From Nibricoccus sp. (GTDB lineage Bacteria; Verrucomicrobiota; Verrucomicrobiia; Opitutales; Opitutaceae), in NCBI GenBank assembly GCA_047602425.1, contig JASGHG010000001.1, forward strand, positions 32,001-96,000: DNA of 64,000 bases, given 5' to 3'. Shown piece by piece: positions 1 through 64,000 of the stretch; position 1 is the first letter of the stretch; each line of letters starts with the position of its first letter. Made by a program: the position numbers and the translations under genes. The notes under the pieces are model-generated. The model saw only the letters and a list, made by a program, of their open reading frames with translations, had not been told where the DNA came from and did not search any database.

Positions 1-1
1 C

Positions 2-196
2 CAATGTGAGATGGAGCTCGGAACAGCTCCCACGAGTTTCGATCAGTTCATTGGCCAAGGCAAAATCGTGGAAACGATGCCCGTATGTCCCGAGAAAGGT
101 GAATATTCCGTCGAGTCCGTGCCCGGCGGGAGTTGCAAAGTAACGTGCAGCATCCACGGCGACGCACGGCCGGCTACAGGACGTTCTTATCGTTAA
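2..196 (+). CDS. 3' end of a probable pilin/pseudopilin-like protein (partial, open to left edge)
   Basis: Frame is open from position 2. C-terminal CP-x-x-G-x-Y...C-S-I-H-G pattern resembles small prepilin-type proteins. N-terminus is not visible. Confidence 0.45.
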   Translation, partial: QCEMELGTAPTSFDQFIGQGKIVETMPVCPEKGEYSVESVPGGSCKVTCSIHGDARPATGRSYR

Positions 197-222
197 GCTG
201 TTTTAACGAACAAACTTTCAAC

Positions 223-252
223 CCGGTCGAGCGCCCATCGACCGGATTTTTT
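223..252 (+). terminator. Intrinsic terminator
   Basis: CCGGTCGA-N7-TCGACCGG stem followed by a T-tract, just after the stop at 196. Confidence 0.7.
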
Positions 253-323
253 GTGCCCGGCCTCACCTCCAATCGCCACTTGCCAGCCGCGAAGACCGCC
301 ACCTAAATCGACCCCTTCAACGC

Positions 324-1064
324 ATGACGCAGGCTTCCGCCAAAATCCCGACCCACGTCGCCATCATCATGGACGGCAACGGTCGCTGGGCCAAACAACG
401 CCACCTTCCCCGCATCGAGGGTCATCGCCGCGGAGTCGAAACCGTCCGCGCCATCATCGACGCCGCTCGGGATCACGGCGTGAAATTTCTCACGCTCTAC
501 GCTTTTTCGGTCGAAAACTGGAAGCGTCCGCAGGACGAAGTCGCCGGCCTCATGAGCCTGCTGGACTATTTTCTAAAAAAAGAAACGAAGACGCTGATCA
601 AAAACAAAGTCCGCCTTCTCACGATCGGCCGCACGGATGAAATGCCCGAGGCTGTGCACAAGCGTCTCGCCGCCGCGAAGGAAGCCACTGCACATTTTAA
701 AGAGCACACCCTCGTCCTCGCGCTCAATTACGGTTCGCGGACCGAAGTTCTCGACGCCGCACGCTCCTACGCGAAGGCCATTGCCAGCGGTAAACAAAAA
801 CCTGACGACAATTCCTGGGAATCCTTTGCGCGCCATCTCTACACTGCGGACATTCCCGACCCCGATCTCGTCATCCGCACCTCTGGCGAAACGCGCGTCA
901 GCAATTTTCTTCTGATGCAGGCCGCGTACGCCGAATTCATTTTCACGCCTGTGCTCTGGCCCGATTTTACCAAGGAAGCATTCGCCTCCGCCCTCGCCGA
1001 CTACGCCAAGCGCGAACGTCGTTTTGGTCTCACGAGCGAACAAGTCGCCCCCGCCAAAAAATAA
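324..1064 (+). CDS. uppS: Undecaprenyl diphosphate synthase (isoprenyl transferase)
   Basis: HVAIIMDGNGRWA, YAFSVENWKRP and DLVIRTSGETRVSNFLL motifs; first gene of the uppS-cdsA-dxr-rseP cluster. Confidence 0.97.
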   Translation: MTQASAKIPTHVAIIMDGNGRWAKQRHLPRIEGHRRGVETVRAIIDAARDHGVKFLTLYAFSVENWKRPQDEVAGLMSLLDYFLKKETKTLIKNKVRLLTIGRTDEMPEAVHKRLAAAKEATAHFKEHTLVLALNYGSRTEVLDAARSYAKAIASGKQKPDDNSWESFARHLYTADIPDPDLVIRTSGETRVSNFLLMQAAYAEFIFTPVLWPDFTKEAFASALADYAKRERRFGLTSEQVAPAKK

Positions 1065-1082
1065 TCCTCAAGCCACCGGCTC

Positions 1083-1910
1083 ATGCTCAAACGCACCTTC
1101 AGCACCGTTGCCCTCTGGCTGATCATTTTCGGCCTGCTCTATTATTTCGGGGCCGATGGCGCCGTCTGGATCGTCGCCCTTATCACCGTGCTCACCTTGC
1201 GCGAGTTTTATGGATTGATGAAGCACATGGGCTACGACCCGTTCGACAAACTCGGGATGACCCTCGGAGCCACCGTCATTCTGGCGCCGTTCTATTTGTC
1301 GAATTATGGCGTGCAAATTCACACCGTCGATCTCGTCGCCTTTGCCGTCATCGCGTTTTCAGTTCGCATCCTCGGTGAACGCCAACCCGCGAGCCGCGTC
1401 GAGACGCTCGCCGCGTCGCTCTTCGGTCTCATCTACGTGCCGATGATGCTCCAGTATTTGGTACGCATTCTCGCCATCACCGCCCCGCACAAAAATACCG
1501 GTGTCGTTCTTTTCCTCTGGGTCATTGCCGTTTCAAAATTCTGCGATGTCGGCGCACTCCTCGTGGGCACCGCGATCGGAAAACATCGGATGGCCCCCGT
1601 CATCAGCCCTAAAAAAAGTTGGGAAGGCGCCGTGGGCGGTCTGGTTGTTTCCGCACTCGTCGGCGCGGGCATCGCGTACTGGGCTCATGACTACGTGCCT
1701 GTGCACCTGACGCCGCTCGTCGCCGCCCTGATCGCCGTACCGATCGCAGCTCTTGGCATCGTGGCGGACCTCGTTGAATCCATTATCAAACGCCGCGCCA
1801 CCATCAAGGACTCGGGCGCAACCATTCCCGGCATCGGTGGCATGTTCGACGTGACCGACAGCCTCATTCTGACCGCTCCCGCGGCCTATCTTGCGTTCTG
1901 CTTTTTGTGA
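1083..1910 (+). CDS. cdsA: Phosphatidate cytidylyltransferase
   Basis: Polytopic membrane protein with SPKKSWEG and DLVESIIKR...KDSG..IPG.GG..D..DS motifs; synteny. Confidence 0.96.
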   Translation: MLKRTFSTVALWLIIFGLLYYFGADGAVWIVALITVLTLREFYGLMKHMGYDPFDKLGMTLGATVILAPFYLSNYGVQIHTVDLVAFAVIAFSVRILGERQPASRVETLAASLFGLIYVPMMLQYLVRILAITAPHKNTGVVLFLWVIAVSKFCDVGALLVGTAIGKHRMAPVISPKKSWEGAVGGLVVSALVGAGIAYWAHDYVPVHLTPLVAALIAVPIAALGIVADLVESIIKRRATIKDSGATIPGIGGMFDVTDSLILTAPAAYLAFCFL

Positions 1911-3103
1911 ATCCCATCGTGGTGTCGTCGTCCTCTCCTCGCAAACGCGTCGTTCTGCTCGGCGCCACCGGTTCGATCGGTGAAAATGCCCTGCGCGTCG
2001 TCGCCGCCCATCCCGACAAACTCGAACTCGTCGGCATCGCCGCTCGTTCCAACTGGGAAAAACTCGCGACCCTCGCGGCCGAATTTCGCGTGCGTCATGT
2101 CGGCATCTTTGACGAAACCGCCCTGCGCGCCGCCAAAGATTCCGGCGCGTTCGCCGCCGGCACTCAACTATATGGCGGGCTTTCCGGCCTCGTCGACCTT
2201 GCGCGTCTGCCCGAGGCCGACACCGTGCTCGTGGCCGTCGTGGGCACCACCGGACTCGAACCCGCGCTCGCGGCCATCGAGGCAGGCAAAGCGCTCGCGC
2301 TCGCCAGCAAGGAAATCCTCGTGCTCGCCGGCAAGTTTGTCATGGCCGCGGCCCGTGCGCGCAAAGTCCCGCTGCTGCCTGTCGACAGCGAACACAACGC
2401 CGTTTTCCAATGCATCGAGGGCCATCCGTCCGCCGCGGTTTCGCGCATCGTGCTCACCGCTTCCGGCGGCGCCTTTCGCGACTGGCCGGCCGAACGCCTC
2501 GCCCACGCCACCGTCGCCGACGCGCTCAAGCACCCGAACTGGTCGATGGGGCCAAAAATTACGGTCGATTCCGCCACGCTGGCCAACAAGGGCCTTGAGC
2601 TGATCGAAGCGCAATGGCTCTTCGGCCTTCGTCCCGAGCAATGCCACGCCGTTCTTCATCCGCAGAGCATCGTGCACTGCCTCGTCGAGTTCGTGGACGG
2701 CGCGATGCTCGCGCAACTTTGCCCGCCGTCGATGACGTTTCCCATCCAACATGCGCTGCTTTATCCGCAACGCGCCCCCGGTGTCGACGCGCCGCTCGAC
2801 CTCGCAAAATTGTTCAAGGTGGAGTTCCGCCCGGTCGAAGAAAGTCATTTCCCGATGCTTCGTCTCGCGAAACAAGTCATGCACGCCGGTGGCGTTGCTC
2901 CAGCGATTTACAACGCCGCCAACGAAATCGCCGTTGCCGCCTTTCTGGAAAGCCGCATCCCCTTTCTTGCGATCCCGCGCATCGTCGATCACTGTTTGCA
3001 GACGCTTACAAATTTTGAACCCGCCGCCCTCGCCGATGTCCTCTCCGTGGACGCCGCCGCCCGGCGCGCTGCCCAAACTTTCCTTGGCGCAATGAACAAA
3101 TAA
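1907..3103 (+). CDS. dxr: 1-deoxy-D-xylulose 5-phosphate reductoisomerase
   Basis: LGATGSIG, LPVDSEHNA, LTASGGAFR and HPNWSMGPKITVDSAT motifs; GTG start overlaps the cdsA stop (GTGA). Confidence 0.97.
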   Translation: MNPIVVSSSSPRKRVVLLGATGSIGENALRVVAAHPDKLELVGIAARSNWEKLATLAAEFRVRHVGIFDETALRAAKDSGAFAAGTQLYGGLSGLVDLARLPEADTVLVAVVGTTGLEPALAAIEAGKALALASKEILVLAGKFVMAAARARKVPLLPVDSEHNAVFQCIEGHPSAAVSRIVLTASGGAFRDWPAERLAHATVADALKHPNWSMGPKITVDSATLANKGLELIEAQWLFGLRPEQCHAVLHPQSIVHCLVEFVDGAMLAQLCPPSMTFPIQHALLYPQRAPGVDAPLDLAKLFKVEFRPVEESHFPMLRLAKQVMHAGGVAPAIYNAANEIAVAAFLESRIPFLAIPRIVDHCLQTLTNFEPAALADVLSVDAAARRAAQTFLGAMNK

Positions 3104-3121
3104 ACCTCCCCGCATTTTCCG

Positions 3122-4591
3122 ATGGAGCTCCTTCACAACATCCTTTCCAACCTCTGGGCCGTCTTTCTCGTTATTTTATTTTTCGGCGGTTCTATCTTCG
3201 TGCACGAACTCGGCCACTTCCTCGCCGCCCGCCGCCGCGGCATGCATGTCGACCGTTTTTCAATCGGGTTCGGCCCGAAAATCTTTTCCTGGCATGGCAA
3301 GGACGGCGTCGAATACCGCATTTCCTGGCTCCCGCTCGGTGGCTACGTCGCCCTGCCCCAACTCGCCGACATGCGTGGCATCGAGGGCGAAACCCGCACC
3401 GACCTCTCCAAGCTTCCGCAACCGAGCTATACCACCAAAGTCATTGTCTCCGCCGCCGGAGCCTTCTGCAATATCGTCTTCGCCTTCGTGCTCGGCCTCA
3501 TCGTTTGGAAAATCACCGGCGAACCCACCAGCAATGAACTCGTGACGACCACCGTCGCCGAGGTCCGCGCCACCATCCCCGACTCCACCGGCAAGGAAGT
3601 CCCCAGTCCCGCCTCGCTGGCCGGTCTCAAGCCGGGCGACACCATTCTCAAAATCGACGGCCGCCCCGTCACTTGGTTCGGCGAAATCGTCGAGGAACTC
3701 GCCCTCAGCAGCGGTCGCACCGATCAAGGCGAACGCCTGACCACTTTCACTATCAAACGGGGCGACCAGGTTTTTGATCTTGCGCTCAATCCCATCCGCA
3801 GCGGAGACGAAAAACTTCGGCGCGTCGGTTTCACCCCCGTCGAGATTATCAAGCTCGGTCCGCCCAAGCCAGGTTCTATTGCCGAAAAAATTGGCCTTCT
3901 GAAAGGCGACCGCATCGTCGCCGCCAATCAAAAAACCACCCTCAGCGTCAGCAGCCTCGTCGAAGAACTCAAACTTCGCATTAAGGGCGCGGTCTCGCTC
4001 ACGGTGGAGCGCGGAGCCGAAACCAAAACGTTTTTCCTTCCTCCTGCGACCGACGTCAAAGAGGCCGCCGATATCGGCATTCAACTTCAATCCGGCGTGC
4101 TCTACACCCACCCGAATCCTCTCCGGCAAATCTATAATGCCGCGATGAAAACGGTGCGCACCCTCGTGGCCTTGGTGAACCCGCGGGCCGATGTCAGCGT
4201 CGCCAATCTGAGCAGCCCGATTGGCATCATTAGCAATTTCTTCGACCTCGCCAAGGAAGGCATGCCGTTCGTGCTTTGGTTCACGATTCTGGTTAATGTC
4301 AATCTTGCGATCTTCAACTTGCTGCCGATTCCCGTCCTCGACGGCGGCCATATTTTGTTCGCCACCATCGCCAAACTCCGGGGCAAATCCCTTCCCGCCG
4401 ATTTCGTGGCTGCGACCCAAAGCGTTTTCATGGTGCTACTGCTCTCGATCATGGTCTACGCCGGCTATCGCGACGTTCGCCGACGCACCTACAGCGGCGA
4501 GGAAAGACCCGCCAAGGCCGCGCCCGCCCAAAACGAGTCTGCCCCCCCTCCCGCGACGCCGTCCACCGCGCCCGCTCCGGCCACGCCATAG
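3122..4591 (+). CDS. rseP: RIP metalloprotease RseP (M50, PDZ domains)
   Basis: HELGH, FSIGFGP, LPLGGYV, PDZ-like segments and NLLPIPVLDGGH; synteny. Confidence 0.95.
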   Translation: MELLHNILSNLWAVFLVILFFGGSIFVHELGHFLAARRRGMHVDRFSIGFGPKIFSWHGKDGVEYRISWLPLGGYVALPQLADMRGIEGETRTDLSKLPQPSYTTKVIVSAAGAFCNIVFAFVLGLIVWKITGEPTSNELVTTTVAEVRATIPDSTGKEVPSPASLAGLKPGDTILKIDGRPVTWFGEIVEELALSSGRTDQGERLTTFTIKRGDQVFDLALNPIRSGDEKLRRVGFTPVEIIKLGPPKPGSIAEKIGLLKGDRIVAANQKTTLSVSSLVEELKLRIKGAVSLTVERGAETKTFFLPPATDVKEAADIGIQLQSGVLYTHPNPLRQIYNAAMKTVRTLVALVNPRADVSVANLSSPIGIISNFFDLAKEGMPFVLWFTILVNVNLAIFNLLPIPVLDGGHILFATIAKLRGKSLPADFVAATQSVFMVLLLSIMVYAGYRDVRRRTYSGEERPAKAAPAQNESAPPPATPSTAPAPATP

Positions 4592-4606
4592 TTTGCGATT
4601 GGCGCT

Positions 4607-4686
4607 TCTTCCTCTTTATCTTTCTCGTTCTCTTTCTCCGCCGGTTCTTGGGAGAAAGAGGAAAGATAAAGAGAACGAAAAAAGAT
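4607..4686. repeat. Imperfect inverted repeat built from 6-nt purine units (GAGAAA/GATAAA/GAGAAC)
   Basis: Pyrimidine arm 4607-4638 and purine arm 4652-4686 between rseP and ispG; a related half-copy lies at 28413-28447. Confidence 0.7.
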
Positions 4687-4693
4687 TTTGCTC

Positions 4694-6724
4694 ATGTCCT
4701 ACTGCGCGTCCCGCTTCCAAACCCTGCGTCGTCCCACCCACGAGGTGAAAGTCGGCTCCGTCGGCGTCGGCGGCGCCAATCCGATCCGCCTTCAATCGAT
4801 GACGACCAGCGACACCGAGGACATCGCCGCGACCGTGCGCCAGTCCGTCGCGCTCGCCGAAGTCGGTTGCGAAATCGTCCGCGTTACCGCACCCAACGTC
4901 CAGGCCGCGAAATGCCTCGCCGCCATTCGCCGGGATTTCTCCGCCGCCGGCTTCGCCCATATTCCGCTCGTCGCCGACATCCATTTTCTGCCCTCGGCTG
5001 CGATGGAAGCCGTCGAACACGTTGAAAAAATCCGCATCAATCCCGGCAACTACGCCGACAAAAAGAAATTCGCCGTCCGCGAGTATTCAGATTCTGACTA
5101 CGACGAGGAACTCCAGCGCATCGCCGAGGCCGTCAGCCCGCTGATCAAGCGTTGCAAGGAACTCGGCCGCTCGCTGCGCATCGGCACCAACCATGGCTCG
5201 CTCAGCGACCGCATCATGAATCGCTACGGCGACACGCCGCTCGGCATGGTCGAGAGCGCGCTCGAGTTTCTGCGCATCTGCGAAGCGCATTCGTACAAAC
5301 AGATCATTCTCTCGATGAAGGCTTCGAATCCAAAAGTCATGATCGAGGCCTACCGCCTGCTCGTGGAGCGCATGCAACAGGAAAACATGCACTACCCGCT
5401 TCATCTCGGCGTCACCGAGGCCGGCGACGGCGAAGACGGCCGCATCAAAAGCGCCATCGGCATCGGCAGCCTGCTCCTCGATGGACTCGGCGACACCATC
5501 CGCGTCTCGCTCACCGAGGATTCCGTCTACGAAATCCCCGTCGCTCGCGCTCTCGCCGACAAGGCCATGTCGCTTTGGAAATCCCCAAATTCCAAAATCC
5601 AGCCGCCAAATCCCGCGCACGACAGTCTCGATCCGTTCCATTTCTCCCGTCGCGAAACCACCACGCTCAACCTCGGCCCTTCCTGCAAAGTCGGTCCCGA
5701 ACAGCCGCCCCGCGTCATCGTTCGTTGCCCCTCGGTCGGCGAGTTGCCCCGCACACTCGAACAGCTCGCCACGCCCAAACTCAAAGACACTCCCGCCGAG
5801 GGCGTACTCGTTCCCGTCGCTTCCCCTGCCGACCTCGCGGCTCTGAAATCTCAAATCTCAAATTTCAAGTCGGCTACCCCCTCCTTCCTCGCCCTCGACC
5901 TCGCCCCGGCGCTCGCCCCCGCCGATCTATCTGGCTTCTGGCTTCCGGCTTCTGGCCTCTCTCTGATCCTCCTCCGCCGCTTCACCGTCGCCGAAGCCGA
6001 CACCTTCCGCTCCTGGCTCGCCTTCACTCGCGAGCACAATCACCTCCTCGCCTGCGAAATCGCTCCCGCCGATTTTCCCGCACTCGCCGAAAACTTCCGC
6101 GTTCTCGGCGATGCCAATCTCCTTTTCACGCTCTCGTCCACCTCGGCCAGCCACCATGCCGTCGGTGCCTGGCGTCAACTCGCCGAACAGCTCCGCACCG
6201 CCAACCTCCGCGCGCCCCTCTGGATCCGCAACACCCCCGGCACCGCCATCCAGAATGGCCCCGATTTTCTCTCGCGTCTCCTCGAAGCCTCCATTCTCAC
6301 CGGCACCCTCCTCGCCGACGGCCTCGGCGACCTCGTAAGCATCGAGACCGAAGCCGACTCCATCCGCGCCACGACGCTGGCCTACAACGTCCTTCAGGGC
6401 GCCGGCGCCCGCATCTCGAAAACCGAATTCGTGGCCTGCCCCAGCTGCGGCCGAACTCTCTTCGATCTCCAAACCACCACCCAGCGCATCCGCTCCCAGA
6501 CCGGCCACCTCAAGGGCGTGAAGCTCGCCATCATGGGCTGCATCGTAAATGGCCCCGGCGAGATGGCCGACGCCGATTTCGGTTACGTCGGCGGCGCTCC
6601 CGGGAAAATCAATCTGTACGTCGGCAAGACCTGCGTTCAGTACAACATCCCCCAATCCGAAGCCGATGACCGCCTGATCGCCCTGATCAAGGAGCACGGA
6701 AAATGGGTCGATCCGCAGCCTTGA
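4694..6724 (+). CDS. ispG: (E)-4-hydroxy-3-methylbut-2-enyl-diphosphate synthase, long three-domain type
   Basis: IRLQSMTT, PLVADIHF, RINPGNY, RIGTNHGSLS, PLHLGVTEAG, CPSCGRT and MGCIVNGPGE motifs; large central insertion. ATG 4694 chosen over TTG 4688. Confidence 0.97.
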   Translation: MSYCASRFQTLRRPTHEVKVGSVGVGGANPIRLQSMTTSDTEDIAATVRQSVALAEVGCEIVRVTAPNVQAAKCLAAIRRDFSAAGFAHIPLVADIHFLPSAAMEAVEHVEKIRINPGNYADKKKFAVREYSDSDYDEELQRIAEAVSPLIKRCKELGRSLRIGTNHGSLSDRIMNRYGDTPLGMVESALEFLRICEAHSYKQIILSMKASNPKVMIEAYRLLVERMQQENMHYPLHLGVTEAGDGEDGRIKSAIGIGSLLLDGLGDTIRVSLTEDSVYEIPVARALADKAMSLWKSPNSKIQPPNPAHDSLDPFHFSRRETTTLNLGPSCKVGPEQPPRVIVRCPSVGELPRTLEQLATPKLKDTPAEGVLVPVASPADLAALKSQISNFKSATPSFLALDLAPALAPADLSGFWLPASGLSLILLRRFTVAEADTFRSWLAFTREHNHLLACEIAPADFPALAENFRVLGDANLLFTLSSTSASHHAVGAWRQLAEQLRTANLRAPLWIRNTPGTAIQNGPDFLSRLLEASILTGTLLADGLGDLVSIETEADSIRATTLAYNVLQGAGARISKTEFVACPSCGRTLFDLQTTTQRIRSQTGHLKGVKLAIMGCIVNGPGEMADADFGYVGGAPGKINLYVGKTCVQYNIPQSEADDRLIALIKEHGKWVDPQP

Positions 6725-7277
6725 GGGCGTTCAAAAAGGGTTTGATTTAGTACTTAAATCAAACCGCCCACCTGTCCGTTTTCCCTCGGAAAAGGCGGCT
6801 TTGCCACCGTTTTGTAACCAAAATTCCACGACAAAAACGACCCGGGCAAAACCTGTAATGCCGCCGCCCCTACAGCCAGTTTTACCCCAACCGGGGGCAC
6901 GAAATCGGCACCGCCAAGGCAACAAAAAAACGCCAAAACTTATGCTCAAATTTGTTGTGAATAACTTGTCGGAAAGTTGCTCTTGAAACCCCAATTCTCT
7001 TTGCTGTTACTCCCACCTCTTCCAAATCGCCTGCTTTGGTCGGAAAGTTCTTTCTCACATTTGCGCCTTCGTCCTCCAGCTGCCTCCTACGGGCCACATC
7101 ACACTCCGCTAGACATCAACAACTTAACAACGCTTTCCCTCGTGCTACCCCGCTTGATGCCTCGCCTCCCAATTTTCCCGTCGCTCTGGAGAGAAAAACG
7201 TCAGTCGCTCGTGTGCAGAACGCACCTCCCAGCCATGCTCTGTGAATAATTCTTTGTTTCAGCTTGTTTCATCGGAC
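6725..7277. promoter_or_regulatory. dnaA upstream region with DnaA boxes; candidate oriC or autoregulatory promoter
   Basis: TGTGAATAA (reverse complement TTATTCACA, matches TTWTNCACA) at 6956-6964 and 7241-7249; one-mismatch boxes at 7051-7059 and 7212-7220; about 550 bp, relatively AT-rich. Confidence 0.6.
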
Positions 7278-8693
7278 ATGTCCACCCTCTCCACACTTCC
7301 CAGTAGCAACCTCTGGGAAACCGTAAAAAGCGACTTTAAAGGCCTCTTCCCTGAGGATGTTTTTAAACTCTGGTTTGAACCCATCGTCTGCCTCGAGCTC
7401 AACGAGGATCACCTCACCTTGGGCGTACCCAACGACTTCGCCGCGATCTGGATCAACGACAATTACCTCGACCTGATCACCCAGCGTCTTCGCCTCAGCA
7501 CCGGACGCGCAATCACGGTCAAGCTCAAGAAGACCGACCACGCCCACACCTCGTCGCCGTTCCAGAAAGATTCGCACAACAACGGCGCTGCTGCCACCGC
7601 ACCAGCCCGCACCAGCAATGGAACCAGCCGGCGCGCCGGCCGTACCGGCACTGACGAACGCACGCCCGGCACCGGCACGCTCAATCCGCGCAACACCTTC
7701 GAGACTTTCGTTGTCGGCAACAACAACCAGATGGCCCACGCCGCTTCCCTCGCGGTCGCACAGGCCCCTGCGCAGGCCTACAATCCTCTTTTCATCTACG
7801 GCGACACCGGCCTCGGCAAGACGCACCTCATGCATGCGATCGGCCACGCCATCCAGAAGAATAACCCGCACGCCAAGGTCGCTTATCTCTCGACGGAGAA
7901 ATTCACCAACGAATTCATCCAGGCCCTGACCGAGAACGCCCTCCCGAAATTCCGTCAGCGCTACCGCAGTGTCGACGTGCTCCTCCTCGATGACGTTCAG
8001 TTCCTCAGCAACAAGGAGCGCATCCAGGAAGAGTTCTTCCATACCTTTAACGAACTGTTCGAATCCTCCAAACAGATCGTCCTCTCCAGCGACCGCCGCG
8101 CCTCCGAGATCGCCAAGCTCGAAGCCCGCCTCGTCTCCCGCTTCGAATGGGGTCTACCCGCCGATATCCAGGCGCCCGACTTCGAAACCCGCGTCGCGAT
8201 CCTGCGCACCAAGGCCGCCAACCTGAAGTTCGAGCTGCCCGCGCCCGTCGCCACCTTCATCGCGCAAAACATTTCCAAGAACATCCGTCGCCTAGAAGGC
8301 GCGCTGATCAAGGTCGCCAGCTACACCACCCTCACCGGCAAGGGCATCGACCTCCCCACAACCGAGATGCTTTTGCAGGACGTCCTCATGGAGCAGGCCC
8401 AAAACCAGCTCACGATGGAGACGATCCAGAAACGCGTGGCCGACCACTACCAGATTCGCCACAGCGACATGACGAGCAAGCGCCGTCCAAACAACATCGC
8501 CATTCCCCGCCAGATCGCGATGTACCTCGCCCGCACGCTCACCAAACACTCCCTCCAGGAAATCGGCGACGCCTTTGGCGGCCGCGATCACGGCACCGTG
8601 ATCCACGCCTGCAAGGCGGTCGACAACATGATGGAACAGGATTCCACCGTCCGCGGCAGCGTCGAGTTTCTGAAAAACCAGCTCAGCCGCTGA
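7278..8693 (+). CDS. dnaA: Chromosomal replication initiator DnaA
   Basis: YNPLFIYGDTGLGKTHLMHAIG, LLDDVQF, QEEFFHTFN, RLVSRFEWGL and PRQIAMYL...GGRDHGTV. ATG 7278 preferred because GTG 7242 lies inside a DnaA box. Confidence 0.98.
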   Translation: MSTLSTLPSSNLWETVKSDFKGLFPEDVFKLWFEPIVCLELNEDHLTLGVPNDFAAIWINDNYLDLITQRLRLSTGRAITVKLKKTDHAHTSSPFQKDSHNNGAAATAPARTSNGTSRRAGRTGTDERTPGTGTLNPRNTFETFVVGNNNQMAHAASLAVAQAPAQAYNPLFIYGDTGLGKTHLMHAIGHAIQKNNPHAKVAYLSTEKFTNEFIQALTENALPKFRQRYRSVDVLLLDDVQFLSNKERIQEEFFHTFNELFESSKQIVLSSDRRASEIAKLEARLVSRFEWGLPADIQAPDFETRVAILRTKAANLKFELPAPVATFIAQNISKNIRRLEGALIKVASYTTLTGKGIDLPTTEMLLQDVLMEQAQNQLTMETIQKRVADHYQIRHSDMTSKRRPNNIAIPRQIAMYLARTLTKHSLQEIGDAFGGRDHGTVIHACKAVDNMMEQDSTVRGSVEFLKNQLSR

Positions 8694-8918
8694 TTCGCAG
8701 AGAGGCGCGGGGCGTAGTCTTTGCTACGTCCTTTTCCGTGCAGATTGTTTCGGCCGTTGCCGAAAGCCCGCGCTCGTTGCATCGGATTGCGTTCACGATA
8801 GTGCTAAAGGCATGTCGGTGATTTATCTCGTCGCTGGACCTAACTATTCGAGCCCTCCGTCGCATCGCGTCCCAGCACCCTCGCGAGGGATTCGTCCTCA
8901 CGGCCAACCACGCTCAGC

Positions 8919-8947
8919 AAAAAGGCCTCACACGTTGTGTGAGGCCT
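8919..8947 (-). terminator. Intrinsic terminator for the lectin gene (possibly bidirectional)
   Basis: AGGCCTCACAC-GTT-GTGTGAGGCCT perfect stem preceded by an A-tract (U-tract on the minus strand). Confidence 0.8.
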
Positions 8948-8972
8948 AGGAGTTCATTCAAGTTTAGCAGTA

Positions 8973-9965
8973 TCAACCTCTGATACCTGTGTTCCACAAG
9001 AAGTACCAGTTGGTGGCATATATGACCAGATTGCCGTCACCTTGCATGACCAACATGGCGTCTGGATGCCCTTGGGTGGCGGTATGCCAAAGCCATTGGT
9101 ATTCCGTGTGAGTGCCTTCGGTCGGCACCCATACCCACTCCCAATCGCCTATGTCTTCGTTATACTGATATTCCCAATTGCCGTTTTGCGCCTCCCAAGT
9201 GCGATAAACGCAGAGATTCCCGTCGCCTTGCAGGACGCACAGGTTGGCGCCTCTGTTTTCAGTATTCGAAGCCCAAAGGCCGCGCATATCCCCAGTACGA
9301 TAAAGCACAAAGTTTCCGTCGCCTTGGAAAATCGCTATATACCGTTCGTCCTCGGACAACAGGCAGTCGTTCGCGTGCAAGACTGTGTTGGCAAAAATCC
9401 TATCGCCGATCACATTGCCCCAGCTCCGTGGATCTTTCCGGCCGGTCTGCCACAGCACATTGCCGGAACCATCGCAGAGCACCAGATTGCTGTCATCCTG
9501 GATCACGAGCCTGGCATCTGAATGCCCCCACGTGCCCGTCTGCCAGACAACCTGATTTTCGACGTGGGTACCCGTGACGACCCAGACATAATCCCAATAG
9601 CCATATTCCCAGATATACTGATAGTCCCAATAGCCGTCTTCGACTTCAACATCCGCGCTAATCGCCAGATTACCACTGGACTGAAACGTGAGCGTTTGCC
9701 CCGTCCACCAGAAGGTCCCGGAAGACCAGAGCGTACGCGCAAAGGGAATGCGGTCGAACACCAATTCTCCGTTCCTCCATCCGACTTTGTAGTTTCCATT
9801 CGGCGACTGTATATAGTCGCCGTTGTCCAACCCCACTCCACCGGCGTACAGAGTGTTACCCAGATTCTGATCCGTGGCGTATGCGTTGCTCGTTACTAAC
9901 AGCGATGCACCGGCAAAAAGGCACAGTGCAAGCGACTCCCTCCATCTATTTGTGATAGTTGCCAT
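8973..9965 (-). CDS. Secreted tandem bulb-type (B/MMBL) lectin domain protein
   Basis: Signal peptide ending ..SNAYA; QxDxNxVxY motifs (QGDGNFVLY, QGDGNLCVY, QGDGNLVIY) plus degenerate QSSGNLAIS and QDDSNLVLC. Confidence 0.85.
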   Translation of the reverse strand: MATITNRWRESLALCLFAGASLLVTSNAYATDQNLGNTLYAGGVGLDNGDYIQSPNGNYKVGWRNGELVFDRIPFARTLWSSGTFWWTGQTLTFQSSGNLAISADVEVEDGYWDYQYIWEYGYWDYVWVVTGTHVENQVVWQTGTWGHSDARLVIQDDSNLVLCDGSGNVLWQTGRKDPRSWGNVIGDRIFANTVLHANDCLLSEDERYIAIFQGDGNFVLYRTGDMRGLWASNTENRGANLCVLQGDGNLCVYRTWEAQNGNWEYQYNEDIGDWEWVWVPTEGTHTEYQWLWHTATQGHPDAMLVMQGDGNLVIYATNWYFLWNTGIRG

Positions 9966-10120
9966 AGCTCTGGCAGTCGATTGAACACGCCGCATTTTCT
10001 CAATTTGTTTCTCTACCCTGTTTCGGGTAGCTCGCCGAAACTCAGTTCATCGGAAAAAACGCCTCGCTCGGAGACGTCGCGACAGATCACAAGCGGAACT
10101 GCGTCGCTCGCCGATTGGGT

Positions 10121-11239
10121 TTATTTTCGCTTTAGCACCCGGATCCGATGGGCTTCGCTGTCGCCGATGTAGACCGAACCATCGGTATCTGCAAAAATGC
10201 CGTGCAATCGATTGAATGCACATGCGAGAGGGTTGCCGTCGGAGCCGTCGCCTTTGACACCGGCGCCCGCAATCAATTCCAATTTGCCGGTTCGGGTGTC
10301 GATCATACGCACACTGTGACTTTCCGTATCGGCCAGCCAAACGTTGCCATCGCGATCGAGGGCAAGCCCTTTGGGACCGCTGAGGGTCGCTTCACGCGCC
10401 GGACCGCCGTTGCCGGTGAAACCTTTTTGTCCATTGCCCGCCACGAGCCAGATTTTTCCGGTCTTCAAATCGAAGCGGAAGACTTGGTTCCCTTCGCGCG
10501 TCGCCAGCCAAAGATCTCCCGCGTGATCGAAATCCAGCGTACGCGGATTGTTCAACGGCGTTCCCGCAATCGGCGAGCCATCCGGAGTCGCTCCCGGTTT
10601 TCCAGTTCCGGCAAAGGTCGTAATGATTCCCGTGCGCGCATCGATTCGCCGAACCACATGATTAGCTACATCGCAAACAAAGAGATCGCCGCTCGGATTG
10701 AATTGCAGGCTGTGCGGACCGTTGAACAACGCGTCCGTCGCCGCACCGCCGTCGCCAGCATATCCGCGTTTCCCTCCCTGCCCTGCCACCGTCGTAATTA
10801 TGCCTGTTTTCAAATCGATGCGGCGGATGACTTGGTTAGCGGTATCGGCGATGAAAAGATTCCCAGCGGCATCGAATCGCAATTCATGCGGCAGATTGAG
10901 CATCGCCTCCCGCGCCGAGCCTCCATCACCGGAAAAACCAGCCTGGCCTGTTCCCGCGATGGTGCTGATCGTGCCGTCGCGAGCGATTCGCCGAATGCGA
11001 TGCCCGGCATGTTCACAAAACCACAGCGCACCGTCGGGTCCGCGCACCAAGCCGTAGGGATCGTTGATCTTCGCCTCTTTCGCCGAACCTCCATCGCCGC
11101 TGAAACCAGCCATGCCTGTGCCGGCCACGCTCTCAATCGTCCAATCGCCCGCTCGGAGCGACAAAAACGAACCAATAAATACAACACACAACGCCAGCCA
11201 TCCGTATGGCGACCGGTTGAAAGGGACTTTTTTGGGCAT
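10121..11239 (-). CDS. Secreted NHL-repeat beta-propeller protein
   Basis: Six repeats of the I.T.AG.G..G..GDGG.A..A....P..L..D..G.L..AD type; N-terminal hydrophobic segment. Confidence 0.88.
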   Translation of the reverse strand: MPKKVPFNRSPYGWLALCVVFIGSFLSLRAGDWTIESVAGTGMAGFSGDGGSAKEAKINDPYGLVRGPDGALWFCEHAGHRIRRIARDGTISTIAGTGQAGFSGDGGSAREAMLNLPHELRFDAAGNLFIADTANQVIRRIDLKTGIITTVAGQGGKRGYAGDGGAATDALFNGPHSLQFNPSGDLFVCDVANHVVRRIDARTGIITTFAGTGKPGATPDGSPIAGTPLNNPRTLDFDHAGDLWLATREGNQVFRFDLKTGKIWLVAGNGQKGFTGNGGPAREATLSGPKGLALDRDGNVWLADTESHSVRMIDTRTGKLELIAGAGVKGDGSDGNPLACAFNRLHGIFADTDGSVYIGDSEAHRIRVLKRK

Positions 11240-11274
11240 CGGTAGAAATATTCATGCCCCGTCGAATTTCAACT

Positions 11275-13512
11275 TTACGTCAGATTCGTTGGATCGACGT
11301 CGATCACCTGAATCACGTCGTCAGGCCAGGTGAAGTCGGCGCGAAGCTTCGTTAGTTCGGCCACCACTTTTGTCACGGTTGCGGTGAAATACCAGAGCTG
11401 CCAGCGGTATTCGTCTTTGATCTTTTCGATGGGCGACGGCGATGGGCCGCGAAGCTCGACTTTGTCGCCGAGCGCGGTCTCGACACGTTTGGCCCATTGT
11501 TCGGCGTAGAACTTCAACTTCTCAGGATTCGGGCCGCGGAAGATGTGGTGAATCAAATGGCGGTAAGGAGGGTACTTGAAATCGTGCCGCATCTTCAGCT
11601 CGGCTTCGGCGAAACCGACGAAATCGGCGTGGCGCGAAAATTGGATCGCCTCGGCTTGAGGCGTGAAAGTTTGCACGACGACTTCCCCTGCCCGGTCGCC
11701 GCGGCCCGAACGGCCCGCCACCTGCACAAGGAGTTGGAAGGTTCGTTCGTTGGCGCGGAAATCCGGAATATGCATCGAGATGTCGGCATCAACCAGGCCG
11801 ACGAGCGTGACGTTCGGGAAATCGAGACCTTTGCCGATCATCTGTGTACCGACAAGGACGTCGATCTTGCCGGCGCGGAAATGTCCGAGGACTTCACGAA
11901 AGCGGTTTTTCTTGGACATGGTGTCGGTGTCCATGCGTTCGATCGTGGCACGCGGGAGGACGCGGCGGACGGCTTCTTCGACACGTTGCGTGCCGAGACC
12001 ACGCCAGCGGATTTTCGGCGAGCGACATTTCGGACAGACCATCGGCGCGTTGCGCTCGGCGCCACACAGATGGCAGCGGAGTTTTTCGTCGGTCCGATGG
12101 TAAGTCATCGAGATGCTGCAATGCTCGCACTCCTCCACGTGGCCGCATTCGGTGCACATCATCGAGGACGAATAGCCGCGACGATTAATGAAAAGGATCG
12201 TCTGTTCCTTGCGCTCGAAACGCGCCTGCATGGCGTCGACGAGTTTTCGCGACAACGTGGTCAGGCCGCGCGAGCGCATGATCTCGATGCGCATGTCGAC
12301 AATGTTGATCGCCGGCAGCGCACGGGAGTCGACGCGTTGCGTGAGTTGCAGCAACCGGTATTTGCCAGAGCGAGCGTTGGAGTAGGTTTCGAGCGACGGC
12401 GTGGCGGAGCCGAGCAGGCAGAGCGCACCGGCGAGCTTCGCGCGCATGACGGCAACATCGCGGCCGTGGTAGCGCGGCGTTTCGTCCTGCTTGTAGGCGG
12501 GCTCGTGCTCTTCGTCGACGACGATGAGGCGCAAGTCGCGCACCGGGGCGAAAATGGCCGAACGAGCTCCCACCACCACGCGGGCTTCGCCGGTGGCGAG
12601 CGCGAGCCAGCCGTCAAAACGCTCGCCTTCGCTGAGATGACTGTGCCAGACGACAGTTTTGTGATTGGGCGCGATGGCTTCGAGACGTCCACGGAGGCGC
12701 GCGACAGTTTGCGGCGTGAGCGCGACCTCGGGCACGAGAAAAATCACGCCGCCTCCGGCCGCGAGCGCGTCGTGAATCGCGCGGAGATAAACCTCGGTCT
12801 TGCCGGAACCGGTGACGCCATGGAGGAGCGTGACGCCAAACTTGTTTTCGGCAAGGCTCGCGGTCAGGGCGTTGCCGGCGGCGAGTTGTTCGGCGTTCAA
12901 CTGCGGAGGATGGGCGGCAACAATTTCGCCGGTAGCCCAGTCATCGGCGTAAGCCACGCGTTCGACGCGTTGCGTGATCTCGCGAATGGCGCCGCGTTTC
13001 ACAAGTGCGTTGACGACGGCGGCGGTGGCACCGAGGCGGTCGAGCACGAGGGATTTTTTCTGCGGTTTGAACTGCTGCGCGAGAAATTGGTACAGCTTCG
13101 CCTGTTGAGGGGCGCGTTTGGCGATTTTTTCGAGTTCGTCAGGCGAAAGTTTATTGGCGATGGCGAGAAGTTTTTCCTCCTTGATGCCGGCGCCGTGGCG
13201 GACGGGCGCTGGCAACATCGTTTCGATCACGGCGTCGAGCGGGCATGCGTAGTAGGCGGACATCCAGCGGGCGAGTTCGAGCAGGTCGCCCGTGAGCGCC
13301 GGGAACGAGTAGATGAGTTGCGCGACGAGTTTGAGTTTTTCGACAGGGAAATCCTTCGGCGCGCCGATCTCGCCGACGAGGCCGAGGTGCATGCGATTGA
13401 CGATCGGTACGCGCACGAGCGATCCGACCTGCATGTCCGCCCGCATGTGCTCCGGCACGCGGTAGTGCAGGAGTTTATCGAAGCCCGCGAGCGGATGGAC
13501 GCCGACGATCAT
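11275..13512 (-). CDS. priA: Replication restart helicase PriA
   Basis: LHGVTGSGKTEVY, VPEVALTPQ, DEEHE, four CxxC pairs and GTQMIGKGLDFPNVTLVG. Confidence 0.97.
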   Translation of the reverse strand: MIVGVHPLAGFDKLLHYRVPEHMRADMQVGSLVRVPIVNRMHLGLVGEIGAPKDFPVEKLKLVAQLIYSFPALTGDLLELARWMSAYYACPLDAVIETMLPAPVRHGAGIKEEKLLAIANKLSPDELEKIAKRAPQQAKLYQFLAQQFKPQKKSLVLDRLGATAAVVNALVKRGAIREITQRVERVAYADDWATGEIVAAHPPQLNAEQLAAGNALTASLAENKFGVTLLHGVTGSGKTEVYLRAIHDALAAGGGVIFLVPEVALTPQTVARLRGRLEAIAPNHKTVVWHSHLSEGERFDGWLALATGEARVVVGARSAIFAPVRDLRLIVVDEEHEPAYKQDETPRYHGRDVAVMRAKLAGALCLLGSATPSLETYSNARSGKYRLLQLTQRVDSRALPAINIVDMRIEIMRSRGLTTLSRKLVDAMQARFERKEQTILFINRRGYSSSMMCTECGHVEECEHCSISMTYHRTDEKLRCHLCGAERNAPMVCPKCRSPKIRWRGLGTQRVEEAVRRVLPRATIERMDTDTMSKKNRFREVLGHFRAGKIDVLVGTQMIGKGLDFPNVTLVGLVDADISMHIPDFRANERTFQLLVQVAGRSGRGDRAGEVVVQTFTPQAEAIQFSRHADFVGFAEAELKMRHDFKYPPYRHLIHHIFRGPNPEKLKFYAEQWAKRVETALGDKVELRGPSPSPIEKIKDEYRWQLWYFTATVTKVVAELTKLRADFTWPDDVIQVIDVDPTNLT

Positions 13513-13539
13513 GCGAAAGTATCGTTTGGTTCGTGCAGG

Positions 13540-14823
13540 TCAGCGTTTCGCCAGTTCGGCGCGGACGATTTCCAAGGTGCGAGCGACGGCGCCTTGATTG
13601 GCGCGGTGCCAGGCGAGCGCGGCGGCGGACATGGCTTCACGTTTGGCGGCATCGCGAAAAATTTCCTGTGCGGCTTCCGCGAGTTCGGTGTCGTTGGTGA
13701 CGACCTTGGCGGCGCCGCCACTTTTGAGTTCGCTGGCAATCGCGACGAAATTCGTCATGCCCGGACCGAAGAGCAGTGGTTTCCCCAACGCAGCAGCCTC
13801 AACCGGCGTCTGGCCTTGTTCGTGAGGCGGCAGGCTTTTGCCGACAAAAACCACGTCGGCCAGCTGCGTGAGTTTGCGCAGTTCGCCCGTGGTGTCGGCG
13901 ACGCAGATTTCGACGGGCGACGGCGAGGCTCCGCGCGAACGAAAATGATAACGGCACCCGCTGGCACGCACGTCGGTTTCGACTTCGGCGCGACGCTCCG
14001 CATGGCGGGGAACAATCAACAACCGACAATCCAGCCCGCCCTCGCGCAACATCTTCCACGCCTGCACGAGCGCGCGTTCCTCGCCCGGCCACGTAGAGGA
14101 GCCGAGCAGGATTGGTTCGTTGGCAAAACCGAGTTCCGCGCGAAGCTTCGTCTTGTCGGCGTCGCTGAGCGGCGGAATGGTTAGGTCGAGTTTGATGTTG
14201 CCCGTGGTGGAAATACGCTCGGCCGGAAAACCCAACTCGCGAAAGCGCGCGGCATCGTGCTCCGAACAGGGCAAAACGCGCGTGATGCCGTCCAGCATCG
14301 CCCTCGCAGCGCCGGGCCATTTTTTCATGCGGCCGTAGCTCACGTCGGAAAGCCGGGCATTGATGCACAGCACCGGGACACCGCGCGCCCGAGCTTGTTG
14401 GATATGTTCGGGCCAGCGTTCGCCCTCGGTAATAATAACCAAGTCGGGCAAAACCTTGCGCCACGAGCGCGCCGAAAAGAGCCACCAGTCGATTGGAAAG
14501 TACCCGATGCCAATCGTCGCCTCACGATACCGTTCCTCGGCGAGTTTGAAACCCGTGCTTGTCGTGGTCGTGAGATAGACTTCCACGGTGGGATCTTTTT
14601 TCAACGCCTCCAGAATCGGCGCGATCGCGAGCATTTCGCCGACGCTGACTGCCTGCAGCCAGATGCGCCGCACGCCGGACTTTTTTGCGCTTAACGGTTG
14701 GACAGCACCAAACCGCTGCGTAAAGTGCCGGCCATAACCGCCACGCCGCTTCATCCGAAGCAGATAGTAGGGAGAGGCGAACACCAGCGCAGGTAAAAAC
14801 AAAATTCGGTAAAGCCAGATCAT
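13540..14823 (-). CDS. waaA: 3-deoxy-D-manno-octulosonic acid (Kdo) transferase
   Basis: IWLQAVSVGE, TTTTSTG, INARLS, GNIKLD, IVPRH.ER, DTTGEL and VEAAALGKP motifs. Confidence 0.95.
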   Translation of the reverse strand: MIWLYRILFLPALVFASPYYLLRMKRRGGYGRHFTQRFGAVQPLSAKKSGVRRIWLQAVSVGEMLAIAPILEALKKDPTVEVYLTTTTSTGFKLAEERYREATIGIGYFPIDWWLFSARSWRKVLPDLVIITEGERWPEHIQQARARGVPVLCINARLSDVSYGRMKKWPGAARAMLDGITRVLPCSEHDAARFRELGFPAERISTTGNIKLDLTIPPLSDADKTKLRAELGFANEPILLGSSTWPGEERALVQAWKMLREGGLDCRLLIVPRHAERRAEVETDVRASGCRYHFRSRGASPSPVEICVADTTGELRKLTQLADVVFVGKSLPPHEQGQTPVEAAALGKPLLFGPGMTNFVAIASELKSGGAAKVVTNDTELAEAAQEIFRDAAKREAMSAAALAWHRANQGAVARTLEIVRAELAKR

Positions 14824-14935
14824 GAAACATCACTATTCGCCGCGAGTCACAGCTTGGGCGCAAGCGCATGTTGCATTTGCCAACACATTTAACTTTTTGC
14901 CTTCCCGCCAAATTTTTGCCGCCATCCTCTCCTCC

Positions 14936-17809
14936 ATGCCCCTTATGCACCCACGCAAACTGCTCGCTATTCTCGCGCTAGCCATCGCCCTGCCCTGCTT
15001 TGTTCTCGCCGCACTTCCCGACAAACCTCGTTTCGGTCAGGAGGTCAGCGACCTCAAGCCCGAAGCCGGTGTGCGTTTCGGCAAACTTTCCAATGGCCTT
15101 CACTATGTTGTCATGGCCAACAAGGAGCCGAAAGAACGCGCCTCGCTTCGTCTGCTCATCATGTCCGGCGCGCTCCACGAAACCGACGACCAGCGCGGGC
15201 TCGCACATTTCCTCGAGCACATGGCTTTCAACGGCAGTAAAAACTATCCGCCCGGCACGCTCATCGAATATTTCCAACGCATGGGCATGAGCTTCGGCGG
15301 CGACACCAACGCCTACACGTCGTTCGATCACACGGCCTACATGCTGGAGTTGCCCGACACAAAGCCTGCCACGCTCGATGAGGGCTTCCGCGTTTTCCAC
15401 GACTACGCCGACGGCTTGCTGCTCAACGTCGCCGAACTCGACAAGGAACGCGGCATCATCCTCAGCGAAAAACGCGCGCGCGATTCCATCGAATATCGCC
15501 AGTTTGTCGCCGAATTCGATTTCGTACTCGCCGGCACCTTGCCGCCCAAACGCATGCCCATCGGCGTCGAAGCCGTGATCGAAAAAGCCCCGCGTGACCG
15601 CTTCGCCGATTTCTATGACACGTGGTATCGCCCTGAACGCATGGCCATTGTCGCCGTCGGCGATTTCGATGCCGCCATTGTCGAAAAACAAATCACCACC
15701 GCCTTCGCTTCGCTCAAACCCCGTGCCGCCAGCCGCCCGTCACCCGACATGGGTAGGATCGCCGATTTCCAGGGCGTTCGCGCCATTTATCATGCCGAAC
15801 CCGAGGCTTCAAAAACCAACATCTCCATCCAAACCGTCATACCTTTCGTGGACCAACCCGATACGTCCGCGAAGCGCCTGAGCGAACTCCCGCGCGACCT
15901 CGCCCTCGCCATGCTTAACCGCCGGCTCTCGCAACTCGCGTTGAAGGAAGGCGCGCCGTTCACCGCCGCCAGGGCGGACATTACGGAAAGCTTCGACTTT
16001 CTCCGCAACGCCTCGGTCGATTTCACCTGCAAACCCGAGCTCTGGCGTGAAACGCTCGCCGTCGCCGAACAGGAACTCCGCCGTGCCCTGCAATTCGGTT
16101 TTCAACCCGCCGAACTCGTCGAAGCTATCGCCAATTTCCGCAACCATCTCGATCAGGCCGCGAAGACCGCGTCGACCCGCCACTCGCCTGAACTCGCCGG
16201 TGACCTCGTGGACGCGCTCGTCTCCGGTCACGTCTTCACCTCGCCTGCCGACGATCTCAGCCTTTTCAGCCCCGCACTCGACAAGGTCACGGTGGAACAA
16301 TGCACCGCCGCCCTCCGCGAAGGTTTTTCCGCGCCCGGCCGTTTCGTCAGCGTGATCGGCAACGCCAAGCTCGAAGGCGACGCCGTCGCCTCCATCAAGG
16401 AGACCTACGCCAAATCAGCCGCCACCACCATTGAGGCGCCCGAAAAAGTCGCAGATGCGAAATTCGCCTACACCGATTTTGGTACACCCGGCGTAGTTAA
16501 GGAAAAACGCCACGTCGACGACCTCGATCTCACGCTTGTCACTTTTGCCAATGGAGTTCGCCTCAACCTCAAGAAAACCGATTTCGAGTCAAACCAGATC
16601 CATGTCAGCATTCGCGTCGGCACCGGCCGCCTCACCGAGCCCAAGGACCAACCTGGTCTCGCCACGTTTACCAACACCGTGTTCACCCTCGGCGCGCTCG
16701 GAAAGCACAACATCGACGATCTTCAGCGCATCCTCGCCGGGAAAAATGTCACGCCGGGTTTCCGCGTCGGTTCCGACGCCTTTGTCCTCGGCACTTTCTC
16801 CTTTGGCAATCAACCCCGCCCTGTGCCCACCAACCGCGAAGACCTGCTGCTCGAACTCCAATTGCTCGCGGCCTACCTCACCGATCCCGGGTACCGGCCC
16901 GAAGCGCTCCGTGTCGCCAAAAAGAATTTCGAACAAGCCTACCTCCGTCTCGACCGCACGCCCGATGGCGTGCTCCGCCGCGACATTCCGCCGCTTCTCG
17001 CCTCCGGCGACACCCGTCCCGGCTCCGGCCTGCCGACGAAAGAACAGCTCTTCGCCCGCACACCCGAGGAAGCCCGCGCCTGGCTCACGCCGCAGTTTGC
17101 CCGCGGCCCGATCGAAATCGCCCTCGTCGGCGACCTCGACATCGACGCCTCCATCGACGCCGTGGCCAAAACTTTCGGCGCGCTCCCCGCTCGCGAGACC
17201 AAACCTACCCTCGACGCCGAACGTCGTGTCACCGTTCCCACGCCGCTAACCCGCGACTTTACCGTACCAACCGAAATCCCCAAGGGCATCGTCGCTCTCT
17301 ACTGGCCGACAACCGACACCCGCGACGTCCGCATCGCTCGCCGTCTCCACCTGCTCTCCGAGGTGTTCAGCGACCGTTTGCGCATCAAAGTTCGCGAGGA
17401 ACTCGGTGAATCGTATTCGCCCCGCGCCGTCAGCGACCCGAGCGACACCTTCCACGACTACGGCATGCTTTATACGACGATCACCGTCGATCCCGCGAAG
17501 TCCGCCCGCATCGCTGAAATCACGCTCGGCATCGCCGATGAGCTCGCAAAAAATGGCGTGACCGCCGACGAACTCGAGCGCGCGAAAAAGCCCGTGCTCA
17601 CGTCGCTGCGCGAATCCGCCCGCACGAATCACTATTGGATCAACAACGTCCTCGCCTCCGCACAGGAACAGCCGCAACGCCTCGACTGGTGCCGTAGCCG
17701 TTACGCGGACACTGAGGCGGTGGCCCCTGCCGAACTCAACGAACTCGCCAAAAAATATCTCCCGGCCGCCCGCGCGTTCCGCTTCACCATCGTGCCGGAG
17801 AAAAAGTAA
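14936..17809 (+). CDS. M16 family zinc protease (PqqL-like), secreted
   Basis: Inverted zinc motif HFLEH, NAYTSFD.T.Y and a second half starting FANGVRLNLKKTDF; signal peptide. Start is 14936 or 14945, not 14822. Confidence 0.93.
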   Translation: MPLMHPRKLLAILALAIALPCFVLAALPDKPRFGQEVSDLKPEAGVRFGKLSNGLHYVVMANKEPKERASLRLLIMSGALHETDDQRGLAHFLEHMAFNGSKNYPPGTLIEYFQRMGMSFGGDTNAYTSFDHTAYMLELPDTKPATLDEGFRVFHDYADGLLLNVAELDKERGIILSEKRARDSIEYRQFVAEFDFVLAGTLPPKRMPIGVEAVIEKAPRDRFADFYDTWYRPERMAIVAVGDFDAAIVEKQITTAFASLKPRAASRPSPDMGRIADFQGVRAIYHAEPEASKTNISIQTVIPFVDQPDTSAKRLSELPRDLALAMLNRRLSQLALKEGAPFTAARADITESFDFLRNASVDFTCKPELWRETLAVAEQELRRALQFGFQPAELVEAIANFRNHLDQAAKTASTRHSPELAGDLVDALVSGHVFTSPADDLSLFSPALDKVTVEQCTAALREGFSAPGRFVSVIGNAKLEGDAVASIKETYAKSAATTIEAPEKVADAKFAYTDFGTPGVVKEKRHVDDLDLTLVTFANGVRLNLKKTDFESNQIHVSIRVGTGRLTEPKDQPGLATFTNTVFTLGALGKHNIDDLQRILAGKNVTPGFRVGSDAFVLGTFSFGNQPRPVPTNREDLLLELQLLAAYLTDPGYRPEALRVAKKNFEQAYLRLDRTPDGVLRRDIPPLLASGDTRPGSGLPTKEQLFARTPEEARAWLTPQFARGPIEIALVGDLDIDASIDAVAKTFGALPARETKPTLDAERRVTVPTPLTRDFTVPTEIPKGIVALYWPTTDTRDVRIARRLHLLSEVFSDRLRIKVREELGESYSPRAVSDPSDTFHDYGMLYTTITVDPAKSARIAEITLGIADELAKNGVTADELERAKKPVLTSLRESARTNHYWINNVLASAQEQPQRLDWCRSRYADTEAVAPAELNELAKKYLPAARAFRFTIVPEKK

Positions 17810-17929
17810 AACCCTCCGCGGGTGTAGTGCATTGGTTCCAATGCGCTGGTTCGGATTCGCCGCCGCCAAGCGCGTTGAGGTCAACGCGCTTCATCCGCAA
17901 GGCACGACGCTGTAGGATCATTACCATTC

Positions 17930-18499
17930 ATGGACAACGCTCTCGACTGGCTCGGCCGAATCTTCACCGACACGCCCTACGTTTATCTTTCGTGGCCCGC
18001 CGTCGGCATGACCCTCGGCTGGCTCCTGGCGCTTTGCTCCAACAAAGCCGCGCAATCCCTCGCTGTCGTTCCACGCACCGCCGGCGGCCTCGTCGGCCTG
18101 CTCACCGCGCCGTTCATTCACGCCAATTTCGCACACCTCGCGGCGAACCTGCCGCCTTTTCTCGTGCTCGGCACATTGGTGCTCTGGCGCGGCGAAGCGC
18201 GTTTCATCGAGGTCAGTCTCATCATCGCCGCGCTGCAAGGCGTGCTGCTCTGGCTGCTCGGACGCAAAGCTGCGCACGTCGGCATGAGCGGCGTGATCTT
18301 CGGCTTTCTCGGCTATCTGCTCATGCTCGCGTGGTTCACCCGTGCGACGCCCGATTTGCTCGCCGCTGCGGGCGTCTTGATTTTCTACGGCGGCATGCTC
18401 GCCGGCGTGGCGCCAGCCCGTGGCTCAACCTCTTGGGAAGGCCACCTCTTTGGACTCTTCGCCGGTCTCGGCACCGCGTGGTTGGTCAACGGCATTTAA
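17930..18499 (+). CDS. Rhomboid family intramembrane serine protease
   Basis: PFIHANFAHLAAN, catalytic GMSG and SWEGHLFG; multiple TM segments. Confidence 0.9.
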   Translation: MDNALDWLGRIFTDTPYVYLSWPAVGMTLGWLLALCSNKAAQSLAVVPRTAGGLVGLLTAPFIHANFAHLAANLPPFLVLGTLVLWRGEARFIEVSLIIAALQGVLLWLLGRKAAHVGMSGVIFGFLGYLLMLAWFTRATPDLLAAAGVLIFYGGMLAGVAPARGSTSWEGHLFGLFAGLGTAWLVNGI

Positions 18500-18691
18500 C
18501 CGAATCGTCAGCAACGTTCTCCCAACTGCGCTCCATCGAGCAGGAATCGTGCATCGTGTAAGGTCGTTTCGAATACACGCAGCCTGCGCCTGTGTTACAA
18601 TCACGCGCGTAGTTTAAGGAGGTTCGCAACCGTGCCGTAATAAGCTTCGGCCAACCGCATTCACTTGGATGCCGAGGTTTCAATTGCACGA

Positions 18692-20218
18692 ATGAAAAAT
18701 TGGACAATCGCAAAACGCATCACCGCGGGTGGTGCCACCTTACTTATTCTCCTGCTCGTGGTGAGCATCATCGCGGTCACTACACTTTCTCGCTTACAGA
18801 CGTTTGCCGGCGAGAAATTGCGCGACGACGCGATTCCGGGAATTGTTCACTCTGCGGAAATCACCGCGCAATCGCTGCGCGGCTACATTCGCCTGTTGAT
18901 GGCTCAAGACGCCAGTGGCGCCGAAGATCTCAAACAGGATGTAGCGCGCTCCGACGGCAACGTTGCCAAAACCGACGAAGCCATGGACCGCTATCAAAAA
19001 GCCATTGCGGCAGAGGACGACCGCCAAAATTTTGCGGAGCTCAAGACAAGGAGAGACGCCTTCTACGCGGTGCGTGCCCAATTCATCGCTTTGCTCAAAG
19101 AAGGAAATGTGCCCGCCGCCAAAGCTTTCAACCACGCCAAGCTTGAGCCGGCCTACCTCGCCTTCCGCGAACAGATTGAAAAAGTCCAACAATGGAACGA
19201 GGCCGCGGCGGTGAGCGTAGCCAATCAAATGGTCGCGACCTGTCGGAGTGCCGAGGTCATCACTTCCGTCGTCGCGGGCGTAAGTATTCTGGTCGCATTT
19301 TTAGTCGGCTGGATGATCATCCGGAGCACGAATCACGCGCTGCAAACCATGGCAACCGTTCTCGACGACGCGTCCACGCAAGTCGCCGCCGCCGCCCAGC
19401 AAGTTTCCAGCAGCAGTCACGCGCTCGCCGAAGGCTCCAGCGAACAGGCGGCCAGTCTCGAGGAATCCAGTTCTTCGCTCGAAGAGCTCGCCTCCATGAC
19501 GCAGCGCAACGCCGACAGCGCACAGGCCGCGAAAAATATTTCCGGAGAAACGCGCACCGCGGCCGATGCCGGCAACTCCGACATGCACGAAATGCGAAAA
19601 GCCATGGACGCGATTCAAAACTCGTCCCACGACATCGCCCAAATCATCAAGACGATCGACGAAATCGCTTTTCAGACGAACATCCTCGCCCTCAACGCCG
19701 CCGTCGAAGCTGCGCGCGCCGGTGAATCGGGCGCAGGTTTCGCCGTCGTGGCCGACGAAGTTCGTGCCCTCGCCCAGCGCTCCGCCAATTCCGCAAAGGA
19801 AAGCGCCAACCGGATTGAAGTCGCCATGCAGAACAGTCAGCAAGGTGTGCAGATTTCCGAAAAGGTCGCACAATCCCTCGGGGTGATCGTGGAGAAGGCG
19901 GGCAAAGTCGACGGACTCGTCGCCGAGATCGCCACCGCATCCAATGAACAGAGCCAAGGCATCGGACAAATCAGCAGCGCCGTGAGCCAGATGGACACGG
20001 TCACTCAGTCCAATGCCGCCAATGCCGAGGAAACTGCCTCCGCCGCCGAAGAACTCTCGAAGCAGTCGCAGACGTTGAAAGATGCCGTCAGTGACCTCCG
20101 CCGCCTGGTCGGCGGCCGTCGTGGAGAAGTGAATACAATCGCCTCCTCCTCGGACGCTCCTCCGACAGTGCGCACCATTCCGCACCAGTCCGCGGTTTTG
20201 CGCAACAGCGTAGGTTAG
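18692..20218 (+). CDS. Methyl-accepting chemotaxis protein (4HB sensor, short signalling domain)
   Basis: Two TM helices flanking a periplasmic domain; [35 protein letters not shown] signature. Confidence 0.95.
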
Positions 20219-20354
20219 GAGTACTTTGTCCCGCGCTTCTGTATCCTCTGCGGTCAAAAAAAGATGAGTCTCAACGCCTATCTGCATCGTGGCGCTTCTG
20301 CGCGATCCCGGGCCGCCAGTTGACGTTTTCGCGTGTCTGGCCATACGTGCGCCC

Positions 20355-20891
20355 ATGCCTTTGCTCACCATCGTCCCGCCCATGCCTGGCGCCGAGCGCC
20401 GCTTCAAACCCTTTGTCGATTTCGTGCACAGCACCGGCTGGCAGACAGAATTTGTGCGGATAGAGTGGATCGGCGAGCAGCCCAACTTCGACTCGACCGC
20501 ACTCTTCTCCCAAGTCGACCTCCAGACGGCGGGCAAGGTCGTGATGGGTTTCTCCCTCGGCGCACTCTACGCGCATCTGGGCGCGCTGCGCGCCCGCCAT
20601 CTCATCCTCGGATCGATCTCGCCCTTCTTCCTCGAGGACGACGACGAACCGCAACGCTGGATGATCTCCTACCGAGCTGGCAACGCACACACGCCAGCCG
20701 ACATCCTCGTCGGTGCCAAAGAGGACGAACAAATGCACCGCCGCGCCACCTCCCTGCGCGATTTCTACCGCCACCACACCTACACCGACGTCCGCGACGC
20801 CGAGCACGAACTCTGGCACCCGAATTACCTGCAAGCCATCGCAACGTCCCTCGACCGGCTTAAGGCTCAACCGGCCAAACCAGCTGCCTGA
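20355..20891 (+). CDS. Small alpha/beta hydrolase-fold protein
   Basis: Nucleophile elbow GFSLG, VG.KE and C-terminal AEH; start uncertain. Confidence 0.6.
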   Translation: MPLLTIVPPMPGAERRFKPFVDFVHSTGWQTEFVRIEWIGEQPNFDSTALFSQVDLQTAGKVVMGFSLGALYAHLGALRARHLILGSISPFFLEDDDEPQRWMISYRAGNAHTPADILVGAKEDEQMHRRATSLRDFYRHHTYTDVRDAEHELWHPNYLQAIATSLDRLKAQPAKPAA

Positions 20892-20982
20892 GCCAAGCCA
20901 CAGCCCTATGACGTTTATATACAGTGGTTCAAAATTCGTAGGGCTCGACCTGGGTCGATGCCCCTGAAGATTCGTTTCCATT

Positions 20983-22380
20983 CTACGGCTTGCCCGCGGG
21001 TTTGATATTCTGGTTTATGTGAAAAAGATTATCCGGATCGTACTTCGCTTTTAGCTCTGCGAGTCGTTTATAGTTTGGCCCGTAGGCTGCTGCGACACGC
21101 TCGGACTCATCGCCGGTCAGGAAATTTACGTAAACACTGCCGGTAGCAAATGGCTCGGCAGCTTTGTGGAATGCTCGTGCCCAGGCGATGCATGCGCGGT
21201 CCTCTTCCGGAGTTTCCCAACGGCTATGCACGTTCATCGCAAAGTTGGCATCGCGGGCACCGTAGGCGGTGGAGTCAACCGCCGGCTTCGTCACCGCTCC
21301 TCCGAGCGCGCCAATAAAGATTTCGCAATCCGGCGATGGCAGTTGTCTCGCAGACTCGATCGCCGCGTCGAACAAACCCTCGTCCAGTTTCGCGAAGTTG
21401 TGCGACTTCCAATAGTTTCGCGCACCCGGTGCCAGCAATGGATCGAAGGCCTGTTGCCACGCCGTGAATGGCTGCAAGCCCAAATGCTCGCCACACCTTT
21501 TGCCTAAGCCGCGCAACGGTTCCACCAGCGCCAGGCTTTCCTCCAGACGCCCGCCGGTATGGAAAATCGCCAGCACGAGAACTTCGCGTCCGTGGATTTC
21601 CGATGATAGGAACGGAAGTGGCGGCGCCTTGCGCAGGATCGCCCATACGTTCAACTCGAGCGGAGCTGTGGCCATAAACGCCCGGTATTTTTGCAGCACT
21701 GACTTTGCGTCCGTCAGCGGAAAAACAATCAGGCCCGCGAACACCTCAGGCCCCACCCGATGCAGTCGAAACTCGAACTTCGTAACGATTCCGAAATTGC
21801 CCCCACCTCCACGCAAAGCCCAGAAAAGATCGGCGTTTTCCGCCGCGTTTGCGTGCACGGTCTGCCCATCGGCCTTAACCACTTCGGTCGACAGGAGGCT
21901 GTCAATGGTCAGTCCCAGCCGACGCGAAAGCCAACCAAACCCTCCTCCTAACGTGAGGCCTGCAATGCCCGTCGTGGAATTGATTCCGGTCGGAACCGCG
22001 AGGCCAAATTTCTGCGTCTCCCGATCCACATCGGCCAGCGTCGCTCCCGCCTGAACATATGCTCGCTGAGCCAACGGATCGACGTGTACGCGTTTCATCG
22101 ACGACAGGTCGATCACCAGTCCGCCATCGCAGAGCGCACTGCCGGCGATATTATGGCCACCTCCGCGCACTGCAACGTCCAGGCGGTGGGTGCGGGCGAA
22201 GTTCACGGCCGCTGAGACATCGGCGACGTTGGCACAACGCGCGATCGCCGCCGGTCGCTTGTCGATCATCGCGTTCCAAATCGTACGAGCGGCGTCGTAT
22301 CCAGGGGAATGCGGCAGCAATATTTCGCCACCAAATATTTTCTTCAAAGCGTCATACGTTTTCGAATCTACAAGAGCCAT
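20983..22380 (-). CDS. FAD-binding oxidoreductase (BBE/VAO family)
   Basis: RGGGH flavinylation motif, GIAGLTLGGGFG, DLFWALRGGGGNFGIVT and C-terminal Y.NF...RL..LKAKYDPDNLF. Confidence 0.95.
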   Translation of the reverse strand: MALVDSKTYDALKKIFGGEILLPHSPGYDAARTIWNAMIDKRPAAIARCANVADVSAAVNFARTHRLDVAVRGGGHNIAGSALCDGGLVIDLSSMKRVHVDPLAQRAYVQAGATLADVDRETQKFGLAVPTGINSTTGIAGLTLGGGFGWLSRRLGLTIDSLLSTEVVKADGQTVHANAAENADLFWALRGGGGNFGIVTKFEFRLHRVGPEVFAGLIVFPLTDAKSVLQKYRAFMATAPLELNVWAILRKAPPLPFLSSEIHGREVLVLAIFHTGGRLEESLALVEPLRGLGKRCGEHLGLQPFTAWQQAFDPLLAPGARNYWKSHNFAKLDEGLFDAAIESARQLPSPDCEIFIGALGGAVTKPAVDSTAYGARDANFAMNVHSRWETPEEDRACIAWARAFHKAAEPFATGSVYVNFLTGDESERVAAAYGPNYKRLAELKAKYDPDNLFHINQNIKPAGKP

Positions 22381-22761
22381 GGTTGAATCCTCATTTCAGT
22401 TTAATTGTAACCTGACGACCGGTTCGTCTAAAACCGATCGCCAGGTTGTAATGATGTGCCAAATCAACGAACAACCATCCCCTAGGAGAATATTGTCGAT
22501 GATGAGGTGCTTAAGCCGCCGGACGCGCCCACAAGGCGCCAACCCTACCCCCGCGTCGAAATCTCTAACGTAACAATGCTGTTACCAGCAAAGCACCTGC
22601 ATCTACCTGCTGGAAAATAACTTTAACCCGAAAACAAAATTTCAAAATCGCGATGTCTTGGTCGACTAAAGATCCCCCCAGCCAAGCCATCTATTTGATC
22701 CAAGATAAGGCCGCTGCTGGAAAATGTCTTTATTGAGCGAGATCTGCGCTGTCGTTTGTTT

Positions 22762-23550
22762 TCAAGATGCAGGGCCTGCTGTGTGTGAGGCTTTACGTCT
22801 GAGCTCGACTTGAAGATGCCACGCCTGAAGTGCATTGGCATATGTCTCCCCCTGAAGTTTCGGTCCCTCCCAAACCACGGAACTCTTCAACTCGTGTACC
22901 TCACGCATTCGTCGCGATGCCACTTCCTCAGGCAAGTTGAGTGCGCTTTTAAACACGGTTGTGACGTAGCTCATCAGGTTCACGGGATCGTTGAGCACCA
23001 TCACCTGCCATACTTCACTTGTCGCCATACTATTGGCATCTTCCAGCGGCTGTTTCTGTTTCGAGAAAAACTTCTTTACCGGCGAAACCAAAGCTTGCCA
23101 CATCCTTATCGTCCCAGGTGAAAAGGTCGGCACGGCGAGAAGTTTTTCGACAATAGTTTCCTGCAATGTCGCGAGAAAACAATAGCACGTAAACGAAGGA
23201 CGCTCGTCGCCAATATACTTTTCGGGATCTAAGTTTCCGGTTTCCAGAACCGTGTCAGGAATCGACGACAGAGCACTTTTTCTGAGCTGTATGCGCAAAT
23301 AGGAACAGGCCCGAAGTACTACTGGTCCTTCTGATCTGTCTACTGTTATCACTCCGGAATTTGAGAAATCAGGATAGGAAAATAATTCTAGCAATCGGTG
23401 CACCTCTAACCAGTTGACCTGCTGCCGATCCATTTGACCTTTTAACGTTGCAGGATCGGCAATGGCCATTTGGTCAGCTTGCTGCCTAATCAATTCGATC
23501 AAAGGAATGATAACTGGGACCGCCAGTTTGATGTGTATTCGGGTAACCAC
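22762..23550 (-). CDS. DUF2017-like domain fused to ClpS adaptor domain
   Basis: C-terminal WQVMVLNDPVNLMSYV...RMREVH ClpS motif; N-terminal helical region ending CYCFLATLQETIVEKL; GTG start. Confidence 0.75.
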   Translation of the reverse strand: MVTRIHIKLAVPVIIPLIELIRQQADQMAIADPATLKGQMDRQQVNWLEVHRLLELFSYPDFSNSGVITVDRSEGPVVLRACSYLRIQLRKSALSSIPDTVLETGNLDPEKYIGDERPSFTCYCFLATLQETIVEKLLAVPTFSPGTIRMWQALVSPVKKFFSKQKQPLEDANSMATSEVWQVMVLNDPVNLMSYVTTVFKSALNLPEEVASRRMREVHELKSSVVWEGPKLQGETYANALQAWHLQVELRRKASHTAGPAS

Positions 23551-23810
23551 TGGCGCAATCTAAGCAGTCGCATTTTAACGAACAATCATATTCCTCCAAC
23601 CGCCATCGACAATTCGTAGTCCAGCAATACCTAATGCGACCGAACCAAATTTCCCGTGGCCATCCATGCGCAGCGTTCGCAATTTGATCTCGCATTGCCT
23701 CAAACGCACGTCCCGACGAGTAGCCGCCGTGCGTTGCCCAAGCCCGGGACCACGAAGGCTTTCATTTGCAGGAGTTGCCTCGCGGTCAATCGACTCCATG
23801 TTCGTTGTCG

Positions 23811-24230
23811 ATGAGTACGTCCGTTCCACTTTTGGCCCGTTTGCTGATCACGGCAGCGACACTCGCGTACGGTGTCGGACCGTTCATAATGGATATGAAT
23901 AAGACGCATTTGGTGCATCCGGCTTGGCCGGGCCATGCGCGCTTCCATCTGTTCTGGGCAGCATCATCGCAACTGGCCGTTGCAGGCGTAGCGCTGTGGC
24001 TATTGTGGGCCAGCGGCGAGCCTGAGCTACTGCACTGTCGGCTAGCCGCGTATCTTGGATTGGCGATGAACTCAGGATTTTTCGCCGCACTGGTATTCAG
24101 AAAATACTTTCGCGGTACTTTGCATGACCCGCAGGGAATTTCTCCAATCGCCGGAAAGATCGATGGCAATATCCTCGCGGTCCTCGCAATCGTCGCGCTC
24201 CTGATCGGGGGTTTGTGCTCCCTAAGCTGA
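23811..24230 (+). CDS. Membrane protein, DUF6640-like
   Basis: H..HPAWPGHARFH motif and four hydrophobic segments. Confidence 0.7.
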   Translation: MSTSVPLLARLLITAATLAYGVGPFIMDMNKTHLVHPAWPGHARFHLFWAASSQLAVAGVALWLLWASGEPELLHCRLAAYLGLAMNSGFFAALVFRKYFRGTLHDPQGISPIAGKIDGNILAVLAIVALLIGGLCSLS

Positions 24231-24234
24231 GTCA

Positions 24235-25152
24235 TCAACCAGAAGACTTATTGAGACCCGTCTCTTTTAAGACCTTCTCATGATTTTGGCTCTGGCGATT
24301 TATCCGGGGATTTTCGAAAGGTAAGATTTTCCCATTTGCAATATGAAATAAATTGCCGGTCAGACGATAGCTGGGTTTATTCGCGTAGATCTTTTCGACG
24401 GCGCTACGAATCTTCCCTATGCCTGCTTGGTCGTCAGAACTTGTTATGATCAAAACGTCTCGAGTAGGCACCGCGAAAACGGGTTGGCCTGCCAATTCGA
24501 AATTATCCTTCCCCCAAATCCATGGATAGAGAATCAGTGACGATTCATAGGTTCCTCCAGCAGTATAGTAGTAAACACCGTTCAGATCATGACGCTCGAT
24601 CTTCTGCAATCGGCCTTGGAGATTCTTAAGAGCCATAGTGTGCAACCTTTCTAGTGAGAGCCCCAGTTTCTTTACCTCTTCGACGTGCAGGTAGGTTATC
24701 GTTTCACCCCGATCTTGAGCATAAAGTATGACCAGTCCGTCACAGATATCCTCTTTGACGTAGTCGATCATCTCAGCGCCTGACGACGCTTTGATCGCAG
24801 CATTCGTCTCGCGAATCCACTCGGTGTCTTTTATAACTGGCACGATACGGTCTAATTCGATTTTCGAGCTTTCCTGTGGCAGCGCTGCCTTGCCATATCG
24901 GGCAACGATCTCATCGAAATTTTGGGGAGAAAATCGGTATTCGAAAAAGCTATTGTCGAGCCAATGCTTCGAATCGTAGGTGTCGCCGACTTTGATCGAC
25001 AGCTCCAGATCGGCACTCACCGTAACCTGCATTTGCGGGTACAATTCTGTTAGCTTCTTCGCATATTGCGCCGTATATTCAGTCGAATTCATCTCGCCTA
25101 ATAAAGTCAGTGAGCATGACGTTAGGAGCAACGTTGCAAAAAACTTACGCAT
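24235..25152 (-). CDS. Exported DUF1444 (YtpQ)-like protein
   Basis: Signal peptide; IVPVIK, L.ILYA.D, ALKNL, YESSLIL and AVPTRDVLII motifs; AT-richer than its flanks. Confidence 0.7.
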   Translation of the reverse strand: MRKFFATLLLTSCSLTLLGEMNSTEYTAQYAKKLTELYPQMQVTVSADLELSIKVGDTYDSKHWLDNSFFEYRFSPQNFDEIVARYGKAALPQESSKIELDRIVPVIKDTEWIRETNAAIKASSGAEMIDYVKEDICDGLVILYAQDRGETITYLHVEEVKKLGLSLERLHTMALKNLQGRLQKIERHDLNGVYYYTAGGTYESSLILYPWIWGKDNFELAGQPVFAVPTRDVLIITSSDDQAGIGKIRSAVEKIYANKPSYRLTGNLFHIANGKILPFENPRINRQSQNHEKVLKETGLNKSSG

Positions 25153-25232
25153 AAAGGGCTAGTATCGAAGGTTGGCGGTTAAGCTAACGGCATTATGTCT
25201 AGTATAGCCACCCTGAACTAATCCAAGTCAGA

Positions 25233-25586
25233 CTACCCCCTCAGCACTTTCTCAAGCGCTTTCCCTTTCGCCAACTCGTCGACCAGTTTGTCGAGGTAGC
25301 GGACTTCGCGCATCAAGGGATCCTCGATCTCTTCGATTTTTATCCCGCAAATTGTACCTTTGATTTGATTGCGGAGCGGATTCAGCTTCGGGGCTTGGGC
25401 GAAGAAATTTTCGTAGTCGGTCTGTTTTTTCAATTGCGCGTCCAGTTCGCGCTGGCTGTAGCCGGTCAGCCAATGGATGACGGTGTCGACTTCGGCCTTC
25501 GTGCGTCCCTTCTTTTCCACTTTGGCCACCAACAGTGGATATACTTTCGCGAAGGGCATGGTGTAGATGCGATGTTTCGTGTTCAT
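25233..25586 (-). CDS. DUF2200 family protein
   Basis: F..VYP....[17 protein letters not shown] and [21 protein letters not shown]. Confidence 0.9.
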
Positions 25587-25690
25587 GTGGGGAAAAGCAC
25601 CATGGTTGGAGAGCGCGGCGTTGCAACTGGGTCCCACCCGTAAAAGTCGGGCTCACGTTGCGAATCCCTTCTTCGACCGTAGTCTTCGAG

Positions 25691-26251
25691 ATGCGACCTC
25701 TTCGATATTCCATCAACATAACTTTGGACGGGTGCTGCGATCATCGGGGAGGTATCGCGGACGAAGAATTGCATCGTCACGCGGCCGAAAATATCGCGCG
25801 GGCCGACGCCCTCCTCTTTGGGCGCGTGATTTACCAAATGATGGAAGAGGCCTGGCGGGCGCCGGCGCAGACGGGTGTGGTGCCTGACTGGATGCAACCG
25901 TGGATGCTGCCCTTCGCCCGAACCATCGACAGGGCTAAAAAATACGTCGCCTCCCGCACCCTGGCCCGGGTCGACTGGAACGCAGAGCTCGTGCACGGGG
26001 ACCTCGAAACCGCCATTCGGCAGCTGAAACAAGAGCCGGGCACCGGAATTTTTGTCGGTGGCGTTAAGTTCGCGCAGGCCCTGGCCGAACTAGGACTCAT
26101 CGACGAGTACGAGTGTATCGTGCATCCCAGAATCGCGGGACACGGGCCGACGCTTTTCGCAGGGCTATCGAAGCCTCTCGATCTGAAGCTCGTGAGCCGG
26201 CAGGAGTTCAAGTCGGGCGCGGTCGTGATGCGATACGAGCTGAGAAAGTAA
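25691..26251 (+). CDS. Dihydrofolate reductase family (RibD C-terminal) protein
   Basis: NITLDG, LLFGRVIYQMM, KKYVASRTL and GLIDEY...VHP.IAGHG..LF. Confidence 0.9.
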   Translation: MRPLRYSINITLDGCCDHRGGIADEELHRHAAENIARADALLFGRVIYQMMEEAWRAPAQTGVVPDWMQPWMLPFARTIDRAKKYVASRTLARVDWNAELVHGDLETAIRQLKQEPGTGIFVGGVKFAQALAELGLIDEYECIVHPRIAGHGPTLFAGLSKPLDLKLVSRQEFKSGAVVMRYELRK

Positions 26252-26546
26252 GCCTTTCAATTTTCAGCACGGTCCGAGGAAATCGAAAAGACAACGGGAG
26301 GAAGACCGCCGTATTTAACCCGCCACTACACGATTTTCTCGCGCCCCGCTGGCTTTGAGGGTGTCCATCTGCCGCTGGTCGGCGAGCAGAATTCGCTCAA
26401 CGCGTTTTTTACTTTGACCCCGTGGCTTAGAGGGTGCCCCTTGCGCATCTGTCCGAAAACCAGCTCGTTTTTCACCGGCATGGCCATCCAGCGGGACGCA
26501 ATGTCGACTCTCACTTCACTTCGCCGCCCTCTCCTTTTTTCTGCCT

Positions 26547-27836
26547 ATGTCTTCTTCCACCGCGTCTCCCATCCCGGCCGCGAAGGTCTCGGAACCGTTC
26601 ACGCCGTACGAAAAGTTTCTCGTCGCGCTGATCGTGTTTCTGAACTTCACGGTGATTTTGGATTTCATGATCCTGTCGCCGCTCGGCGCGATGCTCATTC
26701 CGCAACTGCACATCACGACCGGGGAATTCGGCGAAGTCGTTTCCGGATATGCGATCGCCGCCGGCATTTCCGGACTGCTCGCTGCGGGCTTCGCCGACCG
26801 CTTCGATCGCAAGCACCTGCTCCTCTTTTTCTACGTCGGCTTTCTCATCGGTACGCTTCTGTGTGCGCTGGCCACGAGTTATACCTTTTTGCTCATCGCG
26901 CGCATTGTGACCGGGCTGTTCGGTGGTGTGATCGGCTCTGTCGGCATGGCAATCGTCGCCGATATGTTCGCGCTCCATCGGCGCGGACGTGTGATGGGCC
27001 TGATTCAAACCGCCTTCGCCGGCGCCCAGGTGCTCGGCCTGCCAATCGGCCTGTATCTCGCTAACCATTTCGGCTGGCACAGCGGTTTCTATTTTATTGT
27101 CGCCGTCGGCGCCGTGGTGGCGGTCGTGATCGCGGTATTTCTCCGCCCCATCAACATGCATTTATCCGGCGGGCCCAAGCGCCACCCTGTGGAACATCTT
27201 TGGCTCACGGCCACCAATCGCCATTACCTCGTCGGCTTTTTGGCCAACATTCTTCTCGCGACGGGCGGGTTCATGCTCATGCCCTTCGCGACGACGTTTT
27301 CCGTGAACAACCTCGGCATTTCCTTCGCGCAACTGCCCGTAATCTACATGATCACCGGCTGCTCCACCGTCATCACCGGACCGTTACTGGGAAAATTGAG
27401 CGATGCGGTGGGCAAGTACCGGCTGTTTCTGGCCGCCTCGGTGGTCGGCATCGGCGTCGTGCTTTTTTATACGCGGCTTGGCGTGACTCCGCTTTGGGAG
27501 GTGGTCGTGATCAATACCGTGCTCTTCTCCACGATTTCGGGGCGCATGATTTCTGCGGCGGCGTTGATGTCCGCCGTGCCGGAAATGACCGACCGCGGCG
27601 CGTATATGTCGATCGGAAATTCGATGGCACAACTGGCCGGCGGCGTGGCTTCGTGGGTGGCTGGCAAAGTCGTCGTGCAATCACCGGCGGGGCCATTGGA
27701 ACATTACCCCACGCTCGGAATCATCGTCGCCAGTGCGATGGTGGTCAGTGCGGCAATGGTCTACCAAGTCCATCGGCTGGTTAGGGATAAGCAGCCAAAA
27801 CCGACCGCTCCCGCCGTCCCCGTGTCTACCAGCTGA
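26547..27836 (+). CDS. MFS transporter
   Basis: About 12 TM segments; motif A (ADRFDRK; LSDAVGK) and ARIVTGLFGG. Confidence 0.92.
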   Translation: MSSSTASPIPAAKVSEPFTPYEKFLVALIVFLNFTVILDFMILSPLGAMLIPQLHITTGEFGEVVSGYAIAAGISGLLAAGFADRFDRKHLLLFFYVGFLIGTLLCALATSYTFLLIARIVTGLFGGVIGSVGMAIVADMFALHRRGRVMGLIQTAFAGAQVLGLPIGLYLANHFGWHSGFYFIVAVGAVVAVVIAVFLRPINMHLSGGPKRHPVEHLWLTATNRHYLVGFLANILLATGGFMLMPFATTFSVNNLGISFAQLPVIYMITGCSTVITGPLLGKLSDAVGKYRLFLAASVVGIGVVLFYTRLGVTPLWEVVVINTVLFSTISGRMISAAALMSAVPEMTDRGAYMSIGNSMAQLAGGVASWVAGKVVVQSPAGPLEHYPTLGIIVASAMVVSAAMVYQVHRLVRDKQPKPTAPAVPVSTS

Positions 27837-27998
27837 GAACGGGAGCCGACGCTTTCGTGAATCTCGATTCGATGCATGGGTCTTCATCGGGATAGAAAAG
27901 AACCATGGCGGAAAGTGCCTTCTCGCAACTGGAGCGGACGTCTGGCGCAACAAACTGGCGCGAGAGCCATCATTTGCGTGCAGAAGAGGGCCGCACGG

Positions 27999-28305
27999 TG
28001 TAAATCATTGGCCGCAGCCTGCAAGCAGGCCACCGCAACGTGTAAGTCCCCCACCGCAACGTGTAAGTCCCCCACCGTACCGTGTCAGACGCCCGCCGCA
28101 GCGTGTCAGCTCTTTGCCGGAGCGTGTAAGGCGACCGCCGACGCGTGCGAGCTCCTCACCGCAGCGTGTCAATCGACCGCCGATGCGTGTAGGTCGGCCA
28201 CCGATGGATGTAAGTTGCAAATCGGTTGCGTGCAGCAGCCCACCGCACCGAGCGAGAGGCTTGCCGATGCGTGTCGATCGCTTCCCGCAGCGTGCGAGCG
28301 CGATG
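27999..28305. repeat. Degenerate 21-bp tandem repeat, about 14-15 units
   Basis: Unit consensus about TGTAAGTCCCCCACCGCAGCG; heptad periodicity is visible in several translated frames. Confidence 0.85.
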
Positions 28306-28373
28306 AAAACTCATCTTTGCTGATCAGGAACGCCTCTTTTCTATCAGTACCTCTCAGTGATCATCAGTGGTTC

Positions 28374-28406
28374 AAAAAAAGAACCCGCACTTTCGGTGCG
28401 GGTTCT
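28374..28406 (-). terminator. Intrinsic terminator of gpmI
   Basis: AGAACCCGCAC-TTTCG-GTGCGGGTTCT with a preceding A7 tract. Confidence 0.85.
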
Positions 28407-28454
28407 GCGGTTGAGAAAGATAAAGATTAGGAGAACGAGAAAGATTCGTTCGCT

Positions 28455-30041
28455 TTAGCCGAGGAAGAGGCATTCGCCGGTCATCTCGGCGGGTTTGGGG
28501 AGGCCCATCAAGGCGAGGACGGTCGGGGCGATGTCCGCCAAGCGACCGCCGGTGCGCATCTTGGTCTTGCCGGCAGCAAACTTGTCGCCAACGACAAAAA
28601 CCTCAACCAGGTTCAAGGTGTGCGCGGTGTGCGGGCCGTTGGTGGTGTAGTCCCACATCTGCTCGGCGTTGCCGTGGTCGGCGCAAACGAGCGCCTGGCC
28701 ACCCATCTTGGCGACGGCGGCGAGGAGTTCGGTGCAGCCCACGTCGGTCGCTTCGACGGCCTTGACGACCGCGGCGAGATTGCCGGTGTGGCCGACCATG
28801 TCGGGATTGGCGTAGTTAACGACGATCAGGCCGTATTTGCCGGAGAGAATCGCGTCCTTCGCAGCCTTGGTAACTTCGACCGAAGACATCTCGGGCTGGA
28901 GATCGTAGGTCGCCACCTTCGGGCTGGCCGGGCAGGCGCGGTCTTCGCCGGGGAATGGATCTTTGTTGTAGTTATTGAAGAAGAACGTGACGTGCGGGTT
29001 CTTCTCGGTCTCGGCGCAGCGGAACTGGTTGATGCCGGCGTCGGCGACGACTTTGCCGAGGATGTTTTTGAGTTTTTCGGGCTTGGGGGAAACAACGTTT
29101 ACCGGCAAACCTGACTCGTATTCGGTCATGGTCGCGTAGTAGAGATCGAGTTTCTCGCCGCGGTCGAATTCCTTGAAGCCGTCGATCACGAAGGCCTTGG
29201 TGATCTCGCGGGGGCGGTCGCCGCGGTAGTTGTAGAAGAGCACGGAGTCGCCGTTGGCGAAGGTCGCGAGCGGCTTGCCGTCGGCGCCGAGGATCCAGGT
29301 CGGGAGAACGAATTCATCGCCCTTCTGCGATTCGCCGAGAGGCTTGTCGTAGTACTGCTGCACGGCGGCCGCGGCGGATTTGGCGGTGGCTTCGGCTTTT
29401 TTGCCGGTGAGCATGTTGTACGCTTTCGAGACGCGGTCCCAACGGTTGTCGCGGTCCATGACCCAGAAGCGACCGCAAACGCTGGCGATTTTGCCGACGC
29501 CGATCTTGGCGGCCTGTTCCTCAACCTGTTGCACATAGCCAAGACCGCTGGTCGGCGGCGTGTCGCGTCCGTCGGTGAAGGCGTGGATGAAGACGTTCTT
29601 CACGCCGTCTTCCTTGGCTTGGCGGAGAATGCCGTAGAGGTGCTCGAGCATGCCATGCACGCCGGCGTCGGAAACGATGCCCATGAGATGCAGCTTGGCG
29701 TTGGGATTCGCCTTCACGCGGGCGACGGCGGCCTTCCAGACGGCGTTGGTGGCGAGGCGTTTTTCCGAAAAGAGCTTGTTGAGACGAACCAGTTCCTGAT
29801 CCACAATGCGGCCGGCGCCGATGTTTTCGTGGCCAACTTCGCTGTTGCCCATCACGCCCTCGGGCAGACCGACGTCGAGGCCGCTGGCGGCGACAAGCGC
29901 GAAGGGATATTTCGCGTGGAGCATGTCGTCGCAGGGAACCTTGGCCTGCTTGACGGCGTTGAACTTGTCTTGGGACGAGTCGGGGTTCTTACCCCAACCA
30001 TCGCGGATGACGAGGAGGACGGGTTTGCGCGGATTGCTCAT
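28455..30041 (-). CDS. gpmI: 2,3-bisphosphoglycerate-independent phosphoglycerate mutase
   Basis: DGWG, MGNSEVGH.NIGAGR, HAFTDGRD, MDRDNRW, AETEK.PHVTFF, NPDMVGHTG and ADHGNAE. Confidence 0.97.
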   Translation of the reverse strand: MSNPRKPVLLVIRDGWGKNPDSSQDKFNAVKQAKVPCDDMLHAKYPFALVAASGLDVGLPEGVMGNSEVGHENIGAGRIVDQELVRLNKLFSEKRLATNAVWKAAVARVKANPNAKLHLMGIVSDAGVHGMLEHLYGILRQAKEDGVKNVFIHAFTDGRDTPPTSGLGYVQQVEEQAAKIGVGKIASVCGRFWVMDRDNRWDRVSKAYNMLTGKKAEATAKSAAAAVQQYYDKPLGESQKGDEFVLPTWILGADGKPLATFANGDSVLFYNYRGDRPREITKAFVIDGFKEFDRGEKLDLYYATMTEYESGLPVNVVSPKPEKLKNILGKVVADAGINQFRCAETEKNPHVTFFFNNYNKDPFPGEDRACPASPKVATYDLQPEMSSVEVTKAAKDAILSGKYGLIVVNYANPDMVGHTGNLAAVVKAVEATDVGCTELLAAVAKMGGQALVCADHGNAEQMWDYTTNGPHTAHTLNLVEVFVVGDKFAAGKTKMRTGGRLADIAPTVLALMGLPKPAEMTGECLFLG

Positions 30042-30213
30042 AAGATGAAAGGTTAAGGGATGACCGGCGAAGGCCCGGGGCGGAAGGCCAAAGTTAAGGA
30101 CTTCTGATAGTATTCGCCGCCAAGATACGGCCGTTAAAATTTTTCTCAGGTGGGCCGTAGTTGGCAGAAAGACTGCTAAGAATTCGATTCATGGAAGAAA
30201 CGAAAGGCAAAGC

Positions 30214-30528
30214 ATGACGCTCATCATTCGAGATCAGCTGGTTAACCCACCGACTTGGTTCGCTTCGTTTCGAGATCTCACGCTTTATTGCAATGTCTTT
30301 TTGCATTTGGAAATCGTCGTGGAATCCAATGCGATCGACACCTACTACCGCTGGATCAAGCCGCGCGGCGGCATGGATTTCATCGAGGACCTTGTGCGCC
30401 CCGGCAGCGAGGACGGCGTGCGGCTGGACATCGAACACAATTTCCCCCGCACGATCGTGACCGACCGCATCGCGCCAGAGAACGTGCACCGCTTGATCGC
30501 GCAGATCCAAGGTTTGCGGGCGGCGTGA
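30214..30528 (+). CDS. Hypothetical protein
   Basis: ATG start, protein-like composition, divergent from gpmI; no motif recognised. Confidence 0.7.
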   Translation: MTLIIRDQLVNPPTWFASFRDLTLYCNVFLHLEIVVESNAIDTYYRWIKPRGGMDFIEDLVRPGSEDGVRLDIEHNFPRTIVTDRIAPENVHRLIAQIQGLRAA

Positions 30529-30622
30529 AGAGCGCTAGCTGAGGTCGGGAGTCGGAGCTCGGAGGTCGGATGAAACCCGGGGACGCGGAGATTGTCGCGT
30601 TCCATCTGCAAACGTTCAATTT

Positions 30623-31216
30623 TCAACCCAACTTCTCCGTCACCAGCCGCCGCACCTCGTCGAGCCAGGTGGCGCGTTGTTCGGGTTTGCTCACGATGAT
30701 GGACGAGAAGCTGCGCCGAACCACTGGCACTCCACAAAGGCCGAAGACGACTTTGCACCAATGCGTTTCCAACGGATCGCCGTAGACGTTGCGGTCGACT
30801 TCGTCGGGCGTGTTGGCGGTGGTGAAGACGACAGCCGCCTTGGCTTTCAGCAAACCTTCGGGACGGGCGCCGCCTTTGCCGTCGGGCACGAAACGGTAGG
30901 CGCGGCCGGCGCGCAGTACGCGGTCTACCCAGCCACACAAGATCGCGGGCGGACGGCTCCAATAATTCGGGTGCACGATGACGATGCCGTCAGCTTCGCC
31001 GATTTCGCGGCAATGTTGTTCAATCACCGGCGGCAGCATGGCATCGCGAGCGGCCTCGGCCGTGGTGAAAATGGGATCGAAGTTTTCCGCGTAGAGATCG
31101 TGAATGGTTACCGTGGCCCCGCGAGCGCGCAGCGTTTCGGCGGCGGTGGCGACGATGGCGTGATTGAAACTGCCGGGCGTAGGATGACCGAGGATGATCG
31201 AGACTTTCACGCCCAT
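30623..31216 (-). CDS. NAD(P)H-dependent oxidoreductase, flavodoxin-like fold
   Basis: GHPTPGSFNHAI, HDLYAENFDP and P.YW...PAIL.GWVDRV. Confidence 0.9.
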   Translation of the reverse strand: MGVKVSIILGHPTPGSFNHAIVATAAETLRARGATVTIHDLYAENFDPIFTTAEAARDAMLPPVIEQHCREIGEADGIVIVHPNYWSRPPAILCGWVDRVLRAGRAYRFVPDGKGGARPEGLLKAKAAVVFTTANTPDEVDRNVYGDPLETHWCKVVFGLCGVPVVRRSFSSIIVSKPEQRATWLDEVRRLVTEKLG

Positions 31217-31330
31217 TGTTTAACCGCACTCGCACGATGATCGTACACGTCAAAACCTGCGCAGTTCTTGGCGAACGTTGGGCGGAAATTTAATTCGGCA
31301 AACCCAACGCAGGCCGAGAACAGAAGATTA

Positions 31331-31458
31331 AACCGCTAATTATCGCTAATCTTCGCTAATTTTAAACCATCCGGAGACAAACCAAAGCTAACGGACGAGA
31401 AGCGGGGTGATTCAATCAGCCTCTGCCAATTGGCGAAAATTAGCGCCAATTAGCGGTT
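31331..31458. repeat. Inverted repeat with 10-nt periodic arms (CGCTAAT core x3 / ATTAGCG core x3)
   Basis: AACCGCTAAT-TATCGCTAAT-CTTCGCTAAT ... ATTGGCGAAA-ATTAGCGCCA-ATTAGCGGTT with a 68-nt spacer. Confidence 0.85.
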
Positions 31459-31514
31459 AATAAATTCCGAGTTGCGGTCTGAGCGTCACTCTCCTCGCCT
31501 TCGCAAACCTTCGC

Positions 31515-32174
31515 TCACGGATAGTACTTTTTCCGCGCGCGCACCTGGACGAAACGTTTCTCGGGCAAAATGTAAGCCGTGAGAAAACCGCCCATCACGC
31601 AGGCGGTATCAATGCAGACGGACCATTTCAGTTTGTAGATCTCGGGGCGCGATGTGTGACCGTACACAACGAAAGGCGGACCGTTCCAGAGATCGGCCCA
31701 GGGAGGACAACCCTCGGCTTCGGAACGTTTGCGCGGTTTGCCGTCCTCGTCGATGAGTTGGATGCGCGTGACGACTTGGGCGGGCTGTTTTTGCCAAGGT
31801 TCGTCGGGAAGAAAACCGCCGTGGACGAAAACTGTGTTTAACTCCTCGACGTAATGCGTGAGCTTCATCGCCTCGAGGTACATCCAATCTTCGGGACGCA
31901 ATTTTCGAAACGTTTCCTCGTCGCCGGCCTTGAGGAAAGCGGTGTCTTTGGTTTTGCGGAAATTGAGCAGTCGCAATTCGTGATTGCCGAGAAGGCAAAT
32001 TGCACGGTTCGCGCGGGCGAGGTCGATGACCTTCAAGCTGTCGGGACCACGGTTGACGAGATCGCCGAGGAGAATGAGCTGGTCGTCCTTCGTCAGCGCG
32101 AGACGTTCGAGCAATTCGGCAAATTCGAGATGGCAGCCATGGATGTCGCCGATGGCGATGATACGTCCGTTCAT
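31515..32174 (-). CDS. Metallophosphoesterase (Ser/Thr phosphatase/ApaH-like)
   Basis: GDIHG, GDLVNRGPDS, GNHE, VHGG, YGHT and IDTAC. Confidence 0.92.
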   Translation of the reverse strand: MNGRIIAIGDIHGCHLEFAELLERLALTKDDQLILLGDLVNRGPDSLKVIDLARANRAICLLGNHELRLLNFRKTKDTAFLKAGDEETFRKLRPEDWMYLEAMKLTHYVEELNTVFVHGGFLPDEPWQKQPAQVVTRIQLIDEDGKPRKRSEAEGCPPWADLWNGPPFVVYGHTSRPEIYKLKWSVCIDTACVMGGFLTAYILPEKRFVQVRARKKYYP

Positions 32175-32230
32175 TTCAGCGAGCGCAAATTGGCTAGCCT
32201 CAGCGCGGACGACAAGTAAACAAGTGAGGA

Positions 32231-32794
32231 ATGGAATTGCAGCTACAACCACTCGCCTCCGCCTGCCACGTCTCCGGACAGACTTTCGTGGAGGGCAATC
32301 GCGTCACCAGCGTGCTGGTGAGCCAGAAAACCGGCGAGATCCTGCGCTTCGATCTGCTCGAAACGGAAGCGGGCAAATTCACCGCCGAAGGTCCGGTGGT
32401 TTGTCGTTGGGTGCAGGTTTTCAAGGCGCGTCGCTCGAACGAAAATCCCGACCGCGCGCTCAAGCTCACCGCGGAAACACTCTTCACCACACTGGCCGAT
32501 CCCTCTGCCGAGCCCACGCCGGAAAACACGCGCCTCGTGCAGTTCCTCGCGCTCATGCTGGAGCGCAAACGCGTGCTCAAACCCAAGGGCCGCACGGCCG
32601 ATGGCGCACGCAATATTTTCGAACACACCAAAACCAAGCAGCTTTTCGAGGTGCCGGTCGGCGAGCTCACGCCGGAATTTTTCATCCAGGTACAAGCCCA
32701 ACTCGGCCTGCTCGTCGGCGAACCGAAGGCCCCCGCAGTTCCGGGAGCGTCGGTCCCCTCGCCTGCCCCAGTGACGCCGCCGGCAGAGGGCTGA
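32231..32794 (+). CDS. Hypothetical protein
   Basis: ATG preceded by GTGAGGA; typical codon usage; LALMLERKRVLK segment; no family recognised. Confidence 0.8.
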   Translation: MELQLQPLASACHVSGQTFVEGNRVTSVLVSQKTGEILRFDLLETEAGKFTAEGPVVCRWVQVFKARRSNENPDRALKLTAETLFTTLADPSAEPTPENTRLVQFLALMLERKRVLKPKGRTADGARNIFEHTKTKQLFEVPVGELTPEFFIQVQAQLGLLVGEPKAPAVPGASVPSPAPVTPPAEG

Positions 32795-32827
32795 GATTAT
32801 AGAGGAAAACGCCGGGTTCGACGGCGC

Positions 32828-33487
32828 TCAACGATACCAGTCAACCTTCTGCACCGTGCCGCCCTTCATCGCGCGGCCGAAAATCACGGTAAAGGTGACC
32901 GTCGAATTGGGCTGCATGATCTGATGGCTGCGCAGGATCGTCTTGATATTGCCCGACGAATCGGCCTCCACAAAATCGGCGCCCTTAATGATTTCGTCGC
33001 TGCTGAAAAACACCAGCAGCCGCCAGGGACGAATATCTTGAGGCGAATCCGTGGTGTTGGTGATCGTCACGTCCACGGTGTTGCCCTTGGGCACGTACGA
33101 ATCGATCCGGAGGCCGTTGTAAAGATCCTGACTGCTCGCGGACGACGCCCGGCGCTTGGCGGTTGGCGGCGGTGCGGGCGGCTGATTTTTCCGGGCCTTC
33201 TCGCGATCGGCTTCGATTTGGGCATCGGTGCGCTTGGCCGGGCGTTTCGCTTCGAGCGCAGCGCGGTATTCGTCGGGAAATTGTTCGTAGGCGACGGTCT
33301 GAATGCCCTCGGACGCCTTCACCATCACCACACTGGCCGAAAACGATTTCGCCTGCGCCGCGTGCAAAACACGTCCGTCCTTCAACGTGACGTCCACCGG
33401 TTCATCGAACAACGGAGCCGCGAGGACCGCCGTGCCGAACAATTGCAACACAACCAAAAGCATTCCTGCAAAGTTGGTCTTTTTCAT
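32828..33487 (-). CDS. Hypothetical exported protein
   Basis: Signal peptide ending AVLA; VTLKDGR small N-domain, Pro/Ala linker and beta-rich C-domain. Confidence 0.8.
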   Translation of the reverse strand: MKKTNFAGMLLVVLQLFGTAVLAAPLFDEPVDVTLKDGRVLHAAQAKSFSASVVMVKASEGIQTVAYEQFPDEYRAALEAKRPAKRTDAQIEADREKARKNQPPAPPPTAKRRASSASSQDLYNGLRIDSYVPKGNTVDVTITNTTDSPQDIRPWRLLVFFSSDEIIKGADFVEADSSGNIKTILRSHQIMQPNSTVTFTVIFGRAMKGGTVQKVDWYR

Positions 33488-33730
33488 GGGATAGGGCCGC
33501 AGTTTGCACCAAGTAATTTGTTTCGGCCAATCCTAAAAATCGCGGAGGGGCGAGGTGGAGACCCTAAAGGGCGGATTCCGCCTCGGCCAAATCAGTCGAC
33601 GGAACGTTCGCCCGAAATCAAGCCGACGGCAATGTCGTCCGGAGTGTTGGCGTTATCTTTGTCGAGCCATCAATTTTGCAGCGGGTCGGTTGCGATTCGC
33701 CGGAGGGCTGAATTACTTCTTCTTTTGTCC

Positions 33731-35257
33731 ATGACCCAATCTCCCTCTCCTTCTGAGGCGGAACACGAGGAATTTTCCCTCCCGCTTTTCGTCATCACAG
33801 TGCTGGCCACGCTGGCTGGCCTGTTCGCACTTCTGCGTTTATGTGCGCCGGGCGTTTGGAGCGCACAATTTCTCGCGGCTCCCTGGCAATGGGCGGTGGC
33901 TTTTATCGCGATCAGTCTGGTCAACTGTTACATCGAATTCTTTTTTCACCGTTATGTGCTCCACACGCCCGCGGTCACATTTCTACGCCGGCTTTATAAA
34001 CAGCATACGTTGCATCATGCGCTTACCCACATCGCGCGCAAACGCTCACACGACGGACGCGGGATTCTTTTTATCGAAAACAAATTTCCCATCGTCGAAC
34101 CGGAGCAGGGCGAAGCTTCGTTTTTCCCATGGTATTCGCTGACCGTGTTTGCGCTCGTGCTGACGCCACTGCTCTCCTTGCTGCAATGGCTGTTTCCCAT
34201 GTGTCCATGGTTTTTTGCAGGCTTCGCGGCGTTGGCGGTTTCGTTGAGCCTCTACGAAATCCTGCATGCGATCAATCACTGGCCTTTTGAGAAATGGGAA
34301 CCGCTCATCCTTCATCCGCGCTGGGGAAAATTCTGGCGGCCGGTTTACGGTTTTCATCTTCGCCACCACGCGGTGACCGACTGCAACGAATCGATCTCCG
34401 GCTTTTTCGGGCTGCCCCTCGCCGACTGGACGTTCGGCACCTGCGTCATTCCCCAGACCATCTACGCCGACGGCGAGGAATCCTCGCCCGAAAAATTTCG
34501 CAGCCCGAATCCGCGGCGTCTCATTCGTTGGCTCGATGCTTGGGCGCAAGGCGTGGTCCAAACACGCCGCGCCGCCGCTTCCAAGCCTGCCGACCTAACC
34601 AACGTACCCGCTCCACGCGTTTATACCCGTGGTGAAATCATCGCCGACTGGGTCACGCATGGGATCGGGCTCGCCGTGAGCATCGCGGGGCTGACCTTGC
34701 TCATCGTGTTTTCCAGCCTGCGCGGCGATGCCTGGCACGTGGTCAGTTTCACCGTATTCGGATTAACACTACTGGCGCTCTCCACCGTTTCGACGATTTA
34801 CCACGCCCATTACCAAGGGCGTTTGAAACACCTTTTCCGCAAGCTCGACAATGCCGCGGTTTTCCTCCTCGTCGCCGGCACCTACACGCCTTTCCTGCTC
34901 ACCAATCTGCGCGGCCCCTGGGGCTGGTCGCTCTTCGGTGTCATCTGGGGCCTCTGCGGAGCGGGCGCAGTGTTTCATTTGTTTTTCGGCGCGCGCTTCC
35001 GACTAACCTCAACCATCGCCTATCTCTTCGTCGGCTGGCTGATCGTCGTCGCGCTCGAACCGCTGGTGGCCAGCGTGCCGCTGGGCGGCTTGTGGCTGCT
35101 GCTCGCGGGCAGCCTCTGCTACACGGTGGGCGTGGTGTTTTTCCATTGGGAACGCCTGCGCTATCATCAGGCGGTTTGGCATGCGTTGGTGCTCGGCGGA
35201 AGCACGTGCCATCTGCTCGCCGTATTGCTTTTTCTGTTACCCGGAAAAACGGCGTGA
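33731..35257 (+). CDS. Fatty-acid hydroxylase/sterol desaturase-like domain fused to hemolysin III (PAQR/TrhA) domain
   Basis: His boxes HRYVLH, HTLHH, HAINH and HLRHH in the N-half; E..ADWVTHG, STIYH, LD.....LLVAGTYTP and VWH..VLGGSTCH in the C-half. ATG 33731 chosen because the ORF-track start overlaps the opposite-strand gene. Confidence 0.88.
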   Translation: MTQSPSPSEAEHEEFSLPLFVITVLATLAGLFALLRLCAPGVWSAQFLAAPWQWAVAFIAISLVNCYIEFFFHRYVLHTPAVTFLRRLYKQHTLHHALTHIARKRSHDGRGILFIENKFPIVEPEQGEASFFPWYSLTVFALVLTPLLSLLQWLFPMCPWFFAGFAALAVSLSLYEILHAINHWPFEKWEPLILHPRWGKFWRPVYGFHLRHHAVTDCNESISGFFGLPLADWTFGTCVIPQTIYADGEESSPEKFRSPNPRRLIRWLDAWAQGVVQTRRAAASKPADLTNVPAPRVYTRGEIIADWVTHGIGLAVSIAGLTLLIVFSSLRGDAWHVVSFTVFGLTLLALSTVSTIYHAHYQGRLKHLFRKLDNAAVFLLVAGTYTPFLLTNLRGPWGWSLFGVIWGLCGAGAVFHLFFGARFRLTSTIAYLFVGWLIVVALEPLVASVPLGGLWLLLAGSLCYTVGVVFFHWERLRYHQAVWHALVLGGSTCHLLAVLLFLLPGKTA

Positions 35258-35639
35258 TAATTTTGCGAAAACGGACGCGCTCCGCGGTTCGGGAGTTGCG
35301 TCCGGCCAAATGTTGTTTTTAGTAAACGTGTTCAAGTGACACGTCAGTTTGTCCGATCAGTAGGGTGTTCTTACGCACGGTTGAGTTTTGATCGTGGTTT
35401 GAGTCCGACAGCGAGACAGTGAAATTGCAGAGCAGAGAAGCGATTCAGGTTCGTTGTAAGTGATCGAGAAAACGCAGTTCGCAGGACCGACAGCCAACTG
35501 TCGGCGATAGACGTTTGTTCATCCGAGTTCGCGCCCGTTCGCAGAAGATCGCGCCGAAGCTCACGCCGTGCCCTGTACGCAGACAGATGATCCGAGCAGT
35601 TCAAACGAATCCATCCCACCCATATCAGGAGACATTCCC

Positions 35640-36080
35640 ATGAAACTCTCATCTCTTTTAGCTCAACGCCAGGCACTGCTAAAAAAAGCGCGCCTGGCCA
35701 ATCTCGCTTTTGCCTTTGAAAGGCTGAGCGACTTCACCCAGCGCATCGCCCGCGCGCAGCTCACCGGCAAAGTCCGGCTGCAAACCGCGTCGCTCGATGC
35801 CCAGCGTTACTGGCCGGCCCTCACCGCGCTCGAAGGCAACCAGTCCGTCATCGAGGAACATTTCAACGAGGAAGACCTCCTCTATTTCGCCGACGTACTT
35901 ACGTATGTCTCCAGCGAAAACCAGCTGGACCTCGTCTTTCGACTGGAGGAACTCGAGGCCCGTTTTCTCGCGCCCCTGCGCAAAGATCTCGCCGAGGCCG
36001 GCATCATGATCGATCTCGAACAGTCCAACGGGCATCACGAAAACTCGGTCGATTGTTCCCAAACCGAAGAAAGTAGCTAA
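35640..36080 (+). CDS. Hypothetical protein
   Basis: ATG with AGGAGA RBS; helical, acidic C-half. Confidence 0.8.
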   Translation: MKLSSLLAQRQALLKKARLANLAFAFERLSDFTQRIARAQLTGKVRLQTASLDAQRYWPALTALEGNQSVIEEHFNEEDLLYFADVLTYVSSENQLDLVFRLEELEARFLAPLRKDLAEAGIMIDLEQSNGHHENSVDCSQTEESS

Positions 36081-36094
36081 ATCCACCGCCAGCT

Positions 36095-36316
36095 TCAGGT
36101 CATGCGCTGCAACTTTGCACCCTTGTTGCCGTCGTCACAGGTCAGCGCAAAATCGCCATGAATCCCGTCCGGCATGACATGTGACTGCAGCAGCGCGGCC
36201 GGGAATTGCACGGTCAGTCCATCGACGCAGCGCACCACGATGTTTTTGGCGGTACCACGATAGTAGGCCAGGTATTTTTCCGGCGGAATGCTGAGGTGGA
36301 ACTCGTAGCGTTTCAT
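36095..36316 (-). CDS. DUF2835 family small protein
   Basis: F.L.I.....L.YYRG....I.VR..DG..VQFPA..L...V..DGIHG.F.L..D pattern. Confidence 0.8.
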   Translation of the reverse strand: MKRYEFHLSIPPEKYLAYYRGTAKNIVVRCVDGLTVQFPAALLQSHVMPDGIHGDFALTCDDGNKGAKLQRMT

Positions 36317-36350
36317 GCCCGTGGCGGGAACCCAAAACCTCTCGCTTTTT

Positions 36351-36425
36351 TGGTGCGGGCAGAGGGAATCGAACCCTCCTCTCATGCTTGGGAAGCACGC
36401 ATAATAGCCGATATACTATGCCCGC
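36351..36425 (-). tRNA. tRNA-Gly (anticodon CCC)
   Basis: Minus strand reads GCGGGCATAGTATATCGGCTATTATGCGTGCTTCCCAAGCATGAGAGGAGGGTTCGATTCCCTCTGCCCGCACCA: acceptor stem, anticodon loop TTCCCAA, T-loop TTCGATT and encoded CCA. Confidence 0.96.
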
Positions 36426-36501
36426 GAGAGGTTGCGCCGATCAAAGCCAACCACGACGCACCCGCAATCCTGAAATTACAGTTTAAAGCGGCGCCGACGC
36501 C

Positions 36502-37098
36502 TCAGCGATATTCGCGGCGGCCATCGAGCGCGCTTTTCAGCGTGATGGAGTCCGCATAGAGCACGCCACCGCCGCTGGGCAGTCCGAAGCCGATGCGCGA
36601 AAACTTCACACCGCGCTCCGCCGGGACGTGTTGCGTGAGATAGTGGCAGGTCGCTTCGCCTTCCACATCGTTGGAAAGCGCGAGAATGAGTTCCTTCACC
36701 TCGCCCGACTCGATGCGCGCCAGGAGCGAGGGCAGGTTGAGATCGTTTGGCCCTACGCCCTGGATCGGCGAAAGCTTGCCATGCAGCACGTGGTAGACGC
36801 CGCGATAGGCACCGGAACGTTCCAGCGCCACCAGGTCGGGCACGTGCTCGACGACGCAGACGACAGCCTGATCGCGGCGTTCGTCGGCGCAGAGCGCACA
36901 GCGGTCGCCTTCCGCGATGTTGCCACAACGCTCGCAGCGGCGCACGGATTTCGCCGCTTCGTTCAAGGCTTCGACAAGAGCCGGCAACTTAGCCGGCTTT
37001 TCGACCAGCAGGTGCAGCGCGATACGTTCCGCGGAGCGATAACCCAGCCCCGGAAGTTGTTTCAATTGCTTCTGGAGCTTTTCAAACGCGGGAGTCAT
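36502..37098 (-). CDS. recR: Recombination mediator RecR
   Basis: LPGLG..SAER HhH, C4 zinc finger, CVVE...D, YHVL.G.LSP, EGEAT and RIGFGLP.G...YAD. Confidence 0.97.
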   Translation of the reverse strand: MTPAFEKLQKQLKQLPGLGYRSAERIALHLLVEKPAKLPALVEALNEAAKSVRRCERCGNIAEGDRCALCADERRDQAVVCVVEHVPDLVALERSGAYRGVYHVLHGKLSPIQGVGPNDLNLPSLLARIESGEVKELILALSNDVEGEATCHYLTQHVPAERGVKFSRIGFGLPSGGGVLYADSITLKSALDGRREYR

Positions 37099-37102
37099 CG
37101 GA

Positions 37103-37204
37103 AAATGGAGAACGTGGAATGCAGAACAAAGAAAGGAGAACTCAAGGCAGCCTGCCGAAGAACCTACTCCTCATTAACACTTCTGCATTTTTAATTCTTC
37201 ATTT
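37103..37204. repeat. Degenerate heptamer inverted repeat (GAATGCA-like / TTCTGCA-like)
   Basis: About five GAA-phased 7-mers, then about five complementary 7-mers, between ybaB and recR. Confidence 0.65.
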
Positions 37205-37206
37205 GC

Positions 37207-37515
37207 TCACATGAGCCCTGGCATCTGGAAAGCGGAGGTGACCTTCTGCATTTCTGCTTCGTTCTGCTCCTTGGACTGCTTGGCAGCGTCCTGGATGGCG
37301 GAGAGAATCGTGTCGGAAACGATCTTGGCGTCTTCCTTGAGAAATTCGGGATCGAGCGTGAGCGCGAGGAATTTGCCTGAACCGTTGATCTTCACTTTCA
37401 CCGCGCCGCCACCGCTCGTGACTTCGAGCTCTTTGGCTTCGAGTTGAGTTTGGAGCGTCTCGATTTGACGCTGCATTTTCTGGGCTTGTTTAAGGAGTTT
37501 ACCGACGCCGGCCAT
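37207..37515 (-). CDS. ybaB: YbaB/EbfC nucleoid-associated protein
   Basis: LLKQAQKMQ...L...E....SGGGAVKV..NG; directly upstream of recR; ATG at 37515. Confidence 0.93.
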   Translation of the reverse strand: MAGVGKLLKQAQKMQRQIETLQTQLEAKELEVTSGGGAVKVKINGSGKFLALTLDPEFLKEDAKIVSDTILSAIQDAAKQSKEQNEAEMQKVTSAFQMPGLM

Positions 37516-37845
37516 GGGATTTGAAGTTGAGGTTTGAGTTAAAAGTTGAAGGAACGTGTCTCGCGCCATCCGAGGCGCAATTCCCAACATGGTGCGTTGT
37601 GGGCGGAAGAAGCAAACCGATTTCATCGACGGGCACGGAGCCCTTTTTGCAGGCATTTCAATCCCCTCGACTTGCCGGGCCTTTCGGAATATTGCTTCCG
37701 GCGTTGAGATAAAAAACAAGCCGGAGATCAGGCCACGTCGACAAGCGCGGATCTCCCCCGTCTCAGTTCATGCAGGTGCAAAACGGTATTCCAGCTCACG
37801 AAGCACTCGCCGTAGCGTGCTAAAACCCGGTCAACCCGACTAGCC

Positions 37846-38364
37846 ATGAAAACCAAAGCCATCGCATTCAGGTATTGGATTGCGGGAGCGTTCATCGCTC
37901 TCTTTTGGACTCAAATCATTGTTTCGGCACAAGCTGGTTCCCCACCCGCCCCGATCGCGGCAGAAGAAAAGGCGATCCGTGCGATTTTCGACGAATACGC
38001 CCGCGCCTTGAAAGCGGGCGACTCGAAGGCCTGGCTCGCGTTGTGGGACGAAAATGGCAGGCAATTATTCCCCGGCCAACCCATGCATATCGGCAAAGCG
38101 GGGATCGCGTCGGCGAATGCGCCGGTCATCGACGATTTCAAGGCGGGCAGATTCGAAATGGAAATCGAGACCCAGGAAGTGACGGTCTTTTCTGAAGGAT
38201 TTGCCTTCGCTTCGGGTGTTTACCACTGGGAATGGACGCACAAGGAGCCGGAGAAAAAAACCGACCGCTACGACGGCAAGTTTCTAACCATCTTCAAGCG
38301 CCAAGCGGACGGAACGTGGAAAATTTTCCGCGACGCTTTTAACTCAAACGTGCCAAACGCCTGA
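37846..38364 (+). CDS. Exported NTF2/SnoaL-like (DUF4440/YybH) protein
   Basis: Signal peptide; AIRAIFDEY..AL.AGD...W..LW and GKFLTIFKRQADGTWKI.RD. Confidence 0.88.
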   Translation: MKTKAIAFRYWIAGAFIALFWTQIIVSAQAGSPPAPIAAEEKAIRAIFDEYARALKAGDSKAWLALWDENGRQLFPGQPMHIGKAGIASANAPVIDDFKAGRFEMEIETQEVTVFSEGFAFASGVYHWEWTHKEPEKKTDRYDGKFLTIFKRQADGTWKIFRDAFNSNVPNA

Positions 38365-38378
38365 GCGCGGAACGGCTG

Positions 38379-39284
38379 CTATTCCAGCATCGCCGCGTAT
38401 CCTGCCCGAAAATCGCCGTAGCGCGGATTCCAGCCGAGCATGGCTTTGATTTTGTCGTTCGCGATGACGCGATCCGGCGTCACCGCGCGGCGACCCGCCG
38501 TCGGTTCGCCCGTGAAACGCGGCGCAGAGCAATCGATTTTCTGCGCAAGCCAGGCCACCAGATCGGCCTTGGACACAGCGCCGTCGTCGGCGACGTTGAA
38601 AGTTTCGTTCGCGATTTTTTCCGGCGCCGCAAAGGCCGCCAAAATCGCCGTCACAATGTCATCGCGATGGATCAGATTTAATCGGTGCTCCCCTCGCCCT
38701 CCGATCTTGGTTTCGCCCGCTCGCAGCTGATCGAGCAAGTGATGGCGCCGCGGACCGTAAATGCCCGCCAGGCGCAAAATAAACCAACGCGCGCACGCGG
38801 CGGCCGGCGCCGCACGCAAAAGATTTTCCGCCTCAAATAAAATCGCGGGCGTGCCAACGGCCTCGGCGATTGGTGCGGTTTCGTCGACGCGCGCGCCACC
38901 ACTTTGCGGATACACCGACGTGCTGCTCGTATAAATCATCGTGCCCATCGGACCGCGTTTTGCCGCCCACGTAAGAATCGAGCGCATGCCTTCGACGTAG
39001 CTTTGTCGATAGCCTTCGATTCCGCCACCGCCCGAGCTCACGCAATTGAGCACAAAGTCCGCCCGGGTCTTGAGTTTGCTGTGCCACGATTCGGAGGCGA
39101 GATCGTCGATGACCACATCGCAACCCTCGGCCGCGAGCGAAGCGACTTTTGCGGGATTTCGCGTAAGGGCGGTGACCCTTGCACCGAGCGCGCCGGCCGC
39201 CGCCGCGACTGCGCCGCCAACATATCCCGCGCCAAAAACGACGAGAGATTTTCCTTTGAAAAAATCTGATGCAAGTGCGGTCAT
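38379..39284 (-). CDS. NAD-dependent epimerase/dehydratase (YeeZ-like SDR)
   Basis: FGAGYVG, YTSSTSVY, LRLAGIYGP and NLIHRDD; ATG at 39284, divergent from the DJ-1 gene. Confidence 0.9.
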   Translation of the reverse strand: MTALASDFFKGKSLVVFGAGYVGGAVAAAAGALGARVTALTRNPAKVASLAAEGCDVVIDDLASESWHSKLKTRADFVLNCVSSGGGGIEGYRQSYVEGMRSILTWAAKRGPMGTMIYTSSTSVYPQSGGARVDETAPIAEAVGTPAILFEAENLLRAAPAAACARWFILRLAGIYGPRRHHLLDQLRAGETKIGGRGEHRLNLIHRDDIVTAILAAFAAPEKIANETFNVADDGAVSKADLVAWLAQKIDCSAPRFTGEPTAGRRAVTPDRVIANDKIKAMLGWNPRYGDFRAGYAAMLE

Positions 39285-39302
39285 TTTGGGTAACGTAACA
39301 AC

Positions 39303-39842
39303 ATGCCCACGGTTCTCTTTATTTTGCCAGAGGGTTTTGAAGAAATCGAAGCCATCACTCCCATCGATCTGCTCCGCCGCGCAGGTGCCGAAGTCACCCT
39401 CGCCGCCCTTGGCACCAGCCCACACGTCACCGGACGTTGCAACATCACCATGCACGCGGACACGACCCTCAGCGAAGCTGGGAGCAAAACCTACGACCTG
39501 CTGGCGTTGCCCGGCGGACCCGGCGTGCTGAATCTCCGTGGCGACATGCGCGTTCGTGAGCTCGTCCAACAACAAGCCGCCGCGGGCCGCTGGGTCGCCG
39601 CGATCTGTGCGGCTCCCACCGTCCTCCATGACGCGGGTCTGCTCGAAGGCCGTCGCTATACCGCACATTCTTCCGTCGCCAAACAACTTCCCTCCCTCCT
39701 CGCCAACGAACGCGTGGTGGTTGACGGCAAAATCATCACGTCGCGCGGCGCCGGCACAGCCCTCGATTTCGGCTTCGTCTTGGTCGAAAAACTTTTTTCC
39801 GCCGAAAAAGCCCGCGAAATTTCCGCCGCCATCTGCGCCTGA
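39303..39842 (+). CDS. DJ-1/YajL family glyoxalase/deglycase
   Basis: GFEEIEA..P.DLLRRAG, LPGG.G, AAICAAP and ITSRGAGTA. Confidence 0.93.
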   Translation: MPTVLFILPEGFEEIEAITPIDLLRRAGAEVTLAALGTSPHVTGRCNITMHADTTLSEAGSKTYDLLALPGGPGVLNLRGDMRVRELVQQQAAAGRWVAAICAAPTVLHDAGLLEGRRYTAHSSVAKQLPSLLANERVVVDGKIITSRGAGTALDFGFVLVEKLFSAEKAREISAAICA

Positions 39843-39885
39843 GATAAAAAAACCCATCGGCCGTTCCGCCGCCCGCAACCCAACC

Positions 39886-39910
39886 GTTTGTCATCTAATA
39901 AATGACAAAC
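39886..39910. promoter_or_regulatory. Palindrome GTTTGTCAT-N7-ATGACAAAC (same family as the 51536 and 51612 sites)
   Basis: GTTTGTCATCTAATAAATGACAAAC; the 17-bp core matches the 51615-51631 core at 14/17 positions. Confidence 0.7.
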
Positions 39911-40160
39911 TTCCGCATCCAAAACGCTTTTGTCGGACCGTCGGGATGATTCGGCTGCGCTAAAACACGGTGGGGTTGCTGTTTATTGGATAGCAAAACC
40001 TGTCCCTAGAGCTAAATTGCATGACTAGCGGCTGCGTCCGCTAATCCCATCGCGTTTACAGCATCCTTACGACAATGAATGGCACCAGGGGGGCGTTCGC
40101 CGGTCTACCTGCGCGACCCAATCGTCCATCTCGCATGCCTCCTTGGCTGCGCTTCACCCT

Positions 40161-43100
40161 ATGCACCAGGCACCGGAACTCCAACCTTCTCCTGCAACCG
40201 CCCCTTCCGTCAGCACGAGTCCGCTCGATCCGCTTGCGCCCGCCCGCCAGCGTCTGACGAAACTTTTCGAGTTCCTCAAGGCCTACTCGGATTTGAGGTC
40301 CCCGCCGGTTCGCCACATCGCCGACCATCCTGGTTCGTTCTGGCTTGATAAATTACCCGCCCATTCGTGCGTCGAACTCTACCGCGACGTTCCACAGGCA
40401 GAGGACGATTTTGAGGGCAACGATATTGTTCTGCGGCTGCGCCGTCCCGAGACAACGCCCTGCCCCCTCCCGCCCGCCATCCTTTCGGAATGGCTCATGC
40501 CCGGCTGGAAGGATTTCGATGGACCCAGCGAGGCGCTGAGTACGCGCACCCTTACTGGAGCCGCAGGCCAGACGATTGAAGAACGTTTTCACACGGATGC
40601 TCGCCGTCCGACCGCACTACGCCAATGGCAGGAACAACGCAACCAGTGGCATATGACCGAACGCGCAGCTCGCGAGGCCCTGACGCTTTTCGAAACTGCC
40701 TACGCTTGGTATGGCGCGCAGGAACGCGAGGGCGAGCGTGTGGAACTTCTTGTCGGTGACGGCTTGTTGTGCTGCCCGGATGAAAGCGGCGAGTTCCGAC
40801 ATCCGATCTTGCTGCAAAAACTCGAACTCGAATTCTATCCCGAAAAAGCCCAGCCCGAATTCGTTTTCCGGAAACGCGAGCAATCGCCCACGCTCTACCT
40901 CGAATTTCTCCAGGCGCTCCCCGGCGCCGACGCCCAGCAAATCGGCCGTTGCGTGGACGAACAAAAACGCAGCGAGTTTTCGCCGCTCAGCGACGAGGAC
41001 ACCAATGGATTTTTCCGCCGCCTCATCCAAGGGCTGTTCCCCAGCCGCGGCCAATTCCTCACCGGCAGCGATGCGGTCCGCGCTCTGGCCAAGCCTTTTA
41101 TTCCCGGCCAGGCGCCCGTGCTCTTGCGCCAGCCCGCCATTTTCATGCGCGAGCGACGCACCGGCCCCGAGAATATTTTTAACCTCGTGCTCGAGGACAT
41201 CGCCACGCGTGACGAATTTCCGGCTTCGCTTCTGCAAATTCTGGGTTTCAACAGCCAGCCGCTCAAACCCGAACCCGCTGTCATCGGCACGGGAATTTCG
41301 GTCGGGAATGAGGACGAGACGATTCTCTTCAGCAAACCGGCCAATCGCGAACAACTCGAGATCGCCAAGCAACTCGCCAAGCGCGATTGCGTGCTCGTGC
41401 AGGGTCCGCCCGGAACCGGCAAGACCCACACCATCGCCAACCTGCTCGGACACTTCCTGGCCCAGGGCAAACGCGTGCTCGTCACCGCGCACACGCCCAA
41501 GGCCTTGCGCGTCCTCCGTCAGAAAATCGTCGAACCTCTCCAGCCGCTTTGCATCAGCGTCCTTCAAAACGACAAACAGAGCCAGGAAGAGCTGCAATCC
41601 GCAGTGCAAAAAATCCACGTTCGCCTGAGCCAGGACAGCGACTTGCTCGAACGCGATGCGCAAAATCTGCAATCCGAACGCCTGCGCATTCTGGAGGCAT
41701 TGCGCTCCGCCCGGAAGCACCTGCTCGTCGCCCGTCAGGACGAAATTTTCGAAATCACCCTCGGCGAAAAAACCTTCCGCCCCGTCGACGCCGCCCGCCT
41801 GGTCAATTCGGGTGTTGGCTCCAATGACTGGATCCCCAGTCCCGTCGAACTCGGCGCCGCGATTCCCCTTTCCCACTCGGAAATCGTCGAACTTTACCAA
41901 ACGAATGTCCGCCTTTCGCTAGAGGACGAACGCGCAATTGCCGCGTTTCGGCCCGATCCGGCCGGCCTTCCTCCACCGCACGAGTTCAAAGGCGCGATTG
42001 ACGAACTTTCTTCTATCGCCACCGACAACCTCCGCCTGCGCGACGACCTTTGGGACAATTCCCGCGAGCCAGGCGAAATCGCCGAGTTCGACCGCATGCT
42101 GGATCACGCAAGTCGAACGATCGAATTTTTACGCGACAGCACCCAGTGGCAATTGCTCGCGCTTCAAGCCGGCCGCGACGGCAAGGTCGCACGTCGCGAA
42201 TGGGAATCGCTCATCCGGCAAATCGAGTCGACATGGACCGAGGTTCACGAATGCCACACACTTGTCATGGAGCACGGTCCGATGCTCACCGATACCCGCG
42301 ATCCGCACGAACTGCTCGCCATCATCGACGAAGCCATCGCGTACCGCGAAGCCGGGCATTCGTTTGGCTTGATGACCAAGCTCACGCGTCGCAGTGCCCA
42401 CGAGCTTCAGGCTCAGGCCCGTGTCGACAACCGCCCGCTTGATCTAAATGACCTGACTCACCTGCGCGCCATCCGTGCGCTGCTGCGCATGCGCCACCTA
42501 CGCGCCGAACTTGTCCAGCGTTGGAATCGCCAGATGGCCTGCAACGGAGGACTCGCCACATCCGAGCTCAGCGATCAGCCCGAGAAGGTTTGCAAACAAT
42601 TCGTTCCGCAACTCCAGACCTGCCTCGACTGGCATACCACCGTCTGGCAACCGCTCGAAGCGGAGTTCGACCGCCTGGGTTTCATGTGGGGCAAATTTCT
42701 CAATTCCACCCCGCCCCTCGCCGGCGAAAATGCCCAGCTGCGCCGCATCCGGAAGGCCATTCTCGGCGAACTCGGCACCATTCTACAATCGCGCAGCCGC
42801 TGGCTCCGCAAACGCCAGCTCAGCACCAAGCTCGACGGCTGGCTTGAAAAACTCAAAAGCACCGGGCGTTCCGAAGCTCCAGTCACGCGCCGTTTGCGCG
42901 ACGCCGTGAAAGGCGGCCTTTTCGGCGAGTACCAAACTTCCTACCGCGAACTAATCCGGTTGAAATCCCTCGAACCCGACCTCGAGCGCCGCGCGGAGTT
43001 GCTCGATCGTCTCACCAAATCCGCCGCCGCCTGGGCCTCGGCGATCGAAAATCGTCTGCCAGTGCATGCCGCCGCGGAGCCGCCGGGCGATCCACTCCAG

Positions 43101-44789
43101 GCTTGGGAATGGCGCCAGCTCCATGACGAACTGGATCGCAGAGCCAAAGTCTCCCTCGATCAACTTCAGCAGCGCATCGAGCGCCTCACGCATCAGCTGC
43201 TCGATATCACCGCCCAAATCGTCGAAAAACGCACCTGGCTGAAACAAATTCAGCAAACCGGTGACGCCCACAAGCAGGCCCTCGGTGCGTTTTCCGCAAT
43301 GCGCAACAAGCTCACCAAAACCGGCAAAGGCGTCCGCGACGCCGAACTCCGCGCCGCCGCCCGCGACGAGATGTCGACCGCCAAGGACGCCGTGCCGGTT
43401 TGGATCATGCCCTTGGTTGAAGTTGCCGAAACCTTCGATCCGCGCCGCGCCCGCTTTGACGTCATCATTATCGACGAGGCCAGCCAGTGCGATCCCATGT
43501 CGCTCTTCGCGCTCTACCTCGGTAAGCAGGCCATTGTCGTCGGCGACGACGAACAGGTCACACCCGTAGCCGTGGGCGTCGATGCGAGCGAGATCAGCAA
43601 GCTCATTCGCGTCTTCCTCGATTCCGTTCCGCATAAGGAGCTCTACGATGGCGAAACCTCGGTCTACGAACTCGCCCAGATTGCCTTCGGCGGCGTCATT
43701 CGCCTGACCGAGCATTTCCGCTGCGCGCCTGACATCATCGCCTTCAGCAACAGCCTCTCCTACAAAGGCGAGGTCAAGCCGTTGCGCGAAACCTCCATCA
43801 TCCCGCTCACACCGCACGTTGTCGCCCACCACGTCAAAGACGGTCGCGATACCGGCGAAAATCTCAACGACGCCGAAGCCGAGGCCGTGGCCTCGCTCAT
43901 CTGCGCGGCGATCGAACAGCCCGAATACGCGCGCAACGAGTCCGGCGAGCCCATGACGTTTGGTGTGGTCTCGTTGGTTGGTGACAAGCAAGCGCTCAAG
44001 ATCGATAGTCTCCTGCGCCAGCGCCTGGAACCCAGCGAATACCGCCGCCGCCAGATTCTCTGCGGCGACTCCGCCCAGTTCCAAGGCGACGAACGTGACG
44101 TCATGTTCCTTTCCGTCGTCGACGCGCCGCCCAGTCAGCCACCGCTCGCCCTCCGTCAAGAAGGGCCGAAGAAGATCTTCAAAAAGCGCTTCAACGTCGC
44201 CGCCAGCCGCGCCCGCAACCAGATGTGGGTCGTTCACTCGCTCAATCCCGCGATCGATCTTCAGCCGACGGACTATCGCCGCCGCGTGATCGAACACGCA
44301 CTCGATCCGAAAGCGTGGGAACGCGATCTCAAGAAACGTACGCGCAATGAAAACCGTCCACGTTACCTCGAAGACGGCGTACGCCAGCGCCTGATCGAAT
44401 ACGGCTACAACGTCACGCCGCAGTACCAAGCCGGCGCGTACTTGATCGATCTCGTGGTCGTTGGCGAAAACGCCCGCCTCGCCATCGAATGCGACGGCGA
44501 ACGCTTCCACAGCCCCGAAAAACTTCAGGAAGACCTGGAACGCCAGGCCGTGCTCGAACGGCTTGGTTGGACCTTCGTGCGCGTCCGCGGCAGTCTTTTC
44601 TTCCGCGACGAAACACGCGCGCTTGAACCCGTCTTCCGTCGCCTGCAGGAGCTAAAGATCGAACCAATCCGCCCCGACAAGTTCGTTCCCTCGCCCGCGG
44701 CCGATCAGACCGTCAACAAAATCGTCCATCGCGCCGAGCAACTCCGCCATCTCTGGTCCGCCCAGACCTCCCACCGGTCCAAGGCATGA
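40161..44789 (+). CDS. Superfamily 1 (UPF1/DNA2-like) helicase with C-terminal Vsr/DUF559/MTES_1575-like endonuclease
   Basis: GPPGTGKT, IIDEASQ, GDDEQ, EHFRC, FQGDERD and RFNVAASRAR; C-terminal IDLVV...LAIECDG..FH...D..RQ..LERLGW.F.R. Confidence 0.92.
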   Translation: MHQAPELQPSPATAPSVSTSPLDPLAPARQRLTKLFEFLKAYSDLRSPPVRHIADHPGSFWLDKLPAHSCVELYRDVPQAEDDFEGNDIVLRLRRPETTPCPLPPAILSEWLMPGWKDFDGPSEALSTRTLTGAAGQTIEERFHTDARRPTALRQWQEQRNQWHMTERAAREALTLFETAYAWYGAQEREGERVELLVGDGLLCCPDESGEFRHPILLQKLELEFYPEKAQPEFVFRKREQSPTLYLEFLQALPGADAQQIGRCVDEQKRSEFSPLSDEDTNGFFRRLIQGLFPSRGQFLTGSDAVRALAKPFIPGQAPVLLRQPAIFMRERRTGPENIFNLVLEDIATRDEFPASLLQILGFNSQPLKPEPAVIGTGISVGNEDETILFSKPANREQLEIAKQLAKRDCVLVQGPPGTGKTHTIANLLGHFLAQGKRVLVTAHTPKALRVLRQKIVEPLQPLCISVLQNDKQSQEELQSAVQKIHVRLSQDSDLLERDAQNLQSERLRILEALRSARKHLLVARQDEIFEITLGEKTFRPVDAARLVNSGVGSNDWIPSPVELGAAIPLSHSEIVELYQTNVRLSLEDERAIAAFRPDPAGLPPPHEFKGAIDELSSIATDNLRLRDDLWDNSREPGEIAEFDRMLDHASRTIEFLRDSTQWQLLALQAGRDGKVARREWESLIRQIESTWTEVHECHTLVMEHGPMLTDTRDPHELLAIIDEAIAYREAGHSFGLMTKLTRRSAHELQAQARVDNRPLDLNDLTHLRAIRALLRMRHLRAELVQRWNRQMACNGGLATSELSDQPEKVCKQFVPQLQTCLDWHTTVWQPLEAEFDRLGFMWGKFLNSTPPLAGENAQLRRIRKAILGELGTILQSRSRWLRKRQLSTKLDGWLEKLKSTGRSEAPVTRRLRDAVKGGLFGEYQTSYRELIRLKSLEPDLERRAELLDRLTKSAAAWASAIENRLPVHAAAEPPGDPLQAWEWRQLHDELDRRAKVSLDQLQQRIERLTHQLLDITAQIVEKRTWLKQIQQTGDAHKQALGAFSAMRNKLTKTGKGVRDAELRAAARDEMSTAKDAVPVWIMPLVEVAETFDPRRARFDVIIIDEASQCDPMSLFALYLGKQAIVVGDDEQVTPVAVGVDASEISKLIRVFLDSVPHKELYDGETSVYELAQIAFGGVIRLTEHFRCAPDIIAFSNSLSYKGEVKPLRETSIIPLTPHVVAHHVKDGRDTGENLNDAEAEAVASLICAAIEQPEYARNESGEPMTFGVVSLVGDKQALKIDSLLRQRLEPSEYRRRQILCGDSAQFQGDERDVMFLSVVDAPPSQPPLALRQEGPKKIFKKRFNVAASRARNQMWVVHSLNPAIDLQPTDYRRRVIEHALDPKAWERDLKKRTRNENRPRYLEDGVRQRLIEYGYNVTPQYQAGAYLIDLVVVGENARLAIECDGERFHSPEKLQEDLERQAVLERLGWTFVRVRGSLFFRDETRALEPVFRRLQELKIEPIRPDKFVPSPAADQTVNKIVHRAEQLRHLWSAQTSHRSKA

Positions 44790-44968
44790 TCCAAAACGCA
44801 GGCCTGACCTCGCCGTCAGGCCTTCCCTGCGTCAAAAACGCCGTAAGACCGGCGCGTCGGGTCGGTTAAGATCGCGCGCCGCCGACGGCGGCTGGCATTG
44901 AGTTCTCGTTTGCCTCAGCGGGGTTTCCCGTGCGAAGAGAACGTCGCAATGTCGTCTAACGTTCTGCG

Positions 44969-45733
44969 ATGAATTCCTCAATCACGCGTTCCTTTAGCTG
45001 GTCACTCGCCCTTCATGTGTCGTGCTGTGCCCTCCTGTGTATTGTGATAGCCCGTCCTCAACACGAATTTATCCCCGCCGTAACACCGCGCGATATCTTC
45101 CGGCTGGTTCCTTCCTCTGAAGCCGTTTCAAATCCAGGTCCCTCCAGCGACACAGCTCCGACCGTGCGCATACCAGAATTGCCAAGAATCAAAATCTCGC
45201 CCGCCGCAGACAACAGCCAACCGCAAACCTCTGCCCAGCCGACACGTTCGGTTTCACAGGCGAACGCGCCGATTGCGTCTACGCAGTCTCAACGCGTCAG
45301 CTTTGATCGATATCGGAGGATGCACGGGCTTTCAAATGGTTCACCCCGAAAACCTATACCAGTTGCCAACTCCAATGGTCGAAGGATCAATGTTGCAGAC
45401 TTTGCTTACAATGGAACAGCCACGACCGCCCCTTCGTCTTCCGACTCGGTAAATTCGTCGGAACTCAACGAGAACTTCATTTCGGGTCTGCTTTTTGAGT
45501 TAAAACGAAGCTACGCCGGTCGCGAAGCCGGTTTCGCCGGGTTGAGCGTGGAGGTCGAATTTGTGCTGGGGCCAAACGGCCGCTTAAAAACTTCGCAGCT
45601 CCTCACCTCCTCCGGACAAGCCGAATTTGATCAAGCAGTATTGGAGGCCCTGCAACACGTCCAGCTGGTCAATTGTCCTGCCGACGCCGCGGGGCGGCGC
45701 TTCAAAACCCGATTCGTTATATCTAATCCTTGA
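44969..45733 (+). CDS. TonB/TolA-like protein (N-terminal TM, Pro/Ser linker, TonB C-terminal domain)
   Basis: SLALH TM motif; C-terminal VEFVL..NG.......SSG..EFDQAVL.A. Confidence 0.8.
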   Translation: MNSSITRSFSWSLALHVSCCALLCIVIARPQHEFIPAVTPRDIFRLVPSSEAVSNPGPSSDTAPTVRIPELPRIKISPAADNSQPQTSAQPTRSVSQANAPIASTQSQRVSFDRYRRMHGLSNGSPRKPIPVANSNGRRINVADFAYNGTATTAPSSSDSVNSSELNENFISGLLFELKRSYAGREAGFAGLSVEVEFVLGPNGRLKTSQLLTSSGQAEFDQAVLEALQHVQLVNCPADAAGRRFKTRFVISNP

Positions 45734-46292
45734 GCGGCTGGCGCTCCTTTGCCGCAACGTCGTCGATCCAAGTCCTATCCACCAAAAACCTCCAAGGTTT
45801 CGTCGTCCAGATCGGTCCGGCGTAGTCGATGCCGACGCGTGGCGACGTTTGTATCCGTTTTTTGGGCACAATTCTTCCATCGTTCTCCACGTGAAGGCCC
45901 ACCGCTGGTTCGGCCAAGAGTCCATTGAGCTTCCGATCGATTCCCAGTCGCTTCGTCAGCCGGCCCGGACCGCTCACGTCGTGCAAGCCACGAATCAATA
46001 CCGCCGCGGGAAATCCTTCGGGCCCCATGACCAGATTCAGCATCTCGTGCACGCCATAACAAAAATACACGTACCAAATTCCGCCAGGACGAAACATGAC
46101 CTCGGTGCGCGCCGTGCGGCCTTTGCTGGCGTGACACGCCTTATCCTCCGGGCCGTTGTATGCCTCCGTTTCGGTGATGATGTGCCGCGAAATCTCGCCG
46201 TTCGCTCGCGTGCGCACGAGCGTTTTGCCCAACAGCCAAGGCGCAAACACAACCGCATCCTTGGTGGCAAAAAATTCCGGTGGTACGATCAT
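45723..46292 (-). CDS. DNA-3-methyladenine glycosylase (MPG/AAG family)
   Basis: ETEAY.G.ED.ACH, YVY..YG.H.MLN.V, AAVLIR, GPGRLT, RVGI and PWRF. Confidence 0.93.
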   Translation of the reverse strand: MIVPPEFFATKDAVVFAPWLLGKTLVRTRANGEISRHIITETEAYNGPEDKACHASKGRTARTEVMFRPGGIWYVYFCYGVHEMLNLVMGPEGFPAAVLIRGLHDVSGPGRLTKRLGIDRKLNGLLAEPAVGLHVENDGRIVPKKRIQTSPRVGIDYAGPIWTTKPWRFLVDRTWIDDVAAKERQPLKD

Positions 46293-46490
46293 ATTTTATC
46301 ACGAATAGAAAACGGGACCGTCGCCTTCTAGCAACCTCACAGAACTTGAAAGACAAAAGATCGCAAAGTACCGCGAAAAACTCCGCCGCGGCTTCGTGCT
46401 TTGTGCTCGGTCAGGGGAACTCGCATGAAAAGTGTTTTCTCTTTTTGCGTCTTTTATGCCTTTTTGTGGCCAACTTCACATAACCGTTTG

Positions 46491-47402
46491 ATGACGCCCA
46501 CGCTTTACACCCTCACGGGCAACCTGCTCTGGGAACGCACGCTGGAATTCGCCAGTTGGGCGCCCGGCAAAACCCAGCGCGCCCGCGCTTCGTCGTTTCA
46601 AGTCGGCGGCAAGGGCATCAACGTCGCGCGCATGCTCGCGCGGCTCGGCGCGCCGACCGAGGCTTTGTGCTTTGCCGGTGGTTCGACCGGTGCCGACTGC
46701 ACCGCTTGGCTGCGCGAGAAAAACATTCCGCACCGCGTTTTTGCGAACAGCGAAGCTACGCGCACCGGCACCGTGATTCGGTCTCCGGGCCAGCCGGAAA
46801 CGACGTTTTTCAGTCCCGATGTCGCCCCCGATGCGCAAGCCTGGGCTGCCTGCACTGCGTTCATCGATCAACTTCCGGCAAATAGCGTGCTGGCGCTCTG
46901 CGGCAGTTTCCCTGGGTGGACCACGACCTCCGCCGATTCTTTGCGTAGTGCGCTTTCGCGCTTCGCCGCTCGCGCCACGCTGGTCGCCGACACCTACGGC
47001 CCTCCGCTCGACTGGGCCGTTTCACAACCGATCGCCCTCGTGAAAATCAATCGCGAGGAGTTCGATGCGTTGGCGCCGAATTCCACCGCTACCGAACCAT
47101 TCGACAAAAGGATCGCCACTCTGTCCACCAGTTCGGCAGTCCGCACTTGGATCGTGACCGACGGCGAAAAACCCGTGTGGCTCGTGGAAAAAGGCGCCGC
47201 GCCGCGCTCGTTTACGCCGCCCGCCATCGAAACAATTTCTCCCACCGGTTCCGGCGATGTTTTGCTCGCCTGCCTGCTTCATGGTCGCCATCATCGAGGC
47301 CTCTCTCCGAGCGACGCGCTCGCCTACGCTCTGCCTTATGCCGCTGCGAACGCCGCGCATCCCGGCGTTGCGGATTTTAACTTGAACAATCTTCCCCACT
47401 AA
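46491..47402 (+). CDS. PfkB family 1-phosphofructokinase-like kinase
   Basis: GGKGINVARML, KINREE, VTDG and PTGSGD. Confidence 0.88.
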   Translation: MTPTLYTLTGNLLWERTLEFASWAPGKTQRARASSFQVGGKGINVARMLARLGAPTEALCFAGGSTGADCTAWLREKNIPHRVFANSEATRTGTVIRSPGQPETTFFSPDVAPDAQAWAACTAFIDQLPANSVLALCGSFPGWTTTSADSLRSALSRFAARATLVADTYGPPLDWAVSQPIALVKINREEFDALAPNSTATEPFDKRIATLSTSSAVRTWIVTDGEKPVWLVEKGAAPRSFTPPAIETISPTGSGDVLLACLLHGRHHRGLSPSDALAYALPYAAANAAHPGVADFNLNNLPH

Positions 47403-47425
47403 CGGTCTGTCCTGCACTAAACACC

Positions 47426-48115
47426 ATGAAACGAACCATTATCATTCTTGTCATCCTCGCGCTCGGCATTGGCGGAGGCGCCTATATTTACCAGTCCAAC
47501 AAGGCGGAACGCGAACGCGAGTTGGCCGAACGCAGAGCCGCTTTCGAAAAAAACGAACAAGCCCGCCGCGCCGAGGAAGCCCGCAAGAAAGCCGAGGCCG
47601 AAGCTGAAGCGCAGCGTCTCGCCGAAGCGCGCAAAAAAGCTGAAGAAGAAGCCGCTGCGAAGGAGCAGGAACGCCTCCGTGCCGAGCAGGCGGCTGCCGA
47701 AGCCGCCCGCCTCGCCGCCGAAGAAGAGGCCAAACGTCAGGAAGCCGAGCGCCAACGTCTCGCCTTGGAGAAATTAAAAGCTACGGAGGAAGCCAAAGCC
47801 GAACAGGCTCGTCGCGAGAAGGCCGCCGCCGAGGCTGAGGCCGCTCGCATCGCCGCTCTCGAAGAAGTTGCGCGCCTCGAACGTGAAAAAAAGGAAGCTG
47901 CCGACCGCGAAGCAGCCCGCCTCGCCGCCTTGAAACGCCAGCAGGAACTGGAAGCGGCCGAAGCGCAGAACAAAATTCCGGTCATTCAGCGCTCGATCAT
48001 GCCCTCCGACTACAAACGCCGCGAGCACTACTACCTCAATGTTGAGATGGAAAACGAACAGAACAGAAAAACGCCCACTCGCCCGCAACCGGCGGCCAAG
48101 AGCACCGCTCCCTAA
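47426..48115 (+). CDS. Membrane-anchored coiled-coil (TolA-like Ala/Glu/Arg-rich) protein
   Basis: N-terminal TM followed by a long EAARK-type helix. Confidence 0.75.
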   Translation: MKRTIIILVILALGIGGGAYIYQSNKAERERELAERRAAFEKNEQARRAEEARKKAEAEAEAQRLAEARKKAEEEAAAKEQERLRAEQAAAEAARLAAEEEAKRQEAERQRLALEKLKATEEAKAEQARREKAAAEAEAARIAALEEVARLEREKKEAADREAARLAALKRQQELEAAEAQNKIPVIQRSIMPSDYKRREHYYLNVEMENEQNRKTPTRPQPAAKSTAP

Positions 48116-48146
48116 CCCCTTCAATTAGCGCCACTCCCACGTTCTA

Positions 48147-48188
48147 ACGGCCGTCCTGCAAGCCTGCGTGACGGCCGTGTTTATTTTT
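48147..48188 (+). terminator. Probable terminator hairpin
   Basis: ACGGCCGTC...GACGGCCGT followed by a T-rich tract. Confidence 0.55.
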
Positions 48189-48243
48189 CCCAAATAGGAC
48201 TTGCTTCGGCGCGATAAAAAACTCTTAGTTCGCGGTTTTATTT

Positions 48244-48558
48244 ATGAAAGCGACCATCAAAACCCAAGGCCAGCAGTTCGCTGTATCCGAGGGCGACATC
48301 TTAATCGTTAACCGCTACCAGAACTCCGTGGCCGGCTCGACCGTCCAGATCAACGAAGTCCTCTCGGCTGGCGAAGGTGAAAATTTCAAAGTCGGCTCGC
48401 CCACCATCGACGGCGCCAGCGTGACTGCCACCATCCTTGAAAACAAGCGTGGCAAGAAAGTCATCGTCTTCAAGAAACGGAAACGTAAGGGCATGGAGCG
48501 CAAGCAAGGCCATCGCCAGGACTTGTCCGTCATCAAAATCGAATCCATTAACGCTTAA
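48244..48558 (+). CDS. rplU: 50S ribosomal protein L21
   Basis: [12 protein letters not shown] and KKVIVFK.....G..RKQGHRQ. Confidence 0.97.
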
Positions 48559-48572
48559 GGAGTACATTCACC

Positions 48573-48812
48573 ATGGCGCACAAAAAAGGTCAGGGAACAT
48601 CAAGCAACGGCCGCGATAGCGCTTCACAACGTCTCGGCGTTAAGAAGTTCGGCGGTCAGGAAGTCGTCGCCGGCAACATCCTCGTTCGCCAACGCGGCAC
48701 CAAGATCCACGCCGGCCGCAACGTCGGCACGGGTCGTGACTGGACGCTCTTCGCCCTCAAGGACGGCACCGTCAAATACGACAAGGTTCATCGCCGCGTC
48801 GAGATCGTCTGA
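48573..48812 (+). CDS. rpmA: 50S ribosomal protein L27
   Basis: [31 protein letters not shown] and GRDWTLFAL. Confidence 0.98.
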
Positions 48813-48836
48813 ACCAACAGACAACGTTAAACTTTC

Positions 48837-48870
48837 AAAACGCAGCCTTTACCGGCTGCGTTTTTTCTTT
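48837..48870 (+). terminator. Intrinsic terminator of rplU-rpmA
   Basis: AAAACGCAGCC-TTTACC-GGCTGCGTTTTTT. Confidence 0.88.
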
Positions 48871-48907
48871 TTCATCATCCGCGCACCGCAAGCCGATAAA
48901 CACCCCG

Positions 48908-49303
48908 ATGCCCAATCGTCTGCCGGAACTTCTGCGCCAACGCGCCCTTCTTCAAGAGCATCTCGCCTGGTTGGACCGCGAAATCGCCGCAGAACAAGGT
49001 TCACCAACTGCGAAATCCACATCGGAACTGAAATCGGTTCCGACCGCTGTGCTGTCCATCCCAACCGCCCGCCCGGCCGCTCCGGCAAGTACGCCTACCG
49101 CCACGACGACACCGCCTCCGCTGCCGGAAAATCCCACGGATCTGGATAAAATCGTAGCCCAATATCGCCGGGATCCCGGTTCGCTCACCCAAGATACGAG
49201 ACGGGGTTGCCTGATGATTTTTTGGATCGGTTTGGCAACCGTGTTGCTGATTTCAGGCATCGTTTACTGGTTGTATGCCCGCCACCTAGGACGGTGGTGG
49301 TGA
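48908..49303 (+). CDS. Hypothetical protein with N-terminal coiled segment, Pro/Thr linker and C-terminal TM
   Basis: L.EL.RQRALLQEHLAWLDREIA and RRGC preceding a TM segment. Confidence 0.75.
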   Translation: MPNRLPELLRQRALLQEHLAWLDREIAAEQGSPTAKSTSELKSVPTAVLSIPTARPAAPASTPTATTTPPPLPENPTDLDKIVAQYRRDPGSLTQDTRRGCLMIFWIGLATVLLISGIVYWLYARHLGRWW

Positions 49304-49391
49304 GGTAAGTTGCGACAGGGATTTTTCGCGTCGCAGCTTTTAAGGAAATTCGCCGAACCACGGAGAAAACCTCGGGTCTAGCCGAGAGATT

Positions 49392-49850
49392 TTGTCCGAA
49401 ACCACCCCAAAAGAATCCTTTCTTCAAGGAGCTCCCCGAGCAGAGCTCGCCCGGCTGTGCCGGCAAATCTGCCTTGCCCGCGAGCAGGGCAAAATGTCGC
49501 CCGATATCGCCGACGAAGAATTCCGCCTTGCCCTGAATACCGTCCGGGCAACTTACAATTCCGTGAACATCAGCGACACCGACCTCGACGCCGTTGTCGC
49601 CGTCGAAGAAAACCGCGTCGCTGACGCTGCGGTTCTCGCGCAATTGATTTCCTCGCAGCTGGCAGCCATTTCGCCGGCAGGTTTGCCCGTACAAAAACCG
49701 GCCTTTCCTGCTTCCGAAACCGCCGCGAGCCTGCCTACGCCCATACCATTCCCCTCGGGCGGCTCGGCTCCGTCGCTCAATGTCGCCGATCTCATCGACG
49801 GCATGCTCGCCCAGGAGAAACGCGACCTTAAAACCAGTAAAAAGTACTAA
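49392..49850 (+). CDS. Hypothetical protein (helical N-domain, Pro-rich linker, C-terminal amphipathic helix); putative partner of the actin homolog
   Basis: TTG start (uncertain); ends 51 bp upstream of the actin gene on the same strand; C-terminal VADLIDGMLAQE. Confidence 0.7.
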   Translation: MSETTPKESFLQGAPRAELARLCRQICLAREQGKMSPDIADEEFRLALNTVRATYNSVNISDTDLDAVVAVEENRVADAAVLAQLISSQLAAISPAGLPVQKPAFPASETAASLPTPIPFPSGGSAPSLNVADLIDGMLAQEKRDLKTSKKY

Positions 49851-49901
49851 TTTCCAGCGCTGGCTTCAGCAAAACCTCATCCAAAGAACCAAACTCACTC
49901 C

Positions 49902-51056
49902 ATGAGCACATCAGCCGCTGCAGATAAAACATCACCCACCGCGATCGCCTCGCCACAACCCGCGGCGACCACGACCAAACCAGTCAAAACCGCCACTAAA
50001 ACCATTTTGGCCGGTTTCGATCTGGGCACCAACAAATCCTGCATCCTCGCCGGACCCGCGGGCACCAACGACATCACCCTCAGCAAGGTCATTCCGAGCG
50101 TAGTCGGCTACGTCAAGGAAGGCATTGTCGATGGCATCATCGCCGGCAATGCCACCATTCTTTTTGGTGAAGACGCGCTAGCCAACAGCCTGCATGTCGA
50201 CCTCATTGCCCCGATCGCCGAGGGCGTCATCGCCCACCCGCACGCCACGCGGGATTTTTTCCAACGCGTTCGCTCCCTTATCGATCCCGCCAATCAGGCT
50301 GAGATTCGCATCGTCGTCGGCATTCCCGCCAATGCCGACGAGACCGCCCGCGAAGACATTCGCCAATGCTCACTCGGCATCTTTGACCGCATTTTACTCA
50401 TTCCCGAACCATTCCTCGCTGCCCTCGGCTTCCGCGACGATTCGCGCGTGGGCCAGCCGGGTTACGTCGACCCGGTGACCAATGCTCTCTTCATCGACAT
50501 CGGCGGAGGCACCAGCGATCTCTGCCGCGTGCAAGGCTATTTCCCTTCGCGCGAAGACCAGATCTGCATTCCTTTCGCCGGCGATGCAATCGACGAAATC
50601 CTCCACACCGAACTCGATCGTTTGTATCCAAATAATGGATTGTCCCGGCACAAGGTCCGCGAAATCAAAGAGGCCCATTGCTACGTCGGACCCGTCCGCA
50701 AACCGATCGATGTCCGTGTGATCATCGGCGGTAAAGCCCACATGCTCGAACTCGGCGAAGCGCTCGGACGTGCCGCAAACACCCTGATCGACAAAATTTA
50801 TCCTTCGCTCACCGCGCTGATCAGCCGCGCTTCCTCCGACTCTGTCGTGACGCTCCTGCAGAACATCATCATCACCGGCGGCGGTTCGCAGATCAAAGGC
50901 ATCGATACCGTGCTTCAAAAGCGGCTCGCCGACGATGGCTTCGAAGCTCCCAAGGTCCGTCTCGCCGGTCAGGACTACAAGCGTTACGTCGCGATGGGCG
51001 CCCTCAAGGCCGCCCGTGCCGCCCGCGAAAACCAATGGCAATATTTGCTGAGATAA
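49902..51056 (+). CDS. Actin-like ATPase, MamK-like branch of the MreB/actin family
   Basis: Phosphate-1 FDLGT, connect-1 EPFLAA, phosphate-2 DIGGGTSD and adenosine ITGGGSQ. SVVGY, G.FP..EDQ...AG..IDE, LQNI and GAL..A......W..L resemble MamK rather than MreB. Confidence 0.88.
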   Translation: MSTSAAADKTSPTAIASPQPAATTTKPVKTATKTILAGFDLGTNKSCILAGPAGTNDITLSKVIPSVVGYVKEGIVDGIIAGNATILFGEDALANSLHVDLIAPIAEGVIAHPHATRDFFQRVRSLIDPANQAEIRIVVGIPANADETAREDIRQCSLGIFDRILLIPEPFLAALGFRDDSRVGQPGYVDPVTNALFIDIGGGTSDLCRVQGYFPSREDQICIPFAGDAIDEILHTELDRLYPNNGLSRHKVREIKEAHCYVGPVRKPIDVRVIIGGKAHMLELGEALGRAANTLIDKIYPSLTALISRASSDSVVTLLQNIIITGGGSQIKGIDTVLQKRLADDGFEAPKVRLAGQDYKRYVAMGALKAARAARENQWQYLLR

Positions 51057-51092
51057 AAACCCGCTAGCATTCCGGGATCTCATCCTCAGCTG

Positions 51093-51122
51093 GGCGGACG
51101 CGCAACCCGCGTCCGCCTTTTT
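51093..51122 (+). terminator. Intrinsic terminator after the actin gene
   Basis: GGCGGACGCG-CAACC-CGCGTCCGCC followed by TTTTT. Confidence 0.85.
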
Positions 51123-51153
51123 GTCCCAATTGACTGGGATAGGTCGAAAAAAA

Positions 51154-51510
51154 TCAGCCCAGATCTTTTCCTTGTTCTCGGGCTATCACCCACGCCAGCA
51201 TCAGCAACGAACGCTCGGCATCCGGCATCGCCGACTGAGCCTTTAAGATGAGGTGCAACCGCTGGCGGGGCACGCCGAGAAAACGCGCGAGGCGCACTTT
51301 CTCACCCCGTTTCACCAGCTGGCTGGTCACGCGCCTCCGCAGTTCGTTCCACAGCGGAGTATCGACTCCGGGTTTGAGCCCCTCGCCCGCTTTGCCCGAA
51401 CGCCGATGCGCCAGTTTGGCCGTCTGCAGCAAGGTTTCGCGCGCAGCGTTAACCAACGCTTCCATTACAGAATCCAGCATTTCCAATCTGGGATGAATCG
51501 AATTACTCAT
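51154..51510 (-). CDS. Small putative helix-turn-helix DNA-binding protein
   Basis: GEKVRLARFLGVPRQRLHLIL resembles an XRE-type HTH; basic, 118 aa. Confidence 0.7.
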   Translation of the reverse strand: MSNSIHPRLEMLDSVMEALVNAARETLLQTAKLAHRRSGKAGEGLKPGVDTPLWNELRRRVTSQLVKRGEKVRLARFLGVPRQRLHLILKAQSAMPDAERSLLMLAWVIAREQGKDLG

Positions 51511-51535
51511 GGTTTTTTAGATCTAGTCACTGATT

Positions 51536-51634
51536 GCGTCATCCATTGGATGACGCTCATGCGGAAAATCTCAGGAACCGTTGTAATTCAAAAATCCCAT
51601 CTTGCCAGCCCATTGTCATCTATTGGATGACAAT
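51536..51634. promoter_or_regulatory. Two palindromic sites GTCATCYATTGGATGAC upstream of the HTH gene
   Basis: GCGTCATCCATTGGATGACGC (51536-51556) and ATTGTCATCTATTGGATGACAAT (51612-51634); cores are 77 bp apart. Confidence 0.8.
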
Positions 51635-51783
51635 CTGCCTGGGCAGCCATTTGCCGCGACACCGGTCAAGGGCTGGACCAGTCTGGCGCTATCCGCAGTG
51701 CCTCGAGCTATCGGATGGTAAACGGAGTCATTCTCGGGTCGGCGAAGATACGTTGCTTCTGCTATCGCGTCGTTTGAAACGAT

Positions 51784-54057
51784 CTAACGTGGCGCGGGGA
51801 CGCTTGCTACATCGACCTTGCCGGCAGAGGTCGCGGCGCCTTCGGCGAGGGTGCGACTGGTTCGATAGTCCACCTTGCCGGTGCCCAGCATGGGAATGCT
51901 TTCCACGCGCAGGACATTTCTCGGTATCCAAAGGTTCGGCAGGCCCGCCGTGAGAAGAACTTCCCGCACGTGATCGGTGCCGATATCCTCGGTCGTCAGC
52001 AAAACTAGCGCCTCGCCTTTGGCCGGGTCTGGTATGCTGACTACAATCACTTTCGGGGCGTCCAATTGATCCAGGCCGAGACCGTCAGCCAGCTTCTGCT
52101 CAATCGTCGCCAGCGGCACCATTTCGCCCGCGATTTTGGCAAAACGCGAAAGCCGGCCTTCGATATGAAGGAAGCCTTCCGCATCGAACCGAGCGAGATC
52201 GCCCGTGACCAGCCAGCCATCACGGAAGGCCGCGGCGGTCTTCGCTGGATCCTTCAGATAGCCGCCAAACACATTCGCCCCGCGCAGCAAAAGAATCCCG
52301 GTCTCGGTCAGCGCCAGTTCGTCGTGCGTATCTGGATCGACAATACGTGCGGTCAATCCCGGGAGCATGCGACCCACGGAGCCGAGGCGTTTTCCGTGCT
52401 GGTGTTCGGCCGTCGATGTGGTGATGGGCGGATCGGGCTGGTTGACGTTGGTGACAGGGGTTGTTTCGGTCAAACCGTAGCCTTGGAGGATTTCGATGTG
52501 AAATTTCTCCATGAACGCGTCGTAGAGCTCGATTGGCATTTTTTCCGCGCCCGAGACGACAAGTTCCAGGGAACGCAGTTCGCCTTCCTCCGCTTTCTTC
52601 AACAACGGCCTCAAAAATGAGGGCGCCCCAATCAGCACCGAGGCGGATTCCTCGCGCACTCCATCCACGATTTTGCGCGTATCCAGCGGGCCCGGCACCG
52701 TGACCACGCGGCAACCGCGCAGCATCATGTACCAGAGCGTAACGGTGGAGCCAAAACTATGAAAGAGCGGCAGGCAGGCCAGCACGGTCGCCGTGTTGGG
52801 AAGAATGGCCATCGAGGAAATCTGCCAGCAGTTGGCCAGAACGTTCCGATGGGTCAGCACGACCCCTTTCGGCTCGCCAGAACTTCCGCTGGTGAAAAGC
52901 AGGCACGCTTCATCATCGCCGCCTCTGCGGGGCAAGCCGAGCAAGGTCGGTATAATCTGGTTCGGCAACGTCCACACCAGGGCCAGCCAGAACAACAGCC
53001 GGCCTTTGCCCGTAGCCATGATTTCACTTTTCAGGTCGAGAGTGCGCTCCGGCCAGGGAAAGTCGGGAAACTTCACCTTCATCGCATCGGCGGAGATCAC
53101 CGTTTTGACTTCCGCGAGTTGCAGACTCGTTTCGACAGCGGTACGGCCCGCGGTGAAATTGAGGTTAACGGGAATCTTGCCCGCGCAAACCACGGCGAGG
53201 TTCGCGATGAAGCCGCCCGCTCCCGGCGGCAACACAATGCCCACACGACGCTCCGGAACCATCTTGCGCAAACGGCGGGAGTACGCCGCCGCCACACCCA
53301 AGAGGCGTGCGGCAGTGACCTCGCGCCGCTCCGCCGTGCGATCGATCACTTCCACATGCGCCGGCCGTTTCGCCAACGATCGCACCACTTCGCGGCCGAG
53401 ATGCCGGCGCAACACCGGTCGTTCGTGAAATGCGATGGCTCCCAGATCGAGCAACTCCCGGCGCACCGTCATTGCATCGGCTTTATGCGCGACCAGAGGT
53501 TTGCCAAAGCAAACGCAGATGTGGGTCGGCATGAGGCGCGGCGATTTGAAAAGATATTTGTTACCCGAAAACGTGAAGACTGAACCCCAAATGCCGTCGT
53601 GCGCGACCGGAACTACCGGCACACCGGCCTTGCGCGCCATGATTTCGAATCCGCGTTGAACTTCCATCAATTGACCGGTTCTGGAAATTTCGCCTTCCGG
53701 AAAAAGACAAACCGCGTCACCGGCCTTGAGCGCATCGATCACCTTGCGCGTGCTGGCCAAAGTGTGTTTCGGCGAAATCACAATCGCGCCGCTGATCCGC
53801 ACCACCCACTCGAAAAACCAGTGATGGTTCAACTGCTCGTGGGCCACAAAACGCAGCCTCCGGTTGCGGCAGGCGAGTTGCATGATAACCGCGTCCACGT
53901 ATGAAAGGTGATTGGGCAAAATCAGCACGCCGCCTTTCTCCGGAATATTTTCCGAGCCGATGACACGCACGCGATACAGCAGGAGCGCCACGATCCCCAC
54001 AAGAATCTCAAGGGGCCAAGGCAGATAAGTGCGGCGAAGGGAGGCTGGAAGGGCCAT
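51784..54057 (-). CDS. aas: Bifunctional 2-acyl-GPE acyltransferase / acyl-ACP synthetase (Aas-like)
   Basis: PlsC motifs NHLSYVD and FPEGEISRTG; AMP-binding FTSGSSGEPKGV, GYGLTET, TGD and RFAKIAGEMV. Confidence 0.92.
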   Translation of the reverse strand: MALPASLRRTYLPWPLEILVGIVALLLYRVRVIGSENIPEKGGVLILPNHLSYVDAVIMQLACRNRRLRFVAHEQLNHHWFFEWVVRISGAIVISPKHTLASTRKVIDALKAGDAVCLFPEGEISRTGQLMEVQRGFEIMARKAGVPVVPVAHDGIWGSVFTFSGNKYLFKSPRLMPTHICVCFGKPLVAHKADAMTVRRELLDLGAIAFHERPVLRRHLGREVVRSLAKRPAHVEVIDRTAERREVTAARLLGVAAAYSRRLRKMVPERRVGIVLPPGAGGFIANLAVVCAGKIPVNLNFTAGRTAVETSLQLAEVKTVISADAMKVKFPDFPWPERTLDLKSEIMATGKGRLLFWLALVWTLPNQIIPTLLGLPRRGGDDEACLLFTSGSSGEPKGVVLTHRNVLANCWQISSMAILPNTATVLACLPLFHSFGSTVTLWYMMLRGCRVVTVPGPLDTRKIVDGVREESASVLIGAPSFLRPLLKKAEEGELRSLELVVSGAEKMPIELYDAFMEKFHIEILQGYGLTETTPVTNVNQPDPPITTSTAEHQHGKRLGSVGRMLPGLTARIVDPDTHDELALTETGILLLRGANVFGGYLKDPAKTAAAFRDGWLVTGDLARFDAEGFLHIEGRLSRFAKIAGEMVPLATIEQKLADGLGLDQLDAPKVIVVSIPDPAKGEALVLLTTEDIGTDHVREVLLTAGLPNLWIPRNVLRVESIPMLGTGKVDYRTSRTLAEGAATSAGKVDVASVPAPR

Positions 54058-54182
54058 GCAGTTCGAGGGGTTAGACGAGCATCCGGGGGGAAAATCTCAA
54101 TCAAATCTTTCCGGGCAAGCCGCGCGGCTATTTACCAGTCCACCTTCTAGCGGTTTCCGACGATCCGAAAAATCTGCAACTG

Positions 54183-54825
54183 CTAGGGTATCGGGTGCTT
54201 CCATGATCGCAAGTCGTTCGCCAGCGCACGAAAACCCGGAAAATCGTTTTCCAATCGCCGCGTGTCGCGAGCGTGGCGCCGCGCCTCTGCAAGGGCGCAG
54301 TCAATCTCATGAGGAAGGCTGGGCCGTTCCGTGCCATAGACGCGCACCTTGAGTTCGTGGCGTGTGTACGGCGGCCGGTTTTCCTCCTGGCCCTGCAACC
54401 AGACAGTCTCGGTCACCTTTTCGTCGCGGTCCGCACAAGTACCAGCTTTCGATCGCTGGAACGGCCACGCCCACCCCGCGCAAAATCCGCGTACGCCCCC
54501 GCGCCGGTGGCAGTTTTTTCACTGTCTGCCGAAAGACCGCGCGCAACTGGCACAGCCTGCAATGGGGGTGAAAATAGCCAGGCGCATCGTGCGGCTCGGT
54601 ATGCACGACCGAGTCGTCCGCATCCACCACTACAGCGAGCCCGACCGCATCGGTGTTGAAGTGCAGGTGACGAATAATCGCCGGCATGACCTGCGCCACG
54701 GAAGGCCAGCCGCGCGCACGCAGGGCGGCTTGGACCAGTTGAATTGGTTCGTCCAGTACCCCTTCAATCAAAACTCGGAGCGCCGCTTCGTCCGCAGGCG
54801 ATTCGCTCAGGATCGCGAGTTTCAT
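54183..54825 (-). pseudogene. TOPRIM-like (DUF4276/RloB-like) protein, split by a 1-nt insertion near 54428 (pseudogene or sequencing error)
   Basis: The N-part (LSES..DE, VVVDADD, AIESWYL) continues in another frame as (R)DEKVTETVW...FRAL..DL; removing one base gives a 213-aa ORF. Confidence 0.75.
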
Positions 54826-54874
54826 GCGATTGGACTTGGTTCAGTCACCTCACACGAAACCGTTTTTCTATGCC

Positions 54875-55885
54875 TCATTCGCGCTCCTCCGGATCTTTTT
54901 CCCGCGGAACACCGCCTAAAACACCCGAGAACCAAATATCGCCCAGCGGGCCTTCGCTCAATAACTCCTGATAGTCCGGGCGGTCCACCAATCTCTCGAA
55001 ACGCGCTTCAAGGCCCTCCTTCTGAGCGATCACCACTTCCTCCGGATGTTCCTTGAACAGGTCGAGCAGGTAGGGCGAATGCGTGGTCGCCACGATCTGC
55101 ACCGGCGCGCGTTTTTCGCCGAAAGATTCCGGATGGCTCAAACGGTACAACGCGTCGCGGATTTCGCGCAGGAGCCGCGGATGGATTCCACGGTCAATTT
55201 CCTCGATGCAAATGATCGAAGGCGGCGAGGGATCAAGCGCCAGCACCAGCGTGGCGAGGGTGTAGAGTGTGCCTTGCGACATCGCGTCGGCGAGGATGCG
55301 CTCGTTGCTGTCCGCAAATCGCGCGGCCAGCGCCACCTTTCCGTCCGCTTGCTGAACCACCTCCAATCCACCAAACTCCGTCAGCAACCGGCAAAATTCC
55401 GCTTCAAGCCGCTCAAAGGTCTCCGGCCGCTGATGCTGCCAGCGGGCGACCACGGCCGCGACGTTGCCGGCATTGCCAGCGAGTTCGACGCTGGCATCGC
55501 GTTTCGCCGGCTCCGCCATCGCATAGTGATCGAAAAGGTAACTGCGGATGCGCAAAATCTCGCTCATCGCTTGCGACCAAAGCTCGGGCGAGGGACTTCG
55601 CACCTTCAGCAGGTCGCACGCAAAATCAGTTGAGCAAGCAAGCGAGACCTCAAGTTCTTCAAATGGAGCGGTGAAACGAAAATCGATTTCCGGGCTGGCA
55701 AAGGGAGGAGTCGTGCCGTGCGCGTCTTTGACCGGAAGTTTGGTCAACCCGCGCAGGAGCAGCAGCGCCTGAATCAGACTCGTTTTGCCCGAACCATTGG
55801 GCCCCACCACAAGATTGAAAGGAGCCAGGGCGAGGCTGGTGTTTCGCAGCGCCTTGAAGTTCTTGAATGTGACAGAGGCGATCAC
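54875..55885 (-). CDS. ABC-type ATPase, AAA_21/OLD-like family
   Basis: F.NFK.L, Walker A GPNGSGKT, signature MSQGT, Walker B/D-loop ICIEEIDRGIHP, H-loop TTHSP and C-terminal LGDIWFSG..GGVP. Confidence 0.9.
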   Translation of the reverse strand: MIASVTFKNFKALRNTSLALAPFNLVVGPNGSGKTSLIQALLLLRGLTKLPVKDAHGTTPPFASPEIDFRFTAPFEELEVSLACSTDFACDLLKVRSPSPELWSQAMSEILRIRSYLFDHYAMAEPAKRDASVELAGNAGNVAAVVARWQHQRPETFERLEAEFCRLLTEFGGLEVVQQADGKVALAARFADSNERILADAMSQGTLYTLATLVLALDPSPPSIICIEEIDRGIHPRLLREIRDALYRLSHPESFGEKRAPVQIVATTHSPYLLDLFKEHPEEVVIAQKEGLEARFERLVDRPDYQELLSEGPLGDIWFSGVLGGVPREKDPEERE

Positions 55886-55951
55886 GACCGAACGTTAGTC
55901 CACAAAAGGCCGTTCGGCCAGCCCGCAATCGAGCAAGCGCAACGCGAATGC

Positions 55952-57511
55952 TCAAACGCGGATGCCCAGTTCGTCGATGCGTTTGCGCAACGTGGCACGG
56001 GTGATGCCGAGTTGTTCCGAGGCCTTCAGGATGTTGCCGCCTTGGGCGACGACCACGCGTTTGATCATTTCGCGTTCGATGCGTTCCAGAATCGGCTCTT
56101 CCGATTTTCCGAGTTCCTCGTGCAAAAAATCCAGCGCGCCGTCGATCGTCAGCGCCGGTTGCGCCGCTGCGGCGGCGAGCGCGGCCGTCACATGCTTGGC
56201 GCGGGTAAGCGCGGCGCCTTCGGAGACGGCCGTGCGCATCGCATCAAATGGAGCACTGGTCGCCGGCACCGTCACTGAAATCTCGGGAGCGAGAATGGGC
56301 GCGGCGGCGGCCGGAAGCGCTCCGACCGCATCGCGGATTTCCTGAGGCAGATCCTTGGGCAAAATTGTGTCGCCTTGCGCAATGACCGCACTGCGGTAGA
56401 CGACGTTTTCCAGTTCGCGCACATTGCCCTGCCAGCGGTGGCGCACGAGAATCGCCATTGTCTCGGGCGAAACCTTGCTCACGCGCGCCTTCTTTTGCTT
56501 AACCAGGTTCTGGAGGCAAAAGTCGACAATCTGCGGAATATCGTCCGGACGCTCGCGCAAGGCCGGCATCTTGATGCGCACGACATTGAGGCGGTAATAA
56601 AGATCCTCGCGGAAGGTTTTGGCTTTGACCATTTCCTCCAGGTCTTTGTTCGTCGCGGCGATGATGCGGACGTCGACTTTGATCGTCTCCATGCCGCCCA
56701 CGCGCTGGATTTCGCCCTGCTGGAGGACGCGCAGGATTTTCGTCTGCGTCGCAAGCGCCATGTCGCCTATTTCGTCGAGGAAGATCGTGCCGCCATCACA
56801 GAGTTCGAACTTGCCGATACGCTGGCCGGTCGCACCGGTGAACGAACCTTTTTCATGACCGAAAAGTTCGCTCTCGATGAGGTTGTCGGGAATGGCCGCG
56901 CAATTGACCGCGATGAACGGCTTCGCCGCACGGTGACTGTGTTTCCAAATCGAACGGGCGACAAGCTCCTTGCCGGTGCCGCTTTCGCCCGTGACCATCA
57001 CGGTCACGTCGCTGGCGGTGATTTGTCCGATAATTTTGAATACATCCTGCATCACCGGCGAACTGCCGACGATGCCTTCCTTATAGTCTTCACTGTTGAT
57101 CGTCGGTTTGTATTCGCCGACGGCGCGGATTTCGGCGTGGGCCTTGAGCGCGTTTTCAGCCAGTGCGAGCACCTTCGCGGGGTCGAAGGGCTTCATGATG
57201 TAGTCGAACGCCCCGTATTTCATGGCCTCGATCGCCGTCTGGGCAGTGCCAAAAGCGGTCATCAGCACCACCATTTGCTTGGGGTTGGTTGACCGGATGT
57301 GCTGAAGCGCCTCGATGCCGCTCATGCCGCTCATGCGGATATCCAGAAATACGAGATCCGGGGGGCTCTTTTTCACCGCTGCCACGCCCAGCTCGCCGCT
57401 CGGAGCTTCGATCACTTGGTATCCGCGCGAAGAAAGCACCCGCGAAAGCGAGTAACGAATCTCGGAATCATCGTCGATGATCAGAATGGTGGGCTTGGCA
57501 ATGGTGGACAT
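55952..57511 (-). CDS. Sigma-54-dependent response regulator (NtrC family)
   Basis: Receiver (IIDDD, FLDIRM, KPF), [34 protein letters not shown] and Fis HTH. Start is 57511 or 57517. Confidence 0.96.
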
Positions 57512-57576
57512 GAGCATGCGCGATTAGCGCGGATTTGTTCTAGCGAAGTGGGAGAAACACGGTTTGCTTAAACCAA

Positions 57577-58419
57577 ATGCTCAACGGGTCAATTAGGTTG
57601 TTCCGCGTCGCCGGTATCCAACTGTCGGTGCATAACACATTTTTCCTGCTCCTCGCCTACTACGCGTGGGATGGTTGGCAGGACGCGGGCGGTCATGGGA
57701 GCGCCGGCGCAATCAGTGCGCTGGTGAGCGCGAGCCTCGTATTGTTTCTTTTCATATTTGTGGTTCTGCACGAATTCGGCCACGCGTTCGCCGCCCGACA
57801 TTATGGCATCGCCGTCCCTCGCATCCTTCTGTTGCCCATTGGCGGTATGGCCCAGATGAGCGCGATTCCGCGCAATCCCTGGCAGGAGTTCGTCATCACC
57901 ATCGCGGGCCCCGCGGTAAACTTCGCAATCGTGGGTTTCATGATGATTTTTGCGCCTTTCCACACCGAGCAAATATTGGCCCACGTTCGCCAATTTCTCG
58001 GACTGAAGGTGACCCCGGGAACGGACATGGAACTCGCCTGGCCGCAATTCATCATGTTGATGAACTTGCTCATGGGCTGCTTCAATCTGATCCCTGTGTT
58101 TCCCATGGACGGCGGCCGCATGTTGCGTGCGACGCTTGCCTCGCGATTGCCTTACGTAAAAGCAACGTGGATCGCCGCAACCATCGCCAAGGTGCTGGCG
58201 GTGGCCGGCGTTCTCCTCGCGCTTTTTTGGTTCGACCCGGCGCGCATTCAACTGGCCCTTCTCTTCGGTTTCATCTTTTTCGCCGGACACTCCGAATATA
58301 AAATGGTTCAACGCCGCGAAGCCGAAGATGCCCAATGGCGTCAGATGCTCGCCGAACTGCACGCCAGGTCCTTGCACGTGGCTCCGTCGCCAGTCGCACC
58401 GCCGGAAAAGCATTCTTAA
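57577..58419 (+). CDS. Site-2 protease, M50 (SpoIVFB-like)
   Basis: HEFGH, LLPIGG, IAGPAVN and FNLIPVFPMDGGR. Confidence 0.93.
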   Translation: MLNGSIRLFRVAGIQLSVHNTFFLLLAYYAWDGWQDAGGHGSAGAISALVSASLVLFLFIFVVLHEFGHAFAARHYGIAVPRILLLPIGGMAQMSAIPRNPWQEFVITIAGPAVNFAIVGFMMIFAPFHTEQILAHVRQFLGLKVTPGTDMELAWPQFIMLMNLLMGCFNLIPVFPMDGGRMLRATLASRLPYVKATWIAATIAKVLAVAGVLLALFWFDPARIQLALLFGFIFFAGHSEYKMVQRREAEDAQWRQMLAELHARSLHVAPSPVAPPEKHS

Positions 58420-58427
58420 AGACGTTA

Positions 58428-60794
58428 CTAACGCACGATCAGACCGAACGGCGTGTCGCTCAGATAGATTTTATAATCTTTGATTCGACCCGCGGCCTCC
58501 GGCTTGCCCCCGCGCGGCAAACAGCGAACGCCGCTCAGCCTGACTGTATCGCCCAGGTCGATAACCAGGCGGTGCGGTGGCGCGGCGGGAGACGGTGACA
58601 CCCCGGAATGCCAGCTCGAGGACGATTGTCCATCGAGCACATTGTCCGCTTCGCCGGAAAATTCCGCGGTTTCCTCACTGCTCGCCCAAAGCAATTTCCA
58701 TCCAACCTTCGAAACTGGCTTCCCATCCGTGTCGATAGCATCAAGTTCGGCCAGGGCGGCTACTGACTTGTCGCCGTGCGAACTCAACACCTCCACGCAC
58801 AAATATCGGCCGGTGGCTGCAGCCGCGAATTTCGCCCCGAGCCAGTCTGTTGAAATGGGGAAACTGCCGCTCGCGACGGGCGTAAGATTTTCGGTCACGA
58901 CTGCGCCGCGCGGACGTTCACGCCGCGCGAAATCCAACTCGGGATGCAACTCGTCGAGAATGGGTTTGCCCAATCCCGCGAGCCGCGGTTCGCGCGGGCC
59001 GATCAGGTCGAGCACCACGATTTCATTCGCCCCTGTACGCAGCCAGGGCCCCGGCAAATACATCGTCTGCGTCGGTCCAATATTCCAGAAACGCCCCAGG
59101 CAATGCCCGTTCACCCAAACCACGCCTTTACCCCAACTGTGCAGGTCAAGAAAGGTATCGCCTGCGTGGGGAATCTCGAACGTGCCACGCCAGAAGGCCG
59201 GACCACGCTTTTCGCGGACCGCGCTATATTTCAGCGCGGTCGGCGGCGTGTCACCCAATTGCAGCGGGAAAATTTCCCAGTTTTTCAATTCCATCGCGGG
59301 TTCGCGAGCTGCGCCAAACTCCACGGGCGCGTGCAGTCCTTTGCGATCATAGACTTCCACACCGAAATTCACCCGCCCCGCCGCCTCGATGACCATGTCG
59401 AGCTGTGCCGGCTTTTCCCGGGCTGGCAACTCCACGCGGTACCGCTTGGTCCTTCGGTCCATCACCCCGATCTGCTTGCCATCGACAAAGAGCCACGCGT
59501 AGTCATGTACAGCCTTCGCCGCGAGCACACCAGCCGGCCCGGCCGGCAATGTCGTGCGATAGACGATCACGCCCCGACTTTGGCCGTAAAACTCCATCGT
59601 GCGTGGCGTTTCGTCGTGCTGCACAGCGGGCAGGTTATCTAAAACCGGCGCCATTTCCTTCAATGCGAATGGAGCGATTTCAATCACCGGATTTGCCGCA
59701 GGCGGCAAAGGAAGTTTTTCGCCAGGCTCCAAGTACCGCGCCAGCACTTCACGCATTGCTTCAAACTTCGGCGTCACCCAACCGGCTTCGCTGATCGGCG
59801 CGTCATAATCGTAACTCGACGTGTCGGGGATGAAGGGCCGATCCGCACCCGACCAGAGGGCAAAACTCGTACCGCCATGCGCCATATAGATACTGAAGGA
59901 GTGACGATTTTTCAGCATGTAATCGAGATCGGCGACAATCGGTCCCGGCGCGCCGGTACGGTGCTTGCGCCCCCATACGTCGAACCACGCGGGATAATAC
60001 TCGCCGTTCATCAAGGGTCCGGTTTTTTGAAATTTCTTCAAGGTCTCGAATGCCTTCTGCGCCGCCCCCGCGCCGAAATTCACCACTTGAAAAAGATCAT
60101 CGCGATAGCCATTCGCGAGCGCGTTGGTGGGATTACAGGCAAACAGCGGCACATCGAAGCCCGCCTCAAGGAGGGTCTGCCGGAGTGCCCCCATGTACTC
60201 CACGTCCTTGCCGAATGAGCCGTACTCGTTTTCAACCTGAACCATCAGCAAGGAACCACCGCGGGTGATCTGCTGAGGCGCAAGCACACGACCGACTTCA
60301 TGCAGGTAACGTTTCGCCGGTTCTAAAAACTTCGGATCCGTTGAGCGCAGCGCAATTTTGTCATGCTTAACCAACCACCAGGGCAGTCCGCCCATCTCCC
60401 ACTCCGCGCAAGAATACGGTCCGGGACGCAAAATCACCCAAAGTCCCTCAGCCTGCGCCAACCGGCAAAATTCCGCAACGTCAGCCTGCCCGGTCCAATT
60501 GAAATGTCCTTCCTCCCATTCGTGGTAATTCCAAAACAAATACACGCAGACCGTGTTCAAGCCCAGCGCCCGGCACATCTGCAAGCGGTGCTGCCAATAC
60601 TCGCGGGGCACGCGCGGAAAATGAATTTCGCCGCAACGAATCACAAACGGTTTTCCATCGAGCAGGAAATCGGTCTCGCCAATGGCAAAGGTATGCTTTG
60701 CCCCCTCGGCTTGCACGACCGATACCGTCAACAAGAGACAAAGTGCAATGAAACAATGGCGAATGTTATTCGTGATCATAGGCGTGTGATTCAT
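58428..60794 (-). CDS. Beta-galactosidase GH35 with C-terminal F5/8 (CBM32-like) domains
   Basis: GEIHFPRVPREYW, LRPGPY.CAEWE.GG.P.W, QVENEYG, YMAHGGT, SYDYDAP and GR.W.IGP.QT.YLPG; signal peptide. Start is 60794 or 60779. Confidence 0.95.
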   Translation of the reverse strand: MNHTPMITNNIRHCFIALCLLLTVSVVQAEGAKHTFAIGETDFLLDGKPFVIRCGEIHFPRVPREYWQHRLQMCRALGLNTVCVYLFWNYHEWEEGHFNWTGQADVAEFCRLAQAEGLWVILRPGPYSCAEWEMGGLPWWLVKHDKIALRSTDPKFLEPAKRYLHEVGRVLAPQQITRGGSLLMVQVENEYGSFGKDVEYMGALRQTLLEAGFDVPLFACNPTNALANGYRDDLFQVVNFGAGAAQKAFETLKKFQKTGPLMNGEYYPAWFDVWGRKHRTGAPGPIVADLDYMLKNRHSFSIYMAHGGTSFALWSGADRPFIPDTSSYDYDAPISEAGWVTPKFEAMREVLARYLEPGEKLPLPPAANPVIEIAPFALKEMAPVLDNLPAVQHDETPRTMEFYGQSRGVIVYRTTLPAGPAGVLAAKAVHDYAWLFVDGKQIGVMDRRTKRYRVELPAREKPAQLDMVIEAAGRVNFGVEVYDRKGLHAPVEFGAAREPAMELKNWEIFPLQLGDTPPTALKYSAVREKRGPAFWRGTFEIPHAGDTFLDLHSWGKGVVWVNGHCLGRFWNIGPTQTMYLPGPWLRTGANEIVVLDLIGPREPRLAGLGKPILDELHPELDFARRERPRGAVVTENLTPVASGSFPISTDWLGAKFAAAATGRYLCVEVLSSHGDKSVAALAELDAIDTDGKPVSKVGWKLLWASSEETAEFSGEADNVLDGQSSSSWHSGVSPSPAAPPHRLVIDLGDTVRLSGVRCLPRGGKPEAAGRIKDYKIYLSDTPFGLIVR

Positions 60795-60901
60795 TGTGTT
60801 CGGAAACTTCCCCTCGCCAACGCGCAATTTTCTCTTCCGGTAAGAATATTTTTCCCTCGCGATACCCGATTTCCACGGTACCTCTGTTTGCACCACTCCC
60901 C

Positions 60902-62290
60902 ATGAAAATCACCCTGCAAGGCGCGGCCGGCGGCGAAGTCACAGGTTCCGCCTATCTCATCGAAACCAATCAAGCCAGAATTCTTGTCGATTGCGGCTTG
61001 TTTCAGGGCTCGCGCGAAGCCAGTGAACTCAATCACGCCGAGGTCGGCGCTCCCGGGCTGGACGCGGTGCTGCTCACCCATGCGCATCTTGACCATACAG
61101 GTCGCCTGCCGCTTCTAAATCATCACAATTTCACCGGTCCGATTTTCGCCACGCCGGCCACGATCGACATGACCGGTCTGATTCTGCGCGACGCCGCGAA
61201 GATCCAGGCGCAGGACGCCGACCGGCAAAATCGCAAACGGCTGCGCGCGGGCGAACCCCTCGTCGAACCACTCTACACCGCCGAAGAGGCCGAAAAAATC
61301 ATTCGCCTGCTCCGTCCCGTACCATACCTCCAGCCGGTCGCGGTCGCGCCGGGCATACAGGCTCGTTTTGCCGAGGCCGGCCACATGCTCGGCTCCGCCA
61401 GCATCGAACTGCAAATCGACGAGAATGGTAAACGCCGCACGGTGGTCTTTTCCGGCGATCTCGGCCCGAAAGGCGCATTGATCCTCCGCGATGCCGAACC
61501 ATTCGCCAAGGCCGACTTGTTATTTCTCGAATCGACCTATGGCGACCATGACCATCGCCCGTTTGCCGATACCGTGCGTGAATTCGTCGAAATCGTCAAA
61601 GAAGCTTCCGCCCAAAAAGGCAAACTTCTCGTGCCGACGTTCGCGGTCGGTCGCGCCCAAATGCTCACCGCATTGCTCGCCTGGATGTTTCGCCACAAAC
61701 ACGTCGCGCCCTTCCCTCTTTTCCTCGACAGTCCCATGGCGATCGAAGCCTCGGCCATCTACAACCGTCATACCGAACTCTTCGACGATGAGGCCATGGC
61801 TTTTCTTAAGGAAGGCCCCATTGCCAAGGACCTCGCCACGCTCCACTCGACCGTCACTCCCGAGGAATCGCGCCAAATCAACGATTGTCCCGGCCCTTGC
61901 CTGGTGATGGCCGGCGCGGGCATGTGCACCGCCGGTCGCATCCTACATCACCTGCGCCACAACCTTTGGAATCCCAACACTCACGTCCTGATCGTCGGCT
62001 ACCAAGGCCACGGCACACTCGGACGCCAACTGGTTGACGGAGCCAAAAAAGTTTCGATTTATGGTGAGCCTATCGCCGTGAAAGCGCGCATCCACACGCT
62101 CGGCGGTTTCAGCGCCCATGCGGGCCAGTCGGATTTGATGGCCTGGTTCGGCAAGCTCGCCGCTTCGAAACCCCGAGTCGTCCTCACCCACGGCGACACG
62201 GGCCCGCGCAACGCGTTGGCCAAGCTCATCGCCGAGCGCCACGGCATCACGCCTCAGCTGCCCAACGTGGGCGACACGATCACACTGTAG
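60902..62290 (+). CDS. MBL-fold beta-CASP ribonuclease
   Basis: GAAGGEVTGS, THAHLDHTG, AGHMLGS, FSGDLG, ESTYG, FAVGRAQ, FSAHA and THGD. Confidence 0.94.
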   Translation: MKITLQGAAGGEVTGSAYLIETNQARILVDCGLFQGSREASELNHAEVGAPGLDAVLLTHAHLDHTGRLPLLNHHNFTGPIFATPATIDMTGLILRDAAKIQAQDADRQNRKRLRAGEPLVEPLYTAEEAEKIIRLLRPVPYLQPVAVAPGIQARFAEAGHMLGSASIELQIDENGKRRTVVFSGDLGPKGALILRDAEPFAKADLLFLESTYGDHDHRPFADTVREFVEIVKEASAQKGKLLVPTFAVGRAQMLTALLAWMFRHKHVAPFPLFLDSPMAIEASAIYNRHTELFDDEAMAFLKEGPIAKDLATLHSTVTPEESRQINDCPGPCLVMAGAGMCTAGRILHHLRHNLWNPNTHVLIVGYQGHGTLGRQLVDGAKKVSIYGEPIAVKARIHTLGGFSAHAGQSDLMAWFGKLAASKPRVVLTHGDTGPRNALAKLIAERHGITPQLPNVGDTITL

Positions 62291-62327
62291 CCCACCTCTT
62301 CCGTACCCGGACGAGTGCCGTCTGCTA

Positions 62328-63998
62328 TCAACGCGCGGTCTCTGCCGTGGCGGAGTTCACCGGTACTAACCAGCGGCGATCGGTCGCAGCTTTGCCTAGA
62401 GCCGTGCGCGGACAGCGAATGACGAGCGTCTTGTAGAAAAGATCGGCACTCTGTGGATCACGTGCCGCGACCCACTGGCCCGCCACATTTAAAATCGTCG
62501 CAGTCAACTCGTCGTCATTTGGTAACAAGCCAGCCGCCAGCCATGCGAGTTCCGTAGCTCGGTAGCGATAGTGATAACGCCTAGACGGAATTTTCGCCTT
62601 CTGCGCACGATCAAGTTCATTACTCGATGGGCCGAAAATGCCATGACGTTTCCATAGGCTCTCCTCGTGTCCGTATTTCGCCATTACTGACCCTTGCCCA
62701 TCGTACGCCCGGTAACTCCAGGTAAGCGGCCACTGATAACTCCCATCCCAAATGGAATAGTCCGGCTCCAATTCCGTTCCTTGAATTTCCATTCCCAACA
62801 TTTGCACAAGCTTTGCTGCCTTCCAAAAAGATTCCGCCCGTGTTCGGGCCGACTGATCGAGGTCATAGGCCCTGCGTACCTCAGTCACATACAAATCAAA
62901 TGACGGCCTGAGTTTTTCTGGAAAAAATTCTGCCGCCTCATCGAACCTTCCGGAACGCACCAAACGCCGGGCCAACAGATATTGCAGGTCAAGGGGCTTC
63001 CATCGGCCTTTATCCTGGATGATACCTGGCCTTGCGGGTCGCTCTTCTCGGACAAATTTCAGCAGTTCGTCCACAGTCAACACATACTCTGCGACATAGG
63101 CCGCATCGCTCGCATGTCCTGAACCAAGAAAAAGGCGTAGTGCATCGGTGTATTTTTCCCGGCTCAACGCCAGTACGCCTCGAACACCACCCAGGTGCTT
63201 CATAGGCGCGGTACGCAAAGGTTGTTGCTCCATCTCCCCGTAGCACTCCCACCGACTAGAATCATATTCGATACCACCAATCACAGAATCCTTAGAAAAA
63301 TATCTGGATGCGTTGGCCATGTGTTCCGCTGCATCGTCGGTCTTTCCGGATCGCAGCAACAGCATCGCTCGCACCCACTCGCTCGTCGGCGTGTCCTTGG
63401 GCGCAAGTTCGGCAAAGTGTTGCGCATCCTCCCAAAGGCCGGCTTGATAAGCCACCCAGCAATAACGGTCGGCTTCATTCGCTGCCAGTTCCTGATCCGC
63501 CATTTCGCGCAATATGCGAAGCCATCCAGTCAGATGCTGCGCAGAATCTGCGTTCGACCAGTGCAATCGTGGACCGCCCCTCGCCGCAAACCACGCCGCA
63601 ACGACGCCCCGCAATTCCTTCTCCGCTGCAATTCGCCTCAATTGGTAGTCGGAAGCCGGATACGGTTTAATTTCCCGGATCAAGCCTGTGGAACCTTGCC
63701 CGCCATTCTCAATGATGTCAGGCGTTCCTTGAAAGACTCGTTGCAGAGTGAATTGCAGCGACGCGAGCGCGGTCGAATCTCCGTGCGCGAACTGTTTGAA
63801 ATACAATTTCAACGCAGTTGCATAGTCGCCGCTGCGGAAATAAGTGCGTGCATCCCAGCCTAAACTCGCCATAAACAACTCCTGACTATCTGCAAAACCC
63901 TGCTCGGCCGCCTCTCGCGCCAGAGCCATTGCTTCACGTGCCTTTGCTGGTTCCGTCGCCCACAGCATTCTTCCAATCATATACGCCGCCCAAACCGT
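62328..63998 (-). CDS. Large TPR-like helical hypothetical protein (5' end beyond the window)
   Basis: Frame is open to the right edge (..TVWAAYMIGR); helical repeats; C-terminal RYHYRY.A..LA..AA.LLP...RC..T.LG; AT-richer codon usage. Confidence 0.75.
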   Translation of the reverse strand, partial: TVWAAYMIGRMLWATEPAKAREAMALAREAAEQGFADSQELFMASLGWDARTYFRSGDYATALKLYFKQFAHGDSTALASLQFTLQRVFQGTPDIIENGGQGSTGLIREIKPYPASDYQLRRIAAEKELRGVVAAWFAARGGPRLHWSNADSAQHLTGWLRILREMADQELAANEADRYCWVAYQAGLWEDAQHFAELAPKDTPTSEWVRAMLLLRSGKTDDAAEHMANASRYFSKDSVIGGIEYDSSRWECYGEMEQQPLRTAPMKHLGGVRGVLALSREKYTDALRLFLGSGHASDAAYVAEYVLTVDELLKFVREERPARPGIIQDKGRWKPLDLQYLLARRLVRSGRFDEAAEFFPEKLRPSFDLYVTEVRRAYDLDQSARTRAESFWKAAKLVQMLGMEIQGTELEPDYSIWDGSYQWPLTWSYRAYDGQGSVMAKYGHEESLWKRHGIFGPSSNELDRAQKAKIPSRRYHYRYRATELAWLAAGLLPNDDELTATILNVAGQWVAARDPQSADLFYKTLVIRCPRTALGKAATDRRWLVPVNSATAETAR

Positions 63999-64000
63999 CC

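Follow-up and report, generated by a model that had tools for sequence, protein, structure and literature searches.

A bacterial actin of the BeeR family and a tightly linked upstream partner gene in Nibricoccus sp.

Layout of the locus

The DNA analysed (the window) was a stretch of 64 000 nucleotides from Nibricoccus sp. The source genome is a single contig of 5,158,924 bases that is 99.97 % complete; the locus is chromosomal and adjoins rplU-rpmA. Two open reading frames (ORFs), confirmed from the ORF list and the translations, lie on the plus strand where the original prediction had placed them. The first (49392..49850; 152 aa, TTG start) encodes an undescribed BeeR-associated protein, here called the partner, and the second (49902..51056; 384 aa) is beeR, encoding an actin-like ATPase of the BeeR family (NF053558, PDB 8R2N); the gap between them is 51 nt. 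Within the partner gene, a three-helix N-terminal domain (residues 14–93, 49431..49670) was delimited from an AlphaFold2 model, conservation and charge, and a Pro-rich, low-confidence linker (residues 94–130, 49671..49781) from the model and an alignment. The remaining segment (49782..49835) encodes a C-terminal helix with the acidic amphipathic motif VADLIDGML, a candidate BeeR-binding element.

A terminator had been predicted behind the actin gene, and a G+C-rich hairpin of 11 pairs, nine of them G–C, is present at 51092–51118, starting 36 nt past the beeR stop codon and followed by a T run. The whole element (51092..51128, plus strand) resembles an intrinsic terminator by consensus match and may mark the end of the partner–beeR unit. 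The scan returned nine terminator-like sites against 5.2±2.6 in shuffled sequences, a count not above chance; the hairpin 3′ of beeR is one of the two longest sites (11 pairs) and the richest in G–C pairs. A sigma-70 promoter scan gave no match.

Other features of the window were recorded. The gene upstream of the partner (48908–49303, plus strand) specifies 131 aa, with a helical head that is conserved, then a Pro-rich linker, and finally a C-terminal membrane helix with an almost invariant Gly-Cys in front of it. It matched neither Pfam nor NCBIfam and occurs in 149 of the 201 genomes of the family, where it often stands between rpmA and the partner gene. A 118-aa gene without a Pfam match (51154–51510, minus strand), which we take by eye to be helix-turn-helix-like, has just upstream of it two copies of a 17-nt palindrome (51538–51554 and 51615–51631; 94 % alike, 77 nt apart), and gene and palindromes together suggest an autoregulated repressor. 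At 54307–55885 (minus strand) an AAA_21/AAA_15 ATPase gene and, behind it, a 172-aa gene without a Pfam family may form a defence or toxin–antitoxin-like pair. A 1548-aa protein encoded at 40143–44789 (plus strand) shows, by eye, a P-loop, helicase-like motifs and a C-terminal nuclease-like motif.

Identity and range of the actin

The 384-aa product had been described as a MamK-like actin. By sequence it is BeeR, neither MamK nor MreB, and thus belongs to an actin family that is already known. The BeeR model NF053558 matched with 580.7 bits (cut-off 530) over profile positions 1–349 of 349, and the deposited chain 8r2n_A was matched over residues 6–383 with an E value of 6.8e-187, compared with about 1e-26 for MamK chains. 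The nearest other family was MamK (NF040964, 203.4 bits, below its cut-off of 400); MreB models gave 39–45 bits against cut-offs of 293–366 (39.1 against 365.75 for one of them), and the protein does not cluster inside MreB. The kinship with MamK and the separation from MreB stand, and what had been overlooked is that the family was already named and its structure solved. The motifs quoted for the protein are present in the translation, the last of them one spacer residue off. Its closest named relatives carry the labels Verrucomicrobiota or Opitutaceae.

It had also been stated that mreC, mreD and mrdA do not follow the actin gene. They are found elsewhere with the true mreB (518.6 bits, C1:3.888 Mb), in a cluster at C1:3883689–3888796 that continues from mreB with mreC, a weak match to mreD (19.9 bits, below the Pfam cut-off of 24) and a PBP2 gene (mrdA).

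In the presence of ATP, BeeR from O. terrae (B1ZZL4, PDB 8R2N) assembles into a rigid tube of three strands, the first bacterial actin of this kind to be described (PMC11929497); the paper and the preprint both state that the function is not known. The N-terminal tail of the O. terrae protein prevents bundling (PMC11929497; bioRxiv 10.1101/2023.11.07.565980), and the preprint describes no depolymerisation of purified BeeR over about 12 h (bioRxiv 10.1101/2023.11.07.565980). Both papers treat the protein alone, with no function, partner or gene context (PMC11929497; 10.1101/2023.11.07.565980); neither the preprint main text nor one supplement of the PNAS paper mentions the partner or the gene context. 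No further BeeR papers were found by a search whose coverage was thin for subscription journals.

The residues of the major cross-strand contacts (E147, E151, R240, N244, I275, L282 and L383) are identical to those of 8R2N, and the trio of a minor 35 Å2 contact is changed (Q155, A305 and S308 in the present protein). BeeR proteins have an extension of 30–50 residues ahead of the actin fold; here an Ala/Thr/Pro/Lys-rich N-terminal extension covers approximately residues 1–34, the model match starting at residue 35. As an aside, Arg252 and Asn380 of the BeeR papers are His252 and Gln380 (Asn379) in the deposited 8r2n_A, and are the same here; these may be numbering slips.

BeeR was detected in 17 of the 251 genomes of a phylum-wide sample, all of them in the source order, and a few named BeeR loci are labelled Verrucomicrobiales (L173, L175). 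The range is accordingly narrower than "conserved across the phylum", being one order in the sample and about half of the family, and this narrowed range allows natural gains and losses of BeeR to be compared.

The partner protein and its linkage to BeeR

The 152-aa partner matched no family in Pfam or NCBIfam. Pfam searching with all 69 rows of the alignment behind the wider partner profile (A5) returned eight one-off weak matches, none common to the rows. A profile search of the PDB yielded no solved relative, the one match being of low complexity (E 0.042). With the predicted model, a fold search gave no clear match (best Z 7.6, among helical bundles, where this range is common) and Foldseek gave nothing at E≤0.001; the ESM Atlas assigned no family (top feature score 0.83, below the bar of 0.9). 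The protein is, as far as could be searched, undescribed. The family is of some size, with 46 homologues by word search and 383 representatives at E≤0.001 after 50 % clustering.

A helical head, a Pro-rich linker and a terminal amphipathic helix had been proposed for it, and this order of elements is seen in the AlphaFold2 model (145-row alignment), with helices at residues 14–31, 37–55 and 62–93 in the head and 131–148 at the terminus; pLDDT is 85–98 over residues 11–90 and about 60 in the linker. Conserved residues of the head are R24, C27, E72 and R75 (R24, C27 and E72 in 88–94 % of 69 rows), and its net charge is −4 here (family median −3). The terminal motif, alignable throughout the 69 rows of A5, is hydrophobic at positions 131, 134, 135, 138 and 139 (fraction 0.84–1.0) and acidic at 133 and 136 (D136 in 87 % of the rows), with a net charge of −3 here and a family median of −4. 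The amphipathic character follows from this conservation pattern; by hydrophobic moment it does not, the 11-residue value lying under the listing threshold of 0.55. No membrane segment was found in the partner, the best 19-residue hydropathy (1.4) being located in the head.

Both ends are conserved around a linker that is Pro-rich when short and acidic when long. Here it has about 36 residues (25 % Pro, 3 % acidic); in the 69 aligned rows its length ranges from 23 to 173 residues, some relatives having 130–173 residues of which 19–28 % are acidic. In three loci (L104, L106 and L107) the 166–173 linker residues are rich in Glu-Pro repeats, which recall the acidic repetitive domain of MamJ. A 572-aa form in genome G033 (L108:4776–6494, minus strand) shares the head and has a similar motif at its end, the two separated by about 400 extra residues; long forms also occur in L169, G242 and G265 (range 572–601 aa), and the insert is probably helical.

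The database form of the partner is shorter (118 aa, starting from Met35 at window position 49494), without helix 1, R24 and C27. In 36 of the 69 aligned rows (counted by eye) a TTG codon precedes the R24 column by 22–26 codons, which favours the 152-aa reading over the database form.

Linkage was examined in 201 genomes of the source family, among which BeeR, called at E≤1e-30, was present in 106 (91 above the cut-off). The partner profile A2 matched in 89 genomes, 88 of them with BeeR, and 92 of its 97 matches lie within 700 nt upstream of BeeR on the same strand. Of the other five, three stand at the edge of a contig and one, in BeeR-positive G118, is a second copy; the last, in G123, is a C-terminal fragment that contains a stop and is the single match among the 95 BeeR-negative genomes. 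A2 missed 18 BeeR-positive genomes; immediately upstream of beeR, 11 of these have a divergent homologue (E 2.5e-7 to 2.3e-3), and in the other seven no partner was found over the whole genome even by A5. The 152-aa gene is thus a real, tightly linked partner, present in 99 of the 106 BeeR-positive family genomes.

Co-occurrence in relatives was also seen in a sample of the order (n=201), with BeeR in 36 genomes, the partner in 36 and both in 34. The partner was absent from 163 of the 165 BeeR-negative genomes; A5 had been built partly from loci that it scored, and its scores are therefore inflated, which does not explain these absences, and related genomes are non-independent samples. One order exception, G371, has the partner without BeeR in a sequence that stops at the contig edge. 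In G224 (L210:4634–5243), which has no BeeR, the partner has lost its terminal motif; behind it, in a different frame, lie 17 residues that resemble positions 280–296 of the BeeR profile (E 0.033 over the eight loci searched, 3.6e-5 for the segment alone); this reads as a deletion scar through the operon. Among 80 named loci, some of which are likely to come from the same genomes as the family and order samples, 70 have the partner directly upstream, two have no room for it and eight are without it.

A midpoint-rooted tree was made of 153 distinct BeeR sequences (three dropped, having no upstream DNA; two G033-type rows labelled by hand). It holds 137 partnered sequences, one with an unlinked partner, and 15 without a partner in eight separate branches, a pattern that probably reflects an ancestral partner with occasional losses in the BeeR family. 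Since BeeR persists without a detected partner (seven of 106 genomes, 15 of 153 sequences), the partner is dispensable. BeeR without the partner is recurrent and the partner without BeeR is rare and damaged, an asymmetry typical of an accessory factor. A soluble protein that is almost never intact without BeeR offers a handle on BeeR function and makes the question directly testable.

Simple proximity does not yield this pattern, since the control neighbour, the membrane-protein gene next upstream, is common without BeeR (60 of the 95 BeeR-negative family genomes). In G218 the partner and beeR are intact on different contigs (L212 and L213) with unrelated neighbours, which suggests that the association is maintained in trans. 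Eight genomes carry two BeeR genes of full length, both of them preceded by a partner gene of their own (G074, G082, G100, G107, G149, G169, G175 and G198). Beyond the pair, gene surroundings vary across 20 wider neighbourhoods. A correlation of pairwise identities between BeeR and the partner (Spearman 0.68) was set aside as evidence, as it is expected from shared descent.

Two further observations concern individual loci. The second partner of G074 (L074) is apparently split over two frames, and one partner-less BeeR branch (L172, L175, L178 and L187, and L185) consists of metagenome-assembled genomes not labelled Opitutales, several of its sequences starting with MRTT.

Binding, possible function and comparison with known systems

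Complex prediction was carried out with BeeR residues 33–384 and the full-length partner. The score, graded as weak support, was 0.54 (runs 0.57, 0.53 and 0.54), compared with 0.00 for the best of three controls; the runs agreed in at least 36 % of contacts, with a partner pLDDT of at least 48. Of 157 solved complexes used for calibration, 116 attained the mark, as did two of 215 mismatches; 18 of the 157 and both mismatches did so at 0.60 or under. A score of 0.54 falls in a band graded more often wrong than right unless the pairing is likely beforehand, and no interface was returned. With the gene linkage as prior, this modelling makes it likely that the partner binds BeeR directly. A binding patch was also sought on BeeR by comparing 15 partner-less with 137 partnered sequences; L97/H98 ranked top and was rejected, as H98 varies in partnered clades too, and no clean surface patch was relaxed in the partner-less branches.

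From the actin identity, gene linkage, co-occurrence and domain layout, a two-gene cytoskeletal module can be proposed, in which a BeeR tube and a filament-binding accessory protein tether the filament to something cytoplasmic; we give this an even chance of being right. With ATP the present BeeR would form a rigid three-stranded tube, as judged from family membership and the retained main cross-strand residues, and the partner would be a soluble, probably less abundant accessory factor on it. We infer which end binds: the acidic amphipathic C-terminal motif, on its flexible linker, would dock on BeeR as the C-terminal peptide of ParR does on ParM, and the three-helix head would self-associate or grip a protein cargo or anchor, the linker setting the reach between BeeR and its target. 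A more specific form of this proposal is tentative: the partner may be the first cognate adaptor of a BeeR tube, docking by its C terminus, with a linker of about 25 to 400 residues, its length tuned in each lineage, and with a cytoplasmic target in the Opitutales that is neither DNA, magnetosome nor microcompartment. If true, BeeR and the partner would make up a new cytoskeletal system, for positioning or scaffolding, whose cargo has gone unrecognised.

Candidate cargoes were sought by gene content. FliF is enriched with BeeR and not required (both in 83 of the 201 family genomes, BeeR only in 23, FliF only in 41, neither in 54), and CheW gave a similar table (82, 24, 47 and 48, respectively). 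Flagella and chemotaxis thus track BeeR loosely, and this enrichment is not read as function because kin are non-independent and genome size is uncontrolled. In the source genome no class I PHA synthase was found (the positive control matched) and no gas-vesicle gene (a search without a positive control). The membrane-protein gene at 48908–49303 was considered as a third component and rejected, being unrelated to the partner and frequent in BeeR-negative genomes, as given above.

The partner might instead bind BeeR without a separate cargo, as a regulator of turnover, nucleation, capping, cross-linking or spacing; this is the main rival reading, and a less probable one. The co-occurrence and complex data fit it too, no cargo gene is conserved across the 20 wider neighbourhoods, the conserved TTG start would suggest a lower abundance of the partner, and the lack of depolymerisation of purified BeeR over about 12 h, described in the preprint, leaves room for a turnover factor. 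Linkers of up to 170 residues or a 400-residue helical insert would, however, better suit a spacer between two objects. Tether and regulator roles are not exclusive.

It is unlikely that the two proteins share a pathway or regulon without contact, the partner for instance controlling beeR expression or binding a third protein through its C-terminal motif. Co-occurrence by itself cannot show contact, a complex score of 0.54 is weak, and short acidic amphipathic motifs at protein ends have diverse protein targets, as the termini of CheZ and PopZ do. That score nevertheless compares with 0.00 for the three controls; the fold searches brought out no clear DNA-binding fold, and the acidic head has a median net charge of −3.

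A DNA-partition module like ParMR, with the head on a centromere and the tail on BeeR, is very improbable. A folded head, a flexible linker and a C-terminal helix do resemble ParR (PMC9178275), but the locus is chromosomal beside rplU-rpmA, no iteron or centromere-like array was found in 48100–51800 (the repeats are short and mostly coding), the adaptor gene comes first, and the acidic head showed no ribbon-helix-helix or helix-turn-helix match above background in the partner searches. DNA as cargo is disfavoured by the acidic head and the missing array.

Least credible of all is a relic of a magnetosome island or a positioning system for the microcompartments of the source genome: no other family comes closer than MamK (203 bits) and two shell loci exist (C1:459983–462159 and 3622773–3623282), but shell genes are independent of BeeR (of the 201 family genomes, 54 have both, 52 BeeR alone, 53 shell genes alone and 42 neither) and five Mam models (MamA, B, M, P and I) gave no match over cut-off in the 99.97 % complete genome, counts that largely refute this reading. 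MamA, MamB, MamM and MamP gave generic matches only, and MamI, searched without a positive control, gave none; no full magnetosome island was detected with these models, in agreement with the original prediction. Of the filament-plus-adaptor system for a cargo that it had put forward, the linked partner gene holds, microcompartments are independent of BeeR, DNA is disfavoured as cargo, and the adaptor role is a proposal. Overall, a known actin family is joined by an undescribed, tightly linked partner, with a mechanism that we in part infer.

Among known systems, MreB shares the actin fold and about 25–30 % identity with this BeeR and differs in its model scores and in the separate location of the true mreB with mreC, mreD and mrdA. 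The O. terrae protein (8R2N) is matched in family score, in alignment over residues 6–383, in the N-terminal extension and in the main cross-strand residues, and differs at the minor-contact positions (Q155, A305 and S308 here). No literature joining ParR, AlfB and MamJ was found. The partner may also be compared with AlfB. ParM–ParR–parC, a type II partition system, combines an actin with a small adaptor (PMC5193048); binding of the C-terminal peptide to the actin is shown for ParR (PMC9178275) and proposed for the partner. In contrast to that system, the present locus is chromosomal and has no centromere array, the head is acidic and all-helical, and BeeR would be a three-stranded tube, for which the preprint describes no depolymerisation in vitro.

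MamK–MamJ offers the other precedent for adaptor logic (PMC3905215 and PMC11628618). MamJ, of 426 aa, has as its anchor a glycine-rich membrane helix at the C terminus (PMC11628618); the partner differs in having 152 aa, a soluble form and an acidic C-terminal helix, and being without a membrane segment it cannot anchor itself as MamJ does. The MamK score is under its cut-off, no mam genes were detected with the five models, and the central acidic repetitive domain of MamJ has no counterpart in the linker here (3 % acidic). Common to both is a small partner encoded directly with the actin, with conserved ends around a hypervariable linker that in some partner relatives is Glu-Pro rich. With homology detected to neither ParR nor MamJ, the likeness of the partner to these two adaptors is one of logic.
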